DNA of 35,576 nt, from contig CAYYFM010000046.1 of NCBI GenBank assembly GCA_964471375.1, forward strand, positions 1 through 35,576. The letters are read 5' to 3'. This document shows positions 1-35,576 of the stretch, piece by piece (the first letter of the stretch is position 1; every line of letters starts with the position of its first letter). The position numbers and the translations under genes are program-made. The notes beneath the pieces were generated by a model. The model did no database searches and was not told where the DNA came from. It saw only the letters and a program-made list of their open reading frames with translations. The stretch is from an uncultured Gammaproteobacteria bacterium. GTDB lineage: Bacteria; Patescibacteriota; Patescibacteriia; UBA9934; GWF2-40-263.

Positions 1-579
1 GAAACGCGCGGGTGGTCGCACAAAGTTGGTGTCGGAGAAGCGGCGTTCTATGGCCCAAAGCTCGACTTCATGGCAAAAGACGCGATTGGTCGTGAATGGC
101 AACTTTCAACGATCCAGCTCGACATGAATCTTCCGGAGCGCTTTGATCTCGAATATATTCCTGCCGAAGGCGAACGTCAGCGACCGGTTGTTATTCACCG
201 AGCGATTCTCGGATCGACAGAACGATTCCTCGGGATTCTCATCGAACATTTCGCCGGTGCATTCCCGATGTGGCTCGCTCCCGTTCAAATCCGTCTCGCC
301 ACGGTCAGCGAAGCATTCATCCCATTCGCAGAGTCTTTACGTGCTGAGCTTGTCGAAGCAGGGTTGCGTGTCGAGCTCGACATGTCAAACGAAAAAGTCG
401 GTAAAAAAATTCGCGCTTCCGCCATGATGAAAATTCCATGGACGCTCGTTATTGGTGCCAAGGAAGCCGAAGGAGGAGATTACAAAGTAAACGTGTTCGG
501 ATCCGAAACCGATCTCATCATTTCACCGTCCGAATTGATTGCACGTGCCATCGAAACGGCAAAAATACCCTCCGCTTAG
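1..579 (+). CDS. thrS: Threonyl-tRNA synthetase, C-terminal part (5' end cut by window edge)
   Basis: Frame 1 is open from nt 1. The translation GEAAFYGPKLDFMAKDAIGREWQLSTIQLDMNLPERFDLEY...VVIHRAILGSTERFLGILIEHFAGAFPMWLAPVQ matches the class II ThrRS catalytic core end plus the anticodon-binding domain. Stop is TAG 577-579. Confidence 0.9.
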   Translation, partial: ETRGWSHKVGVGEAAFYGPKLDFMAKDAIGREWQLSTIQLDMNLPERFDLEYIPAEGERQRPVVIHRAILGSTERFLGILIEHFAGAFPMWLAPVQIRLATVSEAFIPFAESLRAELVEAGLRVELDMSNEKVGKKIRASAMMKIPWTLVIGAKEAEGGDYKVNVFGSETDLIISPSELIARAIETAKIPSA

Positions 580-593
580 GCGAAGGGTATTTT
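566..593. terminator. Bidirectional rho-independent terminator between convergent thrS and the 596..2704 gene
   Basis: TACCCTCCGC-ttag-GCGAAGGGTA forms a 10-bp stem with one mismatch. It is flanked by AAAAA (561-565) and TTTTGTTT (590-597), so it reads as hairpin plus U-run on both strands. Confidence 0.6.
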
Positions 594-595
594 GT

Positions 596-2704
596 TTATC
601 GACTGCTCACATTGAGATCGATAGGAGCGTCAGGCACTGTTTCCCATGAGCTTGGTTCCATTGGGATTTGGAGATCGCGGATCGTACGCATCAATTCGAT
701 ATGACTACGAGCATCTTCGAGACGTTTTTGAAGGTCAACACGTTTGCTGGTTTCAATCCCAGGATTGTGTTTTGGATCGAGCGCCATACGCATAATCTTA
801 AAGTCTGCGAGTTTCTCCTCAAGAAGAGTACGTTGTTCTGCCGCTTCCATATTATTATACTCTTCTTTTCCCTGAACTCCATCCAAAATTTTGAGAGCCG
901 CCTTTAGATTTTCGTGTTTCGTGTTCACTGCCGCAATGGCATGTTCTAGTTTTAGACGCTCTCCTCCGTAAAAGTCAAAACTTCGAAGTTTCTCAATGGC
1001 GATGTCCCCTGCTTCTCCTGGATATGCTTCCTTGATTTTTCCAGAATCAGGAGTACGGGTTTTCATTTTCGAAACTTCAGGAGCAGCAGGAGTTGTTTTC
1101 GTTACTTCCGCAGATGGTGACTGAACAGGTTCGTTCAACCGCGACTCGATCGATGCGCGTTTGTACTGAACGGATTCACGAGGAGCGACCTCACTGCTTG
1201 CAGAGGGCTGAACAACATTATCTTGATGTCTCATTTCGTCGATCCCTTTCGCTAATCCTAACCCCGCGAGAATAACTGCGGCATATCTTCCAATTTTTTT
1301 CGCAACAGGAGATTGTTTGATCCATTTCCATACGGTCGGACGATCTTCGTCATTCTCCATGATAAATCCATCCCGACCGTTCTCATGGTGTGTGCTCGTT
1401 TGAAGTACGTTCCCTTCAGGGTCACGATTAACACGTTTGAGAGGTTTAAAATATGTCGTTTCACCTGACATTCCATCGCGTGCAGGGACGAGTGTTTTAT
1501 TACGGACCATGGTATCGATATTTGAGTCATTATCTGCTCCTGCAGGAAGATCAGGGGCATTGTCGACGTGTGCAATTTTATCAGTAATTTCAATTCCACG
1601 ATCCCAGTCGATATCGGCTTGTGGTCGAGGAATATCGTAACCATCGAGTTCCTTTCCACGCGGAACATTTCCGTCTGGGAAACGCTCATCGATGATCTGA
1701 ATTCCTGTTCGTTCAAGGTCACGATGTCCTTCACGTGCAATCGGTTCTTTTTCTTCTCGGAGCCGTGCCAGTGTTTTTGTATAAGCGAAATCTTTTTTGA
1801 GAAATTTTGGATCAGGTGTAGAGCCAGGAACTTCAAGATACATCGCCTCAAGCCCTTTTTTTGTTCCAAGGTTATACTGTGACGGTTCGATTCCGATTTC
1901 TGTAAGGGCTTCCGTGCGTTCTTTGAGCATTGCTTTTCCTTTGACAATCGCAGAATCAATATAATCTTCGAGCTTATTCAGCTCCTCGAGAGTTGATCCA
2001 CTGTGTTCTAATTTCCTTTCTGCCTTAATCATGCGAACCACTTCGCTACGATCCTTATTGAGCAGCTCTGTCCGCATGCTAATGGACGCAAAATCGCGAA
2101 GCACTCCCGTTTGCTCTGAATCGAGCTTTATGAGCCCAAGTTTTTCTGTACGAAGTGCGTCTCGTGATGCCTTACGCCCAAGATCGATTTGTGAAATATC
2201 AACTTCCTCAGCGGCAAGATCAGCTTCGATCGATTTCATCCCTTCTTTTGCTTGTCGCCACATGGATTTGGACCCCTCCGATTTATCTTTTGTCATGTGT
2301 GCATGCGCGGAATCAACCGCATCCAACCCATCAAGATAGGAACGCAAAATATCAGATTGAACTTGGTCAAGGCTTGTTGCGAATGCGGTAAGACCCATGC
2401 GTTCGTGCAGTGCTTTTTCAACATCTTTAGTTTGGGATTTTGCGACGTCTGCAACAATGACATCATGTCTCTGATTGATACGATTGGCGACATCCTGCCC
2501 TTTTGTACTCGCGTACATTTTTACAATTTCCGCGTAGGAATTTGAGATCCGTTCGACACGGTTATGACTCAAATCTTCACGTGTTGAACGTGCTTGTGCG
2601 GGTGCTTCTTTTGAAGTCGTTTCTGAAGTCGTTTCGCGTTTGCGAATCGACTTTGCTGAGTCGATAACGGCATGCATTTGTCGTTCGGGAGAATTGTGTG
2701 ACAT
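596..2704 (-). CDS. Large (about 700 aa) coiled-coil-rich protein with one central transmembrane helix, function unknown
   Basis: The ORF is 2.1 kb. It is highly charged and helical, with a single hydrophobic segment (RYAAVILAGLGLAKGI). I recognise no catalytic motif. The start is uncertain: ATG 2704 (MSHNSPERQ) or ATG 2740. Confidence 0.55.
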   Translation of the reverse strand: MSHNSPERQMHAVIDSAKSIRKRETTSETTSKEAPAQARSTREDLSHNRVERISNSYAEIVKMYASTKGQDVANRINQRHDVIVADVAKSQTKDVEKALHERMGLTAFATSLDQVQSDILRSYLDGLDAVDSAHAHMTKDKSEGSKSMWRQAKEGMKSIEADLAAEEVDISQIDLGRKASRDALRTEKLGLIKLDSEQTGVLRDFASISMRTELLNKDRSEVVRMIKAERKLEHSGSTLEELNKLEDYIDSAIVKGKAMLKERTEALTEIGIEPSQYNLGTKKGLEAMYLEVPGSTPDPKFLKKDFAYTKTLARLREEKEPIAREGHRDLERTGIQIIDERFPDGNVPRGKELDGYDIPRPQADIDWDRGIEITDKIAHVDNAPDLPAGADNDSNIDTMVRNKTLVPARDGMSGETTYFKPLKRVNRDPEGNVLQTSTHHENGRDGFIMENDEDRPTVWKWIKQSPVAKKIGRYAAVILAGLGLAKGIDEMRHQDNVVQPSASSEVAPRESVQYKRASIESRLNEPVQSPSAEVTKTTPAAPEVSKMKTRTPDSGKIKEAYPGEAGDIAIEKLRSFDFYGGERLKLEHAIAAVNTKHENLKAALKILDGVQGKEEYNNMEAAEQRTLLEEKLADFKIMRMALDPKHNPGIETSKRVDLQKRLEDARSHIELMRTIRDLQIPMEPSSWETVPDAPIDLNVSSR

Positions 2705-2820
2705 AAAAATAATATAAATTGATTTTATGATATCACACATTTACGCTTGACAAAAGAGGCACAAGTGTTTAGGGTGGAAAACTTGAGGGAGACACGGTGT
2801 TTCTATCAAGAAGGAGTCAA

Positions 2821-3295
2821 GATGAGTTCTGTCGCACACTTGCACGTACATGCTGGTGGAGCTGGAGCTTTCACAGAGGAGGATCTGTCGAATCGTCTGG
2901 TTCGCACGGATATCGCGATCATTCTTCCACGTCGACGCCATCATGAAGGTGATGCAAAGAGAGTTCTTCACGAAGCCGCCATGCTTGACGCAGCGCTTCC
3001 AGAAGGAATGACATGGACGAACGAATCGCTCCTCTGGTTGCATCACGAGTTGGAACGGTTCGAGCGGTGTCCGTCGAGTGCATGCCAACCGTATCTACGT
3101 GCGCGACGACAGTCTCTGTTTGCAATCGGTGTTCGTTCAACTAACGAGCAACTTGCATTTTTTGACTCTACCTGCAATCAGTATCTTCGCAAGTTGGGTC
3201 TGACATTGCCGACGCGGCCACGCCGAAACCTGTTGCATGCCGCGTTCCTGTTGTTGCTCGAAAAAGGCACACAGCATGTGAAGGAAAGTGTGTAA
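2821..3295 (+). CDS. Hypothetical Arg/His-rich protein (orphan, G+C-rich)
   Basis: ATG 2821 is preceded by GGAG 7 nt upstream (aaggagtcaagATG). The stop TAA overlaps the next ATG (TAATG at 3293-3297). No recognisable domain. Antisense ORFs also stay open here because of the high G+C, so the strand call rests on the RBS and the coupling. Confidence 0.4.
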
Positions 3296-3765
3296 TGCGT
3301 GACAGGACGAGTGGGATTGAGAAAACGGTTCGGGCTCTGGTTTATGAACGACATGTGACCGCGCAGGAAGGTGAGCAATTGTTGATTCACCTCCTCGCGA
3401 GTCGCGATCCAGGATTTTGGAACGACGATGCCTGTAAGCGGATTGCGGAGGATGTCCCGCGTCGACGTCATCTCCCAACCCACGAACACCATCGGTTTGT
3501 TGCAAGTGAACTTGATCAACTTTGCAACCCACATCATCCGAGAGGTTATCTTCTCGCAAAACGATGGCTCGGCGATTCACTTGAAGCGTTTGAAGCGGGT
3601 ATCCGATTCAACGCAGGACAAGCGCACCTGTTTCTTGCAGATAATCGCCTCGCCTATCTCACCTCCGTGTTCGTCCTCATCATCATGAGCGCAAATGCAC
3701 CGAGTGCTCTTCATCACGAACAGCTTTCTCCATTCCCACCTGTCTTCCGTCGCGGACGCACATAG
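3295..3765 (+). CDS. Hypothetical Arg/His-rich protein (orphan, G+C-rich)
   Basis: Translationally coupled to the preceding ORF through TAATG. It shares a PRRRH motif with that ORF, encoded by similar DNA (2927-2943 versus 3457-3473). No recognisable domain. Confidence 0.4.
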   Translation: MRDRTSGIEKTVRALVYERHVTAQEGEQLLIHLLASRDPGFWNDDACKRIAEDVPRRRHLPTHEHHRFVASELDQLCNPHHPRGYLLAKRWLGDSLEAFEAGIRFNAGQAHLFLADNRLAYLTSVFVLIIMSANAPSALHHEQLSPFPPVFRRGRT

Positions 3766-3807
3766 CATCTCGCGGCGTTTTTTGTTATACTGAAAAGGAT
3801 TTAGGGA

Positions 3808-4620
3808 ATGGAATTTAGGATGTGGGGAATTATATTTATGCTCGGTGAAGCGTTGCGGAAAAAATCTTTTGAACAGGAAACTGGTGAACAACCAGCTTTT
3901 CGTGTTGATGAACCGTTTGTTTCACCTGTTGCTCGACCACCGTTGAAAGAAACAATCAATGAGTACGAGGTGATTGTTGCTCGAGAATTGGCGAAAGGAC
4001 GCAATCCAGAATTGTATTGGCAGCAGTTGCAGAAGGAATACGATATTCGTTCTGATCGTCGACGTGATATGGTTTCTGCCGATGAGATCGGGTTTGAAGC
4101 GGGGAAGGAAGCAGATCTTACGCGTCTTATTCGATACGAGATGAACGCACTTTTGCCACGACTCGCTGCGTATCGTGTTCTGCGAGATGCAGGACGTTTT
4201 TCAACGGGTGAGAATTATCTTGTAAATCTTGACCGAAAACTCGTCCATGCTGAGCAGACCGCAGAATCTGCAGATGGGGATGAAACAGCTCTTCGAAGTG
4301 CGATTGAGAACACTCGAGTGTTACGAGCGCAAATTTCTGTCACAGAAAATATTCTCAAGAAACAAGATGGATGGAGAGCACTCCGCGTACAAGTAGCACA
4401 ACGTGACTCTGGATCTATTTTAGAAACACTCCCTCCGTCTGCGCTCGAACCAGCAACGTGGCGAGATGAATTGAATCAGCTGTATCAAGAACGCTCAAAG
4501 CTTCACTTTTGGCAGTTTTTGAAACGAGGTGAATTGGAAGTAAAAATTGCTGCTCTTTTGCGCCGTCAGGCCTATGAAGAAAAAAAGGCGAAGATGCTTG
4601 CTCAGGAACGGGCAAAATGA
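3808..4620 (+). CDS. Hypothetical soluble, helical/coiled-coil protein
   Basis: A 270-aa ORF that is charged and heptad-like toward the C-terminus (KIAALLRRQAYEEKKAKMLAQERAK). Alternative starts are at 3820 and 3838. No recognisable domain. Confidence 0.5.
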   Translation: MEFRMWGIIFMLGEALRKKSFEQETGEQPAFRVDEPFVSPVARPPLKETINEYEVIVARELAKGRNPELYWQQLQKEYDIRSDRRRDMVSADEIGFEAGKEADLTRLIRYEMNALLPRLAAYRVLRDAGRFSTGENYLVNLDRKLVHAEQTAESADGDETALRSAIENTRVLRAQISVTENILKKQDGWRALRVQVAQRDSGSILETLPPSALEPATWRDELNQLYQERSKLHFWQFLKRGELEVKIAALLRRQAYEEKKAKMLAQERAK

Positions 4621-4635
4621 TAGGGTTCTGGCATT

Positions 4636-6039
4636 ATGGCTGACCCAAAGTATCATCTTATTACCCTTGGATGTCAGATGAATAAAAACGACTCTGAACG
4701 GATGGACGCCATCTTGTCCGGGGTCGGTTTTTCGTCTACAGAAAATCGTGAGGAGGCGGATGTGATTTTGGTGAACACCTGTTCGGTTCGTCAGAGTGCT
4801 GAGGATCGTGTGTTTGGTCTGATGCATGAGTTTGCGTTACTAAAAGAAACACGGCCAAATTTGATTGTCGGTGTGACGGGGTGTATGCCAGGCCGTGATC
4901 GTGACGGGAAAATTCGTAAGCGACTCGCGACCGCAGATTTATATTTTCCGATTACAGACGTTCCTCAGTTGCCTCGCTGGATTGGAGAGATACGTCCGGA
5001 ATTGGTGAACAGCGCGGATATTGAAACAGATTATTTGAAAGTGATTCCAGAACGCCGCACATTTCGTCAAGGGTTTGTGACGATCCAGACTGGTTGCAAC
5101 AAGTTTTGCACGTACTGTGTTGTTCCATTTGCGCGAGGATTGGAGAAAAATCGTCCCGTTGCGGATATTCTGAAAGAGGTCCGTGATCTCGCAGAACATG
5201 GATGTGTAGAAGTGACACTGCTCGGACAAACCGTGAATTCATATCGCGCTCCTGATCCGGAAAACTGGTCGAAAGGAAATCCGTACAGCGATCCGTTCGC
5301 TTCTTTACTTTGGGAAGTAAATCAGGTGCCAGGAATTTCCCGTCTTCATTTTACCGCACCGCATCCGCTTCATATGACAGACGAAGCAATAGACGCGATG
5401 ACGCTTCCTGCACATCAGAACTATATTCACCTTCCTGTTCAAGCAGGGGATGATGAAGTGTTGCGTCGAATGAATCGTCGGTACACGACCGCTCAGTTTC
5501 TCGACGTCGTACACCGTTTGCGGGAAAAAATCCCAAACCTGGCGATTGGGACGGATATTATTGTTGGATTCTGTGGGGAAACACGCGAGCAGTATCTGAA
5601 AACCGCCGAGTTATACGAACAGGTACGCTTCGATATTTCATACACCGCACGTTATTCGACGCGTTCTGGAACCGCTGCCGCTCGCGCGTTCAAGGATGAT
5701 GTCGATCGCGATGAGAAAAAATGGCGCTGGCAACATCTCCAAGAAATTCAAGAGCGGATCGTGTACGAAAAAAATCAGGCGTATGTTGGTAAAACAGTTT
5801 CCGTTCTCGTCGAACGCCATGAGCCGCCAGTACCGACTGATGAGATGCTTGCGTTGGGAGGAAACATCACAGATCATCTCGCCAAACTCCCAGGTACCTG
5901 TCTTGGTAACTCTCGAGAAATGAAACTCGTTCGATTCTCCGGACCAAATGAACTCCTTGGCCAGATCGTCAATGTAAAAATTAACAAAGCAGAAAAATGG
6001 ATTCTCGAAGGGGTCAGGTCTTGCTTTTTGCTTTTATGA
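4636..6039 (+). CDS. miaB: tRNA (i6A37) methylthiotransferase MiaB (radical SAM)
   Basis: N-terminal UPF0004 motif ITLGCQMNKNDSE. Radical-SAM CNKFCTYCVVP (CxxxCxxC). C-terminal TRAM-like region GQIVNVKINKA. Confidence 0.93.
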   Translation: MADPKYHLITLGCQMNKNDSERMDAILSGVGFSSTENREEADVILVNTCSVRQSAEDRVFGLMHEFALLKETRPNLIVGVTGCMPGRDRDGKIRKRLATADLYFPITDVPQLPRWIGEIRPELVNSADIETDYLKVIPERRTFRQGFVTIQTGCNKFCTYCVVPFARGLEKNRPVADILKEVRDLAEHGCVEVTLLGQTVNSYRAPDPENWSKGNPYSDPFASLLWEVNQVPGISRLHFTAPHPLHMTDEAIDAMTLPAHQNYIHLPVQAGDDEVLRRMNRRYTTAQFLDVVHRLREKIPNLAIGTDIIVGFCGETREQYLKTAELYEQVRFDISYTARYSTRSGTAAARAFKDDVDRDEKKWRWQHLQEIQERIVYEKNQAYVGKTVSVLVERHEPPVPTDEMLALGGNITDHLAKLPGTCLGNSREMKLVRFSGPNELLGQIVNVKINKAEKWILEGVRSCFLLL

Positions 6040-6070
6040 AAATAAAAGTCAAAAAGCAAGACCTGACCCC
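6010..6070. repeat. 61-nt near-perfect palindrome spanning the miaB stop and miaA start
   Basis: GGGGTCAGGTCTTGCTTTTTG (6010-6030) is the exact reverse complement of CAAAAAGCAAGACCTGACCCC (6050-6070). The inner arms CTTTTAT and ATAAAAG also pair, leaving a GAAA loop and one bulged T. The ATGA miaB-stop/miaA-start overlap (6036-6039) sits at the apex. Confidence 0.9.
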
Positions 6071-7016
6071 GTTACTTGTCATCGTTGGCCCGACCGCTTC
6101 TGGAAAGACACAGCTTGGGATTGACATTGCCAAACGGTTTAATGGTGAGGTTATTTCGGTTGATTCGAGGCAGGTGTATCGGGGAATGGATATTGGAACG
6201 GCGAAACCGAATGCAAAATGCAAAATGCAAAATGCAAAATTTCCGTTACCGATCTGGGTGGTCGATGGTATTCCTCATTGGGGGATTGATTTGGTGGAGC
6301 CGGATGAGGAGTATTCCGTTGCGGATTTTAAGAAATATGCGGATCAAAAAATTATAGAAATTTCAAAGCGAGGGAAATTACCGATATTGGTAGGAGGGAC
6401 GGGATTGTGGGTGCGAGCCGTGGTCGATAATCTGAATTTGACCGAGACTCCGCCGAATAGGGAATTGCGAACGGTGCTTGAAAAACGAGATTTGAATGAT
6501 TTGAATGCAGAATATAAACGTCTTGATCCGATAGGAGCGGAAGTCATCGATCGTGACAACAAGCGACGTGTCGTTCGCGCGCTTGAGGTGACGCTTGTGA
6601 CAGGGAAACCATTTTCTGCACAGGTTGAGCGAGGGACGGGGACGTACGATGTTTTACAGATTGGTTTGCTTGTTGATCGAGGAATACTTAACGAACGCAT
6701 CAATCAGCGTGTGGACGAAATGGTCGCGAATGGACTGGTGGACGAAGTACGTCAGTTATCTGATCAGTACGGTACTGATATTGATGCAATGACTGGGATT
6801 GGGTACAGACAAATTAGTTTATTTTTGGAAGGAAAACGACCGCTTGTTGATTGTATTGAAGAAACGAAAAAGGCCACCCGTGCTTATGCAAAGCGTCAGA
6901 TGACCTGGTTTCGGCGTGATCCACGGATTAATTGGATTCCAGTTTTACAAGCAACATATTACGAGCAATTTTTGCATCCACTGCTCCTTCGGTTTCTTTC
7001 ATCACCTGACCGATGA
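6036..7016 (+). CDS. miaA: tRNA dimethylallyltransferase MiaA
   Basis: P-loop VGPTASGKT, then SVDSRQVYRGMDIGTAKP and KRQMTWFRRD. The start is chosen at ATG 6036, which overlaps the miaB TGA, because the longer ORF from 5997 lies inside miaB. Confidence 0.9.
   Translation: MKIKVKKQDLTPLLVIVGPTASGKTQLGIDIAKRFNGEVISVDSRQVYRGMDIGTAKPNAKCKMQNAKFPLPIWVVDGIPHWGIDLVEPDEEYSVADFKKYADQKIIEISKRGKLPILVGGTGLWVRAVVDNLNLTETPPNRELRTVLEKRDLNDLNAEYKRLDPIGAEVIDRDNKRRVVRALEVTLVTGKPFSAQVERGTGTYDVLQIGLLVDRGILNERINQRVDEMVANGLVDEVRQLSDQYGTDIDAMTGIGYRQISLFLEGKRPLVDCIEETKKATRAYAKRQMTWFRRDPRINWIPVLQATYYEQFLHPLLLRFLSSPDR
6211..6240 (+). repeat. Heptanucleotide tandem repeat (ATGCAAA)x4 plus AT, inside miaA
   Basis: Direct read: atgcaaa atgcaaa atgcaaa atgcaaa at. 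It encodes NAKCKMQNAKF in an insertion between the conserved GTAKP and PHW segments of MiaA. Confidence 0.95.
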
Positions 7017-8409
7017 GGACTTGGATTAATTCTTTTTTTCCTGCTTTGTACCTGTCGACAATATCTGGATTGTTTAGGAGAACTCGGTCAATAACTTCTG
7101 CAATGGCACCTTCATCATCAATTTTTCCGAGATGCTTTTCTTCCATGATGTGTGATGGGTCTGCTCCTGTTCCAATCATCTCGGTCAGGACCGTGAGACC
7201 TGCCGTAGAGGACAGCTTTCCTGTTGCGAGTAATGTGATGAATTCTGCAAAATTTTCTGGATTGATTTTCGCCGTAGTCAGATCAAGGTTGCGTTCAATA
7301 AGCAATCCCGTGAGTTTTGACAACAACCAACCAGAAACAAGATTCGCGAGTTTGGTTTGATCTTTTACTTCTGAATCGACGCTCGACATCCAGGAAGAAA
7401 GTTCAGAAAAAACATGTTCGACAAAATCTGTCAACACGGGATCGTCACAGATTTGTCGCGCATCTTCTGGTTTCAGGCCATACTCATCAATAAATCGGGC
7501 ACGTTTTGTTGCTGGAAGCTCGGGTAATCGATGACGTTCTTCTTCTGCAATGTCTGCGAGCTCGAGAACGGGAATGTCTGGATCGGGGAAGTACCGATAA
7601 TCACCCTCACCTTCCTTGAGACGCTGTTCTTTTGTTGATTGTGTCGTATCATCCCATCCACGCGTTGTGGACACAGATGGAGGTGATCCAGCTTTCCATA
7701 AATTTGTTTGACGTTTGATTTCAAACTCAAGTGCGCGTTCCACGTTGCGGAAGGAATTGATGTTCTTTACCTCTGTTTTTGGATGAAACTTCATCCCAAT
7801 AATTCCACCTTCTGCGTCGCGTTCACGCAAGGAAATATTGGCATCACAGCGCATCTGCCCTTTTTCCATGTCTGCATCTGAGACACCGAGATAGCGTGCG
7901 ATGAGTCGCAGTTCTTGTAGAAACGCTTTTGCGTGCTGTGGAGATGCGACGTCTGGTTCTGTGACGATCTCAAGCAGAGGCGTCCCCGCGCGATTAAAAT
8001 CAACAAACGTTTTTCCCTCAACCCCATGAAGATTTTTTGCCGCGTCTTCTTCAAGATGAGCGCGCGTAATACCGATACGTTTCTCATCGATGATCAAAAA
8101 ACCTCCAGATACAATCGGCTGATCGTACTGGGAAATCTGGTACGCCTTCGGCAAATCCGGATAAAAATAGTTCTTGCGATCAAATTTTGAATGCGACGCT
8201 ATCGTTCCATTGAGTGCAAGTCCCATACGAACTCCAAACCGAATAGCCTGTTCGTTTGGAACGGGAAGAGTTCCTGGTTGAGCCGTACAGACTGGACAGA
8301 TGTTCGTATTTGGTGCCATCGCTGTTTCGTGTGCGGCACATGCACAAAACATTTTTGATTTTGTTTTCAGCTGAAGGTGAATTTCAAGTCCAATAACAGG
8401 TTCGAGCAT
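6928..8409 (-). CDS. gatB: Asp/Glu-tRNA amidotransferase subunit B
   Basis: MLEPVIGLEIHLQLKTKSKMFCAC..., a GatB/E catalytic domain and a C-terminal YqeY-like tail (LIGQVMKETEGAVDAKIARNML). The start is set at ATG 8409, since the canonical N-terminus is MLEPVIGLEIH. The ORF-track extension to 8457 runs through the upstream hairpin. Confidence 0.92.
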   Translation of the reverse strand: MLEPVIGLEIHLQLKTKSKMFCACAAHETAMAPNTNICPVCTAQPGTLPVPNEQAIRFGVRMGLALNGTIASHSKFDRKNYFYPDLPKAYQISQYDQPIVSGGFLIIDEKRIGITRAHLEEDAAKNLHGVEGKTFVDFNRAGTPLLEIVTEPDVASPQHAKAFLQELRLIARYLGVSDADMEKGQMRCDANISLRERDAEGGIIGMKFHPKTEVKNINSFRNVERALEFEIKRQTNLWKAGSPPSVSTTRGWDDTTQSTKEQRLKEGEGDYRYFPDPDIPVLELADIAEEERHRLPELPATKRARFIDEYGLKPEDARQICDDPVLTDFVEHVFSELSSWMSSVDSEVKDQTKLANLVSGWLLSKLTGLLIERNLDLTTAKINPENFAEFITLLATGKLSSTAGLTVLTEMIGTGADPSHIMEEKHLGKIDDEGAIAEVIDRVLLNNPDIVDRYKAGKKELIQVLIGQVMKETEGAVDAKIARNMLLVKLESN

Positions 8410-8442
8410 ACGTGGGAAAAATCTAAATTCTAAACAGGTTTC

Positions 8443-8476
8443 AGGGACCTCGCACATGACTTTTGCAGAGGTCCCT
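8443..8476 (-). repeat. Conserved hairpin element, copy 1 (upstream of gatB)
   Basis: The minus strand reads AGGGACCTC-TGCAAAAGTCATGTGC-GAGGTCCCT. It is 30/34 identical to 31459-31492 on the plus strand, and a stem difference is compensated (G-C versus A-T). Confidence 0.8.
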
Positions 8477-9190
8477 TTAGGACTTTCGTTCCTTCAGCTG
8501 AAGATAGGTCATCACTGAATACATCACAAGGAGAGGAATGACAAAGATCATTCCTACGGAGAAGATCATATCAATCCAGAGGGGAGGAGTTTCACTTACG
8601 ATCGTGTCGAATGGGATTTTTAATACCGTGGCAATGGTTCCAGTAAGTCCAGAGGCAACGATAAAGTATAAGCCCAAAATCAGCAAGGGGATGGAGATGG
8701 TATACCATAAAACCTTGAAAAATCGCCCACGCGATAGTTCACGACTTGCGGTCAGTGCTTCGATTCCACGTTTACCGTCAATAATGACCACTTCTTGGGC
8801 ATAGACAAACCAAACGGTGAAAACGATCCCAGGAATAATGACGAGTAAAAAACCTCCAAGCATAATGAGTCCTTGTATCAGGCTGACCCAAACGATCGGC
8901 ATGAGCAAATCCCAACCTCTTTTCGGTAAGGTAAGAAGGTCGAGAGGTTGATCATGTGTATGGTGGAGCGTGATGATCACGAGGACGTTCAGTATCCATA
9001 GGTAGAGAAGCGTATCGGCAATTTGGATGAAAAAAATTGTGGCGAATTGTACGGATTCATTTGCAATAAAACTCGACAAAATAAATGCGGCGTAGGTGAG
9101 GAGTAGCCAAGAAGCATATCCAACGATTAACGTTGATTGCTTGCGGTACAGCGCAATGGATGAATGTAAAATGTCGACAGGAGATAGCAT
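8477..9190 (-). CDS. Polytopic membrane protein (tandem paralog 2)
   Basis: It has 5-6 hydrophobic helices. The N- and C-terminal patterns resemble those of the upstream gene (LLV...Y..LK end). The start ATG lies 1 nt after the stop of the upstream gene (TGAtATG). Confidence 0.7.
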   Translation of the reverse strand: MLSPVDILHSSIALYRKQSTLIVGYASWLLLTYAAFILSSFIANESVQFATIFFIQIADTLLYLWILNVLVIITLHHTHDQPLDLLTLPKRGWDLLMPIVWVSLIQGLIMLGGFLLVIIPGIVFTVWFVYAQEVVIIDGKRGIEALTASRELSRGRFFKVLWYTISIPLLILGLYFIVASGLTGTIATVLKIPFDTIVSETPPLWIDMIFSVGMIFVIPLLVMYSVMTYLQLKERKS

Positions 9191-9191
9191 A

Positions 9192-10058
9192 TCAACGTTT
9201 TAGGGACTGATAGAGCAGAAGGTCAGCTGTGACGAGAAGTGGGTTTAAGAATACAGCAGCGACGGTGGAAAGAATTGTTGTGAAGATCGTGGAGAGACGT
9301 ACATGGAGATCGATGTTGAGTCCGGTAAAAATTGAGAGGAATGTTTCAAAAATAAATCCAATGATAACCATGGCCATGATTGCCATGAGAATAAAAACAA
9401 TTTTTGGAACAACAAGACGTAATAAAATACTCCAAAAGTGTCCTTTGGTGAGTGTGTTGCTTGCCAAAACAGCAGCTTTCCCTTCAACTCCATCTAATAA
9501 AAGCGCATACGGAGCAAAATAATAATGCACGGACCATCGGAATCCAAGAACGATGGAAATAACGAGCCCAACGACCAGGAGGATGCTTGAAACAATCCCG
9601 AGTGTAGGGATGTTGAATGTGAGATTTATGAGAGTAACGAGAATTCCTGGCCCAAGTCCGATTCCAAGTGCGGCGACAAGGATTCCAAAAATGAAAATCG
9701 TCACAAGAAGTGTTTTGAGGAAATAACGTTTTCCGTCGAGCATTGCTTCGCGTATATTTGAACGTTTATTGGAAAGTTGTGCACGAATAAGACGAGTCAG
9801 AGCAATGAACGTCCAGAGGCCTAAGATGGGTGTAACGACCCATGAGGAAAATGCGTACAAAATAACACCGACCGCTTCGGATGTAGTGAGTGCGGCTGTT
9901 GAGGCAAGTTTTGAGGCGTATGGGTAGAGAAAGAACGCGGTGATTTCAAAAATAGCGGTGATAAGCACCCAGCCGGATACGCTCAGAAGATCAACAAAGT
10001 CGCGTTTGTAATGATCCCAAGACCTGTCGATGAGTTCGCCGATAGAAATGATTGGCAT
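9192..10058 (-). CDS. Polytopic membrane protein (tandem paralog 1)
   Basis: A 288-aa ORF with 6-7 hydrophobic helices and no recognisable catalytic motif. It is tightly coupled to the downstream paralog. Confidence 0.7.
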   Translation of the reverse strand: MPIISIGELIDRSWDHYKRDFVDLLSVSGWVLITAIFEITAFFLYPYASKLASTAALTTSEAVGVILYAFSSWVVTPILGLWTFIALTRLIRAQLSNKRSNIREAMLDGKRYFLKTLLVTIFIFGILVAALGIGLGPGILVTLINLTFNIPTLGIVSSILLVVGLVISIVLGFRWSVHYYFAPYALLLDGVEGKAAVLASNTLTKGHFWSILLRLVVPKIVFILMAIMAMVIIGFIFETFLSIFTGLNIDLHVRLSTIFTTILSTVAAVFLNPLLVTADLLLYQSLKR

Positions 10059-10078
10059 AAATGAGAAAGAACCAAGAG

Positions 10079-10804
10079 TTAAGATTCAAGATTCAAGATT
10101 TTTGAAAGTAACTGTTTTGAGTGAGAAATGGATTCGTCGAGTGAACCAGCTGTGGAGAGAGAATGGATCGTTGTTCCTTTTGACGTGAACAGTTCTTTGA
10201 ACCAATCTGATCGGAAACGTTCGTCGACTTTTCTTAGGAAATCGAGATTTGCGAATACTCCTTTTGATTCTTCATCACGTTGCTTGAGACGTTCGACAGC
10301 GATTTCTGGACTGAGTTTGGTGAGGATGAGGTGATCAGGGGAGTATTGCATGGCAAGCGCATTGCCTGGCAGTTTCAGGAGATCTTCAAGTTGTATTCCT
10401 CCAGTCATGATCGGCTGGTAAACAATCGATGTGCACACCCCTCGGTCCTGGATGACTGTCATTCCGGCTCTTAGAGCCGGAATGATCAAACGGGTGTACA
10501 TGATTTCTCGATCGAGAGCGAAAGCATGGGCGAGAGACTCGCCACTGTACGGATGATCTGTCCGTGACAGTTCGAAGCGGATTGCGGCGCCGATCCATTG
10601 GCGAGTTGGCTCGTAGGTGAAGAAGACATTATGGTCAGATACATCGGTAAAGTTTGGAGGATCTGCGTGTGTTTTTGTCCATTCACGTAGGTCAAAGACT
10701 CGCCGTCCTTTTGCTCGTTCTTGTTCTTTTGCAACATGAAGCAAGGTGGATTTCCCACTGCCGGCGATCCCGTCGATCATGATAAACAGACCGTGTCGAG
10801 GCAT
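10079..10804 (-). CDS. tmk: Thymidylate (dTMP) kinase-family nucleotide kinase
   Basis: P-loop IDGIAGSGKSTLL. It also has a Tmk-like EPT...IR segment, a LID/DRY-like DRGVCTSIVYQ and PDHLILTKLSPEIAVERL. The start is set at ATG 10804 (MPRHGLFIMIDG), because the longer ORF overlaps dut. Confidence 0.8.
   Translation of the reverse strand: MPRHGLFIMIDGIAGSGKSTLLHVAKEQERAKGRRVFDLREWTKTHADPPNFTDVSDHNVFFTYEPTRQWIGAAIRFELSRTDHPYSGESLAHAFALDREIMYTRLIIPALRAGMTVIQDRGVCTSIVYQPIMTGGIQLEDLLKLPGNALAMQYSPDHLILTKLSPEIAVERLKQRDEESKGVFANLDFLRKVDERFRSDWFKELFTSKGTTIHSLSTAGSLDESISHSKQLLSKILNLES
10081..10101. repeat. Heptamer tandem repeat (AAGATTC)x3 at the 3' end of tmk
   Basis: Direct read: aagattc aagattc aagattt. 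It encodes the last codons (KILNLES*) on the minus strand. Confidence 0.8.
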
Positions 10805-10823
10805 AGGCAAAGTATAGCACAAA

Positions 10824-11255
10824 TTAGCCAGTTGTTCCGTATCCACCGCGTGTTGGGGAGGAAAGGGATTCGACTTCGTTGAAATCTCCTCGGACAATCG
10901 GCACAAACAGTCCTTGGGCAATCCGCTCGCCTTTTTCAACGATATACGGAGCAGAACCTTCGTTTCGGACGGATAATTTTAGCTCATCCTCTGGACCGCA
11001 ATAGTCTTGATCTATGATTCCAATCCCGTTTGCAAGTGTGATCTGTTTTTTTGCGTTAGAAGAGCGTCCGGCAATGATCAGTCCATACCCAGGTGGAGTG
11101 CAAATCACCAGCCCGGTTGAAAAAAACACGGTTTCACCAGGTTGCATGGTTTTCCCTTCGCAAACCGCGATATCAAACGCAATAGCTCCAGCCGTTTTGT
11201 ACTCCGGAAACGCAACGTCCGGACGAATTCGTTTGATATCCACAGGGATGTTCAT
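10824..11255 (-). CDS. dut: dUTP diphosphatase (trimeric dUTPase)
   Basis: dUTPase motifs AGRSSNAKK, GIIDQDYCGPEDE and a C-terminal RGGYGTTG. Confidence 0.92.
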   Translation of the reverse strand: MNIPVDIKRIRPDVAFPEYKTAGAIAFDIAVCEGKTMQPGETVFFSTGLVICTPPGYGLIIAGRSSNAKKQITLANGIGIIDQDYCGPEDELKLSVRNEGSAPYIVEKGERIAQGLFVPIVRGDFNEVESLSSPTRGGYGTTG

Positions 11256-11324
11256 ATTGACCGTATATTAGCGGAAATAGACTGGTTTGGATAGTTGAGT
11301 TCACTCTGATAGGATGAGTGGGTT

Positions 11325-12158
11325 ATGACGACATTTGATCGAGTCTATCTCGACACTCTTGGACGTATTTATCGGGAAGGGGAGACTGTTCAAAGCGAAC
11401 GGACAGGTTTTTCGACGCGTGCGATCCCGGGAGTGACGTATGAGCTTCAGCCTGCGGGCGGTTTTCCGCTTTTGACGGTGCGGAAAATGTTTCCGAAGTT
11501 TTTTTGTGCAGAAACGGTTTGGTTTATTGCAGGGCACAAGCATGCAGGATTTTTGCAACAATTCACAAAAGGTTGGGACAGTTTTTTGGAAGAAGATGGG
11601 ACGGTCGAGACCGCCTACGGATACCGTTGGCGTCATCATTTCGGTCGCGATCAGTTAATCGATCTCGTCGAGCATCTACGCGAGGAGCCGTCGAGTCGGC
11701 AAGGGGTCGTGATGATGTGGGATGCTGCTTCGGACGGACTACGAGCTCCAAAAAAGAAAAATGTCCCATGTCCTTACACGTGGACCGTGAACATTATCGG
11801 AGGAAAGCTTAACTTACATATGATCATGCGCTCGAACGACATGGTGCTCGGAAACCCAAACGACACTGCTGACTTCGCTCTCTTGCAAGCCATGCTTGCG
11901 CAAGAGCTCGAAGTCGCGGTCGGAAAACTTACGATTTCAATTTCCCACGCTCATATTTATGAAAATCAGTTCGAGGCGGTCGAGGACATATTGTCACGAG
12001 AAGTGATTCCTCATGTGGAAATAAAATGTCGATTACCCGACCATGCTTTTCGTCGTGCACTTTCTGCTGATGCAACGCTTGTCGAAGACTTGATCCAAAT
12101 GTTTTCGTCTCAATATCAACCAGGACTACCGATGAAAAAAGTACAAATTGCCGTATGA
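11325..12158 (+). CDS. thyA: Thymidylate synthase (ThyA) family enzyme with Asp at the pyrimidine-specificity position
   Basis: It aligns without gaps to E. coli ThyA through the core: ERTG, FPLLTVRK, AETVWF, YGYRWR, DQL, PSSRQ, VPCP (catalytic Cys149), RSND, SHAHIY and the C-terminal KKVQIAV. The residue matching Asn177 is Asp180 (GNPNDTADFALL, codon 11862-11864). Confidence 0.85.
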   Translation: MTTFDRVYLDTLGRIYREGETVQSERTGFSTRAIPGVTYELQPAGGFPLLTVRKMFPKFFCAETVWFIAGHKHAGFLQQFTKGWDSFLEEDGTVETAYGYRWRHHFGRDQLIDLVEHLREEPSSRQGVVMMWDAASDGLRAPKKKNVPCPYTWTVNIIGGKLNLHMIMRSNDMVLGNPNDTADFALLQAMLAQELEVAVGKLTISISHAHIYENQFEAVEDILSREVIPHVEIKCRLPDHAFRRALSADATLVEDLIQMFSSQYQPGLPMKKVQIAV

Positions 12159-12664
12159 TCATTACCCTCATTGCCGCGATCAGTGCGGACGGTTTCATTG
12201 CACAAAGTGCGGATCAGCTGTCTTTTGACTGGACTTCAAAAGAGGACAAGCAGTTTTTTGTTTCTAAAACCAAAGAGATTGGGATCGTGGTCATGGGACG
12301 GAAGACATTCGAGACGTTTGGCAAGCCGCTTAAGGATCGACGTTTGATTGTTTTGACCAGTCAAATATTCCCTGAGCAAGCGCAGCGCGTCGAAGGGCTG
12401 GAGTTTACATCTGAATCCCCACTGGATCTCGTCACTCGCCTCGAAGCAGAAGGCATCACACAACTCGCGGTCTGTGGCGGAGCTACGATCTACTCACAGT
12501 TTCTGAGAGCAGGCCTTGTGAACGAACTGTATCTTACCGTTGAACCAGTCCTCTTCGGACAAGGAATTCTTCTCGCCCCAGATGGTGGTGCGATCCAAAT
12601 GAAATTACTCGATTCAAAGCAACTCGGCGAAAAATCCGTACTTCTTCATTTTTCCATTTTATAG
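12155..12664 (+). CDS. Dihydrofolate reductase-like protein (RibD C-terminal domain family)
   Basis: MIITLIAAISADGFIA...VVMGRKTFETFGKPLKDRRLIVLT...CGGATIYSQFLRAGLVNELYLTVEPVLFGQG. Its ATG overlaps the thyA TGA (ATGA at 12155-12158). Confidence 0.8.
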   Translation: MIITLIAAISADGFIAQSADQLSFDWTSKEDKQFFVSKTKEIGIVVMGRKTFETFGKPLKDRRLIVLTSQIFPEQAQRVEGLEFTSESPLDLVTRLEAEGITQLAVCGGATIYSQFLRAGLVNELYLTVEPVLFGQGILLAPDGGAIQMKLLDSKQLGEKSVLLHFSIL

Positions 12665-12670
12665 ACATGT

Positions 12671-13579
12671 ATGCCCGATTATCCTTACATGCCAACAGAC
12701 AGATCTCTCAAATACGTCTCACATGATGATGTATTTATGCTTGCCGCAGCCAAAGCTCGCACGGAGCAGTCGGGAGATACACTTTATCCGGTCGGAATCG
12801 CCCTTGTACGAGATGGGGAAGTGCTTGTGACAGCAGGGAACGGATTTAGTCGTGGAGCAGGAACCGTCCACATCTGTCCACGAGTTGTTTTAGATTGTCC
12901 GTCTGGGACAGGTTATGACTTGTGCACCCTCCACGATGCTCCGGGACACGCAGAGCAGATGGCGGTCAAAACGGCTGTTGAGCAGGGAATAGACCTTAGA
13001 GGAGCTGACGCGTACCTGTTCGGCCACTGGTGGGCTTGTGAGCCGTGTTGGACGGCGCTCATTGACGCAGGAATCCGTGATTTGTATGTGACGGACGATG
13101 CGCACGATCGATTTAGTCGCGAAAAGGTGTATGCAGAGACTCTGAAACCATCTGTACAATCATCGTACATTTCTGGTCCGATGACGAATATGCCAGAAGA
13201 TCAGCACATCCCCATGCGACAGCTGTATGAGTCGCTCGCAGACGCCTGCTTAGAAATCGGAATCAAACCGTACGTTCCGCATATGCACTGCGATCCTCGG
13301 AGTAACGATTGTCGAACGTCAGAAGAAGTGTGGCGTATTGACGTCGAACAGGTCCGTGCCGCAGATGTGCTCGTTGCGGATGTGACACACACTTCGCTCG
13401 GCGTCGGTGGCGAACTCGCTTATGCGCACATGGCAAATAAACCGATCGTGCTACTCTCACAAAAAAACACCCCTGTCTCCCGCTTTGTCCGCGGAAATCC
13501 AGCCGTGGCGTATCATATTGAATACGACGATCACGCATCAGCCTGTCGAATGTTGAAAAACGTTTTAAAACAATTATAG
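12671..13579 (+). CDS. Fusion protein: dCMP/cytidylate deaminase domain plus DNPH1/Rcl-like 2'-deoxynucleoside 5'-phosphate N-hydrolase domain
   Basis: The N-terminal half carries the zinc motifs HAEQMAV and CEPCWTALIDAGIRDLYV, which are dCMP-deaminase type. The C-terminal half (from about 13160) reads SYISGP...RIDVEQVRAADVLVADVTHTSLGVGGELAYAHMANKPIVLL...SRFVRG. This closely parallels Rcl/DNPH1 (VYFCGS...ADVVVAEVTQPSLGVGYELGRA..GKPILCLF...SAMIRG). Confidence 0.8.
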   Translation: MPDYPYMPTDRSLKYVSHDDVFMLAAAKARTEQSGDTLYPVGIALVRDGEVLVTAGNGFSRGAGTVHICPRVVLDCPSGTGYDLCTLHDAPGHAEQMAVKTAVEQGIDLRGADAYLFGHWWACEPCWTALIDAGIRDLYVTDDAHDRFSREKVYAETLKPSVQSSYISGPMTNMPEDQHIPMRQLYESLADACLEIGIKPYVPHMHCDPRSNDCRTSEEVWRIDVEQVRAADVLVADVTHTSLGVGGELAYAHMANKPIVLLSQKNTPVSRFVRGNPAVAYHIEYDDHASACRMLKNVLKQL

Positions 13580-13590
13580 ACACATTTTCT

Positions 13591-14355
13591 ATGTCTGAGC
13601 ACGAATCTTCTTCTTGTGCGTCATGTGGATACCCGTCGCATGCGGGGCATCAGGCTTCTTGTTCTGGGTCGATAAAAAAATCAAAGGCAGTAGGAGTAAC
13701 AGGAAAGCTACGAGCTCTGATGTTGGGAGGTCTACTGGCGGTTGGCGCAATGGCAAAGAACGCGCCAGAACCGAACGCACCAGAACCGGGTGTGAATACC
13801 CCTGTACATCATCGGGATACGGGTCCAACTGTTTCTCAAAAACAGATTGTTTCTGACGAGATCATCTCGGGTATTCTCGCGCAATCTACAGATGGCGAGT
13901 TTGGAGATGAGTCGGCAGGGATTGAATATCCAGATTATTCATTAGATTTTCGGACGATTCCTATTGGAAAAATGGTTTTGCGAACATTTCCTGATGCAAC
14001 TCGCGTTGACCCAAATAATCCATTTGACATCAATGTAGACAAGTCTCTTCTTGAGACTTTAAAAAAAGATCCAGAGTTGATGAAGGATTTTATGGAAACA
14101 ACACAAGATATTGTCTTTGAAAAGGATGAAAACACGCTACGTGTTTACCTGCCTGATACAGAAGGTTTTGATCTCACCTTAACAATGGCAAATAACGATG
14201 GACGATTTAATATCTATACAGGGGAAGATCGACTTGGTGAGGAAGGGGTCATTGCTTCGACACAAAATCCAGATGGATTTGCTCGAGAGTCTACCCAAGC
14301 GATGTTACGACATTATATTCAGGAAAAATTATTGAGGTATTTGCAAGGAGAATAG
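13591..14355 (+). CDS. Hypothetical single-pass membrane/secreted protein with a Cys/His-rich N-terminus
   Basis: The N-terminus reads CASCGYPSHAGHQASC, followed by a TM helix (LRALMLGGLLAVGAMA), a NAPEPNAPEP linker and a roughly 170-aa acidic ectodomain. Its 3' end overlaps the convergent dcd-like gene by 27 nt. Confidence 0.55.
   Translation: MSEHESSSCASCGYPSHAGHQASCSGSIKKSKAVGVTGKLRALMLGGLLAVGAMAKNAPEPNAPEPGVNTPVHHRDTGPTVSQKQIVSDEIISGILAQSTDGEFGDESAGIEYPDYSLDFRTIPIGKMVLRTFPDATRVDPNNPFDINVDKSLLETLKKDPELMKDFMETTQDIVFEKDENTLRVYLPDTEGFDLTLTMANNDGRFNIYTGEDRLGEEGVIASTQNPDGFARESTQAMLRHYIQEKLLRYLQGE
13756..13794 (+). repeat. PEP-rich linker repeat (15-nt tandem, NAPEP x2), related to the EPEEPKD cassette
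   Basis: gcgccagaaccgaac followed by gcaccagaaccgggt. It lies directly after the TM anchor, the same position as the cassette in the DUF3048 protein. Confidence 0.6.
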
Positions 14356-14994
14356 TTTTTTTATCTCATCCAGTTTTCCTTCTACAAGAGCGCGGCGTTC
14401 TTCGTTTTTATCTAATTTGAACGTTTGTGCTGATGCATCGCTATACTTTGCCGCGTCAACTCCATGTAAATTCGCTTCTTCTGGTGTGAGTGGAGATTTG
14501 AGTTCTTCGAAGATAACTTGGCAAACGCGTTCTCCAGGATACACACGTATCACCTGGTCACCTGCTTCATTTTTCATCGGGAAGATTAAGTTGCCTTTAT
14601 AGCCGACGTCGATGATGCCAGAAAGCGACAGATCAATTCCACGGCGGTTGGTTGACGTTCGCGGGAACAGAATGGCCATGAGATTTGGAGCGTTCATTTC
14701 AATCCGTTCGAGCGATGTTCCGATCACGAATTCGTTTGGGAGCAGTTCAAAAAATTGTCCAGGTTGTAGAATAACTTCGTCAAACTGTTCTGGATGAGCA
14801 GTGACATTGTCGATAGATACTTTGATCGCGCGGCGCCCTTTTTCATCGATCGTCCAATTTCTTGGAATTAAAAACTTATATCCGAGACGCAAATCAATCG
14901 CGTGCGGTTGCATTTGAAACTGATCGAGCTCTGGAGTGAGTCGAATTCCTCCAGACTTGATCTGTGAGACGATGTCTTGGCGAGATAAAATCAT
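14329..14994 (-). CDS. dcd: dCTP deaminase / dUTPase-superfamily protein (Dcd-like)
   Basis: MILSRQDI...GGIRLTP...HAIDLRLG, PRTSTNRRGI and IIDVGYKGNLIFPMKN align to Dcd (GRSSLARLGL, IDPGWSGCIVLEFYN). There is a C-terminal extension. The catalytic Glu position appears to be Pro (see findings). Confidence 0.8.
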   Translation of the reverse strand: MILSRQDIVSQIKSGGIRLTPELDQFQMQPHAIDLRLGYKFLIPRNWTIDEKGRRAIKVSIDNVTAHPEQFDEVILQPGQFFELLPNEFVIGTSLERIEMNAPNLMAILFPRTSTNRRGIDLSLSGIIDVGYKGNLIFPMKNEAGDQVIRVYPGERVCQVIFEELKSPLTPEEANLHGVDAAKYSDASAQTFKLDKNEERRALVEGKLDEIKKLFSLQIPQ

Positions 14995-14996
14995 AA

Positions 14997-15049
14997 CACC
15001 CGTCAGCTTATCGCGGACGGGTGCTTTTTGTCTACCCCGTCTGACGGGG
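14997..15049. terminator. Two adjacent GC-rich hairpins between rplA (3' end) and the dcd-like gene (5' end)
   Basis: CACCCGTC-agcttatcgcg-GACGGGTG is followed by CTTTTTG. Then comes ACCCCG-tctga-CGGGGT. These probably terminate or insulate the rplKA transcript. The U-run is on the plus strand only. Confidence 0.45.
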
Positions 15050-15050
15050 T

Positions 15051-15731
15051 CTAGCTGTTGAGGTCGACCTTGATTCCTGGACCCATCGTTGTTGTGAGAA
15101 CCGCGTTTTTGAAATAGATCCCTTTTGATGACGCGGGTTTTATTTTTCGGATTTGGTCGATAAACGGGGTGAGGTTTTCTTTGAGCTGAAGTTCGCTCAT
15201 AGAGACACGACCGACGATTTGATGAATGTTTGCCGTCGTATCATTTTTGAACGACTGCTTACCAGCTTTTTGTTCGCCGATCATTTTTGCGACGTTCGGG
15301 CCAACCGTATCATTTTTTGGGTTTGGCATGAGCCCTTTTGGACCGAGAAGTTTCGCGAGTTTCGCGATCTTTGGCATCATCGCAGGTGTTGCGATGGCGA
15401 CATCGAAGTCGAGAACACCTTTGGAAGCGATCTCTGCAATGAGTTCTTCGCCACCAACGATGTCTGCCCCTGCCGCTTTTGCTTCGGCTTCCTTTGCGGC
15501 TTCGACGAAGGCAATCACGCGCTTTGATTTTCCAACACCATGCGGAAACGCAATCGTTCCACGCACTTGCTGATCACCCTTACTTGGATCGATTCCAAGA
15601 TTGACATGCAATTCAACAGCTTCATCGAAGCCAGCTTTTGGAAACGTTTTCAAAAGCGCGATCGCATCCGTGACCGAATAAACTTTCTTCACCTCAACAA
15701 GTTTCTTGGCTGCATCAAATCGTTTTCCCAT
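15051..15731 (-). CDS. rplA: 50S ribosomal protein L1
   Basis: MGKRFDAAKKLVE...AVELHVNLGIDPSKGDQQVRGTIAFPHGVGK is a full-length L1. Confidence 0.95.
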   Translation of the reverse strand: MGKRFDAAKKLVEVKKVYSVTDAIALLKTFPKAGFDEAVELHVNLGIDPSKGDQQVRGTIAFPHGVGKSKRVIAFVEAAKEAEAKAAGADIVGGEELIAEIASKGVLDFDVAIATPAMMPKIAKLAKLLGPKGLMPNPKNDTVGPNVAKMIGEQKAGKQSFKNDTTANIHQIVGRVSMSELQLKENLTPFIDQIRKIKPASSKGIYFKNAVLTTTMGPGIKVDLNS

Positions 15732-15788
15732 AGTATTTAGTGGTCATAACGGTCCGACGTATGTCTGACCTCCCACGTTGTTTACATG

Positions 15789-16139
15789 TTAACTTCCTTT
15801 TTCTTCTTTTTTACTATCCATCCAGTCCCGATACACCATTCGCCAGTGAAGCCAGAACAAAGGTGCAGCGACGAGCAGGAGAGAAATGTCTCGGACCGCT
15901 GATTGTTGTTTTTCAACAACCGCTTGATCAGAGCTTTGTACTTTTTGTTGATCGCACTGCTCTTGTGTCTGGTATTGCAGATCGCAATAGATCGGATAAC
16001 CCGTGTCGGCTTTCGTAAACACGAATGATTTGAGTGCAATGTTCACAAGGTCAGATACCGAGAACACGAGCATCATGAGTGTCACAAATGACACGAGAGT
16101 AAAATAGATTCTGAGAATGATTGAGCCTCCTTTTGTCAT
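15789..16139 (-). CDS. Small two-TM membrane protein inserted between rplK and rplA
   Basis: Its ATG overlaps the rplK TGA (ATGA at 16136-16139). It has two clear hydrophobic helices ([18 protein letters not shown] and [13 protein letters not shown]) around a Gln-rich loop. Confidence 0.55.
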
Positions 16140-16558
16140 ATAATATCCACTCCCATTTGACGCGCGGTGCCGGCGATAATTTTCATCGCGGCGTCAATGT
16201 CGGTGGTGTTAAGATCAGGTAATTTTTTTTCTGCGATTTCCCGCAGTTGAGCCTTCGTGATTTTTCCCACTTTTTCCGTGAGCGGTTTTCCAGAACCTTT
16301 TTCGATTCCAGCCGCTTTTGCAATAAGTCCGGATGCAGGAGCGACCTTCATGATGAAGTCGAAGGTGCGATCTTCATACACGTTGATGATGATCGGCACC
16401 ACCTCACCAATACGGCTTTGTGTTGCGTCGTTAAATTGTTTGACGAACGCTGCAATGTTTAAACCGTGCTGACCGAGTGCTGGACCAACTGGTGGGGCAG
16501 GAGTCGCTTTTCCACCTGGAATCTGGAGCTTAACTTGAGTCAAGATTTTCTTTGCCAT
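16136..16558 (-). CDS. rplK: 50S ribosomal protein L11
   Basis: [35 protein letters not shown]... is a full-length L11. Confidence 0.95.
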
Positions 16559-16618
16559 AGCAGTTTTGTTTGACTGGATTCAACCCACGAAGGGAGGCGA
16601 CCAGTGCTATGTGAATTA

Positions 16619-17164
16619 TTAGATTTTTTTGACCTGAAGGAAATCAAGTTCGACGGGAGTTTCTCGTCCGAACATGTTCACGAGGACTTTGATCTTTCCA
16701 CGAGTGACATCGATAGCAGAAACTTTTCCTTCAAAGTTTTTGAACGGCCCGTCGGTAATTTGTACAACAGAACCTTTTGAGACATCGAGCGTCATTTCTG
16801 GTTCGTCGACACCAACGCGTTTCATAAGCGCTTCAATTTCTTCTGGAGCAATTGGAGTTGGAATCGTTCCGGTGCCAATAAAACCTGTGACATTTGGTGT
16901 ATTACGTACGACGTACCAAGAGTCGTCGTCTACCATCATTTCCACAAGAACGTAGCCTGGAAAAATTTTCTCCTCGAGTGTTTTCCGTTTTCCATTTTTT
17001 ATTTTGATTTTTTTCTCTTTTGGAACGAGCACAGCAAAGATTTTGTCATGCATGTCCATGGTATCGATGCGCTGGTTGAGCGCTTCACACACATTGTCCT
17101 CGTATCCGGAATAGGTGTGAATGGCGTACCAACGCCGACCATAATTTGCTGTTTGCTTTGGCAT
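16619..17164 (-). CDS. nusG: Transcription termination/antitermination factor NusG
   Basis: NGN domain (RWYAIHTYSGYE, FPGYVLVEM) plus a KOW domain (GSVVQITDGPFKNFEGKVSAID). It sits in the canonical secE-nusG-rplK-rplA order. Confidence 0.93.
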   Translation of the reverse strand: MPKQTANYGRRWYAIHTYSGYEDNVCEALNQRIDTMDMHDKIFAVLVPKEKKIKIKNGKRKTLEEKIFPGYVLVEMMVDDDSWYVVRNTPNVTGFIGTGTIPTPIAPEEIEALMKRVGVDEPEMTLDVSKGSVVQITDGPFKNFEGKVSAIDVTRGKIKVLVNMFGRETPVELDFLQVKKI

Positions 17165-17180
17165 AGGGGTAAAAAAAAGA

Positions 17181-17210
17181 TCGAAGGTTGAAACTCGAAA
17201 CTCGAAGGTT
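17181..17210. repeat. Short direct repeats in the secE-nusG spacer: CGAAGGTT-(GAAACTC)x2-GAAGGTT
   Basis: Direct read: tcgaaggtt gaaactc gaaactc gaaggttt. An A8/T8 run lies next to it at 17171-17178. Confidence 0.7.
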
Positions 17211-17221
17211 TGGAGCTTAAT

Positions 17222-17428
17222 TTAAGATGTCAATCTGATGAGCTGTTCGAGACCGAGATTCAACGCCCAGTCGAGGCCGGCGAAGAAAAAGGCCATGAAT
17301 ACAGAAACGATCACGACCAAGATCGAATAGCGTATGGTTTCCTGACGAGTTGGCCATGTGACTTTTTCAAGCTCCTCTTTAGATTCCCTGAAATAAGAAA
17401 CAGCCTTTTTTGCCTGTGTTTTGAACAT
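17222..17428 (-). CDS. secE: Preprotein translocase subunit SecE
   Basis: A 68-aa protein reading ...FRESKEELEKVTWPTRQETIRYSILVVIVSVFMAFFFAGLD, with a single C-terminal TM helix. It is located immediately upstream of nusG. Confidence 0.8.
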   Translation of the reverse strand: MFKTQAKKAVSYFRESKEELEKVTWPTRQETIRYSILVVIVSVFMAFFFAGLDWALNLGLEQLIRLTS

Positions 17429-17468
17429 AAATCTATCTTAAAAGCCCCTCTCAGGGCTATTTAATGGA

Positions 17469-17497
17469 ACTATACAGGATTTATGGAAAGATAGCAA
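17469..17497 (-). promoter_or_regulatory. Candidate sigma70-type promoter for secE-nusG-rplKA
   Basis: The minus strand reads TTGCTA, a 17-nt spacer, then TATAGT. It lies about 40 nt upstream of the secE ATG and just downstream of the terminator at 17515-17540. Confidence 0.45.
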
Positions 17498-17514
17498 GGG
17501 GTGTAAAGGTGGAT

Positions 17515-17540
17515 AAAAAAAGAGAGGCAAACGTTGCCTC
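17515..17540 (-). terminator. Rho-independent terminator after the 17539..18138 gene
   Basis: The minus strand reads GAGGCAA-cgt-TTGCCTC followed by TCTTTTTTTAT. The stem overlaps the stop codon. Confidence 0.7.
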
Positions 17541-18138
17541 AGGAAGAAGAATTTCCTTGGATTGCCGTGACCTGGAATTGGCCCTGGGGTTCCACAACTG
17601 GAGGGGTGAATGTTGCGTTGTTTCCGATCATCGTAGCGTGCCACTGATGGTTTCCAACGACAATGAGGGCAGGAAACGATCCACATTCACACACGATCGC
17701 CTCATACAGAGCACACAAGTCGGCGAATAACGATTTATCGAGGACGTTTTGATCCATGTGAATGGCTGGGAGACTCTCCGTGTACTCGATCACAAAGACC
17801 GGTTTTGGAAGACCTGTGCTAGGGATCTTTTTCCTCCGAGCTACAGAAAGTCCTCCAGAAGGAAGCCGTCGTCCACGGTAGTCACCCGGATGTTGTGCGA
17901 GCCAATCGTTCGATTGTTTTCTCAACCACTTTTCAATGGTGTTGGCAACATCAGCATTGATTCGTTCTGCTTCCTGGTATGTCATCGCCTCCCCAAGGTC
18001 GAAGATGAGCTGGTAGTGGGTACAAATCCCCATATCAGCAAAGACCGCCTGAGTCTTTCCACCTTCGATCTGATCTTTCTTGAATGCAAGGAGCGCGGCA
18101 ATTCGGTCAGGATCTGTCACAAGAGTTGGATCTGCCAT
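17539..18138 (-). CDS. Hypothetical protein (G+C-rich orphan between gyrB and secE)
   Basis: ATG 18138 is preceded by GGAG 6 nt upstream (ggagaacacATG). The product is a 199-aa soluble protein with no recognisable domain and its own terminator. Confidence 0.55.
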   Translation of the reverse strand: MADPTLVTDPDRIAALLAFKKDQIEGGKTQAVFADMGICTHYQLIFDLGEAMTYQEAERINADVANTIEKWLRKQSNDWLAQHPGDYRGRRLPSGGLSVARRKKIPSTGLPKPVFVIEYTESLPAIHMDQNVLDKSLFADLCALYEAIVCECGSFPALIVVGNHQWHATMIGNNATFTPPVVEPQGQFQVTAIQGNSSS

Positions 18139-18192
18139 GTGTTCTCCACACACAGCTAAACATAAAAATAGCTCTGTGTCAATCCAGATCAG

Positions 18193-20335
<2,143 letters not shown>

Positions 20336-20349
20336 GACACGCTCTGATC

Positions 20350-21291
20350 ATGTATACTGTAACTGTTATGTCCGACGACCAACCCGTCTTGCTTCAGTCG
20401 GAGCAGGAGGATCAAAAAAAATATCGCCGTTCTAAGTGGTGGATTGAGCATCGCGACGGCTTACGAAGACTCGGGTTGTTTTTATTTGCGTGTGTAGACG
20501 GTCTTATTCTTCTGTTCGTGATTTGGACCTTTGCAGATGCGTATCTTGTAAGCTATGCGGATGAAACACAAGCCACCCTTGAAATGGTTGCTTATGGACA
20601 AACCGACCTCAGAAGTTTTTCTCTTTCAAATGCTGCGAAAGATTTAAAAACATCCACGGCGATTGCTGTGCCTTCTGTGGAAGGGAAGTTTGATTTTTAT
20701 ACCACCGTTACAAATCCAAACAACGATTGGTGGGCAGAATTTTCTTATTCGTTTTCCTCATCAGCTGGGGAAACAGAACCGCAACACGCATACGCGCTTC
20801 CCGGAGTTGAAAAACCACTCGTTGCCTACGCGACCACTTCGTCCGCAACCCCACGATCTGTTTCTTTAGAAATTACCGATCTTGTCTGGCATCGCATTGA
20901 TCATCATGACACAGGGGATGTTACGGTTTGGACGGAGGATCGGCTTCAAATGCAAATTGATGATCCTGTATTTGATCGTATCGAAATTGAAGGAAAAACC
21001 ATCGGACGGGTGACCTTTTCCATCACAAATAATTCCGCCTTCAGTTATTACGACCCAACGATCACGGTGATGCTCACACGTGGCCCGGCGGTTGTTGGGG
21101 TGACGGGGACGGTTTTACATTCCATCGACGCAGGTGAAACACAAGATATTTCACTCAACTGGTTTGGGACGATTCCAGCCGTGACGCAGGTAGAAGTGTT
21201 CCCAGACGTCAATCCATTTGACATTACATCCTATAAACCGTTACAAGGAGAATCCACGGAGGATACGAGAACGCGCGTATTGACGCGTTGA
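20350..21291 (+). CDS. Hypothetical membrane-anchored protein (N-terminal TM, extracytoplasmic domain)
   Basis: A basic N-terminus is followed by the TM helix LGLFLFACVDGLILLFVIWTF and then a beta-rich domain. It lies directly upstream of the SEDS gene. An alternative start is at 20368. Confidence 0.6.
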   Translation: MYTVTVMSDDQPVLLQSEQEDQKKYRRSKWWIEHRDGLRRLGLFLFACVDGLILLFVIWTFADAYLVSYADETQATLEMVAYGQTDLRSFSLSNAAKDLKTSTAIAVPSVEGKFDFYTTVTNPNNDWWAEFSYSFSSSAGETEPQHAYALPGVEKPLVAYATTSSATPRSVSLEITDLVWHRIDHHDTGDVTVWTEDRLQMQIDDPVFDRIEIEGKTIGRVTFSITNNSAFSYYDPTITVMLTRGPAVVGVTGTVLHSIDAGETQDISLNWFGTIPAVTQVEVFPDVNPFDITSYKPLQGESTEDTRTRVLTR

Positions 21292-21301
21292 CAGGAATCA
21301 C

Positions 21302-22411
21302 ATGTTGTCGAAATTTCGGCAATGGCAAAACGCGGATTGGATTTTGATCATGGGTATTTTTACCCTTGTATTGTTTGGTCTGGCCACGATTTATTCGGTG
21401 GAGCTGTCGCATGGCGGGGGAGATTTCTTGAACGTTCAAAAACAAACCGTTGCCGCGTTGATGAGTGGGATCTTTTTTTTTCTGATTGCTGGATCAAATT
21501 ATCACCTGCTTAGAAATTACGCGATTTTGTTGTATGGGATTGGTATTTTGCTTTTGATCGGTGTGCTGTTATTTGGGGTCACGATTCGTAACACGACTGG
21601 ATGGTACACCTTCGGACCTGTGAGTTTTCAGCCTGTTGAATTTATGAAAGCTGCGCTTGCTGTTGCTCTTGCCACATATTTTGCACGTCGTGCGCGCATT
21701 GAATTTGGATGGAAAGAACTTTTTGAAAGCGGGATGATCACTGCACTTCCCGTTGGCCTCATTTTCCTCCAACCCGATCTTGGCTCCGCTATTCTGCTCG
21801 TCGGCATGTGGGGAATTATGATTCTATTCGCCGGAATAAAAAAATTTCATCTACTAACAATTTTCATCGTTTCCATAATTTCCTTTCTCCTCTCCTGGAA
21901 TTTTCTTTTTCTTCCATACCAAAAAGACCGCATCACCACCTTTCTCGATCCTTCTTCTGATGCTCTTGGTCAAGGTTATAATGTGACTCAAGCGATCATT
22001 GCGGTGGGTGCGGGAGGTTGGTTTGGGAGTGGACTTGGGTTTGGTTCACAAAGTCAGTTGAAATTTCTTCCAGAATCACAAACCGATTTTATTTTTGCGG
22101 TGATCGCCGAAGAGCTCGGGTTTGTCGGAGTGCTTCTTGTTCTCACCGCCTTTAGTATCGTTTTTTTCCGTCTCTGGTCTATTGCGAAAGAAACACGCGA
22201 CGACTTCACCAGTTATCTTCTCATTGCGATTGGCGCTGTGTTGTTCGTTCAGTTTTTTATTAATGTCGGGATGAATATCGGTTTGCTACCGGTGACTGGT
22301 ATCGCGTTACCACTGGTCAGTTACGGAGGAAGCTCATTATTGTTTACACTTGTGATGCTCGGAATTGCACAGAGTGTTGTCATCCATGGAGGGAATCGGA
22401 AAGCGTCATAA
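21302..22411 (+). CDS. SEDS-family peptidoglycan glycosyltransferase (FtsW/RodA/SpoVE)
   Basis: About 10 TM helices. Family motifs are FQPVEFMK, LQPDLGSA, DFIFAVIAEELGF, GLLPVTGIALPLVSYGGSS. Confidence 0.9.
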   Translation: MLSKFRQWQNADWILIMGIFTLVLFGLATIYSVELSHGGGDFLNVQKQTVAALMSGIFFFLIAGSNYHLLRNYAILLYGIGILLLIGVLLFGVTIRNTTGWYTFGPVSFQPVEFMKAALAVALATYFARRARIEFGWKELFESGMITALPVGLIFLQPDLGSAILLVGMWGIMILFAGIKKFHLLTIFIVSIISFLLSWNFLFLPYQKDRITTFLDPSSDALGQGYNVTQAIIAVGAGGWFGSGLGFGSQSQLKFLPESQTDFIFAVIAEELGFVGVLLVLTAFSIVFFRLWSIAKETRDDFTSYLLIAIGAVLFVQFFINVGMNIGLLPVTGIALPLVSYGGSSLLFTLVMLGIAQSVVIHGGNRKAS

Positions 22412-22505
22412 AACATCCTTCGACCTCCTCTGGTCGCTTAGGAAATAATGTTTAAGGACTATTGCGAAGCCACGTTTATTATCTGAGCTTGTCGAAGGTC
22501 GAGAG

Positions 22506-22913
22506 GTGGTGATAACATGTAAATATATGAAACCAAATCCTCCCGGTTTTGACGCGTTGCGCGTCATGGCATATTGCCCTTTGTGTGATACACGATACGA
22601 GCCAATGCATGCTCGCATTCTTTCTGAATCGGGCCGCACAAGACTCATTCATGTTACCTGCGAAGAATGTGGTTGTGCGACCCTTTCGTTGTTACAAGAA
22701 CATGAAGCAGGCGCGAGTTCTGTTGGACTCGTTACCGACCTCTCTCATACCGACGTTTTGGAGTTTCACAGCAATACAAAAGTAACAATGGACGATGTGA
22801 TCGATGTGCACCATACGCTTCTCCATAGTTTCGCGAAACGGTTCCAGATTCCTGAAAAAAAACGCCGATCCATTCGACCAAAAGTACGAGCAAAAACGCA
22901 TCAGACCGTTTAA
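22506..22913 (+). CDS. Hypothetical zinc-ribbon protein
   Basis: CPLC...(22 aa)...CEEC form a four-Cys ribbon, followed by a basic tail. The start is GTG 22506 or ATG 22527. Confidence 0.55.
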   Translation: MVITCKYMKPNPPGFDALRVMAYCPLCDTRYEPMHARILSESGRTRLIHVTCEECGCATLSLLQEHEAGASSVGLVTDLSHTDVLEFHSNTKVTMDDVIDVHHTLLHSFAKRFQIPEKKRRSIRPKVRAKTHQTV

Positions 22914-22917
22914 AAAT

Positions 22918-22936
22918 AACCCCGTTAGATGGGGTT
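22918..22936 (+). terminator. GC-rich hairpin after the zinc-ribbon gene
   Basis: AACCCC-gttagat-GGGGTT lies 5 nt after the stop. There is no clear U-run. Confidence 0.4.
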
Positions 22937-22963
22937 GACAACTATTTCTCTATCAAGCACAAT
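22935..22963 (+). promoter_or_regulatory. Candidate promoter for rplY
   Basis: TTGACA (22935-22940), a 17-nt spacer, then CACAAT (22958-22963), about 30 nt upstream of the rplY ATG. Confidence 0.35.
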
Positions 22964-22992
22964 ACCCGCATTAATTGCTGGTATTGTTTTAT

Positions 22993-23688
22993 ATGGAATT
23001 ATTTACACTCAACGCGAAAAAGCGCGATCTTATTGGTCGCAAGAACTACCATCTTCGAAACGATGGTCGTATTCCTGCCGTTGTATACGGTTCTGGAACG
23101 GAACCGATGAATATCGAGGTGGTGCATAACGAGTTTGCCAAAGTGCTCAAAGGCGCTGGGGAGTCAACGCTTGTGGAGCTTGCCATCGATGGAGCTCAGC
23201 CATTGCACGTTCTTATTCAGGACTCGCAAACCGATCCGCTTCGCGATGAGTTCATTCACGCCGATTTCCGCGCGGTGGATATGTTGAAGAAAATCGAAGC
23301 AGAGGTAAAACTGCACTTCGTTGGCGAATCGCCAGCGATCAAAAGTCTTGGGGGAACGCTTGTACGTCCAATGGATGAAATTCGTATCAAGGCATTACCA
23401 AAAGATCTCCTTTCGTTTATCGAAATTGATATTTCAAAACTCGTGACATTTGACGATGCGATTCATATCAAAGACCTACCGATTCCTTCAACCGTAGAAG
23501 TTCTCGAGGACATGGAAGCAACCGTTGCTCTTGTCGCGGCACCACGCACAGATGCAGAAATGGATGCGTTGAGCAAAGCGGTTGAAATCGATGTGACCGC
23601 TGTTGAGAAAGTTGAAAAGGAAAAGAAAGCAGAGGATGACGCGGCAGAAGGTGATGAAAAGAAAAATGCCCCTGTTGCAAAAAAATAA
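22993..23688 (+). CDS. rplY: 50S ribosomal protein L25 / general stress protein Ctc (long form)
   Basis: MELFTLNAKKRDLIGRKNYHLRNDGRIPAVVYG...LIQDSQTDPLRDEFIHADF, followed by an acidic/Lys-rich tail. Confidence 0.88.
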   Translation: MELFTLNAKKRDLIGRKNYHLRNDGRIPAVVYGSGTEPMNIEVVHNEFAKVLKGAGESTLVELAIDGAQPLHVLIQDSQTDPLRDEFIHADFRAVDMLKKIEAEVKLHFVGESPAIKSLGGTLVRPMDEIRIKALPKDLLSFIEIDISKLVTFDDAIHIKDLPIPSTVEVLEDMEATVALVAAPRTDAEMDALSKAVEIDVTAVEKVEKEKKAEDDAAEGDEKKNAPVAKK

Positions 23689-24802
23689 GAACACCATCAT
23701 CGCAAGCGCCATATTTCTGGCGCTTGTGTTTGGTTTAGGGGTGTTGATACAGAAGGAGCCAGAGGCGCCAAACGTGCCAGAGGAGCCAAAGGATGTGGTT
23801 GAAGTTTCGCTTTTCCGTCATCCGCTGACTGGCCTACCGGTCTTAAGCCTTATGCCTTCTGATCTTTCTGTCTACGCCGTCATGATCGATAATTCGGTTG
23901 ACGCATGGCCAGTTTCAGGAGTCGATAAAGCCTTTCTCGTCATCGAAGCGCCAGTGGAAGCAGCAATTCCTCGTTTGGAAGCGTTCTTCTCGTCCGACAC
24001 GGTCGTCGACAAGATCGGTCCTGTACGCTCTGCTCGCCCGTACTTTATTGACTGGGCAAACGAGTTCGATGCGCTTTATACACATGTTGGCGGTTCGAAC
24101 GCCGCACTCGAAAACATTTCGTCAACGGGAACGTTTGACATCAACGAATTCTGGAACGGAGATTATTTCTGGCGTGCTTCTGATCGCTATGCTCCGCACA
24201 ATACGTATACATCAACGGAGCTGTTAGGAAAGTATGTGGCAGCCGCTGTAGATCGAGGTCGTGCGCCAGAGGTGTTGTACGGGACATGGAAGTTCAAGGA
24301 CTGGGCAGACGCCACTAAATTGGCTAGGAACTCAGATTCCCTAGGGACTTTAGTCCCGTCCGTTACTGTCGGTCAGAGTGACCCTGTCATTGCGAGGATT
24401 CCTCAGACGACGCGGCAATCTCCCACCATCTCCATCTATTTCAATTCTGACCTGTATACAGCAACATGGACATACGATTCTGTGTCTGGACAATACATCC
24501 GCACTCAAGGTGGTCAACCCTATCTCACAGCAGACGGAATACAGATCACCGCCACCAACGTCGCGGTCATCGTGACAGACATTAAAATCCTCGACTACGT
24601 CGGCCGTCGTTCCATTCGCACGGTCGGCGAAGGAAAGGCATGGCTTGCACAAGACGGAATCACGATCGAAGCAACATGGAAAAAACCATCCACAAGTGAA
24701 CGGCTCAGATTTTTCGACATGACAGGAAATGAGATCATCATGAATGCTGGGAACACGTGGATTGAAGTTGTTGGAGAGGAGGAGGACGTGACCGTCGACT
24801 AA
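23666..24802 (+). CDS. DUF3048 (YerB-like) domain membrane-anchored protein
   Basis: An N-terminal anchor (IIASAIFLALVFGLGVLI) is followed by DNSVDAWPVSGVDKAFLVIEAPVEAAIPRLEAFF and GPVRSARPYFIDWANEFDALYTHVGGS, typical of DUF3048. It overlaps the rplY 3' end by 23 nt. Confidence 0.8.
   Translation: MPLLQKNKNTIIASAIFLALVFGLGVLIQKEPEAPNVPEEPKDVVEVSLFRHPLTGLPVLSLMPSDLSVYAVMIDNSVDAWPVSGVDKAFLVIEAPVEAAIPRLEAFFSSDTVVDKIGPVRSARPYFIDWANEFDALYTHVGGSNAALENISSTGTFDINEFWNGDYFWRASDRYAPHNTYTSTELLGKYVAAAVDRGRAPEVLYGTWKFKDWADATKLARNSDSLGTLVPSVTVGQSDPVIARIPQTTRQSPTISIYFNSDLYTATWTYDSVSGQYIRTQGGQPYLTADGIQITATNVAVIVTDIKILDYVGRRSIRTVGEGKAWLAQDGITIEATWKKPSTSERLRFFDMTGNEIIMNAGNTWIEVVGEEEDVTVD
23753..23806 (+). repeat. 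EPEEPKD cassette, DUF3048-gene copy (in frame)
   Basis: AAGGAGCCAGAGGCGCCAAACGTGCCAGAGGAGCCAAAGGATGTGGTTGAAGTT (KEPEAPNVPEEPKDVVEV). It has 39/45 identities to the queA copy, plus one 3-nt indel. Confidence 0.8.
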
Positions 24803-25725
24803 ATCTCTGTGATCACGACGCGGGGGAGGCATTCGAGATCGTTTGTGATTTGTGGAGTGGAATGTGGGAAGGCGTGGCGGATGAGGTTTTGGATGGAGAG
24901 GTTTTGGGATGGATCGATTTCAATAAGAGTCGTGACACGATCGGGTAACACAAAACGGTTTTGTTTTAATTGTCGGAAGAGATTCCAGTAGGCGTCGAGG
25001 CCGTCGTGTCCGGCGACGAGTGCTTCTCTTGGTTCAAAGTCTCGAACGTCATGCTGGCCTGTGTCGACCTGCTTATCAGAGAGATATGGGAGGTTGGCGC
25101 AGAGGATGAGGTGCTGAAAAGGTTTTTGTGCTCCGATGGATTTGAAAATTTTTATAACTGGATCCGCGAGATTTCCGTACTGAAAATCAACGAGTTCTTC
25201 GACATGATGTTTCTGCGCATTTGTTTTTGCCACGACAAGTGCCTGCTTACTGATGTCTGTTGCAATAACAGGGAGTTTGGATTCTGATGCAAGTGTGATC
25301 GCGATCGCTCCTGACCCTGTTCCGATGTCGGCGAATAGGACGGAGGAAATTTTGGAATCTGAAGAAATTGGGGAAATGATAGAGGAGGAAATTTGTAAGG
25401 CGTGTTCGACGAGGACTTCGGTTGCTGGACGTGGGATTAAGACAAATCGATTCACCGCAAAATCGCGCTTGTAAAATTCACGTGTGCCGACGATATAGGC
25501 GACGGGCTCATGTGTCGCACGTCGATTCACCGATTCACGATAGCGCTCACTTTGATGCGCCGTTAGTTCATAGTCAAGGTGGGTAAATAACCACGTTTTA
25601 TTCACCTCAAGTGCCGCAGACAACAAAACCTCCGCATCGAGCATTGGTGATTCGAGACGGTTCGTTATATCTGTCTGGCGTTTGAGGACATCATTCGCCC
25701 ACTGAAGTGCTTCCATGATCAGCAT
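24799..25725 (-). CDS. prmC: Release factor glutamine N5-methyltransferase PrmC (HemK)
   Basis: EPVAYIVGTREFY, LIPRPATE, SAM motif DIGTGSGAIAITLA and the motif IV variant NLPY (25084-25095). The start is chosen at ATG 25725. Confidence 0.85.
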   Translation of the reverse strand: MLIMEALQWANDVLKRQTDITNRLESPMLDAEVLLSAALEVNKTWLFTHLDYELTAHQSERYRESVNRRATHEPVAYIVGTREFYKRDFAVNRFVLIPRPATEVLVEHALQISSSIISPISSDSKISSVLFADIGTGSGAIAITLASESKLPVIATDISKQALVVAKTNAQKHHVEELVDFQYGNLADPVIKIFKSIGAQKPFQHLILCANLPYLSDKQVDTGQHDVRDFEPREALVAGHDGLDAYWNLFRQLKQNRFVLPDRVTTLIEIDPSQNLSIQNLIRHAFPHSTPQITNDLECLPRVVITEI

Positions 25726-25759
25726 AGTTTGCAGAGTTCCTGAAAGTGTATCACAAAAG

Positions 25760-25789
25760 AAAAAGCGCTGGACCAAGGGTCAACAGCGC
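25760..25789 (-). terminator. Rho-independent terminator just upstream of prmC
   Basis: The minus strand reads GCGCTG-ttgacccttggtc-CAGCGC followed by TTTTTCTTTT. Confidence 0.55.
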
Positions 25790-25869
25790 AGGGGAAAAGG
25801 GGTGGTTCGGATCTTTGATGTAATCTCAGATGCATCCAGATGGATGACGTGGAAGGTTTTGGCTTTTTG

Positions 25870-26561
25870 AGGGCTTATTCTTCGTTGTCTTCAGAGACGT
25901 TGCTTTTACTCGATTCCATTCGTTCGTGTTCGCTTTGTTGGCCACCTAAGTGATCTTCATTGCAAAATTTCGCGTTTGGAGGAGTAGCTTCTCGGTATTG
26001 CACGAGTTGCTGGCATGGTCTTTGAATTCCGTTTCTGAATACAGATTCGCTTGGCTGACGTATTCATTCCCTATCCTTGTTTCCCATTTGACCCGAAGAC
26101 CATTTGTTCCGCATGGATTTTTCCCTCACCGATTCGATCGTTTCGTCTTTGTTTCAATTCAGACCTTGGAAGATCGTCATCGCTACTTGGACAATTCGTT
26201 CGTTCTGGCGACTGTTGGGAGAATGTTCTGAAAGCGTCTGCGTATCTGTCGAACCGGGTTGGCTCGAGCTGCTTTTTCACTTCGACACGAGGCCGAGCTA
26301 GAGAACCTTTCGATCCTCGAGCAACTGTTGCCGTACCAATACTTTGAGGTGACTTCTTGTCCTTGCGAACTTTCTGTCTGCGTCACTTAGTAAACCTTCC
26401 ATTCGTCTTGCGACTTCAGGTTGGAGATTTTCGTGTCGCCCTCTCAGCAGGTGGTAAAAGATATAATACGCGAAATGAAAACACTCGTCAAGAGTGCAAG
26501 GATAGCGAAATTTATAGGTTATCCACAGTTCGTCCCTCATTGCAGGCAGTTCGTCCCTCAC
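25870..26561 (-). pseudogene. Possible decayed gene (multiple frame breaks) or an unrecognised RNA. There is no intact ORF across about 0.7 kb.
   Basis: The minus strand is purine-rich like the coding strands elsewhere. An 87-codon ORF starts at GTGA/ATGA, overlapping the upstream gene's stop. After that the reading frame continues only by switching frames (26298, about 26071, about 25950), and the region ends ...SEDNEE* near 25880. Confidence 0.3.
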
Positions 26562-26573
26562 TGCAGGCAGTTC
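26526..26573. repeat. 21-nt tandem duplication (2.3 copies) at the gene junction
   Basis: The copies are cagttcgtccctcaTtgcagg, cagttcgtccctcaCtgcagg and cagttc. On the minus strand each copy contains ...AACTGCCTGCA(G/A)TGAGGGACGA, so the stop/start overlap is duplicated. Confidence 0.9.
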
Positions 26574-27274
26574 TTTCGGATTTTTTCTAGCTCTTCTGGT
26601 GTTCCAACAGGCTGCCAGTTATCGGCACGTTCAATTTTTATTGATAAATCACGCGTCATTTCAACAATCGTGTGCGGCAAACTGTATTCAGATTTATCGT
26701 GGACAGTCACCGTCGCGAGTGGGTAGCGAAAAAAACGTTCATCAAGAATGTATGCCCCGCATACTCGCAACTTCTCCTCTCTACTCTGACTCCCCTCCTT
26801 TTCAAGGAGGGGTTGGGGGTGGTTATCCGTCGATTCGATCCCGATAAATCGTCCATCCGCATCTTGTAACGCCGAGGCAGTAACAGGCTCCATGGTTGAC
26901 AAAACGAGTAATCCGAGTTCGTGCGCGATCAATCGTTCAAGATCAACTTTATCGTAAACATCATCCCCGTTCACCACAAGAAATTTCCCGATGAGTCGAT
27001 CTTTGACCAGATGCAGAGCGGACCCTGTTCCATCGAGCGGATCTTGGATAATATATTGGACAGGTTTTCCCTTCCACGCATTTCCAACGGCATTCTTGAT
27101 TTGTTCGTACAAATATCCGACGACGATAAAAATTTCTGTTACATCATCGGGAAGGGAAGAGAGAATATGAAAAATCAGCGGTTGACCGCAGACATCGATG
27201 AGCGCTTTCGGAGTTGAATCGGTCAGCGGACGAAGCCGAAGACCTTTGCCTGCCGCAAGAATGACTGCTTGCAT
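26558..27274 (-). CDS. Sugar-1-phosphate nucleotidyltransferase (NTP_transferase family)
   Basis: MQAVILAAGKGLRLRPLTDSTPKALIDVCGQPLI, then DGTGSAL and VVNGDDV. The start is set at ATG 27274, 1 nt after the prfA stop. An alternative start is at 27298. Confidence 0.85.
   Translation of the reverse strand: MQAVILAAGKGLRLRPLTDSTPKALIDVCGQPLIFHILSSLPDDVTEIFIVVGYLYEQIKNAVGNAWKGKPVQYIIQDPLDGTGSALHLVKDRLIGKFLVVNGDDVYDKVDLERLIAHELGLLVLSTMEPVTASALQDADGRFIGIESTDNHPQPLLEKEGSQSREEKLRVCGAYILDERFFRYPLATVTVHDKSEYSLPHTIVEMTRDLSIKIERADNWQPVGTPEELEKIRKNCLQ
26792..26812. repeat. Perfect 9-bp-stem palindrome inside the nucleotidyltransferase CDS
   Basis: CCCCTCCTT-ttc-AAGGAGGGG. It lies within a lineage-specific-looking insertion that encodes DNHPQPLLEKEGSQSREEK. 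Confidence 0.85.
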
Positions 27275-27275
27275 A

Positions 27276-28364
27276 TCATTCGTCAGAGTCGTGGACAAAT
27301 GCGTTATTCAGTTCGGCTGTTTTCAATGCAGAAATAATTTCCTCAAAATCTCCTTCCATAATTGCTGGAATATTGTGAAAATTTTGGCCGATGCGGTGGT
27401 CGGTGACGCGGTCTTGAGGAAAGTTGTATGTGCGAATTTTTTCTGAGCGATCTCCAGAACCGATTTGACCACGTACTTTATCTCCACGCTCTTTTGCCAC
27501 TTTTTCCTGTTCAAACGCAAATAAACGGGCGCGCAAAACAGAAAACGCCCGCTCTTTATTTTGGGTTTGACTTCGCTCATCCTGACATTGAACGACGAGA
27601 CCACTCGGAATATGTGTAAGCCGTACAGCAGAATACGTGGTATTCACGCTTTGCCCTCCGGCGCCACCTGACGTCATCGTGTCGATTCGAACATCTTTTG
27701 GATCGATCCTCACATCAATTTCTTCCGCCTCAGGCATAATCGCGACGGTGACGGTTGACGTATGCACACGTCCCGCCTTCTCTGTCTCCGGCACACGCTG
27801 AACACGATGGACTCCGGATTCATATTTAAGCTTGCTATAGACATTTTTTCCTTCCACCGAAAAAATAATTTCTTTATATCCACCTAAATCATTTCTATTT
27901 GCGGTAATCACGTTGATTTTCCACCCATGCTTGTCTGCGTAGCGTGTGTACATGCGAAACAATTCAGCGGCAAAAAGCGCCGATTCGTCTCCACCCGCCG
28001 CCGGACGCATTTCGACAATAGTATTTTTTTTATCGAGCGGATCTGGTGGAACGAGCGCAAGGGTGAATTCTTCTTCGAGCTTTGGTAAACGCCCTTTCAC
28101 GGCTTCGATTTCATCAAGCGCCATTTGACGCATGTCTTGATCCTTCTCATTCGCGAGCGTTGCCTCCGCGCTTTTCAAATCCAAAACAGCCTTTTCATAC
28201 ACCTCACCAACCTTAACGACCTCCCCGACATCGACATATTTTTCGTTCAGCTCCCGCAACTTTGCCATATTAGAAAGAACGCTCGAGTCACTTAACTGTG
28301 ACTCGAGCTCGCTCTTTCGCGTCTGAACTCGTTTGAGCTCGTCGAGGAGATTCATGAGAATCAA
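27276..28364 (-). CDS. prfA: Peptide chain release factor 1
   Basis: [18 protein letters not shown] carries the PxT tripeptide of the RF1 class, here [15 protein letters not shown] carries GGQ. The product is full length at about 360 aa. Confidence 0.93.
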
Positions 28365-28367
28365 GAT

Positions 28368-28652
28368 CTATGATGCCTTTGTTGCTTTTGCCTTCTTTTT
28401 TGCACCACGCGCAGCTGTTTTTGCGCGCTTTGCAACTGTTTTTCCTGCATCTTTTTTGGTGAGTTTGTCGCCAAACTTTTCAACACGGCGAGCCGTATCG
28501 AGAATCTTTTGTTTGCCTGTATAGAATGGGTGACACGCGGCGCACAATTCAACAAAAATTTCTGCCATGGTTGAGCCAATTTCATATTTAGCTCCACACG
28601 CACAGGTGATTTTCGCCTTTTCAAAATATTCTGGATGAATTTCTTTTTTCAT
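28368..28652 (-). CDS. rpmE: 50S ribosomal protein L31 (with Lys-rich C-terminal tail)
   Basis: MKKEIHPEY...CACG...CAACHPFYTGKQK. Confidence 0.92.
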   Translation of the reverse strand: MKKEIHPEYFEKAKITCACGAKYEIGSTMAEIFVELCAACHPFYTGKQKILDTARRVEKFGDKLTKKDAGKTVAKRAKTAARGAKKKAKATKAS

Positions 28653-28741
28653 ACGGTTGATACGGACCTACGGACCGCTTCTGAATTACGAACTTTACGA
28701 GCGGAAATGTATCAAAATGACGTTTGCCTGTCAATCAAGCG

Positions 28742-30166
28742 TTAGGGTTTGAATGGTAATTTGAATTTTTTCTTGGAAATGGTTGCTGTTGGTGCGGAAA
28801 CAACAGTGGTGAAGTTTCCGGTTAATCCGTTGAGTGTTGTTGTCATGATTCCTGCAGGGATGATTGTATAGGAAGAGGTTCCGGTGACGGATATCGGAAT
28901 AGGAACAGATGAAACAGGAACAACATAGTCGTAACAAGAGGCATCTATGTACACAATATGAACGGTGCTGGGAGCGGTACCGGATGCACTCGTAATCCAA
29001 CCCGTTGTGCTGACGGAGTAGGTGCTATACAGCGGATGAGGTCCATTTTCTGTAAGCGTATTTGCTTCATCGATGGAAGTATCTCCATCGTTATCTGTTC
29101 CATCATTACAAATCTCCACGCGTCGCGTATCGTACAAATCGTCTGAGTTTGAAGAGTACCCACTGGGCGCCGTTGAGGAACAATAACTCGCGGTCGTATC
29201 AGAACCGTAGCCATCACGATCGGCATCGACATAATACGTTTGATAACTCGAAACCATTGCGTCTGCATCGTTGCAATCGGATTCTGTATCAACTCCGTCG
29301 CCGTCGTCATCTCGGACCGTACAGGTGACAGGGATAGACGCGTAGGACTCGAGTGTGTCGTCGTCTTCAGCAATGACGATCGTGATCGAGTCGGTTGACG
29401 GACAGTTTGTTGCAACAGCAATTCCTTCCTGACCAGAACCAGGCAATGTGTAGGAACCAAGCAGCGTGCTCGCTGTGTCACGCATTTCGAATAGGTCATA
29501 TCCATCGTAGACAACGTAAAGGATGCCTGTCATGTGGTCGTAGGCAAGACCTGAAAGATCTGACATACCGGATGTCGTACGAAGTTCTTCGAGAAAGGTG
29601 ACACTGCCCGTTGCAAGGTTTGGTTCAAACACATAAATATCTGCGTCCTCTTGCCAGCCTGCATAAAATAATCCTCCGGAAGTTGTCGTACCGTAGGAGT
29701 GATCGCCGTCAGGTACCCAAGCGAGTCCTTCAAGGCCAAGATTGTTTGTTTCAGTGATGTATGCAGAAAAACTCCAACGGTCGCCAGTCAGAGAACCCGT
29801 ATCAAGATCAAACGCGATCGCACTGGATGTATTTTCGTCGGCAAGATAAACAATAGAACTTGTCTCATCCGCAACCGTAACGTCTTCAAGATCGTAGCTA
29901 CGTCCAAGATCCCATTCATCGACAAGCGTACCGTCTGGTTCGACTTCAGCAATTTGACCTTCGTCGGAAACAGTAATGTAGGTGTCACGTCCAGGATGAT
30001 ACACGATACCAGAAGGCTCAAAACCAGGATCTGCTGTAAGCAGAGCAGACCCAATATCTGTCGCCGTGGATGGTCCTGGCCATGAGGAGTAGGCGAGGAC
30101 TGGGCCGACGATGAGGAAAAGGGAAATGGTGGAAATTACTGGGAATTTGAGAAATTTATTTATCAT
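28742..30166 (-). CDS. Secreted protein: SdiA-regulated/YjiK-like beta-propeller region plus Asp/Cys-rich putative metal-binding repeats
   Basis: Signal peptide MINKFLKFPVISTISLFLIVGPVLAYS. The propeller-like segment reads EPSGIVYHPGRDTYITVSDEGQIAEV...DLEDVT. The C-terminal part reads DDDGDGVDTESDCNDAD...DADRDGYGSD...ICNDGTDNDGDTSIDE. The start is set at ATG 30166. Confidence 0.7.
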   Translation of the reverse strand: MINKFLKFPVISTISLFLIVGPVLAYSSWPGPSTATDIGSALLTADPGFEPSGIVYHPGRDTYITVSDEGQIAEVEPDGTLVDEWDLGRSYDLEDVTVADETSSIVYLADENTSSAIAFDLDTGSLTGDRWSFSAYITETNNLGLEGLAWVPDGDHSYGTTTSGGLFYAGWQEDADIYVFEPNLATGSVTFLEELRTTSGMSDLSGLAYDHMTGILYVVYDGYDLFEMRDTASTLLGSYTLPGSGQEGIAVATNCPSTDSITIVIAEDDDTLESYASIPVTCTVRDDDGDGVDTESDCNDADAMVSSYQTYYVDADRDGYGSDTTASYCSSTAPSGYSSNSDDLYDTRRVEICNDGTDNDGDTSIDEANTLTENGPHPLYSTYSVSTTGWITSASGTAPSTVHIVYIDASCYDYVVPVSSVPIPISVTGTSSYTIIPAGIMTTTLNGLTGNFTTVVSAPTATISKKKFKLPFKP

Positions 30167-30249
30167 AATTTGTGCTGATGATAGCACAAAAAATGAGTTT
30201 TGTCAAGAGAAATGACAGGGAAATGACAATAAGTTTTGCGGAGATCTCT

Positions 30250-31443
30250 TTAGTTTGTGAATGTAAGCGAGTCGACGATTGTTCGGAGTGTTTGTTGCTG
30301 GCGACCGAGATTATTTTTTACGAAGCCTTGGTTTGAGAAGAGAATTCCACCAATAGATTTGTTTGGGTTGAATGCGGCGTATTCGTCTATGTCTGAAAGG
30401 ATATCTCCCCAGTCGTCCACAGATTTTGTGTACGCGTACCAAATTTGGATTCCTTGGGCGTTTGTAAACGATTCACAGCTGTCTTTCGTTTGGCACCATT
30501 GTTCAATATCATCTTCATTGGTGAAAAGTCTTGCTTGATCACCCCAGTATCCGTCACGTCCTGGAACTTCACATTCCCACGTGTCATTGATGGTGAGAAA
30601 GAGAGTTTCCATGTCATTAAATCGAGAATGAATTGTTCGATTCGTCAGACAGGTCCAAGGAGTTGTTTCAAATGTTTCTTCATGGCCAATCCCATATTCT
30701 TCTTGAGCATACACAGGGGCATAGGCAGCTGGAATTTCAAAGGAGATGCCGGTACGATCATCCTGCAACGGGATGATCGTCGCGCACGAGCTGCGTTCGG
30801 TAAACCATTCGATCGTCGACATGATTGTGCGGATGACTTCGACACGGTCGCCGAGTTCTTGATTCCAATCTTGTGCAAGGGTGAATGTGTAGAGAGATGT
30901 GTCACCAACGTTCATGAACACGGTTCCTCCAATTCCAGAAAGCCCGAGTTCATCGTCAAAGTCGTCCATGACATAATAGGCTTCACATGTACCGTTTGAG
31001 AGAGCAGGATAAAACGCATCATCCGAGTTCACTACAGAAAGATTAAATGAGAAGTCTGGATAGTTCATTTTTAACCATTCAGAAATAGTGAGTCGGTTGG
31101 CGTTTGGAATACGAGCGATTCCAAATCCTCCAAAGTCGATTCCGACTGAGTCAGTGCCCCAAGCGGTTGTGTCCCAAACAACAGGAGTCAGTTCAGATGG
31201 ATAGAGAAAACTCATGCCGATTTGTCCGGTTGTGGCGCTTTTGTAACGAACCCAGCTTTCGTCTACGTCACGTGCTGGTACAGTCGTTGGAATAGATGCT
31301 TCTGCTTTCATCTGCTCCTTTGTCGTAACTTCGACAGGGCGTGCTGCAGGAGTCTGTCCTCGAGAATTTGAGAGGCATCCCGCCCCCGTAAGAGTAATCG
31401 TCGCCATAATGGCGATAAATACCGCAGATTGTTTGATTGTCAT
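30250..31443 (-). CDS. Hypothetical lipoprotein
   Basis: Signal peptide with lipobox (AIMATITLTGAGC). The product is a 397-aa acidic, Trp-rich protein with no recognisable domain. Confidence 0.7.
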   Translation of the reverse strand: MTIKQSAVFIAIMATITLTGAGCLSNSRGQTPAARPVEVTTKEQMKAEASIPTTVPARDVDESWVRYKSATTGQIGMSFLYPSELTPVVWDTTAWGTDSVGIDFGGFGIARIPNANRLTISEWLKMNYPDFSFNLSVVNSDDAFYPALSNGTCEAYYVMDDFDDELGLSGIGGTVFMNVGDTSLYTFTLAQDWNQELGDRVEVIRTIMSTIEWFTERSSCATIIPLQDDRTGISFEIPAAYAPVYAQEEYGIGHEETFETTPWTCLTNRTIHSRFNDMETLFLTINDTWECEVPGRDGYWGDQARLFTNEDDIEQWCQTKDSCESFTNAQGIQIWYAYTKSVDDWGDILSDIDEYAAFNPNKSIGGILFSNQGFVKNNLGRQQQTLRTIVDSLTFTN

Positions 31444-31459
31444 ATTTGTGGTTAGATTA

Positions 31460-31491
31460 GAGACCTCTGCAAAAGTCCAGTGCGAGGTCTC
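31460..31491 (+). repeat. Conserved hairpin element, copy 2 (upstream of queA)
   Basis: GAGACCTC-TGCAAAAGTCCAGTGC-GAGGTCTC, 40 nt upstream of the queA ATG. It is in the same orientation relative to the downstream gene as copy 1. Confidence 0.8.
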
Positions 31492-31531
31492 ATTAGCACA
31501 TTCTACAACGAAATCATTAACTCTTGATTAC

Positions 31532-32563
31532 ATGTCAACCCCAATTACATTGTTCGACTACCATCTTCCACCTGAACAAATCGCTCAGGAACCGATGCGG
31601 CCACGGGATCACTCACGGTTGCTTTTGATGAGTCGAGAGACAGGTGAGTTACAGCATAAAAAGTTTTTTCAGATCGAAGAAGAGTTGAGGGAAGGGGATG
31701 TTTTGGTGATGAATGATTCAAAGGTGTTTAAGGCAAGGTTGAGGGGGAGAAAAGAGCCAGAAGGGCCAAATGAGCCAGAGGAGCCAAAGGATTTGGAAGT
31801 TTTTTTGTTGCGGGGAGAAGGCAAGTGTTGGTCGGCGATGGTGCGGCATGGAAAGAAGATCAACGTTGGAGATCGGATAGATTTGGGAGGACTGGTCGTG
31901 ACCGTTCTGAACAAAGATACGGACGGAACAGTGACACTTGAGTTTGACGTTGGAGTAGAAGAGGTGATCGCCTTTACAGAAACGCACGGAGAAATTCCTG
32001 TGCCGCCGTATGTCACAAAGACTCCGGATCGGTTGGAGGATTATCAGACAGTTTACGCAAAAACAGTTGGATCGGTTGCAGCGCCGACGGCGGGGTTTCA
32101 TTTTACAGATGACTTGATCGGGCGATTGAAGGGGAAGGGGGTGCAATTTGAGTTTGTCACGCTACATGTTGGGATTGGGACATTTCGACCGGTGAAAACA
32201 GAAACACTTGAAGATCATGTCATGCATAGCGAACTTGTCACGATTGAGGCCGAGACAGCAAAGCGGATTTTGCTTGCGAAACAGGAAGGGCGTCGCGTGA
32301 TCGCTGTCGGGACGACAACCGTCCGAGCGCTGGAAGGAACGCAACTGCGTGCGGGAACCCAAGATGTGAACCTATTCATCACCCCTGGTTTTGATTTCAA
32401 GATTATCGACGGTCTCATCACGAACTTCCATCTTCCAAAATCCACCCTCCTTGTTCTTGTCAGTGCATTTGCTGGTAGAGAGCACATCCTGGTTGCCTAC
32501 CAAGAAGCTGTCCGTCTCGGATATCGTTTCTTTTCCTTCGGCGACGCGATGTTTATCCATTGA
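31532..32563 (+). CDS. queA: S-adenosylmethionine:tRNA ribosyltransferase-isomerase
   Basis: LFDYHLPPEQIAQEPMRPRDHSRLL, VAAPTAGFHFT, GTTTVRALE, TNFHLPKSTLL, YRFFSFGDAM. The start is set at ATG 31532 (MSTPITLFDY). Confidence 0.92.
   Translation: MSTPITLFDYHLPPEQIAQEPMRPRDHSRLLLMSRETGELQHKKFFQIEEELREGDVLVMNDSKVFKARLRGRKEPEGPNEPEEPKDLEVFLLRGEGKCWSAMVRHGKKINVGDRIDLGGLVVTVLNKDTDGTVTLEFDVGVEEVIAFTETHGEIPVPPYVTKTPDRLEDYQTVYAKTVGSVAAPTAGFHFTDDLIGRLKGKGVQFEFVTLHVGIGTFRPVKTETLEDHVMHSELVTIEAETAKRILLAKQEGRRVIAVGTTTVRALEGTQLRAGTQDVNLFITPGFDFKIIDGLITNFHLPKSTLLVLVSAFAGREHILVAYQEAVRLGYRFFSFGDAMFIH
31751..31803 (+). repeat. EPEEPKD cassette, queA copy (in frame)
   Basis: AAAGAGCCAGAAGGGCCAAATGAGCCAGAGGAGCCAAAGGATTTGGAAGTTTTT (KEPEGPNEPEEPKDLEVF). 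It replaces the short Gly-rich turn found after ARLxGxK in canonical QueA. Confidence 0.8.
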
Positions 32564-32574
32564 TGAATTATTGT

Positions 32575-32632
32575 TTGACATGTTATGATAATATTGATAT
32601 TCTTATCTTAAGAACAATTAAGAAGAATTCTT
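32575..32632 (+). promoter_or_regulatory. Candidate promoter and operator of the toxin-antitoxin operon
   Basis: TTGACA (32575-32580), a 17-nt spacer, then TATTCT (32598-32603). TTCTTA/TAAGAA half-sites follow (32600-32614), and a perfect 10-bp palindrome AAGAATTCTT (32623-32632) abuts the ATG. Confidence 0.45.
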
Positions 32633-32836
32633 ATGACAACTACCGTGACTATCTCTTTACCCGAAGTTACTTTTAAAAAAGTCCGCGCGCAAGTTGCGAG
32701 TGGAAAATTTGCTTCCACGAGTGAGTTTTTTCGTGATCTTATTCGTCACTGGGAAGAAGATAGTCTTGTGAAGCAAATTGAAGAAAATAAAAAACAAAAA
32801 CCGATAAAGCTCAAGTCGTTTGCAGAATGGGGTTAG
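32633..32836 (+). CDS. Type II antitoxin, ribbon-helix-helix (ParD/CopG-like)
   Basis: A 67-aa protein reading TVTISLPEVTFKKVRAQVASGKFASTSEFFRDLIRHWEE, the typical RHH fold pattern. It lies immediately upstream of the RelE/ParE-like ORF. Confidence 0.75.
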   Translation: MTTTVTISLPEVTFKKVRAQVASGKFASTSEFFRDLIRHWEEDSLVKQIEENKKQKPIKLKSFAEWG

Positions 32837-32841
32837 TTGGT

Positions 32842-33096
32842 ATGGTTATTTACTACTATCCAAGTTTTCTTCGACAGGTGAAGAAATTACCAAAAGCGAT
32901 TCGTGAGTTTGCGGTTGAACAGACAAAACTGTTCATGAAAGATCCACGAGATCCTGTGTTAAAATTGCATAAACTTACTGGTCGACTGAAAGGAAATTTT
33001 GCATTTTCTATCAATTTTCGTTATCGAATCGTCTTAGAAATCAGAGGGAATCAAGCATTTTTTCATTCAATTGGCGATCATGGCGTCTACAAATAA
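32842..33096 (+). CDS. Type II toxin, RelE/ParE superfamily
   Basis: MVIYYYPSFLRQVKKLPKAIRE...DPRDPVLKLHKLTGRLKGNFAFSINFRYRIVLEI...FHSIGDHGVYK. An alternative start at ATG 32827 overlaps the antitoxin by 10 nt. Confidence 0.75.
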   Translation: MVIYYYPSFLRQVKKLPKAIREFAVEQTKLFMKDPRDPVLKLHKLTGRLKGNFAFSINFRYRIVLEIRGNQAFFHSIGDHGVYK

Positions 33097-33105
33097 GTTC
33101 TGGTC

Positions 33106-33134
33106 TTGACCATCTGATTGTTTCCTTCTATACT
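33106..33134 (+). promoter_or_regulatory. Near-consensus sigma70-type promoter for rpsB-tsf
   Basis: TTGACC (33106-33111), a 17-nt spacer, then TATACT (33129-33134), about 100 nt upstream of the rpsB ATG. Confidence 0.6.
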
Positions 33135-33140
33135 CCGGCC

Positions 33141-33232
33141 ATAAATCAAACAGAGGGAATTCAACGATTTTGCTCCTCTCCGACGTACGTCGGAGCCAAA
33201 ACGTGCCCTCGATGTCAAAAGGAGATTTTTCT
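33141..33232 (+). promoter_or_regulatory. Structured rpsB 5' leader (candidate S2 autoregulatory element)
   Basis: A perfect 18-nt palindrome CTCCGACGTACGTCGGAG lies at 33178-33195. GAGGG (near 33154) and CCCTC (near 33207) could pair around it. GGAG lies 8 nt before the ATG. Confidence 0.4.
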
Positions 33233-33985
33233 ATGTCGAAGTTACCAACCCTTGTTGAGATGTTGCAGGCCGGAGTGCACTTTGGACACCAGACGTCGCG
33301 TTGGCATCCGAAGATGGCGGATTATATTTTTGGTTCGCGTGGAGGAATTCATATTGTGGATTTGGAAAAAACCCAAACCATGCTTCCGCAAGCGCTTGAG
33401 TATGTGAAGTCTGTTGTGGCTCGTGGTGGCAACGTGATGTTTGTGGGTACGAAGCGTCAAGCACAGCCGATCGTTCGCAAGTATGCGGAGCAATGCGGCA
33501 TGCCGCATGTGACCGGTCGCTGGCTTGGAGGAACACTCACAAATTTTGTTCAGTTGAAAATTACTCTTAAACGTTTACGTACCCTTAAAGATCAGCGCGA
33601 AAAGGGTGAGTTGAAAAAATACACGAAAAAAGAACAGATCATTCTTGATCGCGAAATTTTGGAAAAAGAAGAAAAGGTTGGAGGAATTCAACTGCTTGAA
33701 AAACCACCAGAAGCGATTTTTGTCGTGGACATTCGCACAGAGAAAACCGCTGTTGACGAAGCGAACACAACCGGAACAAAAGTTGTTGCCATGTGTGATA
33801 CGAATGTGAATCCAGGCGGTGTTGACTACGTGATCCCTTCCAACGATGATGCGGTAAAAGCGATCGAACTCATCACACGTCTTGTTGCGGAGGCTGTGCA
33901 AGAAGGAAAAGCGGAAGCAGTGAAGATCGCTGCAGCCGTAGCCGCACCGAAACCTATCGATGTTGTAAAACCACCTTCCGCCTAA
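33233..33985 (+). CDS. rpsB: 30S ribosomal protein S2
   Basis: MSKLPTLVEMLQAGVHFGHQTSRWHPKMADYIFG...IHIVDLEKT. The start at 33233 has an upstream GGAG. Confidence 0.95.
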   Translation: MSKLPTLVEMLQAGVHFGHQTSRWHPKMADYIFGSRGGIHIVDLEKTQTMLPQALEYVKSVVARGGNVMFVGTKRQAQPIVRKYAEQCGMPHVTGRWLGGTLTNFVQLKITLKRLRTLKDQREKGELKKYTKKEQIILDREILEKEEKVGGIQLLEKPPEAIFVVDIRTEKTAVDEANTTGTKVVAMCDTNVNPGGVDYVIPSNDDAVKAIELITRLVAEAVQEGKAEAVKIAAAVAAPKPIDVVKPPSA

Positions 33986-34027
33986 AGCCTCTAAAATTCC
34001 TAAACCCGCTAAAGCTCCTTTTCTCCT

Positions 34028-34615
34028 ATGATCGACGCAAAACTTGTTTCTCAACTTCGTGAAATGACCGGTGCAGGCATGATGGATGCCAAGCGCGCCT
34101 TAGAAGAAACGAATGGTGACCTCGGCGCAGCTGCGGATGCATTGCGAGTGAAAGGACTCGTGAAAGCAGCTTCAAAAACGGAACGCATGACAAAAGAAGG
34201 TCGTGTGCATGCCTATTTACACGGTAATGCGAAACTCGGGGCGATGGTGGAAGTATTGTGCGAAACAGATTTTGTGGCACGCACCGAAGGATTTATCGCG
34301 ATGTGCCATGACATTGCAATGCATATTAGTGCTTCTGATCCACTTTACGTAAAACGGGAAGACGTTCCTGTAGATTTGATTGAAAAGCAAAAGGAATTAT
34401 TCCGCGCCGAAATGGCTGAGCAAGCAAAACCCGCAGAGATTGTAGAAAAAATTGTCGAAGGTAAGTTGAACAAATATTACAGCGATATTTGTCTGCTTGA
34501 ACAATCGTTTATCAAAGACGAAGATGTAACAGTAGACGAGTTCATCAAAGGAAAAGTTGCAACGATTGGTGAAAATATTCAGGTGAGCCGATTTAGCCGG
34601 TTTTCAATCGGCTAA
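34028..34615 (+). CDS. tsf: Elongation factor Ts (short form)
   Basis: LVSQLREMTGAGMMDAKRALEETNGDLGAA (UBA-like N-terminus), then VEVLCETDFVART. It lies downstream of rpsB. Confidence 0.93.
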   Translation: MIDAKLVSQLREMTGAGMMDAKRALEETNGDLGAAADALRVKGLVKAASKTERMTKEGRVHAYLHGNAKLGAMVEVLCETDFVARTEGFIAMCHDIAMHISASDPLYVKREDVPVDLIEKQKELFRAEMAEQAKPAEIVEKIVEGKLNKYYSDICLLEQSFIKDEDVTVDEFIKGKVATIGENIQVSRFSRFSIG

Positions 34616-34628
34616 GAATCGAGAGGGA

Positions 34629-34655
34629 ACAGGGCTTGCAAAGGCCCTGTTTTTC
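34629..34655 (+). terminator. Rho-independent terminator of rpsB-tsf
   Basis: ACAGGGC-ttgcaaag-GCCCTGT followed by TTTTTCTGTT. Confidence 0.75.
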
Positions 34656-34681
34656 TGTTACCGTATGGTGCTGGAGGAAAC

Positions 34682-35284
34682 TTGGATACTCATTCAATTT
34701 TTGGTGCCGTAGCTGCCGGTCTTTCGGTGTTCGCGTGTGCGTATTACATTTACACCATTCTTCGTGGTCGAACACGGCCAAGTCGATCGAGTTACTGGAT
34801 TTGGTCTGGACTTGGTACGCTGATTTTACTCACGTACATCTCATCAGGCGGTACGAACTGGTGGTTGATGGCGGTCAATACAGTTGGGACTGGCGCGATC
34901 GCTGTACTAACGATTCGGTATGGAGAAGGAGAACGGATGAATAAATGGGATCGACGATCGATCGGTCTTGCGCTTAGCAGTTTGCCCCTTTGGTTCGGAC
35001 TTTCCTGTTTCATGCCAGCTTCTGTTGCAGCACTTCCTGTTTTTATTGTCCAGATGTTTGCAGACGCCGTTGGGTGTGTTCCGACATTTGAGAAAGCATG
35101 GAACCGTCCAGAAAATGAAGACCGTTCTGCCTGGGCAGTCGCGTTTGCCTCGTACGTTGTGAACACAGGTGCTGTTCGTCAATGGACTTTGCAAGATGCA
35201 ATTTGGAACGGTTGGCTCGGCTTCGGCTGTCTTGCCGTTCTCCTCATGCTGTTTTTCCGTCCACGTTCGACGATCATCACTTGA
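34682..35284 (+). CDS. Polytopic membrane protein, function unknown
   Basis: A 200-codon ORF with a TTG start in the ORF track, so the start is uncertain. It has 5-6 hydrophobic helices and ends in a terminator. Confidence 0.6.
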   Translation: MDTHSIFGAVAAGLSVFACAYYIYTILRGRTRPSRSSYWIWSGLGTLILLTYISSGGTNWWLMAVNTVGTGAIAVLTIRYGEGERMNKWDRRSIGLALSSLPLWFGLSCFMPASVAALPVFIVQMFADAVGCVPTFEKAWNRPENEDRSAWAVAFASYVVNTGAVRQWTLQDAIWNGWLGFGCLAVLLMLFFRPRSTIIT

Positions 35285-35309
35285 GAGACCTAACTCGTCT
35301 CTCTTTTTT
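35283..35309 (+). terminator. Rho-independent terminator overlapping the stop codon of the membrane protein gene
   Basis: GAGAGAC-ctaactc-GTCTCTC followed by TTTTTTG. Confidence 0.7.
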
Positions 35310-35325
35310 GATAAGATTTTTTACA

Positions 35326-35352
35326 AAATAAAAATCGGCGGAGGGTCGCCGA
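35326..35352 (-). terminator. Rho-independent terminator for the minus-strand genes entering from the right edge
   Basis: The minus strand reads TCGGCG-accctc-CGCCGA followed by TTTTTATTTTGT. Confidence 0.65.
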
Positions 35353-35358
35353 CAAGTT

Positions 35359-35475
35359 CTACATGACGAGTATTTTTTCCTGCGGTGGAGGTTTTGGGGG
35401 CGCTTCATAGATTGCTTCGTGTGGCGTGATACCAAACAATCTCTGAAAAAAGTCCATGATTGTTTCGATAATCAT
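35359..35475 (-). CDS. Possible 38-aa small protein (MIIETIMDFFQRLFGITPHEAIYEAPPKPPPQEKILVM)
   Basis: Its ATG overlaps the stop of the upstream partial ORF (ATGA at 35472-35475), and a terminator follows. There is no other support. Confidence 0.2.
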   Translation of the reverse strand: MIIETIMDFFQRLFGITPHEAIYEAPPKPPPQEKILVM

Positions 35476-35576
35476 TTTTCCCCCACAAAAATCGTCGCTG
35501 TGTCGTTGAAGGCAGGCATGACCTGGTTCACGTTGAACACATAGTCACTCCACGGCTCGTGTTTCTCTCGAGCGAT
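35472..35576 (-). CDS. 3' end of an unidentified gene (truncated by window edge)
   Basis: The frame is open from the window edge: ...IAREKHEPWSDYVFNVNQVMPAFNDTATIFVGEK*. This is too short to identify. Confidence 0.3.
   Translation of the reverse strand: MAREKHEPWSDYVFNVNQVMPAFNDTATIFVGEK

What the first reader, a model, noticed from the sequence alone, without database searches (positions are those of the whole stretch)
8443..8476. 34-nt hairpin conserved upstream of gatB and queA, with a compensatory base-pair change
The minus strand at 8476-8443 reads AGGGACCTC TGCAAAAGTCATGTGC GAGGTCCCT. The plus strand at 31459-31492 reads AGAGACCTC TGCAAAAGTCCAGTGC GAGGTCTCA, which is 30/34 identical.

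The stem difference at position 3 (G versus A) is matched by C versus T at its pairing partner, so the pairing is preserved. Within the loop, GCA and TGC can extend the stem.

Both copies lie on the sense strand 23-40 nt upstream of the start codon of a tRNA-related gene: GatB (tRNA-dependent amidation) and QueA (queuosine). The queA copy cannot be a terminator, because its upstream neighbour is divergent.

The element is a candidate shared cis-regulatory RNA hairpin, a protein operator (8-bp half-sites separated by 16 nt) or a REP-like element.
Basis: seen in the sequence. Interest (0 to 1): 0.6.

Follow-up and report, generated by a model that had tools for sequence, protein, structure and literature searches.

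The report
Collapsed MITE copies, not gene regulators
The two matching hairpins are 32-base leftovers of a small mobile DNA repeat that is scattered about thirty times through this tiny genome, not a shared control element for the gatB and queA genes.

Summary
Two near-identical hairpins lie at window 8444-8475 (-) and 31460-31491 (+), 33 and 39 nt upstream of gatB and queA.

The terminal motif GRGACCTCTGCAAAAGTC occurs at 30 loci, on both strands, in this 1.14-Mb genome (reversed-motif control: 0). It is the terminal inverted repeat of a 161-bp fold-back MITE with 4-bp AT-rich target-site duplications (39 of 75 paired elements perfect; control 0 of 75).

Each window copy equals exactly what remains when a resident 161-bp copy loses the DNA between two GAGGTC direct repeats. 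C37 gives copy 1 and C48 gives copy 2.

The closest congener, G008, lacks the hairpin at both orthologous sites. Seven other congeners have no copy at all. Precise empty sites show insertion polymorphism.

The G/A-C/T "compensatory" change marks two subfamilies. The arms co-vary along the whole element (18 of 67 pairs).

The termini match the IS5-family type already in print (ISNme1, P. gingivalis MITEs; PMC4596501). No cognate transposase was found in this genome.

Verdict: a new member of a known kind, of modest interest.

The parts
8444..8475 (-). 32-bp collapsed MITE copy 1 (GGG...ATG subfamily), a hairpin with an 8-bp terminal stem plus GCA/TGC
   Evidence: Identical to the product of deleting between the two GAGGTC repeats of full-length copy C37:21185-21345.
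8476..8479 (-). Left flank TAAA (includes the TAA stop of ORF 8477-9190), the presumed target-site duplication partner
   Evidence: It matches the right flank TGAA (8440-8443) at 3 of 4 positions.
8440..8443 (-). Right flank TGAA, an imperfect duplicate of TAAA
31460..31491 (+). 32-bp collapsed MITE copy 2 (GAG...CAG subfamily)
   Evidence: Identical to the product of deleting between the GAGGTC repeats of full-length copy C48:12445-12605.
31456..31459 (+). Target-site duplication ATTA, left copy
   Evidence: ATTA directly flanks the element on both sides.
31492..31495 (+). Target-site duplication ATTA, right copy
6928..8409 (-). gatB (neighbour of copy 1, not part of the element)
   Evidence: Pfam GatB_N 6e-110 and GatB_Yqey.
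8477..9190 (-). Upstream co-directional ORF (237 aa, no Pfam family). Its stop codon abuts copy 1.
31532..32563 (+). queA (neighbour of copy 2)
   Evidence: Pfam Queuosine_synth 1e-125.
30250..31443 (-). Divergent ORF (397 aa, no Pfam family). Its start lies 16 nt from copy 2.

Best explanation
Both hairpins are 32-bp internally deleted copies of a 161-bp fold-back MITE, a non-autonomous DNA transposon. The family's termini (GRGACCTCTGCAAAAGTC) are of the IS5-family type.

The parent element inserts at AT-rich 4-bp targets in intergenic spacers and duplicates the target. A DDE transposase supplied in trans presumably moves it (inferred).

The 32-bp form is what remains after loss of the DNA between two GAGGTC direct repeats, at positions 25 and 154 of the element. 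Most likely this happened by replication slippage across the long palindrome or by abortive gap repair (inferred).

The two window copies come from two subfamilies. That is why the terminal pair differs on both sides.

Their position upstream of gatB and queA reflects where intergenic AT-rich targets are available. They are not a shared regulator. Any effect of the RNA stem-loop on the neighbouring transcripts would be incidental.
For: - Copy number. The 16-nt core gives 20/31/41 hits at 0/1/2 mismatches in the genome. The reversed control gives 0/0/0. There are 30 loci on both strands.
- Size classes. There are eight complete 161-bp copies plus one cut by a contig end. There are also 130-, 76-, 32- and 20-bp forms, and other classes that share the termini.
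- Target duplications. Of 75 distinct paired elements (G000, G008 loci and 119 loci from named genome records), 39 have perfect 4-bp duplications and 7 match at 3 of 4. The next-4-nt control gives 0 of 75.
- Insertion polymorphism. G008 insertions L158 (TGTT), L166 (TATG) and the 20-bp L162 (TAAA) face empty sites in G000. The G000 32-bp copy at C43:1668 faces a precise empty TTTA site in G008.
- Orthologous sites. The gatB-upstream site in G008 lacks the hairpin. The queA-upstream site lacks it and carries an unrelated MITE instead.
- Distribution. The motif is multi-copy in 7 of 41 genomes (G000 plus 40 relatives), single-copy in 4 and not found in 30. Only 1 of 8 congeners has it.
- Origin of the short form. 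In-silico deletion between the GAGGTC repeats of C37 reproduces copy 1 exactly, and of C48 reproduces copy 2 exactly.
- Arm covariation. Across 17 full copies there are 67 pairs, 18 with double-sided changes, and 98.8% of cells paired. Shuffles give 93.0 +/- 0.4 (0 of 500 reach the observed value) and slid controls give 30-44%.
- Terminus type. IS5/IS1182-like ISs in relatives G022 and G033 and in metagenomes end in GAGACCGTTGCAAAACTC, 15 of 18. A truncated IS5-family transposase gene in a Tannerella genome ends in GAGACCTCTGCAAAAGCC, 17 of 18. PMC4596501 (passages read) lists GAGACCTTTGCAAAA for IS5-family ISNme1 and similar termini for P. gingivalis MITEs.
- No other class fits. Neither hairpin matches a terminator or promoter pattern, and Rfam gives no match.
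Against: - No cognate transposase was found in G000. PF01609 and PF13586 gave nothing, and tblastn with three related transposases gave nothing below E 0.43.
- No intact IS with the exact termini was found anywhere I looked. Trans-mobilisation by an IS5-family enzyme is therefore inferred from terminus similarity and the 4-bp duplication only.
- Copy 1 has an imperfect duplication (TAAA/TGAA). Relative to G008 it also carries about 13 extra nt beside the element.
- No orthologous site with a 161-bp parent was found for any 32-bp copy. In-situ deletion is therefore not directly shown.
- G000 has eight 32-bp copies and G008 has none. That pattern fits spread of the short form as well as it fits repeated deletion.
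- In G000, 5 of 22 genes whose starts adjoin a family member are tRNA-related: GatB, QueA, AlaRS, HisRS and CysRS. This is more than my rough 4% expectation (a recalled estimate), although it was not reproduced in G008.
- There are no expression data.
Confidence: 0.87

Rival explanations
1. The 32-bp (and 20-bp) hairpins are themselves mobile 'nano-MITEs'. They would be cut and pasted by the same transposase using one full 18-bp end and an 8-bp end, rather than each arising by in-situ collapse of a 161-bp insertion.
For: - Among the eight 32-bp copies, four have perfect 4-bp duplications and two match at 3 of 4 (and my reading of the flanks).
- One copy faces a precise empty site in G008.
- G000 has eight 32-bp copies and G008 none, although both hold full copies with the two GAGGTC repeats.
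- TIR-only elements of 35-65 bp occur in other phyla.
Against: - All eight 32-bp copies differ from one another, and all four terminus/loop combinations occur, as expected from separate parents.
- By contrast, the 161-bp ATG-type copies are 96-99% alike.
- The right end of the 32-bp form matches the 18-nt terminus at only 9 of 18 positions (my count).
- A target duplication survives in-situ deletion, so it does not discriminate between the two models.
Confidence: 0.2
2. The hairpins, whatever their origin, have been co-opted. As RNA stem-loops in the intercistronic region before gatB and in the queA leader, they would modulate mRNA stability, processing or read-through, as reported for ERIC and Correia elements (recalled).
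For: - The stems are stable: -19.7 and -16.4 kcal/mol, z -5 and -4.
- Copy 1 sits between co-directional ORFs, 1 nt after a stop codon.
- Five of six clean 32-bp copies have the loop in the sense orientation of the downstream gene (not significant, one-sided p about 0.11).
- The arms co-vary family-wide.
Against: - There is no conservation at orthologous sites.
- There is no T-run or terminator-like pattern.
- No expression data are available.
- Covariation is equally expected if the fold-back matters for transposition itself.
Confidence: 0.1
3. A shared cis-regulatory RNA or protein operator dedicated to tRNA-related genes.
For: - Both window copies precede tRNA-related genes.
- Other family members precede AlaRS, HisRS and CysRS in G000.
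Against: - The hairpin is absent from the gatB and queA upstream regions of G008 and from 7 of 8 congeners.
- In G008, 0 of 10 adjacent genes examined are tRNA-related (1 of 11 identified was left out for the 10-protein limit).
- Pooling the independent sets gives 3 of 30, against about 1.2 expected on my rough 4% estimate.
- Other neighbours are PGK, CTP synthase, NifU, a glycosyltransferase and nucleases.
- Rfam gives no match.
Confidence: 0.03
4. A REP/REPIN element moved by a RAYT (Y1 HUH) transposase.
For: - The element is a short palindrome, multi-copy and intergenic.
- Y1_Tnp-domain genes exist in G000: 3 matches, 2 of them over the Pfam cut-off.
Against: - The elements have true terminal inverted repeats and 4-bp target duplications. 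REPs have neither (recalled).
- The G000 Y1_Tnp genes lie on contigs C54, C1 and C73, which hold no copy of the element.
- Y1_Tnp occurs in 33 of 41 genomes and does not track the repeat, which is multi-copy in 7 of 41.
Confidence: 0.02

Closest known systems
MITEs derived from IS5-family insertion sequences with GAGACC..TGCAAAA termini: Neisseria ATR (parent ISNme1) and P. gingivalis BrickBuilt / MITEPgRS (ISPg1/3/4/9). Source: PMC4596501, passages read.
   Same: The terminal sequence type is the same. ISNme1's GAGACCTTTGCAAAA differs from this family's first 15 nt at one position. Both are non-coding and multi-copy (10-20 per genome in that paper, 30 loci here), have short target duplications, and lack any transposase remnant inside.
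   Different: The interior is unrelated and the host phylum is different. Here the whole 161 bp is a co-varying fold-back. The duplication is consistently 4 bp. No resident parent IS was found in the genome.
ERIC/IRU and Correia (NEMIS) elements of enterobacteria and Neisseria
   Same: They are imperfect palindromes of about 100-160 bp in intergenic, often transcribed, regions, with short target duplications and internally deleted variants. Compensatory changes that keep the hairpin, and effects on mRNA stability, have been reported for them.
   Different: Their termini are different, their duplication is TA rather than 4 bp, and their lineages are different. No expression or processing data exist for the present family.
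REP/REPIN elements with RAYT transposases.
   Same: They are 20-40-nt intergenic palindromes present in many copies.
   Different: REPs lack terminal inverted repeats and target duplications and are tied to a flanked RAYT gene. Neither condition holds here.
IS5/IS1182-like insertion sequence of relatives G022/G033 and of metagenome contigs (L151, L150, L169).
   Same: The termini GAGACCGTTGCAAAACTC match the MITE end at 15 of 18 positions. These ISs occur in two relatives that also carry the MITE termini.
   Different: The three terminal differences are fixed. The IS is absent from G000, G008, G013 and G031 and was found in only 1 of 401 genomes sampled from the phylum. Its own target duplication is unclear.

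Membership tests
MITE (non-autonomous DNA transposon) | Short, with no coding capacity | tested here: met
   Forms of 161, 130, 76, 32 and 20 bp. No ORF of a transposase lies inside any of 26 candidate loci examined.
MITE (non-autonomous DNA transposon) | Terminal inverted repeats | tested here: met
   GRGACCTCTGCAAAAGTC is present at both ends of the paired elements. In the 32-bp form, 8 bp are perfect.
MITE (non-autonomous DNA transposon) | Target-site duplication of fixed length | tested here: met
   39 of 75 are perfect 4-bp duplications and 7 of 75 match at 3 of 4. The control gives 0 of 75. Copy 2 has ATTA/ATTA and copy 1 has TAAA/TGAA.
MITE (non-autonomous DNA transposon) | Multi-copy, dispersed, with insertion polymorphism against empty sites | tested here: met
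   30 loci in G000. Precise empty sites are shown.
MITE (non-autonomous DNA transposon) | A related autonomous IS with matching termini | tested here: inconclusive
   The best matches are 15 of 18 (intact IS in G022 and in metagenomes) and 17 of 18 (truncated IS5-family copy in a Tannerella genome). No intact IS with identical ends was found.
IS5-family-derived element | Termini of the IS5-family type (GAGACC..TGCAAAA) and a short (here 4-bp) duplication | tested here: met
   Terminus comparison with ISNme1/ISPg in PMC4596501 and with ISs whose transposases score as IS5_4/IS1182 in NCBIfam. That IS5-group elements make 4-bp duplications is recalled, not tested.
IS5-family-derived element | Mobilisation by an IS5-family DDE transposase | not testable with these tools
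   This needs a transposition assay. No resident candidate gene was found in G000.
REP/REPIN-RAYT | Association with a RAYT gene flanked by the repeats; no target duplication | tested here: not met
   The Y1_Tnp genes lie on contigs without the element and do not track it across 41 genomes. Target duplications are present.
Conserved cis-regulatory RNA (riboswitch, leader) | Conservation at orthologous positions in relatives; a known family model | tested here: not met
   Absent at both orthologous sites in G008. There are 0 copies in 7 of 8 congeners. Rfam gives 0 at gathering score and only chance-level hits at E up to 10.
Intrinsic terminator | GC-rich stem followed by a T-run | tested here: not met
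   No terminator-like site at either hairpin. The tails read TGAAACCT and ATTAGCAC.

The most novel reading that the evidence does not exclude
The fold-back elements, including the 32-bp minis, are moved in genomes that encode no cognate transposase. The enzyme would come from outside the cell lineage, for example from a host bacterium, a phage or a plasmid of these ultra-small bacteria. This would explain why copies 96-99% identical sit at non-orthologous sites in two species whose flanking DNA is only about 72-94% identical. It would also explain why the fold-back structure, conserved asymmetric bulge included, is kept by compensatory change.
Probability: 0.12. Interest if true: 0.65.

Novelty: new member of a known kind. 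Interest (0 to 1): 0.3.

Why it matters
For annotation, the two hairpins should be labelled as MITE remnants. They should not be used to infer co-regulation of gatB and queA.

For mobile-element biology, the family is a tidy case in a roughly 1.1-Mb, probably Patescibacteria-like genome (inferred from named Candidatus Uhrbacteria records that carry the same 161-bp element). It offers:
- thirty non-autonomous copies with no resident transposase found;
- a full decay series, 161 to 76 to 32 to 20 bp, with microhomology at each junction;
- arms that co-vary over 67 pairs;
- an 18-nt terminus shared word for word with short elements in Bacteroidota, Planctomycetota, Proteobacteria and other records.

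The repeats also break the assembly. One copy is cut by a contig end, and metagenome contigs end at the element.

Tried and rejected
- **Rfam.** The window at gathering score gave 0 matches. At E up to 1 or 10, four loci with full copies and the copy-1 region gave only chance-level hits far below gathering score: mir-239, snoRNAs and CPEB3.
- **Terminator and promoter scans.** Nothing at either hairpin.
- **Search for a parent IS.**
  - PF01609 and PF13586 found nothing in G000.
  - PF01609 in five motif-bearing relatives hit 2 of 5.
  - The G022 transposase was found in 1 of 401 genomes sampled from the phylum.
  - It was found in 1 of 5 motif-bearing genomes reached through named loci, at 100% identity in G442.
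  - 26 genome-record loci without a nearby second end held no transposase-like ORF by inspection of the ORF lists.
  - PF01609 in five isolate genomes, then a fragment search in 61 genomes, gave ISs with similar but not identical ends.
  - tblastn of three transposases against G000 gave nothing below E 0.43.
- **Plasmids.** The nearest annotated relatives are 'IS5 family transposase' at 27-28% identity. Their ends (TGGGCCTGTTGCGTAATT; TAGGGAAGGTCTGAA) resemble the motif only loosely.
- **Literature.**
  - 13-mers of the MITE and IS termini found only unrelated primer-type hits by title: 1 paper and 8 papers.
  - 'miniature inverted-repeat transposable' plus IS1182 found 6 papers, none on this element by title.
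  - 'miniature inverted-repeat' plus Patescibacteria found 2 papers, both unrelated by title and abstract. An earlier, looser search listed 15 of 416 papers, none of which held the MITE phrase.
  - I therefore found no description of this family.
- **Sequencing runs.** No RNA holder was listed. Contigs of two DNA metagenome runs were laid on window 8150-8750. Summed contig depth at 8444-8485 was 124-196, against 14.6 over the upstream ORF in X1. Contigs end at the element, as expected for a repeat. No contig bridged the site, so nothing can be said on presence/absence alleles.
- **In-situ deletion test.** The G008 sites orthologous to four further 32-bp copies either were empty (C19, C43) or had lost synteny on one side (C48, C90). 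None held a 161-bp parent.
- **tRNA-gene enrichment.** See the rival explanations. I reject it as not reproduced.
- **The search of earlier findings.** It was closed and nothing was taken from it.
- **Not used.** Structure prediction, complex prediction, fold search, the search of protein representatives, the search for homologous proteins and build_rna_model were not needed.

Full report
**1. Observation**

A 28-nt pattern spanning stem and loop finds exactly these two sites in the window and none in 100 shuffles.

Both fold into the predicted hairpin, with 8-9 outer pairs plus GCA/TGC. Energies are -19.7 and -16.4 kcal/mol, with z-scores of -5.0 and -4.0.

By my count the two 34-mers share 29 of 34 positions, not 30. 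The element itself is 32 nt: 8444-8475 on the minus strand and 31460-31491 on the plus strand. Pfam confirms GatB (6928-8409, -) and QueA (31532-32563, +). The hairpins end 33 and 39 nt before the two start codons.

Copy 1 begins one base after the TAA stop of the co-directional upstream ORF 8477-9190. Copy 2 lies in an 88-nt spacer between queA and a divergent ORF.

**2. It is a dispersed repeat**

The whole genome is 1,136,340 bases in 98 contigs and 98.4% complete.

| Mismatches allowed in the 16-nt core GACCTCTGCAAAAGTC | Hits | Reversed-pattern control |
|---|---|---|
| 0 | 20 | 0 |
| 1 | 31 | 0 |
| 2 | 41 | 0 |

The tool's own count at up to one mismatch is 20 forward and 12 reverse. The hits resolve into 30 loci:

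- eight complete 161-bp elements, plus a ninth cut by a contig end;
- one 130-bp and one 76-bp element;
- four elements of another class with GGGACTAAAGTCCC hairpins inside;
- eight 32-bp elements, including the two in the window (two of the eight are degenerate);
- two 20-bp palindromes;
- a few single ends.

All lie between ORFs. Many are within 0-6 nt of a stop codon or 21-29 nt of a start codon.

**3. It is a MITE with 4-bp target duplications**

In the 161-bp form the motif GRGACCTCTGCAAAAGTC stands at both ends in inverted orientation.

I pooled paired elements from G000, from loci of the congener G008, and from 119 loci returned by an exact-pattern scan of named genome records. This gave 75 distinct elements. 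Of these, 39 have identical tetranucleotides directly outside the two ends and 7 more match at 3 of 4. The next four bases outward match in 0 of 75. The duplicated words are AT-rich (TATA, TATT, TATG, AATG, TAAA, TTAA and others).

Copy 2 in the window is flanked by ATTA on both sides. Copy 1 is flanked by TAAA and TGAA, and the TAAA contains the upstream gene's stop codon.

**4. Mobility**

G008 is the closest genome held, at about 79% identity around gatB. It carries the same family at other places.

- Its 161-bp insertions L158 and L166 and its 20-bp insertion L162 face sites in G000 that are empty. Those sites hold one copy of the duplicated tetranucleotide: TGTT, TATG, and TAAA (read as TGAA in G000).
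- Conversely, the G000 32-bp copy at C43:1668-1699 faces a precise empty site in G008. G008 has a single TTTA where G000 has TTTA, 32 bp, TTTA.

**5. The two window sites in relatives**

- At the gatB site, G008 reads ...CCTAAA|ATTTTAGATTTTTCC. It has no hairpin. G000 also carries about 13 further bases there.
- At the queA site, G008 has no copy of this element. It holds an unrelated element of about 156 bp with its own inverted ends, TACTATCTCCAA...TTGGAGATAGTA.
- The other seven genomes of the genus have no hit to the motif anywhere.

Across G000 plus 40 relatives the motif is multi-copy in seven genomes: G000 32, G022 42, G008 24, G013 17, G033 8, G031 7 and G024 6. It is single-copy in four and not found in thirty. 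The reversed control is zero everywhere. This is a patchy, copy-number-variable distribution, not a conserved leader.

**6. How the 32-bp form relates to the 161-bp form**

Read from one end, the full element starts GGGACCTCTGCAAAAGTCATGTGC-GAGGTC-AAATCG... and ends ...GCA-GAGGTC-CC. GAGGTC therefore occurs as a direct repeat at positions 25 and 154, bracketing the long inner palindrome.

Removing one repeat and everything between them gives a 32-mer. From full copy C37:21185-21345 this 32-mer is identical to window copy 1. From full copy C48:12445-12605 it is identical to window copy 2.

Other short forms show the same logic with other microhomologies:

- GGGACCTCTGCAGAGGTCCC, joined at the palindromic TGCA;
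- GAGACCTCTGCAAAAGTCTC, joined at GTC;
- a 76-bp form.

I infer slippage across the palindrome, or abortive gap repair, as the process. Neither is shown.

The eight 32-bp copies all differ from one another and include all four combinations of terminus (GGG/GAG) and loop (ATG/CAG). The full ATG-type copies, in contrast, are 96-99% alike. This fits older, independently collapsed insertions.

Against that, G008 has full copies with both GAGGTC repeats yet no 32-bp form. No orthologous site with a full-length parent was found. Transposition of the short form itself therefore stays open, at about 0.2.

**7. The compensatory change**

Copy 1 belongs to a GGG...ATG subfamily and copy 2 to a GAG...CAG subfamily. 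Both subfamilies exist as full-length copies in G000 and in G008.

In an alignment of 17 full copies the consensus fold has 67 pairs, of which 18 show changes on both sides. 98.8% of cells form standard pairs. In 500 column shuffles the mean is 93.0 +/- 0.4%, and none reaches the observed value. With the partner slid by 1-3 columns the figure is 30-44%.

An asymmetric bulge (GAGGTC opposite GGCTTC) is kept in all subfamilies. The copies are related, so the shuffle test overstates significance. Selection for transposition competence, or arm-to-arm repair, could each produce this. I cannot tell which.

**8. Which transposase**

G000 has no DDE_Tnp_1 or DDE_Tnp_1_2 match. It also has no tblastn match below E 0.43 to three related transposases.

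Two relatives that carry the motif, G022 and G033, hold an IS of about 1.3 kb with a 352-376-aa transposase.
- Pfam assigns DUF772, DDE_Tnp_1 and DDE_Tnp_1_6.
- NCBIfam's best models are IS1182 and IS5_4, both below their cut-offs.
- Its ends read GAGACCGTTGCAAAACTC, matching the MITE terminus at 15 of 18 positions.
- The same ends flank relatives on metagenome contigs, down to 25% protein identity.

In isolate genomes of oral Bacteroidota, IS5-family ISs end in GAGACCTTTGCAAAAT... A truncated IS5_4-type transposase gene in a Tannerella genome ends in GAGACCTCTGCAAAAGCC, 17 of 18.

PMC4596501 (passages read) tabulates GAGACCTTTGCAAAA for the IS5-family ISNme1, the proposed parent of the Neisseria ATR MITE. 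It gives GAGACCTTTGCA and GAGACTGTTGCA for the P. gingivalis MITEs BrickBuilt and MITEPgRS, whose ends match ISPg1/3/4/9.

The terminus type is thus in print as an IS5-family type. The exact parent of this family was not found. That IS5-group elements make 4-bp duplications is recalled from the ISfinder summaries, not tested here.

**9. Breadth**

My estimate of the chance expectation is about 35.

The records are labelled Candidatus Uhrbacteria and other Patescibacteria, Planctomycetota/Brocadiales, Prevotella, Tannerella, Alloprevotella, Sphingomonas, Lautropia, Verrucomicrobia and others. Several records have 3-5 hits each. In most loci a second, inverted end lies 35-350 bp away with an unrelated interior. 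None of 26 loci without a near second end showed a transposase-like ORF. Labels of metagenome bins may be unreliable.

**10. Rivals tested**

- REP/RAYT. Y1_Tnp-domain genes occur in 33 of 41 genomes, whether or not the motif is present. In G000 they lie on contigs without any copy. The target duplications also argue against a Y1 mechanism.
- Terminator or promoter. No pattern match.
- Known RNA family. None.
- tRNA-gene association.
  - In G000, 22 gene starts adjoin a family member. Five are tRNA-related: GatB, QueA, AlaRS, HisRS and CysRS. An RluA-type pseudouridine synthase and a release factor are also among the neighbours.
  - The rest are PGK, CTP synthase, NifU, a glycosyltransferase, signal peptidase, nucleases and unknowns.
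  - Leaving out the two genes that prompted the idea, 3 of 20 are tRNA-related.
  - I read this as chance, helped by aminoacyl-tRNA synthetase genes usually standing alone with their own spacers.

**11. Verdict**

The hairpins are collapsed copies of an IS5-type fold-back MITE, a new member of a known kind.

Shown:
- repeat family;
- inverted ends;
- 4-bp duplications;
- empty sites;
- absence at orthologous sites;
- subfamily origin of the paired difference;
- exact match to the deletion products.

Inferred:
- the enzyme;
- the deletion process;
- neutrality at the two loci.

Interest is modest. The fold-back covariation, the lack of a resident transposase, and near-identical copies shared by two diverged species are the parts worth a specialist's look.

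Noticed in passing
window 31754-31792 (inside queA) and window 23756-23794; also G000 contigs C50, C11, C73, C27: A second, unrelated repeat with 9-nt periodicity (GAGCCAnnn) occurs on both strands at several genomic places. In queA it is in frame and encodes an EPEGPNEPEEPKD-like insert.
   Followed up: partly
L022 about 1290-1450 (G008:C4, orthologous to window about 31450-31500): At the queA-upstream site the congener carries a different MITE-like element of about 156 bp with ends TACTATCTCCAA...TTGGAGATAGTA. The same spacer was therefore hit independently by two repeat families.
   Followed up: no
G000 C64:7071-7167, C91:3793-3900, C6:6590-6704, C35:28489-28640: A further class shares the same termini but has GGGACTAAAGTCCC hairpins inside. 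All four copies end 21-24 nt before the start of the next gene: HisRS, CysRS, an RluA-type pseudouridine synthase and NifU. The constant spacing is unexplained. An outward-facing -35-like TTGCAG in the terminus is a possibility I did not test.
   Followed up: partly
G000 C19:10284-10326 (L234 685-727): Yet another short repeat lies directly beside the 32-bp copy at C19. It matches several G008 contigs (C10, C18, C5, C32).
   Followed up: no
G000 C54:964-1185, C1:4771-5043, C73:36430-36651: Y1_Tnp (IS200/RAYT-like) domain genes with open frames of 200-350 aa are present here and in 33 of 41 related genomes. They are not linked to the repeat studied.
   Followed up: partly
17 full-length copies in G000 and G008 (e.g. 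C37:21185-21345; L161:877-1037): Copies of the same subfamily are 96-99% identical between two genomes whose flanking DNA is about 72-94% identical, and they sit at non-orthologous sites. This suggests recent spread in both, or horizontal transfer.
   Followed up: partly
window 5997-7016 (+) and 6928-8409 (-): miaA (IPP transferase) and gatB converge, and their ORFs overlap by 89 nt at the 3' ends as called mechanically.
   Followed up: no

Follow-up and report, generated by a model that had tools for sequence, protein, structure and literature searches.

Does the gene of the thymidylate synthase (TS) family at this locus encode an ordinary dUMP methylase, or an enzyme that methylates dCMP? 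To our knowledge, ThyA or ThyX acting on dUMP is regarded as the universal way in which cells synthesize thymidylate, and dCMP methylation by a TS homolog is known to us solely among phages with rewritten DNA. The window, i.e. the whole stretch of 35,576 nucleotides analysed here, holds a single gene recognizable as a "thymidylate synthase". A reading made from the sequence alone had proposed its product as a candidate natural dCMP (or dual-specificity) methyltransferase yielding dihydrofolate (DHF). Our sequence comparisons support this proposal: the residues of the phage Xp12 and PaMx74 enzymes are present, the C-terminal tail and the partner dihydrofolate reductase (DHFR) are conserved, and hydroxymethylase and hydroxylase markers are absent. 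With modest confidence, we thus lean towards a cellular dCMP C5-methyltransferase that would feed a methylate-then-deaminate route to dTMP. The gene and the sites discussed below are the following:

11325–12158, plus strand: ThyA-fold enzyme of 277 residues from the Asp177/Pro147/Asn143/Phe83 clade, putative dCMP C5-methyltransferase (5mdCMP synthase), based on PF00303, AF2 fold and signature residues
11760–11774, plus strand: N146-V-P-C149-P150, with the catalytic Cys, Asn at Cys-3 (Leu143 in E. coli, Asp in hydroxymethylases) and Pro at E. coli His147, from the alignment; KNVPCP is common to Xp12, PaMx74 and Mallos
11862–11864, plus strand: GAC codon of Asp180, counterpart of Asn177 in E. 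coli and of Asp179 in T4 dCMP hydroxymethylase (dCH), the pyrimidine-specificity position, from the alignments
12135–12155, plus strand: TS-type hydrophobic C-terminal tail (MKKVQIAV region), absent from T4 dCMP hydroxymethylase, from conservation in the clade

The open reading frame runs from an ATG at 11325 to a stop at 12158, and its product matches Pfam Thymidylat_synt (PF00303) at 2.2e-52. In HMMER alignments of this product to four solved thymidylate synthases, the segment LGNPNDTADFALL falls on LG[VL]... of all four, gapless from the RSxD motif to the next helix. MAFFT, run with E. coli ThyA and a T4 gp42 sequence that is 100% identical to PDB 1B49, gives the same register and places Asp180 on E. 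coli Asn177 and T4 Asp179. The central claim of the sequence-only reading, that Asp180 (gac, 11862–11864) lies opposite Asn177, therefore holds in two gapless alignments, which also bear out MWD in place of the AWN motif, Gln for the second Arg of PxSRR (the protein reads PSSRQ) and the RSND...RND context of T4 dCMP hydroxymethylase with its Asp179. The substitution is general, as Asp occupies the Ec-177 position in all 120 homologs with at least 59% identity and at all 80 GTDB Patescibacteria (CPR) loci, and along with this invariant Asp the clade carries Pro147, Asn143, Phe83 and an AWD motif (E. coli numbering). Going beyond the earlier reading, the Asp177 enzyme is, judged by these sequences, a superphylum-wide cellular clade of the CPR.

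Compared with E. coli ThyA, the protein shows Asn177 to Asp, His147 to Pro, Leu143 to Asn, Trp83 to Phe and Arg127 to Gln; the Asn177 representatives that we compared all have Arg127, mostly His147, and Trp83 with the sole exception of P0263. Retained are R21, E58, W80, Y94, R126, C146, R166, S167, D169, H207, Y209 and the C-terminal tail, and the protein resembles canonical ThyA (EC 2.1.1.45; E. coli, L. casei) in its fold, ~30% identity, tail and folA coupling. The AF2 model (pLDDT 87, TM of roughly 0.8 with E. coli TS) supports the fold only and not a residue-level superposition. Likewise, a Foldseek search of the PDB yielded TS structures and no others (TM 0.7–0.8), which does not discriminate the substrate, and PHROGs matches are confined to generic 'thymidylate synthase' families.

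An ordinary thymidylate synthase is the main rival explanation: the protein would be the organism's dUMP-to-dTMP synthase, with a remodelled pocket in which Asp180 is either tolerated or protonated, or, in a softer version, an enzyme with dual dUMP/dCMP specificity. Databases label the family 'thymidylate synthase', all catalytic TS residues outside the specificity set are kept, and the gene is chromosomal and conserved over a superphylum that needs dTMP. Against this stands the record of the specificity position itself. The N177D/N229D change switches TS toward dCMP, and in every characterised case of Asp at position 177, natural or engineered, cytosine nucleotides are preferred. The engineered enzymes (N177D/N229D and N229D/H199A) resemble our protein in that Asp177 is combined with a TS scaffold in which methylation remains reductive, but they are without the co-varying changes of the natural clade at 83, 127, 143, 168 and 176. 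Loss of the His at 147/199 is common to our protein and N229D/H199A, and Agarwalla et al. are said to have found in 1997 that H199A improves the N229D dCMP methylase.

Furthermore, four more signature residues fit the Xp12-type dCMP methyltransferases and not ThyA. The enzymes of Xp12 (QNN97214.1), PaMx74 and Mallos share with our protein the ThyA fold, Asp177, Pro147, Asn143 (KNVPCP), Phe83, Asp169 and His205, and AWD with the clade. DNA of the phages Xp12 and PaMx74 has its C wholly replaced by 5mC, and positions 177 and 147 are the best separators of TS from cytosine-modified and unmodified phage contigs. Xp12 TS served as the positive control producing 5mdCMP in a survey in which five of the seven Asp-type TS tested made this product (bioRxiv 2024.12.05.627091). 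Xp12-type enzymes are 35–39% identical to our protein, and both BLAST and profile scores to them exceed those to canonical ThyA: BLASTP scores are 159–163 bits for the Xp12-type enzymes, 108 for E. coli ThyA and 41 for T4 gp42, and a profile of Xp12-like sequences from which the CPR were left out scores 277.9 bits versus 229.4 for the canonical one (+48.5). The Xp12-like profile is likewise the better one for 80 of 80 CPR homologs, by a margin of 39–81 bits.

Placement in a tree, which the sequence-only reading had named as a check, was run by neighbour joining and groups our protein and the CPR enzymes with the Xp12-like ones, separate from the Asn177 enzymes, at a moderate bootstrap support of 76–83/100. 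The NCBIfam ThyA equivalogs are divided: TIGR03284 is just passed (114.6 versus a cutoff of 108.35), a point for the ordinary synthase, whereas for the seven others of the eight our protein scores 67–143 bits, far under cutoffs of 174–576. Altogether, profile and tree put the protein with the Xp12-type enzymes, and on these comparisons its place is in the Asp177 clade of the ThyA family and not among the canonical thymidylate synthases. The CPR subclade differs from the Xp12-type enzymes at positions 127 (Gln/His versus Arg), 168 (Asn versus Ser) and 176 (His/Asn versus Tyr) and in its C-tail (I-A-[LV] versus P-E-V-[IV]-E). These three residue differences count against the dCMP reading, as does a tree made by neighbour joining only and of moderate support.

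The genes around the TS-like gene bear on both the substrate and the fate of the product:

10079–10804, minus strand: thymidylate-kinase-family dNMP kinase (TIGR00041 88.3, above the cutoff of 83.25)
10824–11255, minus strand: canonical trimeric dUTPase, divergent from the TS-like gene (Pfam dUTPase 1.4e-19; IDQDY motif retains the catalytic Asp)
12155–12664, plus strand: FolA-like DHFR of 169 residues (Pfam DHFR_1 5.9e-18, RibD_C 2.1e-20)
12671–13579, plus strand: fusion protein with a dCMP/cytidine-deaminase domain (HAE...CEPC) as N-half and a DNPH1-like dNMP N-hydrolase domain as C-half (Pfam dCMP_cyt_deam_1 1.6e-9, Nuc_deoxyrib_tr 7.7e-9)
14329–14994, minus strand: dCTP-deaminase-family (DCD-like) protein without the catalytic Glu (Pro139) and without the dUTPase catalytic Asp (family match, motif alignment)

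The kinase frame as listed extends to 10939 from a TTG start, and its true start is likely, from the sequence, the Met of MPRHGLFIMIDG. The dUTPase scores slightly under the cutoffs of the NCBIfam dut models (TIGR00576 96.4 versus 102.55, NF001862 97.4 versus 103). The DHFR, 33% identical to E. coli FolA, is coupled to the TS-like gene as had been claimed: in the ATGA at 12155–12158, its start and the stop codon of the TS-like gene overlap. The fusion gene begins 7 nucleotides past the DHFR gene.

Read as a whole, the cluster is the classical dTMP set (dut, dCMP deaminase, tmk, folA), as expected if the TS-like enzyme were the ordinary synthase: the dCMP deaminase and dUTPase encoded nearby would then furnish dUMP, DHFR would recycle DHF and the Tmk would take dTMP onward. 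The potential of the cluster's canonical dUTPase and dCMP deaminase to supply dUMP counts against the dCMP reading. The DCD homolog is, however, incapable of deamination by the known mechanism. Its catalytic Glu is replaced by Pro in 39 of 39 CPR homologs, and it is therefore an unlikely source of dUTP or dUMP. With the evidence on both sides in view, we regard the ordinary synthase as rather unlikely. As to what the DCD-like protein does instead, it may possibly be a dCTP diphosphatase supplying dCMP, which is a conjecture; a kinship with the T4 dCTPase gp56 was considered and rejected, as there is no significant match and the fold family of gp56 differs.

We next considered the gene linkage across the CPR, for which ~10 kb around each TS match were examined at 57 loci. 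DHFR lies directly downstream of the TS gene at 44 of these, a dCMP-deaminase gene is found within 5 kb at 49, and an adjoining Tmk-family kinase is conserved at 32; other CPR lineages show the order TS, DCD-like, DHFR. In 40 of 45 viral Asp177 relatives, a deaminase gene lies no more than 4 kb away. The clade hence shares with phage 5mC modules the linkage to a dCMP-deaminase-family gene, and a precedent in phages has been published, points to which the earlier reading had not extended. In Xp12-type systems, as in the CPR, TS is linked to both DHFR and a dCMP-deaminase-family gene, yet the order differs (TS-DHFR-deaminase in our cluster versus TS-cd-DHFR in Xp12, PaMx74 and Mallos). A wholesale move of the phage module (TS, cd and DHFR) into the CPR was rejected, since the partner genes are only distantly related to their phage counterparts: CPR DHFR is nearer to E. 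coli FolA than to phage DHFRs, and the CPR deaminase barely matches phage cd genes. The TS itself has a best IMG/VR relative of no more than 48% identity. This distance of the partner deaminase and DHFR also counts against the dCMP reading.

An Asp at the specificity position is equally a feature of T4 gp42 (PDB 1B5E/6A9A), and the gene could encode a dCMP hydroxymethylase or another non-methyl C5 modifier (a 5hmdCMP or 5-hydroxy-dCMP synthase) whose product is handled by the deaminase–DNPH1-like fusion. The RSND and ND motifs are shared with T4 dCH, residue 143 is polar (Asn) and not Leu, Thr96 stands two residues ahead of Tyr98, and the C-half of the fusion product has DNPH1, a 5-hydroxymethyl-dUMP N-hydrolase, as its best match and also resembles the MilB/BlsM hydrolases. 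But the markers of a hydroxymethylase are an acidic residue (Asp/Glu) at Cys-3 together with the lack of a C-tail, and D145N inactivates T4 dCH. Our protein has Asn146 at Cys-3, invariant among homologs, and a TS-type hydrophobic C-terminus (KKVQIAV, as the sequence-only reading had noted), kept across the clade as K-K-[MV]-x-I-A-[LV]; the hydroxymethylase signature is therefore lacking. In contrast, T4 gp42 has Asp145 at Cys-3, no C-tail, and THF and not DHF as its product, and its similarity to our protein is weak (24% identity across 152 residues, 41 bits). The same Asn143 is carried by Xp12, a 5mC phage, and coupling to DHFR argues for DHF production and thus against a hydroxymethylase. 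The 5-hydroxy-dCMP synthases (RB69/DLP3 type) are marked by D169N with N177D and L143E; Asp169 (Asp172 in our protein) is retained in 80 of 80 CPR homologs, which argues against this type as well. Such a modifier is thus very improbable.

With the residue signature, the clade placement, the gene linkage and the absence of hydroxymethylase and hydroxylase markers at hand, we infer which substrate is used, what is formed from it and how the deaminase takes part, and propose the following mechanism for the dCMP methyltransferase. Cys149 would attack C6 of dCMP, and Asp180 would read and protonate the N3/N4 edge of cytosine, as in T4 dCMP hydroxymethylase and the TS N177D mutants. The methylene of CH2-THF would be transferred to dCMP while the retained C-terminal tail closes the active site; as this closed site lacks an acidic residue at Cys-3 that could activate water, the outcome of hydride transfer would be 5-methyl-dCMP and dihydrofolate. 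The DHFR partner and the closing tail fit such reductive methyl transfer, albeit indirectly. The translationally coupled DHFR would regenerate THF, the dCMP-deaminase-family product would act on 5-methyl-dCMP, or on this nucleotide once phosphorylated further, to yield a thymidine nucleotide, and the adjacent Tmk-family kinase would phosphorylate the latter. We accordingly propose the 12671–13579 product as a 5mdCMP-to-dTMP deaminase. This order, methylation first and deamination second, has already been proposed as a thymidylate route for phage Xp12; here it would operate in a cellular housekeeping operon across the Patescibacteria. Phage 5mC-selective deaminases are in use for methylome sequencing. 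The characterised phage deaminase mSCD-B5 acts on triphosphates and not on 5mdCMP. This precedent counts against the dCMP reading, as does the need to keep 5mdCMP out of the cellular dNTP pool.

Alternatively, the product of a dCMP methyltransferase might go into DNA, so that the bacterial C would be largely or wholly 5-methylcytosine, as in Xp12; dCTP would then be eliminated by the Glu-less DCD homolog, and some of the 5mC nucleotides would be channelled by the deaminase into thymidine. The cluster has counterparts of the Xp12-type module (Asp177 TS, DHFR, deaminase, dNMP kinase) and holds a dCTP-binding-family protein without deaminase chemistry. On the other hand, literature searches turned up no globally 5mC-substituted CPR DNA, the dCTPase activity is conjecture, and the prior for such a genome in a cellular organism is low; we deem it highly unlikely. 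Xp12-type genes reside in phages and presumably serve genome-wide 5mC, whereas the CPR gene is cellular and chromosomal, across Patescibacteria, and its presumed purpose is dTMP supply. Our literature searches on Patescibacteria found no relevant report of Asp-type TS, thyX or 5mdCMP metabolism.

If the preferred reading holds, i.e. if the gene encodes a dCMP methyltransferase, dTMP synthesis would run in reversed order throughout a bacterial superphylum. Metabolic reconstructions that score CPR genomes as "thyA present" would change, and natural dCMP methyltransferases, together with their partner deaminases, would become available in large number and diversity. The finding would also bear on a possible common ancestry of the cellular enzyme with the 5mC modules of phages, and would raise the question of nucleotide-level 5mC in CPR DNA. 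More tentatively, and with considerable doubt on our part, Patescibacteria may be without a dUMP-dependent TS and may draw all thymidylate from 5-methyl-dC nucleotides through a dCMP methyltransferase, a DHFR and a 5mC-nucleotide deaminase, with the Glu-less DCD homolog as the feeding dCTP diphosphatase and, in an extreme version, part or all of the genomic C as nucleotide-level 5mC. If true, such a sole 5mC route, or a 5mC genome, would be without precedent among cellular organisms.

The TS-like gene, whose ThyA-fold product we call the query, has the following local surroundings in the window:

10079-10939, minus strand: tmk, as listed
10824-11255, minus strand: dut
11325-12158, plus strand: ThyA-fold protein of 277 aa (Pfam Thymidylat_synt, 2.2e-52)
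next, plus strand: DHFR
12671-13579, plus strand: dCMP-deaminase fusion
13591-14355, plus strand: hypothetical gene (254 aa)
14329-14994, minus strand: DCD-like (dCTP-deaminase-family) gene

The coupling to a DHFR-like gene noticed in the sequence-only reading holds: DHFR overlaps the TS-like gene by ATGA and is followed, after a 7-nt gap, by the deaminase fusion. An equivalent arrangement, at 61% identity, occurs on a 652-kb contig (L001). Beside this cluster the window encodes ThrRS, MiaB, MiaA, GatB, ribosomal proteins L1, L11, L25 and S2, NusG, GyrB, FtsW, PrmC, RF1, QueA and EF-Ts; it is a piece of bacterial chromosome rather than phage. The nearest homologs of the query, at up to 89% identity, belong to Candidatus Uhrbacteria and other Patescibacteria (CPR). 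The locus is also held, at 60-87% identity and with synteny of the Uhrbacteria type, by many MAGs titled 'uncultured Gammaproteobacteria bacterium' (L010, L016, L017, L019, L020, L025 and others; GTDB records), which look like mislabelled Patescibacteria bins. The tmk ORF as listed has a TTG start and a 116-nt overlap with dut; its true start is probably near 10804, because the P-loop directly follows an internal Met (MPRHGLFIMIDGIAGSGKST). Beside tmk, 8477-10058 (-) encodes two neighbouring multi-pass membrane proteins, whose counterparts hold the equal position on L001, one matching Pfam UPF0259/DUF7847 and the other without a Pfam match. The protein of 13591-14355 has a Cys/His-rich N-terminus, then a probable membrane segment, and no match in a Pfam search; on L001, genes for a SET-domain and a NUDIX protein take its place.

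The AlphaFold2 model of the query (mean pLDDT 87.4, pTM 0.90) matches solved thymidylate synthases at fold level, with a TM of ~0.8. HMMER alignments place 'LGNPNDTADFALL' gap-free on a 13-residue stretch of solved TS structures, and MAFFT alignment with E. coli ThyA and the T4 dCMP hydroxymethylase gp42 agrees with this register, in which Asp180 (codon GAC, 11862-11864) corresponds to E. coli Asn177 and T4 Asp179. The gp42 sequence used is 100% identical to PDB 1B49, and that of E. coli ThyA reproduces every literature residue number. The alignments thus confirm Asp opposite Asn177, and the other features first read from the sequence are likewise present: MWD for AWN, Gln for the second Arg of PxSRR (PSSRQ replaces PDSRR), a hydrophobic TS-like C-terminus and an RSND...ND context common to the query and T4. 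In E. coli numbering, used below, Asp occupies position 177 in each of 120 homologs sharing ≥59% identity and in all 80 loci from GTDB genomes (Uhr-, Nomura-, Kaiser-, Sacchari-, Peri- and Gracilibacteria, Altimarinota and others); Asp180 is a residue under selection.

TS-family dCMP methyltransferases with deaminase partners are already known from phages. TS positions 177 and 147 best separate cytosine-modified from unmodified phage contigs (MetaGPA, eLife 2021), and 70% of the dCMP-deaminase genes on modified contigs, versus 6% of those on unmodified contigs, lie ≤3 kb from a TS gene (Yang et al., bioRxiv 2024). In the latter work, 5-methyl-dCMP (5mdCMP) was made in vivo by five of seven Asp-type TS tested, with Xp12 TS as positive control, C is wholly replaced by 5mC in phages Xp12 and PaMx74, and thymidine was proposed to arise from deaminated 5mC nucleotides without a dUMP-dependent TS. 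Hydroxymethylases are marked by Asp/Glu at Cys-3 and no C-terminal tail, and the D145N mutant of the T4 enzyme is dead (Park et al., IUCrJ 2019), while D169N is diagnostic of 5-hydroxy-dCMP synthases (NAR 2026). The query combines Asp177, Asn143 and Asp169 with a conserved C-terminal tail, for which the published code predicts a 5mdCMP synthase, as it does for Xp12 TS. That it is a hydroxymethylase or performs different C5 chemistry appears very improbable, since Cys-3 is Asn and both the tail and DHFR are present; the T4-like RSND/ND motifs and a downstream DNPH1-like domain are the sole hints in its favour.

Throughout the 80 CPR homologs, Asp177 is accompanied by His147->Pro, Leu143->Asn, Trp83->Phe and Gln or His at Arg127, and in 78 also by Cys168->Asn. 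The catalytic core (E58, W80, Y94, R126, C146, R166, S167, D169, H207, Y209) is retained, as is R21 (65/80 aligned). Phages PaMx74, Mallos and Xp12 encode TS homologs with the identical signature, including the KNVPCP and AWD motifs. Among the nearest 150 hits of a protein search over 1.84 billion cluster representatives, ~130 combine Asp177, Pro147 and Phe83, whereas those with Asn177 have Trp83 and Arg127 almost throughout (exception P0263, Phe83) and mostly His147. This five-residue signature speaks against an ordinary dUMP TS in spite of Asp, or a dual-specificity enzyme, a reading we consider rather unlikely even though parsimony favours it, the gene being cellular housekeeping, and dut and a dCMP deaminase lie in the cluster.

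Further variants were seen in the family. Representatives P0121 (466 aa), P0143, P0144 and P0177 (424-433 aa) of the Asp177 clade bear N-terminal extensions of 150-190 residues before the TS domain, possibly fusions with another nucleotide-metabolism domain. In P0135, P0145, P0202, P0227 and P0241, also Asp177, the elsewhere invariant Tyr94 is Thr or Ser, which suggests one more reaction variant. Seven viral homologs (IMG/VR loci among L088-L167) have Ala177 and Asn147, a specificity class outside the residue code of the cited papers, with neither deaminase nor DHFR gene within 4 kb.

BLASTP scores of the query are 163, 160 and 159 bits with the Mallos, PaMx74 and Xp12 TS (35-39% identity), 108 bits with E. 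coli ThyA (30%) and 41 bits with T4 gp42. On profiles of unequal depth, it reaches 277.9 bits with Xp12-like enzymes (72 sequences, no CPR) and 229.4 bits with canonical Asn177 enzymes (16 sequences), the former being favoured in 80/80 CPR homologs by 39-81 bits. In a tree of 64 sequences, by neighbour-joining only, the Asp177/Pro147/Phe83 clade (CPR and Xp12-like) splits from canonical enzymes (exact split, bootstrap 76/100); canonical enzymes fall outside CPR and Xp12-like in 83/100 replicates, and CPR are monophyletic and separate from phage enzymes in 90/100. These scores and the tree put the query with Xp12-like enzymes, away from canonical ThyA, a placement that also weighs against ordinary or dual specificity. 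The best IMG/VR relative shares no more than 48% identity, so the CPR subclade is cellular rather than a recent phage insertion, and it differs from the phage Xp12-type by Gln/His127, Asn168 and His/Asn176.

At the 57 GTDB CPR loci with sufficient flanking sequence, the TS gene has nearby DHFR in 51 (directly downstream in 44), a dCMP-deaminase-family gene in 49, a DCD-like gene in 34, tmk in 32 and dut in 22. Non-Uhrbacteria lineages have a deaminase (-), then TS, DCD-like and DHFR; in several CPR lineages these three share one strand. Of 45 viral Asp177 relatives, 40 have a deaminase gene no more than 4 kb away and 30 have DHFR, and the order in Xp12, PaMx74 and Mallos is TS, deaminase (cd), DHFR. 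The CPR partner genes are not phage-like: the deaminase is highly divergent from its phage counterpart and DHFR is nearer E. coli FolA than phage DHFR. folA from other CPR MAGs works in E. coli, where it rescues a folA deletion.

The DCD-like protein aligns with solved dCTP deaminases, yet Pro139 replaces their catalytic Glu ('LIFPMKN' versus 'ITLELSN' and 'IVLEFYN'), and Gly stands in place of the dUTPase catalytic Asp. Pro is found at the Glu position in all 39 CPR DCD homologs adjoining an Asp177 TS; therefore, the sole apparent dCTP->dUTP->dUMP supply gene is probably not a deaminase, a further point against a dUMP-using enzyme. We conjecture that it is a dCTP diphosphatase yielding dCMP, which would suit the pathway proposed below. 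Residues ~160-302 of the deaminase fusion have as best solved relatives DNPH1 (5-hydroxymethyl-dUMP N-hydrolase), then the CMP/hmCMP hydrolases BlsM and MilB, and retain the catalytic Glu motif (SLGVGGELAYA versus SLGVGYELGRA). Human DCTD and DNPH1 act consecutively on 5hmdC nucleotides, and the fusion unites domains of these two kinds in one gene.

Altogether, we observed a TS fold whose nucleophile and general acid/base residues are intact, a cytosine-type specificity set, absent hydroxymethylase and hydroxylase markers, a conserved tail, DHFR coupling and conserved linkage to deaminase and dNMP kinase. With moderate confidence, we favour from these sequence features a putative dCMP methylation to 5mdCMP, then deamination to a thymidine nucleotide. 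The TS-like enzyme would convert dCMP and CH2-THF to 5mdCMP and DHF, the coupled DHFR would return DHF to THF, the deaminase would turn 5mdCMP, or a phosphorylated form, into a thymidine nucleotide, and Tmk would phosphorylate the latter. That 5mC is instead built into CPR DNA at the nucleotide level has a low prior, and we give it very little credence.

Our literature search found no paper placing a Patescibacteria "thymidylate synthase" in the cytosine-type clade, and one CPR paper scores thyA plainly as dTMP synthesis capacity. The CPR enzymes form a cellular subclade that spans the superphylum, marked by a residue pattern of its own and an implied role unlike the phage one.

Follow-up and report, generated by a model that had tools for sequence, protein, structure and literature searches.

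The window (the whole analysed stretch of 35,576 nucleotides) encodes a single polypeptide in which a zinc deaminase of the dCMP-deaminase family is fused to a DNPH1/Rcl-like N-glycosidase domain. We show which domains the protein has, how well its catalytic residues are conserved, in which order the genes lie and how they covary from genome to genome. At slightly less than even odds (probability of roughly 0.45), and with predicted substrates throughout, we propose that the fusion acts last in a thymidylate pathway in which methylation comes before deamination, and that its C-terminal domain would cleave off-pathway uracil-type deoxynucleoside monophosphates.

A conserved two-domain protein of Patescibacteria

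Translation of the open reading frame yields 302 continuous residues with zero interruptions, and the AlphaFold2 model of the fusion protein reaches a pLDDT of 94.9. Homologs were drawn from Logan, JGI, ENA and NCBI assemblies; among the 120 matches listed, 92 are full-length fusions, with identities of 44–84%. The intact two-domain form occurs in over 90 independent assemblies and at 39 of the 80 GTDB species loci. An assembly artefact, which the initial annotation had considered, is ruled out by these many independent full-length homologs. Judged from these sequences, it is a real and conserved two-domain enzyme of ultra-small Patescibacteria, Candidatus Uhrbacteria and their relatives.

The assignment of the two halves in the initial annotation, deaminase followed by DNPH1/Rcl, is confirmed by Pfam, PDB profile matches, Foldseek and alignment. 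Its domain split (up to about residue 160, then about 164–302) agrees closely with the boundaries in the table, and both halves match Pfam above the gathering cut-off. Literature searches found no paper on a deaminase-DNPH1 fusion, in agreement with the earlier statement that this fusion was not known to be characterised. Searches on a thymidylate variant of the candidate phyla radiation or on a cellular 5-methyl-dCMP deaminase returned nothing specific, phage precedents alone being useful. A fold search of BFVD gave no convincing viral two-domain equivalent: the hits were single-domain NDT or dCMP-deaminase proteins, next to one weak full-length alignment (A0A8S5VIY1, 294 aa, TM 0.34–0.35). 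PHROGs offers only generic labels for the fusion domains ("dCMP deaminase" and "NDT").

Table 1. Features of the thymidylate cluster and of the fusion protein, in window coordinates.
Feature	Position	Strand	Basis or remark
dTMP kinase (Tmk), start probably ATG at 10804	10079..10804	-	TIGR00041, 88.3 bits vs 83.25 cut-off
dUTPase	10824..11255	-	Profile evidence
ThyA homolog, predicted dCMP C5-methyltransferase, Asp180 / Pro150	11325..12158	+	Operon gene 1; residue comparison
Dihydrofolate reductase (DHFR, folA)	12155..12664	+	Start overlaps thyA stop (ATGA)
Two-domain ORF, 302 aa + stop, deaminase fused to DNPH1-like domain	12671..13579	+	Third gene of the thyA-folA-fusion operon
N-terminal dCMP-deaminase-family zinc deaminase (N-domain), residues 1-158	12671..13144	+	Pfam, PDB profile, invariant residues
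H93-A-E95, zinc ligand and catalytic Glu	12947..12955	+	H93 and E95 invariant in 92 sequences
C123-E-P-C126, two Cys zinc ligands	13037..13048	+	C123 and C126 invariant in the family
C-terminal DNPH1/Rcl-type 2'-deoxynucleoside 5'-phosphate N-glycosidase fold (C-domain), residues 159-302	13145..13576	+	PF05014, PDB profile, Foldseek
Y166-I-S-G169, Tyr equivalent to DNPH1 Y24, catalytic triad	13166..13177	+	Y in 89/92
P203-H204, His aligned to DNPH1 H56	13277..13282	+	Alignment; H in 80/92
D224, equivalent of DNPH1 general acid D80	13340..13342	+	Alignment; D in 32/92 only
T241-S-L-G-V-G-G-E248, Ser equivalent to DNPH1 S98, nucleophile Glu to DNPH1 E104	13391..13414	+	Conservation, alignment
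S270, equivalent of DNPH1 S128, second phosphate-binding Ser	13478..13480	+	S or T in 84/92
Dcd-like protein, dUTPase superfamily, candidate dCTP pyrophosphatase	14329..14994	-	Catalytic Glu absent

The N-domain belongs to a divergent dCMP-deaminase subfamily

Residues 18–140 match dCMP_cyt_deam_1 (PF00383) with 38 bits against a gathering cut-off of 25. Compared with PDB sequences, the family profile of the N-domain (A4) finds 2hvv best (6e-12) and also 4p9c, DCTD (2w4l) and the T4 enzyme (1vq2), and these dCMP deaminases rank above TadA and RibD. The zinc motifs HAE...CEPC described earlier for this half are borne out by the invariance of H93, E95, C123 and C126. Against the NCBIfam ComEB model TIGR02571, the domain scores 22.3 bits where the cut-off is 219, and it lies outside that equivalog.

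What sets the family apart is the motif G118-H-W-W-x-C-x-x-C-W, in which H119-W120-W121 precede C123-E-P-C126 and Ala replaces the usual Pro ahead of the first zinc cysteine, C123. Whereas dCMP deaminases carry [TA]-L-[FS]-P-C, the N-domain has an invariant G-H-W-W-x-C. It further contains a Cys/His-rich insertion (C69, C76, C85 and H88). By its sequence, the N-domain is best classed as a divergent dCMP-deaminase subfamily with a GHWWxC motif. A scan of viral contigs with its profile retrieved 19 small phage deaminases, none with GHWW and none with a ThyA within 4 kb. The same 19 proteins carry a Cys-rich insertion as in the N-domain.

The fusion covaries with a cytosine-type ThyA

The thyA, folA and fusion genes form a tightly packed operon that is syntenic in about 80 species loci. 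The initial annotation had placed the fusion directly after the ThyA-like gene, but the DHFR gene stands between them, and some relatives have triple fusions in which DHFR is joined to deaminase and NDT (P0068 and P0091). Together with Tmk and the Dcd-like protein, the deaminase, the Asp-type ThyA and DHFR belong to a housekeeping cluster whose chromosomal position, next to rplA-rplK-nusG, is fixed.

In the ThyA homolog of the window, Asp180 takes the position of E. coli Asn177 and Pro150 that of His147. Thymidylate synthase turns to methylating dCMP when N177D is introduced, and the positions that discriminate are 147 and 177 (PMC8670742; the residue rules also draw on bioRxiv 10.1101/2024.12.05.627091). 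The cytosine-type residue that had been noticed in this neighbour is therefore confirmed, and its co-occurrence, which the initial annotation proposed to survey for the fusion, holds for the deaminase family throughout: among 64 readable ThyA homologs adjoining this deaminase family, Asp occupies the Asn177 position in 64/64 and His147 is found in 0/64 (55 Pro, 5 Tyr, the rest unreadable). As far as residue comparison can tell, Asp without His147 is the signature of a cytosine-methylating enzyme. The Dcd-like protein has IFP where dCTP deaminase has TLE (E. coli E138), and the Glu is absent in all of about 60 loci. That the cluster includes dUTPase and Dcd-like genes would also suit a dUMP route.

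Related clusters differ in a concerted manner. Cluster L108 has a canonical ThyA (His and Asn), a Glu-bearing Dcd and no deaminase, and in L110 the ThyA is likewise canonical (His and Asn) and the dCMP deaminase is of the canonical LFPC type. The Asp-type ThyA pairs with the GHWW-type deaminase or, in L111, with a non-homologous amidohydrolase-type deaminase, which is likewise fused to a DNPH1-like domain. Because of the Asp-type ThyA, the Glu-less Dcd-like neighbour and the canonical clusters with a canonical deaminase or none, we take the N-domain for an enzyme that would deaminate 5-methyl-dCMP to dTMP, the substrate being suggested by context.

These data also bear on a canonical pathway, in which the N-domain would deaminate dCMP to dUMP in the ordinary way, the ThyA homolog would methylate dUMP despite its Asp, and the C-domain would serve unrelated salvage or catabolism, splitting dNMPs into base and deoxyribose 5-phosphate for carbon and energy. 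The profile matches of the N-domain are indeed ordinary dCMP deaminases, Dut and the Dcd-like gene sit in the cluster, and in L106 a stand-alone DNPH1-like gene adjoins a phosphoribosyltransferase and a nucleoside phosphorylase. Yet Asp at 177 and the lost His147 are both marks of cytosine-specific ThyA homologs, a Glu-less Dcd-like protein would supply no dUTP by the known mechanism, and L110, with its canonical ThyA, has the LFPC-type deaminase and not the GHWW-type. We regard this pathway as quite improbable.

The C-domain retains a DNPH1-type site but is dispensable

Residues 183–269 match Nuc_deoxyrib_tr (PF05014) with 36.2 bits (gathering cut-off 28.8), placing the C-terminal half in the NDT/DNPH1 superfamily. 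In PDB searches with the C-domain profile (A3), DNPH1 scores best (4e-11), followed by BcmB (1.6e-7), MilB (8e-6), BlsM (3e-5) and then NDTs, and Foldseek superimposes the domain on MilB and DNPH1 with target-normalised TM scores of 0.72–0.80. The segment ADVLVADVTHTSLGVGGELAYAHMANKPIVLL (residues 231–262) pairs with rat Rcl and human DNPH1 in just the alignment that the initial annotation gave. The catalytic Glu and the Y-x-x-G motif that it listed are found as E248 (91/92) and Y166-I-S-G169, and within the T241..E248 site the Ser is kept in 91/92 and G246 in 92/92 homologs. The "Ser-rich phosphate site" needs narrowing: the phosphate serines are present, but only two are conserved, S242 and S270. 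By sequence alignment, R30 of DNPH1 is not conserved, its position being taken by Thr172.

In DNPH1, S98 and S128' bind the 5'-phosphate and set NMP hydrolases apart from nucleoside transferases, S128 being supplied to the active site by the partner subunit; H56 contacts O2 of the base, where MilB has a Glu for cytosine, and Y24 differs in role from F17 of MilB (PMC10603095). Tyr166 in place of Phe points to a deoxyribo substrate, and His204, which by sequence alignment falls at H56 where MilB has its Glu, suggests that the base is not cytosine.

Sequence evolution is faster in the C-domain than in the N-domain (mean pairwise identity 46% vs 60%). About half of the species loci have a degraded or truncated C-domain or lack it altogether, so its catalysis is not essential. 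By alignment, truncated forms of 238 aa have lost the catalytic core but retain the first beta-alpha-beta unit and the last helix (ACRxxKNVLKQL). The general acid D224 is kept in only 32/92 full-length homologs; the 60/92 without it have a W-[AST] helix instead, which covaries with a P[HF]RDN.EN loop. The DNPH1-like module recurs in Patescibacterial thymidylate clusters, stand-alone or fused, whichever route they encode, and also occurs as a separate gene beside a canonical ThyA. As such stand-alone homologs neighbour a dUMP-using ThyA, dUMP was downgraded as the general target of the module.

The loss of the general acid in the majority of homologs, together with its covarying helix and loop, raises the question whether the C-domain acts as a hydrolase in vivo. 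It might instead be a nucleotide-binding regulatory or oligomerisation module of the deaminase, or might transfer deoxyribose 5-phosphate between bases as DmtZ does, for example in thymine or uracil salvage. The parts that truncated forms keep suggest a structural role, the module recurs irrespective of route, and DmtZ is a natural DNPH1-like enzyme that transfers deoxyribose 5-phosphate and tolerates Asn at the acid position (PMC12884076). A purely structural role, however, would need none of the nucleophile Glu, the Tyr, both phosphate serines and the His that domain-intact forms keep, and the genomic context suggests no acceptor base for a transfer; we therefore hold a non-hydrolytic C-domain to be rather unlikely. 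The DNPH1-like domain has the look of an accessory hydrolase for clean-up. Such a role is plausible, and it would be a side function rather than the purpose of the system.

A proposed route to dTMP via 5-methyl-dCMP

In the pathway that we favour, the Glu-less Dcd-like protein would make dCMP out of dCTP, and the Asp180/Pro150 ThyA homolog would convert dCMP to 5-methyl-dCMP, releasing dihydrofolate. A reductive methyl transfer with this product is suggested because DHFR is adjacent and in some relatives fused to the deaminase; the translationally coupled DHFR would recycle the dihydrofolate. The zinc deaminase of the fusion would then turn 5-methyl-dCMP into dTMP, which Tmk would phosphorylate. 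In the C-domain, Glu248 would act as nucleophile with Tyr166 and Asp224 as helpers, while Ser242 and Ser270 would grip the 5'-phosphate. Its target would most likely be a uracil-type deoxypyrimidine monophosphate, such as 5-hydroxymethyl-dUMP or dUMP, arising from side reactions of the same enzymes. Hydrolysis to the free base and deoxyribose 5-phosphate would keep this by-product from DNA.

Phages provide the precedent: dCMP-deaminase-family genes beside an Asp-type ThyA are 5mC-selective and make dT nucleotides, and five of seven such phage ThyA homologs made 5mdCMP (bioRxiv 10.1101/2024.12.05.627091). As a counterpoint, mSCD-B5, the only characterised phage deaminase of this kind, uses the triphosphate and not the monophosphate (bioRxiv 10.1101/2024.12.05.627091).

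The initial annotation had drawn a different conclusion from the same domains, namely a channelled system that sanitises or turns over modified pyrimidine nucleotides. Spelt out for this cluster, the deaminase would turn 5-hydroxymethyl- or 5-methyl-dCMP made by the ThyA homolog into a uracil-type nucleotide and the DNPH1-like domain would hydrolyse the product at once, so that modified pyrimidines would be destroyed and dTMP not made. The two domain assignments of the initial annotation and the Asp-type ThyA stand, and several observations suit the purpose that it proposed: the order of activities matches human DCTD followed by DNPH1, the fusion protein holds all DNPH1 catalytic residues, the His at the H56 position fits a uracil-type base, and DmtZ-DutZ is a precedent for a DNPH1-like domain joined to a substrate-making enzyme (PMC12884076). 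That purpose fits the comparative data poorly, however. The genes lie with DHFR and a bona fide Tmk in a housekeeping cluster whose chromosomal site is fixed, and because all 64 readable gene neighbourhoods are without an Asn-type ThyA, ThyA and the deaminase would have to form a productive route to dTMP. Moreover, building a modified nucleotide with folate merely to destroy it would be futile, and about half of the species loci have lost or degraded the hydrolase, with the deaminase and the Asp-type ThyA retained throughout. Sanitisation as the purpose of the fusion thus appears unlikely.

A far bolder extension would make the cluster the full cellular equivalent of the XP12-type phage module, in which bulk 5-methylcytosine replaces cytosine in DNA, dTMP arises via 5-methyl-dCMP, and the deaminase and the DNPH1-like protein purge unmodified dC nucleotides (dCMP to dUMP to uracil). 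By predicted function, the parts are in the cluster: a Glu-less Dcd-like dCTPase, a dCMP methylase, DHFR, a deaminase, a DNPH1-like hydrolase, a dNMP kinase and a dUTPase. We consider this extension extremely improbable. Bulk 5-methylcytosine in DNA is invisible to ordinary short-read assemblies.

To our knowledge, the making of thymidylate from dUMP, by ThyA or ThyX, counts as universal among cells, and a 5-methyl-dCMP route to dTMP has so far been documented only for phages with 5mC-substituted DNA. The coordinated changes in one bacterial lineage (a ThyA with Asp and a lost His, a Dcd-like protein without its Glu and a special deaminase that is always present) predict such a dUMP-independent route. 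If this is true, the fusion would be its terminal enzyme, joined to a DNPH1-type proofreading domain. The DCTD/DNPH1 pair, of interest in cancer pharmacology, would thereby gain a bacterial model, and the family of the fusion would be a candidate new source of 5mC-selective deaminases. Metabolic reconstruction of the candidate phyla radiation would be affected, as these genes currently pass there for an unremarkable set of thyA, dcd and comEB.

Relation to known systems

Like ComEB, T4 Cd and human DCTD, its best profile matches, the N-domain has the HAE and CxxC zinc site and the G-N-G motif, and with the dCMP deaminase of Streptococcus mutans it shares a Cys/His-rich insertion ahead of HAE. 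Unlike ComEB, T4 Cd and DCTD, the deaminase type of the fusion always accompanies an Asp-type ThyA. Human and rat DNPH1/Rcl, the best profile match of the C-domain, share with it the fold, the PSLGVGxE nucleophile motif, the Tyr/Asp/Glu triad, the two phosphate serines, a His that aligns with H56 and the hydrophobic base sandwich. In contrast to DNPH1/Rcl, the C-domain is bacterial, encoded in a thymidylate operon and fused to a deaminase, with about 25% identity, Thr172 for R30 and an Asp that varies across the family.

MilB, BcmB and BlsM are CMP and hydroxymethyl-CMP N-glycosidases of nucleoside-antibiotic pathways. They belong to the same superfamily as the C-domain, and MilB is among the top Foldseek hits (target-normalised TM 0.76–0.79), but their sequence matches are weaker (1.6e-7 to 3e-5), and MilB has Phe, with ribo preference, where the fusion has Tyr and Glu where it has His. 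As in the window, the glycosidase is encoded with a ThyA homolog of unusual pyrimidine specificity, MilB being the partner of the ThyA-like CMP hydroxymethylase MilA (PMC5175136). MilB-type pathways, however, yield a free modified base and need neither DHFR nor Tmk, both of which the window cluster has.

In Z-genome phages, DmtZ and DmtZ-DutZ resemble the fusion in having a DNPH1-like domain, alone or joined to a deoxynucleotide enzyme, that removes or reroutes a dNMP, and the Tyr/Asn/Glu triad of DmtZ illustrates that the acid position can vary (PMC12884076). DmtZ-DutZ differs in its partner, a dUTPase-like triphosphatase, in its dAMP (purine) specificity, in its phage origin and in the N-terminal placement of the NDT domain.

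A parallel to the proposed pathway comes from XP12-like phages, in which 5-methyl-dC nucleotides are proposed to be made and in part deaminated to dT nucleotides (bioRxiv 10.1101/2024.12.05.627091). Their 5mC-selective deaminases, such as mSCD-B5, likened here by gene pairing as described, are dCMP-deaminase-family proteins paired with a ThyA that has Asp at N177. These phages have 5mC-substituted DNA, their mSCD-B5 needs triphosphates and no DNPH1-like domain is reported for them, whereas the window holds a cellular housekeeping locus.

Domain make-up of the fusion protein

The fusion ORF is a single open frame without interruption, and its two-domain make-up, proposed in the initial annotation, is borne out by Pfam. 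The motifs named there are all found: H93-A-E95 and C123-E-P-C126 in the deaminase domain (N-domain), and Y166-x-x-G169 in the DNPH1-like C-domain. Likewise, the alignment given there of the segment ADVLVADVTHTSLGVGGELAYAHMANKPIVLL to rat Rcl and human DNPH1 is reproduced. The AlphaFold2 model, based on 92 homologs, has very high confidence (pLDDT 94.9, pTM 0.88); in Foldseek, MilB and human DNPH1 match the structure of its C-terminal half (target-normalised TM 0.72-0.80). Among solved structures, the family profile of the C-domain matches DNPH1 best (E=4e-11); BcmB, MilB, BlsM, and the true nucleoside transferases rank below it. Together with the Pfam hit, this confirms the predicted match to the nucleoside 2-deoxyribosyltransferase/DNPH1 superfamily. 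The N-domain is closest to mononucleotide dCMP deaminases (2hvv, 6e-12, followed by 4p9c, DCTD, and T4 Cd). The fusion represents a variant, as yet undescribed, of enzyme kinds already known.

Coordinates of the fusion, its neighbours, and related loci
Feature	Position	Strand	Remark
thyA	11325-12158	+
folA	12155-12664	+	start overlaps thyA stop
fusion	12671-13579	+	302 codons; six bases after folA
dCMP_cyt_deam_1	residues 18-140 of fusion		Pfam, above curated cut-off
Nuc_deoxyrib_tr	residues 183-269 of fusion		Pfam, above curated cut-off
254-aa ORF	13591-14355	+	between fusion and dcd-like gene
dcd-like	14329-14994	-
Triple fusion P0091	L105 5001-6422
MtrA + Thymidylat_synt protein	L107 1-1119
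Stand-alone DNPH1-like gene	L108 5001-5423
Stand-alone DNPH1-like gene	L110 5001-5426
Cluster adjoining DrmE gene	L109 1161-5510
Amidohydrolase fusion P0269	L111 5001-6167
Small phage deaminases	L086-L104, ~4001-4400 each		IMG/VR contigs

Residues and conservation of the C-domain

Equivalences were read from the profile alignment to DNPH1, whose residue roles served as reference (PMC10603095). The triad residue Y24 corresponds to Y166, the general acid D80 to D224, the nucleophile E104 to E248, and the 5′-phosphate-binding S98 and S128′ to S242 and S270. H56, which contacts base O2, aligns with H204, the base sandwich of I29 and I76 with M171 and V220, and R30, a base contact via water, with Thr172, which is not conserved. 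Because Tyr and His stand where MilB carries Phe (ribose preference) and Glu (cytosine recognition), the C-domain looks like a deoxyribo enzyme without cytosine specificity. Tyr, His, both Ser, and Glu are retained in 80-91 of 92 homologs, the general-acid Asp in just 32. The family falls into two covarying subclasses, one with a “PH.H[ST]DP” loop and the Asp, to which the window protein belongs, the other with a “P[HF]RDN.EN” loop and Trp-[Ala/Ser/Thr] replacing the Asp. A regulatory or transferase role of the C-domain was weighed as an alternative to hydrolysis.

The C-domain is accessory. It changes faster than the N-domain (mean pairwise identity 46% versus 60%), and among 80 species loci 4 are full-length but degenerate, while others carry a ~110-aa tail (21), a ~80-aa tail (7), or the deaminase only (7), and 2 are partial. 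In the 238-aa forms the catalytic core is gone; what remains of the C-domain is the first β-α-β unit plus the final strand and helix (…ACRQFKNVLRQL). The deaminase domain and the neighbouring genes are retained in every case.

Distribution

The protein search returned 186 relatives; 92 of the 120 listed are full-length two-domain proteins (44-84% identity), drawn from Logan, JGI, ENA, and NCBI assemblies and nearly all assigned by label to Candidatus Uhrbacteria or Patescibacteria. When a single genome per GTDB species was scanned, 170 relatives emerged, and 39 of the 80 kept species loci have the intact C-domain motif. With full-length copies from such separate sources and intact species loci, an assembly artefact is ruled out. 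The fusion is old, since divergent versions (30-36% identity) occur in genomes labelled Moraniibacteriota or Saccharibacteria. Many GTDB records with the Uhrbacteria-type locus (L010, L014, L016, L019, L021, L076, and others) are titled “uncultured Gammaproteobacteria bacterium”, apparently wrongly.

Neighbouring genes

The main message of the locus lies in its neighbour genes. Contrary to what had been stated, the fusion is not immediately downstream of the ThyA homolog: folA intervenes. The cluster (tmk, dut / thyA, folA, fusion / dcd-like) is flanked by gatB and rplA-rplK-nusG, with synteny kept throughout the clade; Tmk exceeds the NCBIfam dTMP-kinase threshold. The remaining window is an ordinary candidate phyla radiation chromosome, where several long ORFs (714, 182, 156, and 270 aa; 596-2740 (-), 2747-4620 (+)) have no Pfam match. 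The ORF of 254 aa, whose N-terminus is rich in Cys and His and which contains a hydrophobic segment, matches no family and is missing from the equivalent place in locus L003.

The ThyA homolog aligns well to genuine thymidylate synthases and carries Asp180 and Pro150 at the E. coli Asn177 and His147 positions. These positions separate cytosine-modifying from uracil-methylating homologs, and the N177D exchange classically converts the enzyme to dCMP methylation (PMC8670742). Asp-type ThyA is the rule beside this deaminase family: all 64 readable neighbouring ThyA genes have Asp and none has His. Among these 64 is a divergent subtype (29% identity, motif LPFDIVAH). A canonical dUMP route was weighed here as an alternative to cytosine methylation. 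As DHFR is translationally coupled to thyA and fused to the deaminase-NDT protein in some relatives (P0068, P0091), methyl transfer yielding dihydrofolate fits rather than hydroxymethylation. Each of these two triple fusions (473-481 aa) unites DHFR with the deaminase and the DNPH1-like domain and is encoded directly after thyA.

In the Dcd-like protein, the catalytic Glu of dCTP deaminase is replaced by Pro (TLE to IFP), a loss conserved in every locus examined (about 60 related loci), and the nucleotide-binding Ser and Arg and a dUTPase-type Asp are retained. On these residues, deaminase activity is unlikely; in the simplest reading, the protein may be a dCTP pyrophosphatase.

Related loci as natural controls

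A C-domain-only search of 50%-identity representatives yielded 788 families, mostly stand-alone proteins of 130-170 aa. Among thymidylate clusters, locus L108 combines canonical ThyA (His and Asn), no dCMP deaminase, a long Glu-bearing Dcd, and a stand-alone DNPH1-like gene between thyA and folA; L110 has canonical ThyA, a canonical LFPC-type dCMP deaminase, Dcd without Glu, and again a stand-alone gene (140-141 aa in both). L111, another Asp-type thyA-folA cluster with Dcd lacking Glu, encodes P0269 (581 aa, MEK7158683.1), in which an amidohydrolase-superfamily deaminase (TRZ/ATZ, MtaD- or 8-oxoguanine-deaminase-like), which stands in for the zinc deaminase without being homologous to it, is fused to the DNPH1-like domain. 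From these contexts, Asp-type ThyA is always accompanied by a non-canonical deaminase, and two deaminases that are not homologous to each other occur fused to the DNPH1-like module.

Other contexts were also seen. In L107, a stand-alone DNPH1-like gene has a large MtrA + Thymidylat_synt + pterin-binding (DUF4346) protein encoded 4 kb upstream. In L109, DrmE (DISARM) adjoins a cluster made up of Dcd with Glu, a ThyA-like protein (456 aa), a membrane-anchored Dcd-like protein (273 aa), and a DNPH1-like gene; this could be a form of the module that is mobile or linked to defence. An insertion signature, CPR…G.GY.LC…HAE…GH.Y.C..C, is common to the N-domain and the small phage deaminases (90-150 aa); the latter have no GHWW motif and no ThyA within 4 kb.

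Proposed pathway and known systems

We give slightly less than even odds (about 0.45) to a methylate-first thymidylate pathway with a C-domain hydrolase for off-pathway uracil-type dNMPs, all substrates of which we infer. The Dcd-like protein would convert dCTP to dCMP, Asp-type ThyA would methylate dCMP to 5-methyl-dCMP with folate recycled by DHFR, the N-domain would deaminate this to dTMP, and Tmk would form dTDP. The C-domain would act as a DNPH1-type hydrolase, with 5-hydroxymethyl-dUMP or a similar aberrant product favoured over dUMP, because the module also occurs in clusters needing dUMP as wanted substrate. The pure sanitising channel suggested in the initial annotation was weighed as a rival. 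That interpretation is supported in part: the domain assignments stand, but the purpose of the fusion is probably biosynthetic, with clean-up a side role. The fusion is of interest chiefly as a marker of what is probably a non-canonical pathway to thymidylate in cells.

In phage metagenomes, dCMP-deaminase-family genes adjoining Asp-type ThyA are 5-methylcytosine-selective, 5 of 7 such ThyA homologs make 5-methyl-dCMP, and the pair provides dT nucleotides in XP12-like phages (preprint 10.1101/2024.12.05.627091). That system is described in phages only and without a DNPH1-like fusion, whereas the present locus is cellular. Phage DmtZ, which is DNPH1-like and acts as both dAMP hydrolase and deoxyribose-5-phosphate transferase, exists by itself and as a fusion with a dUTPase-like enzyme (PMC12884076), and is therefore a precedent for a DNPH1-like module joined to a neighbouring nucleotide enzyme.
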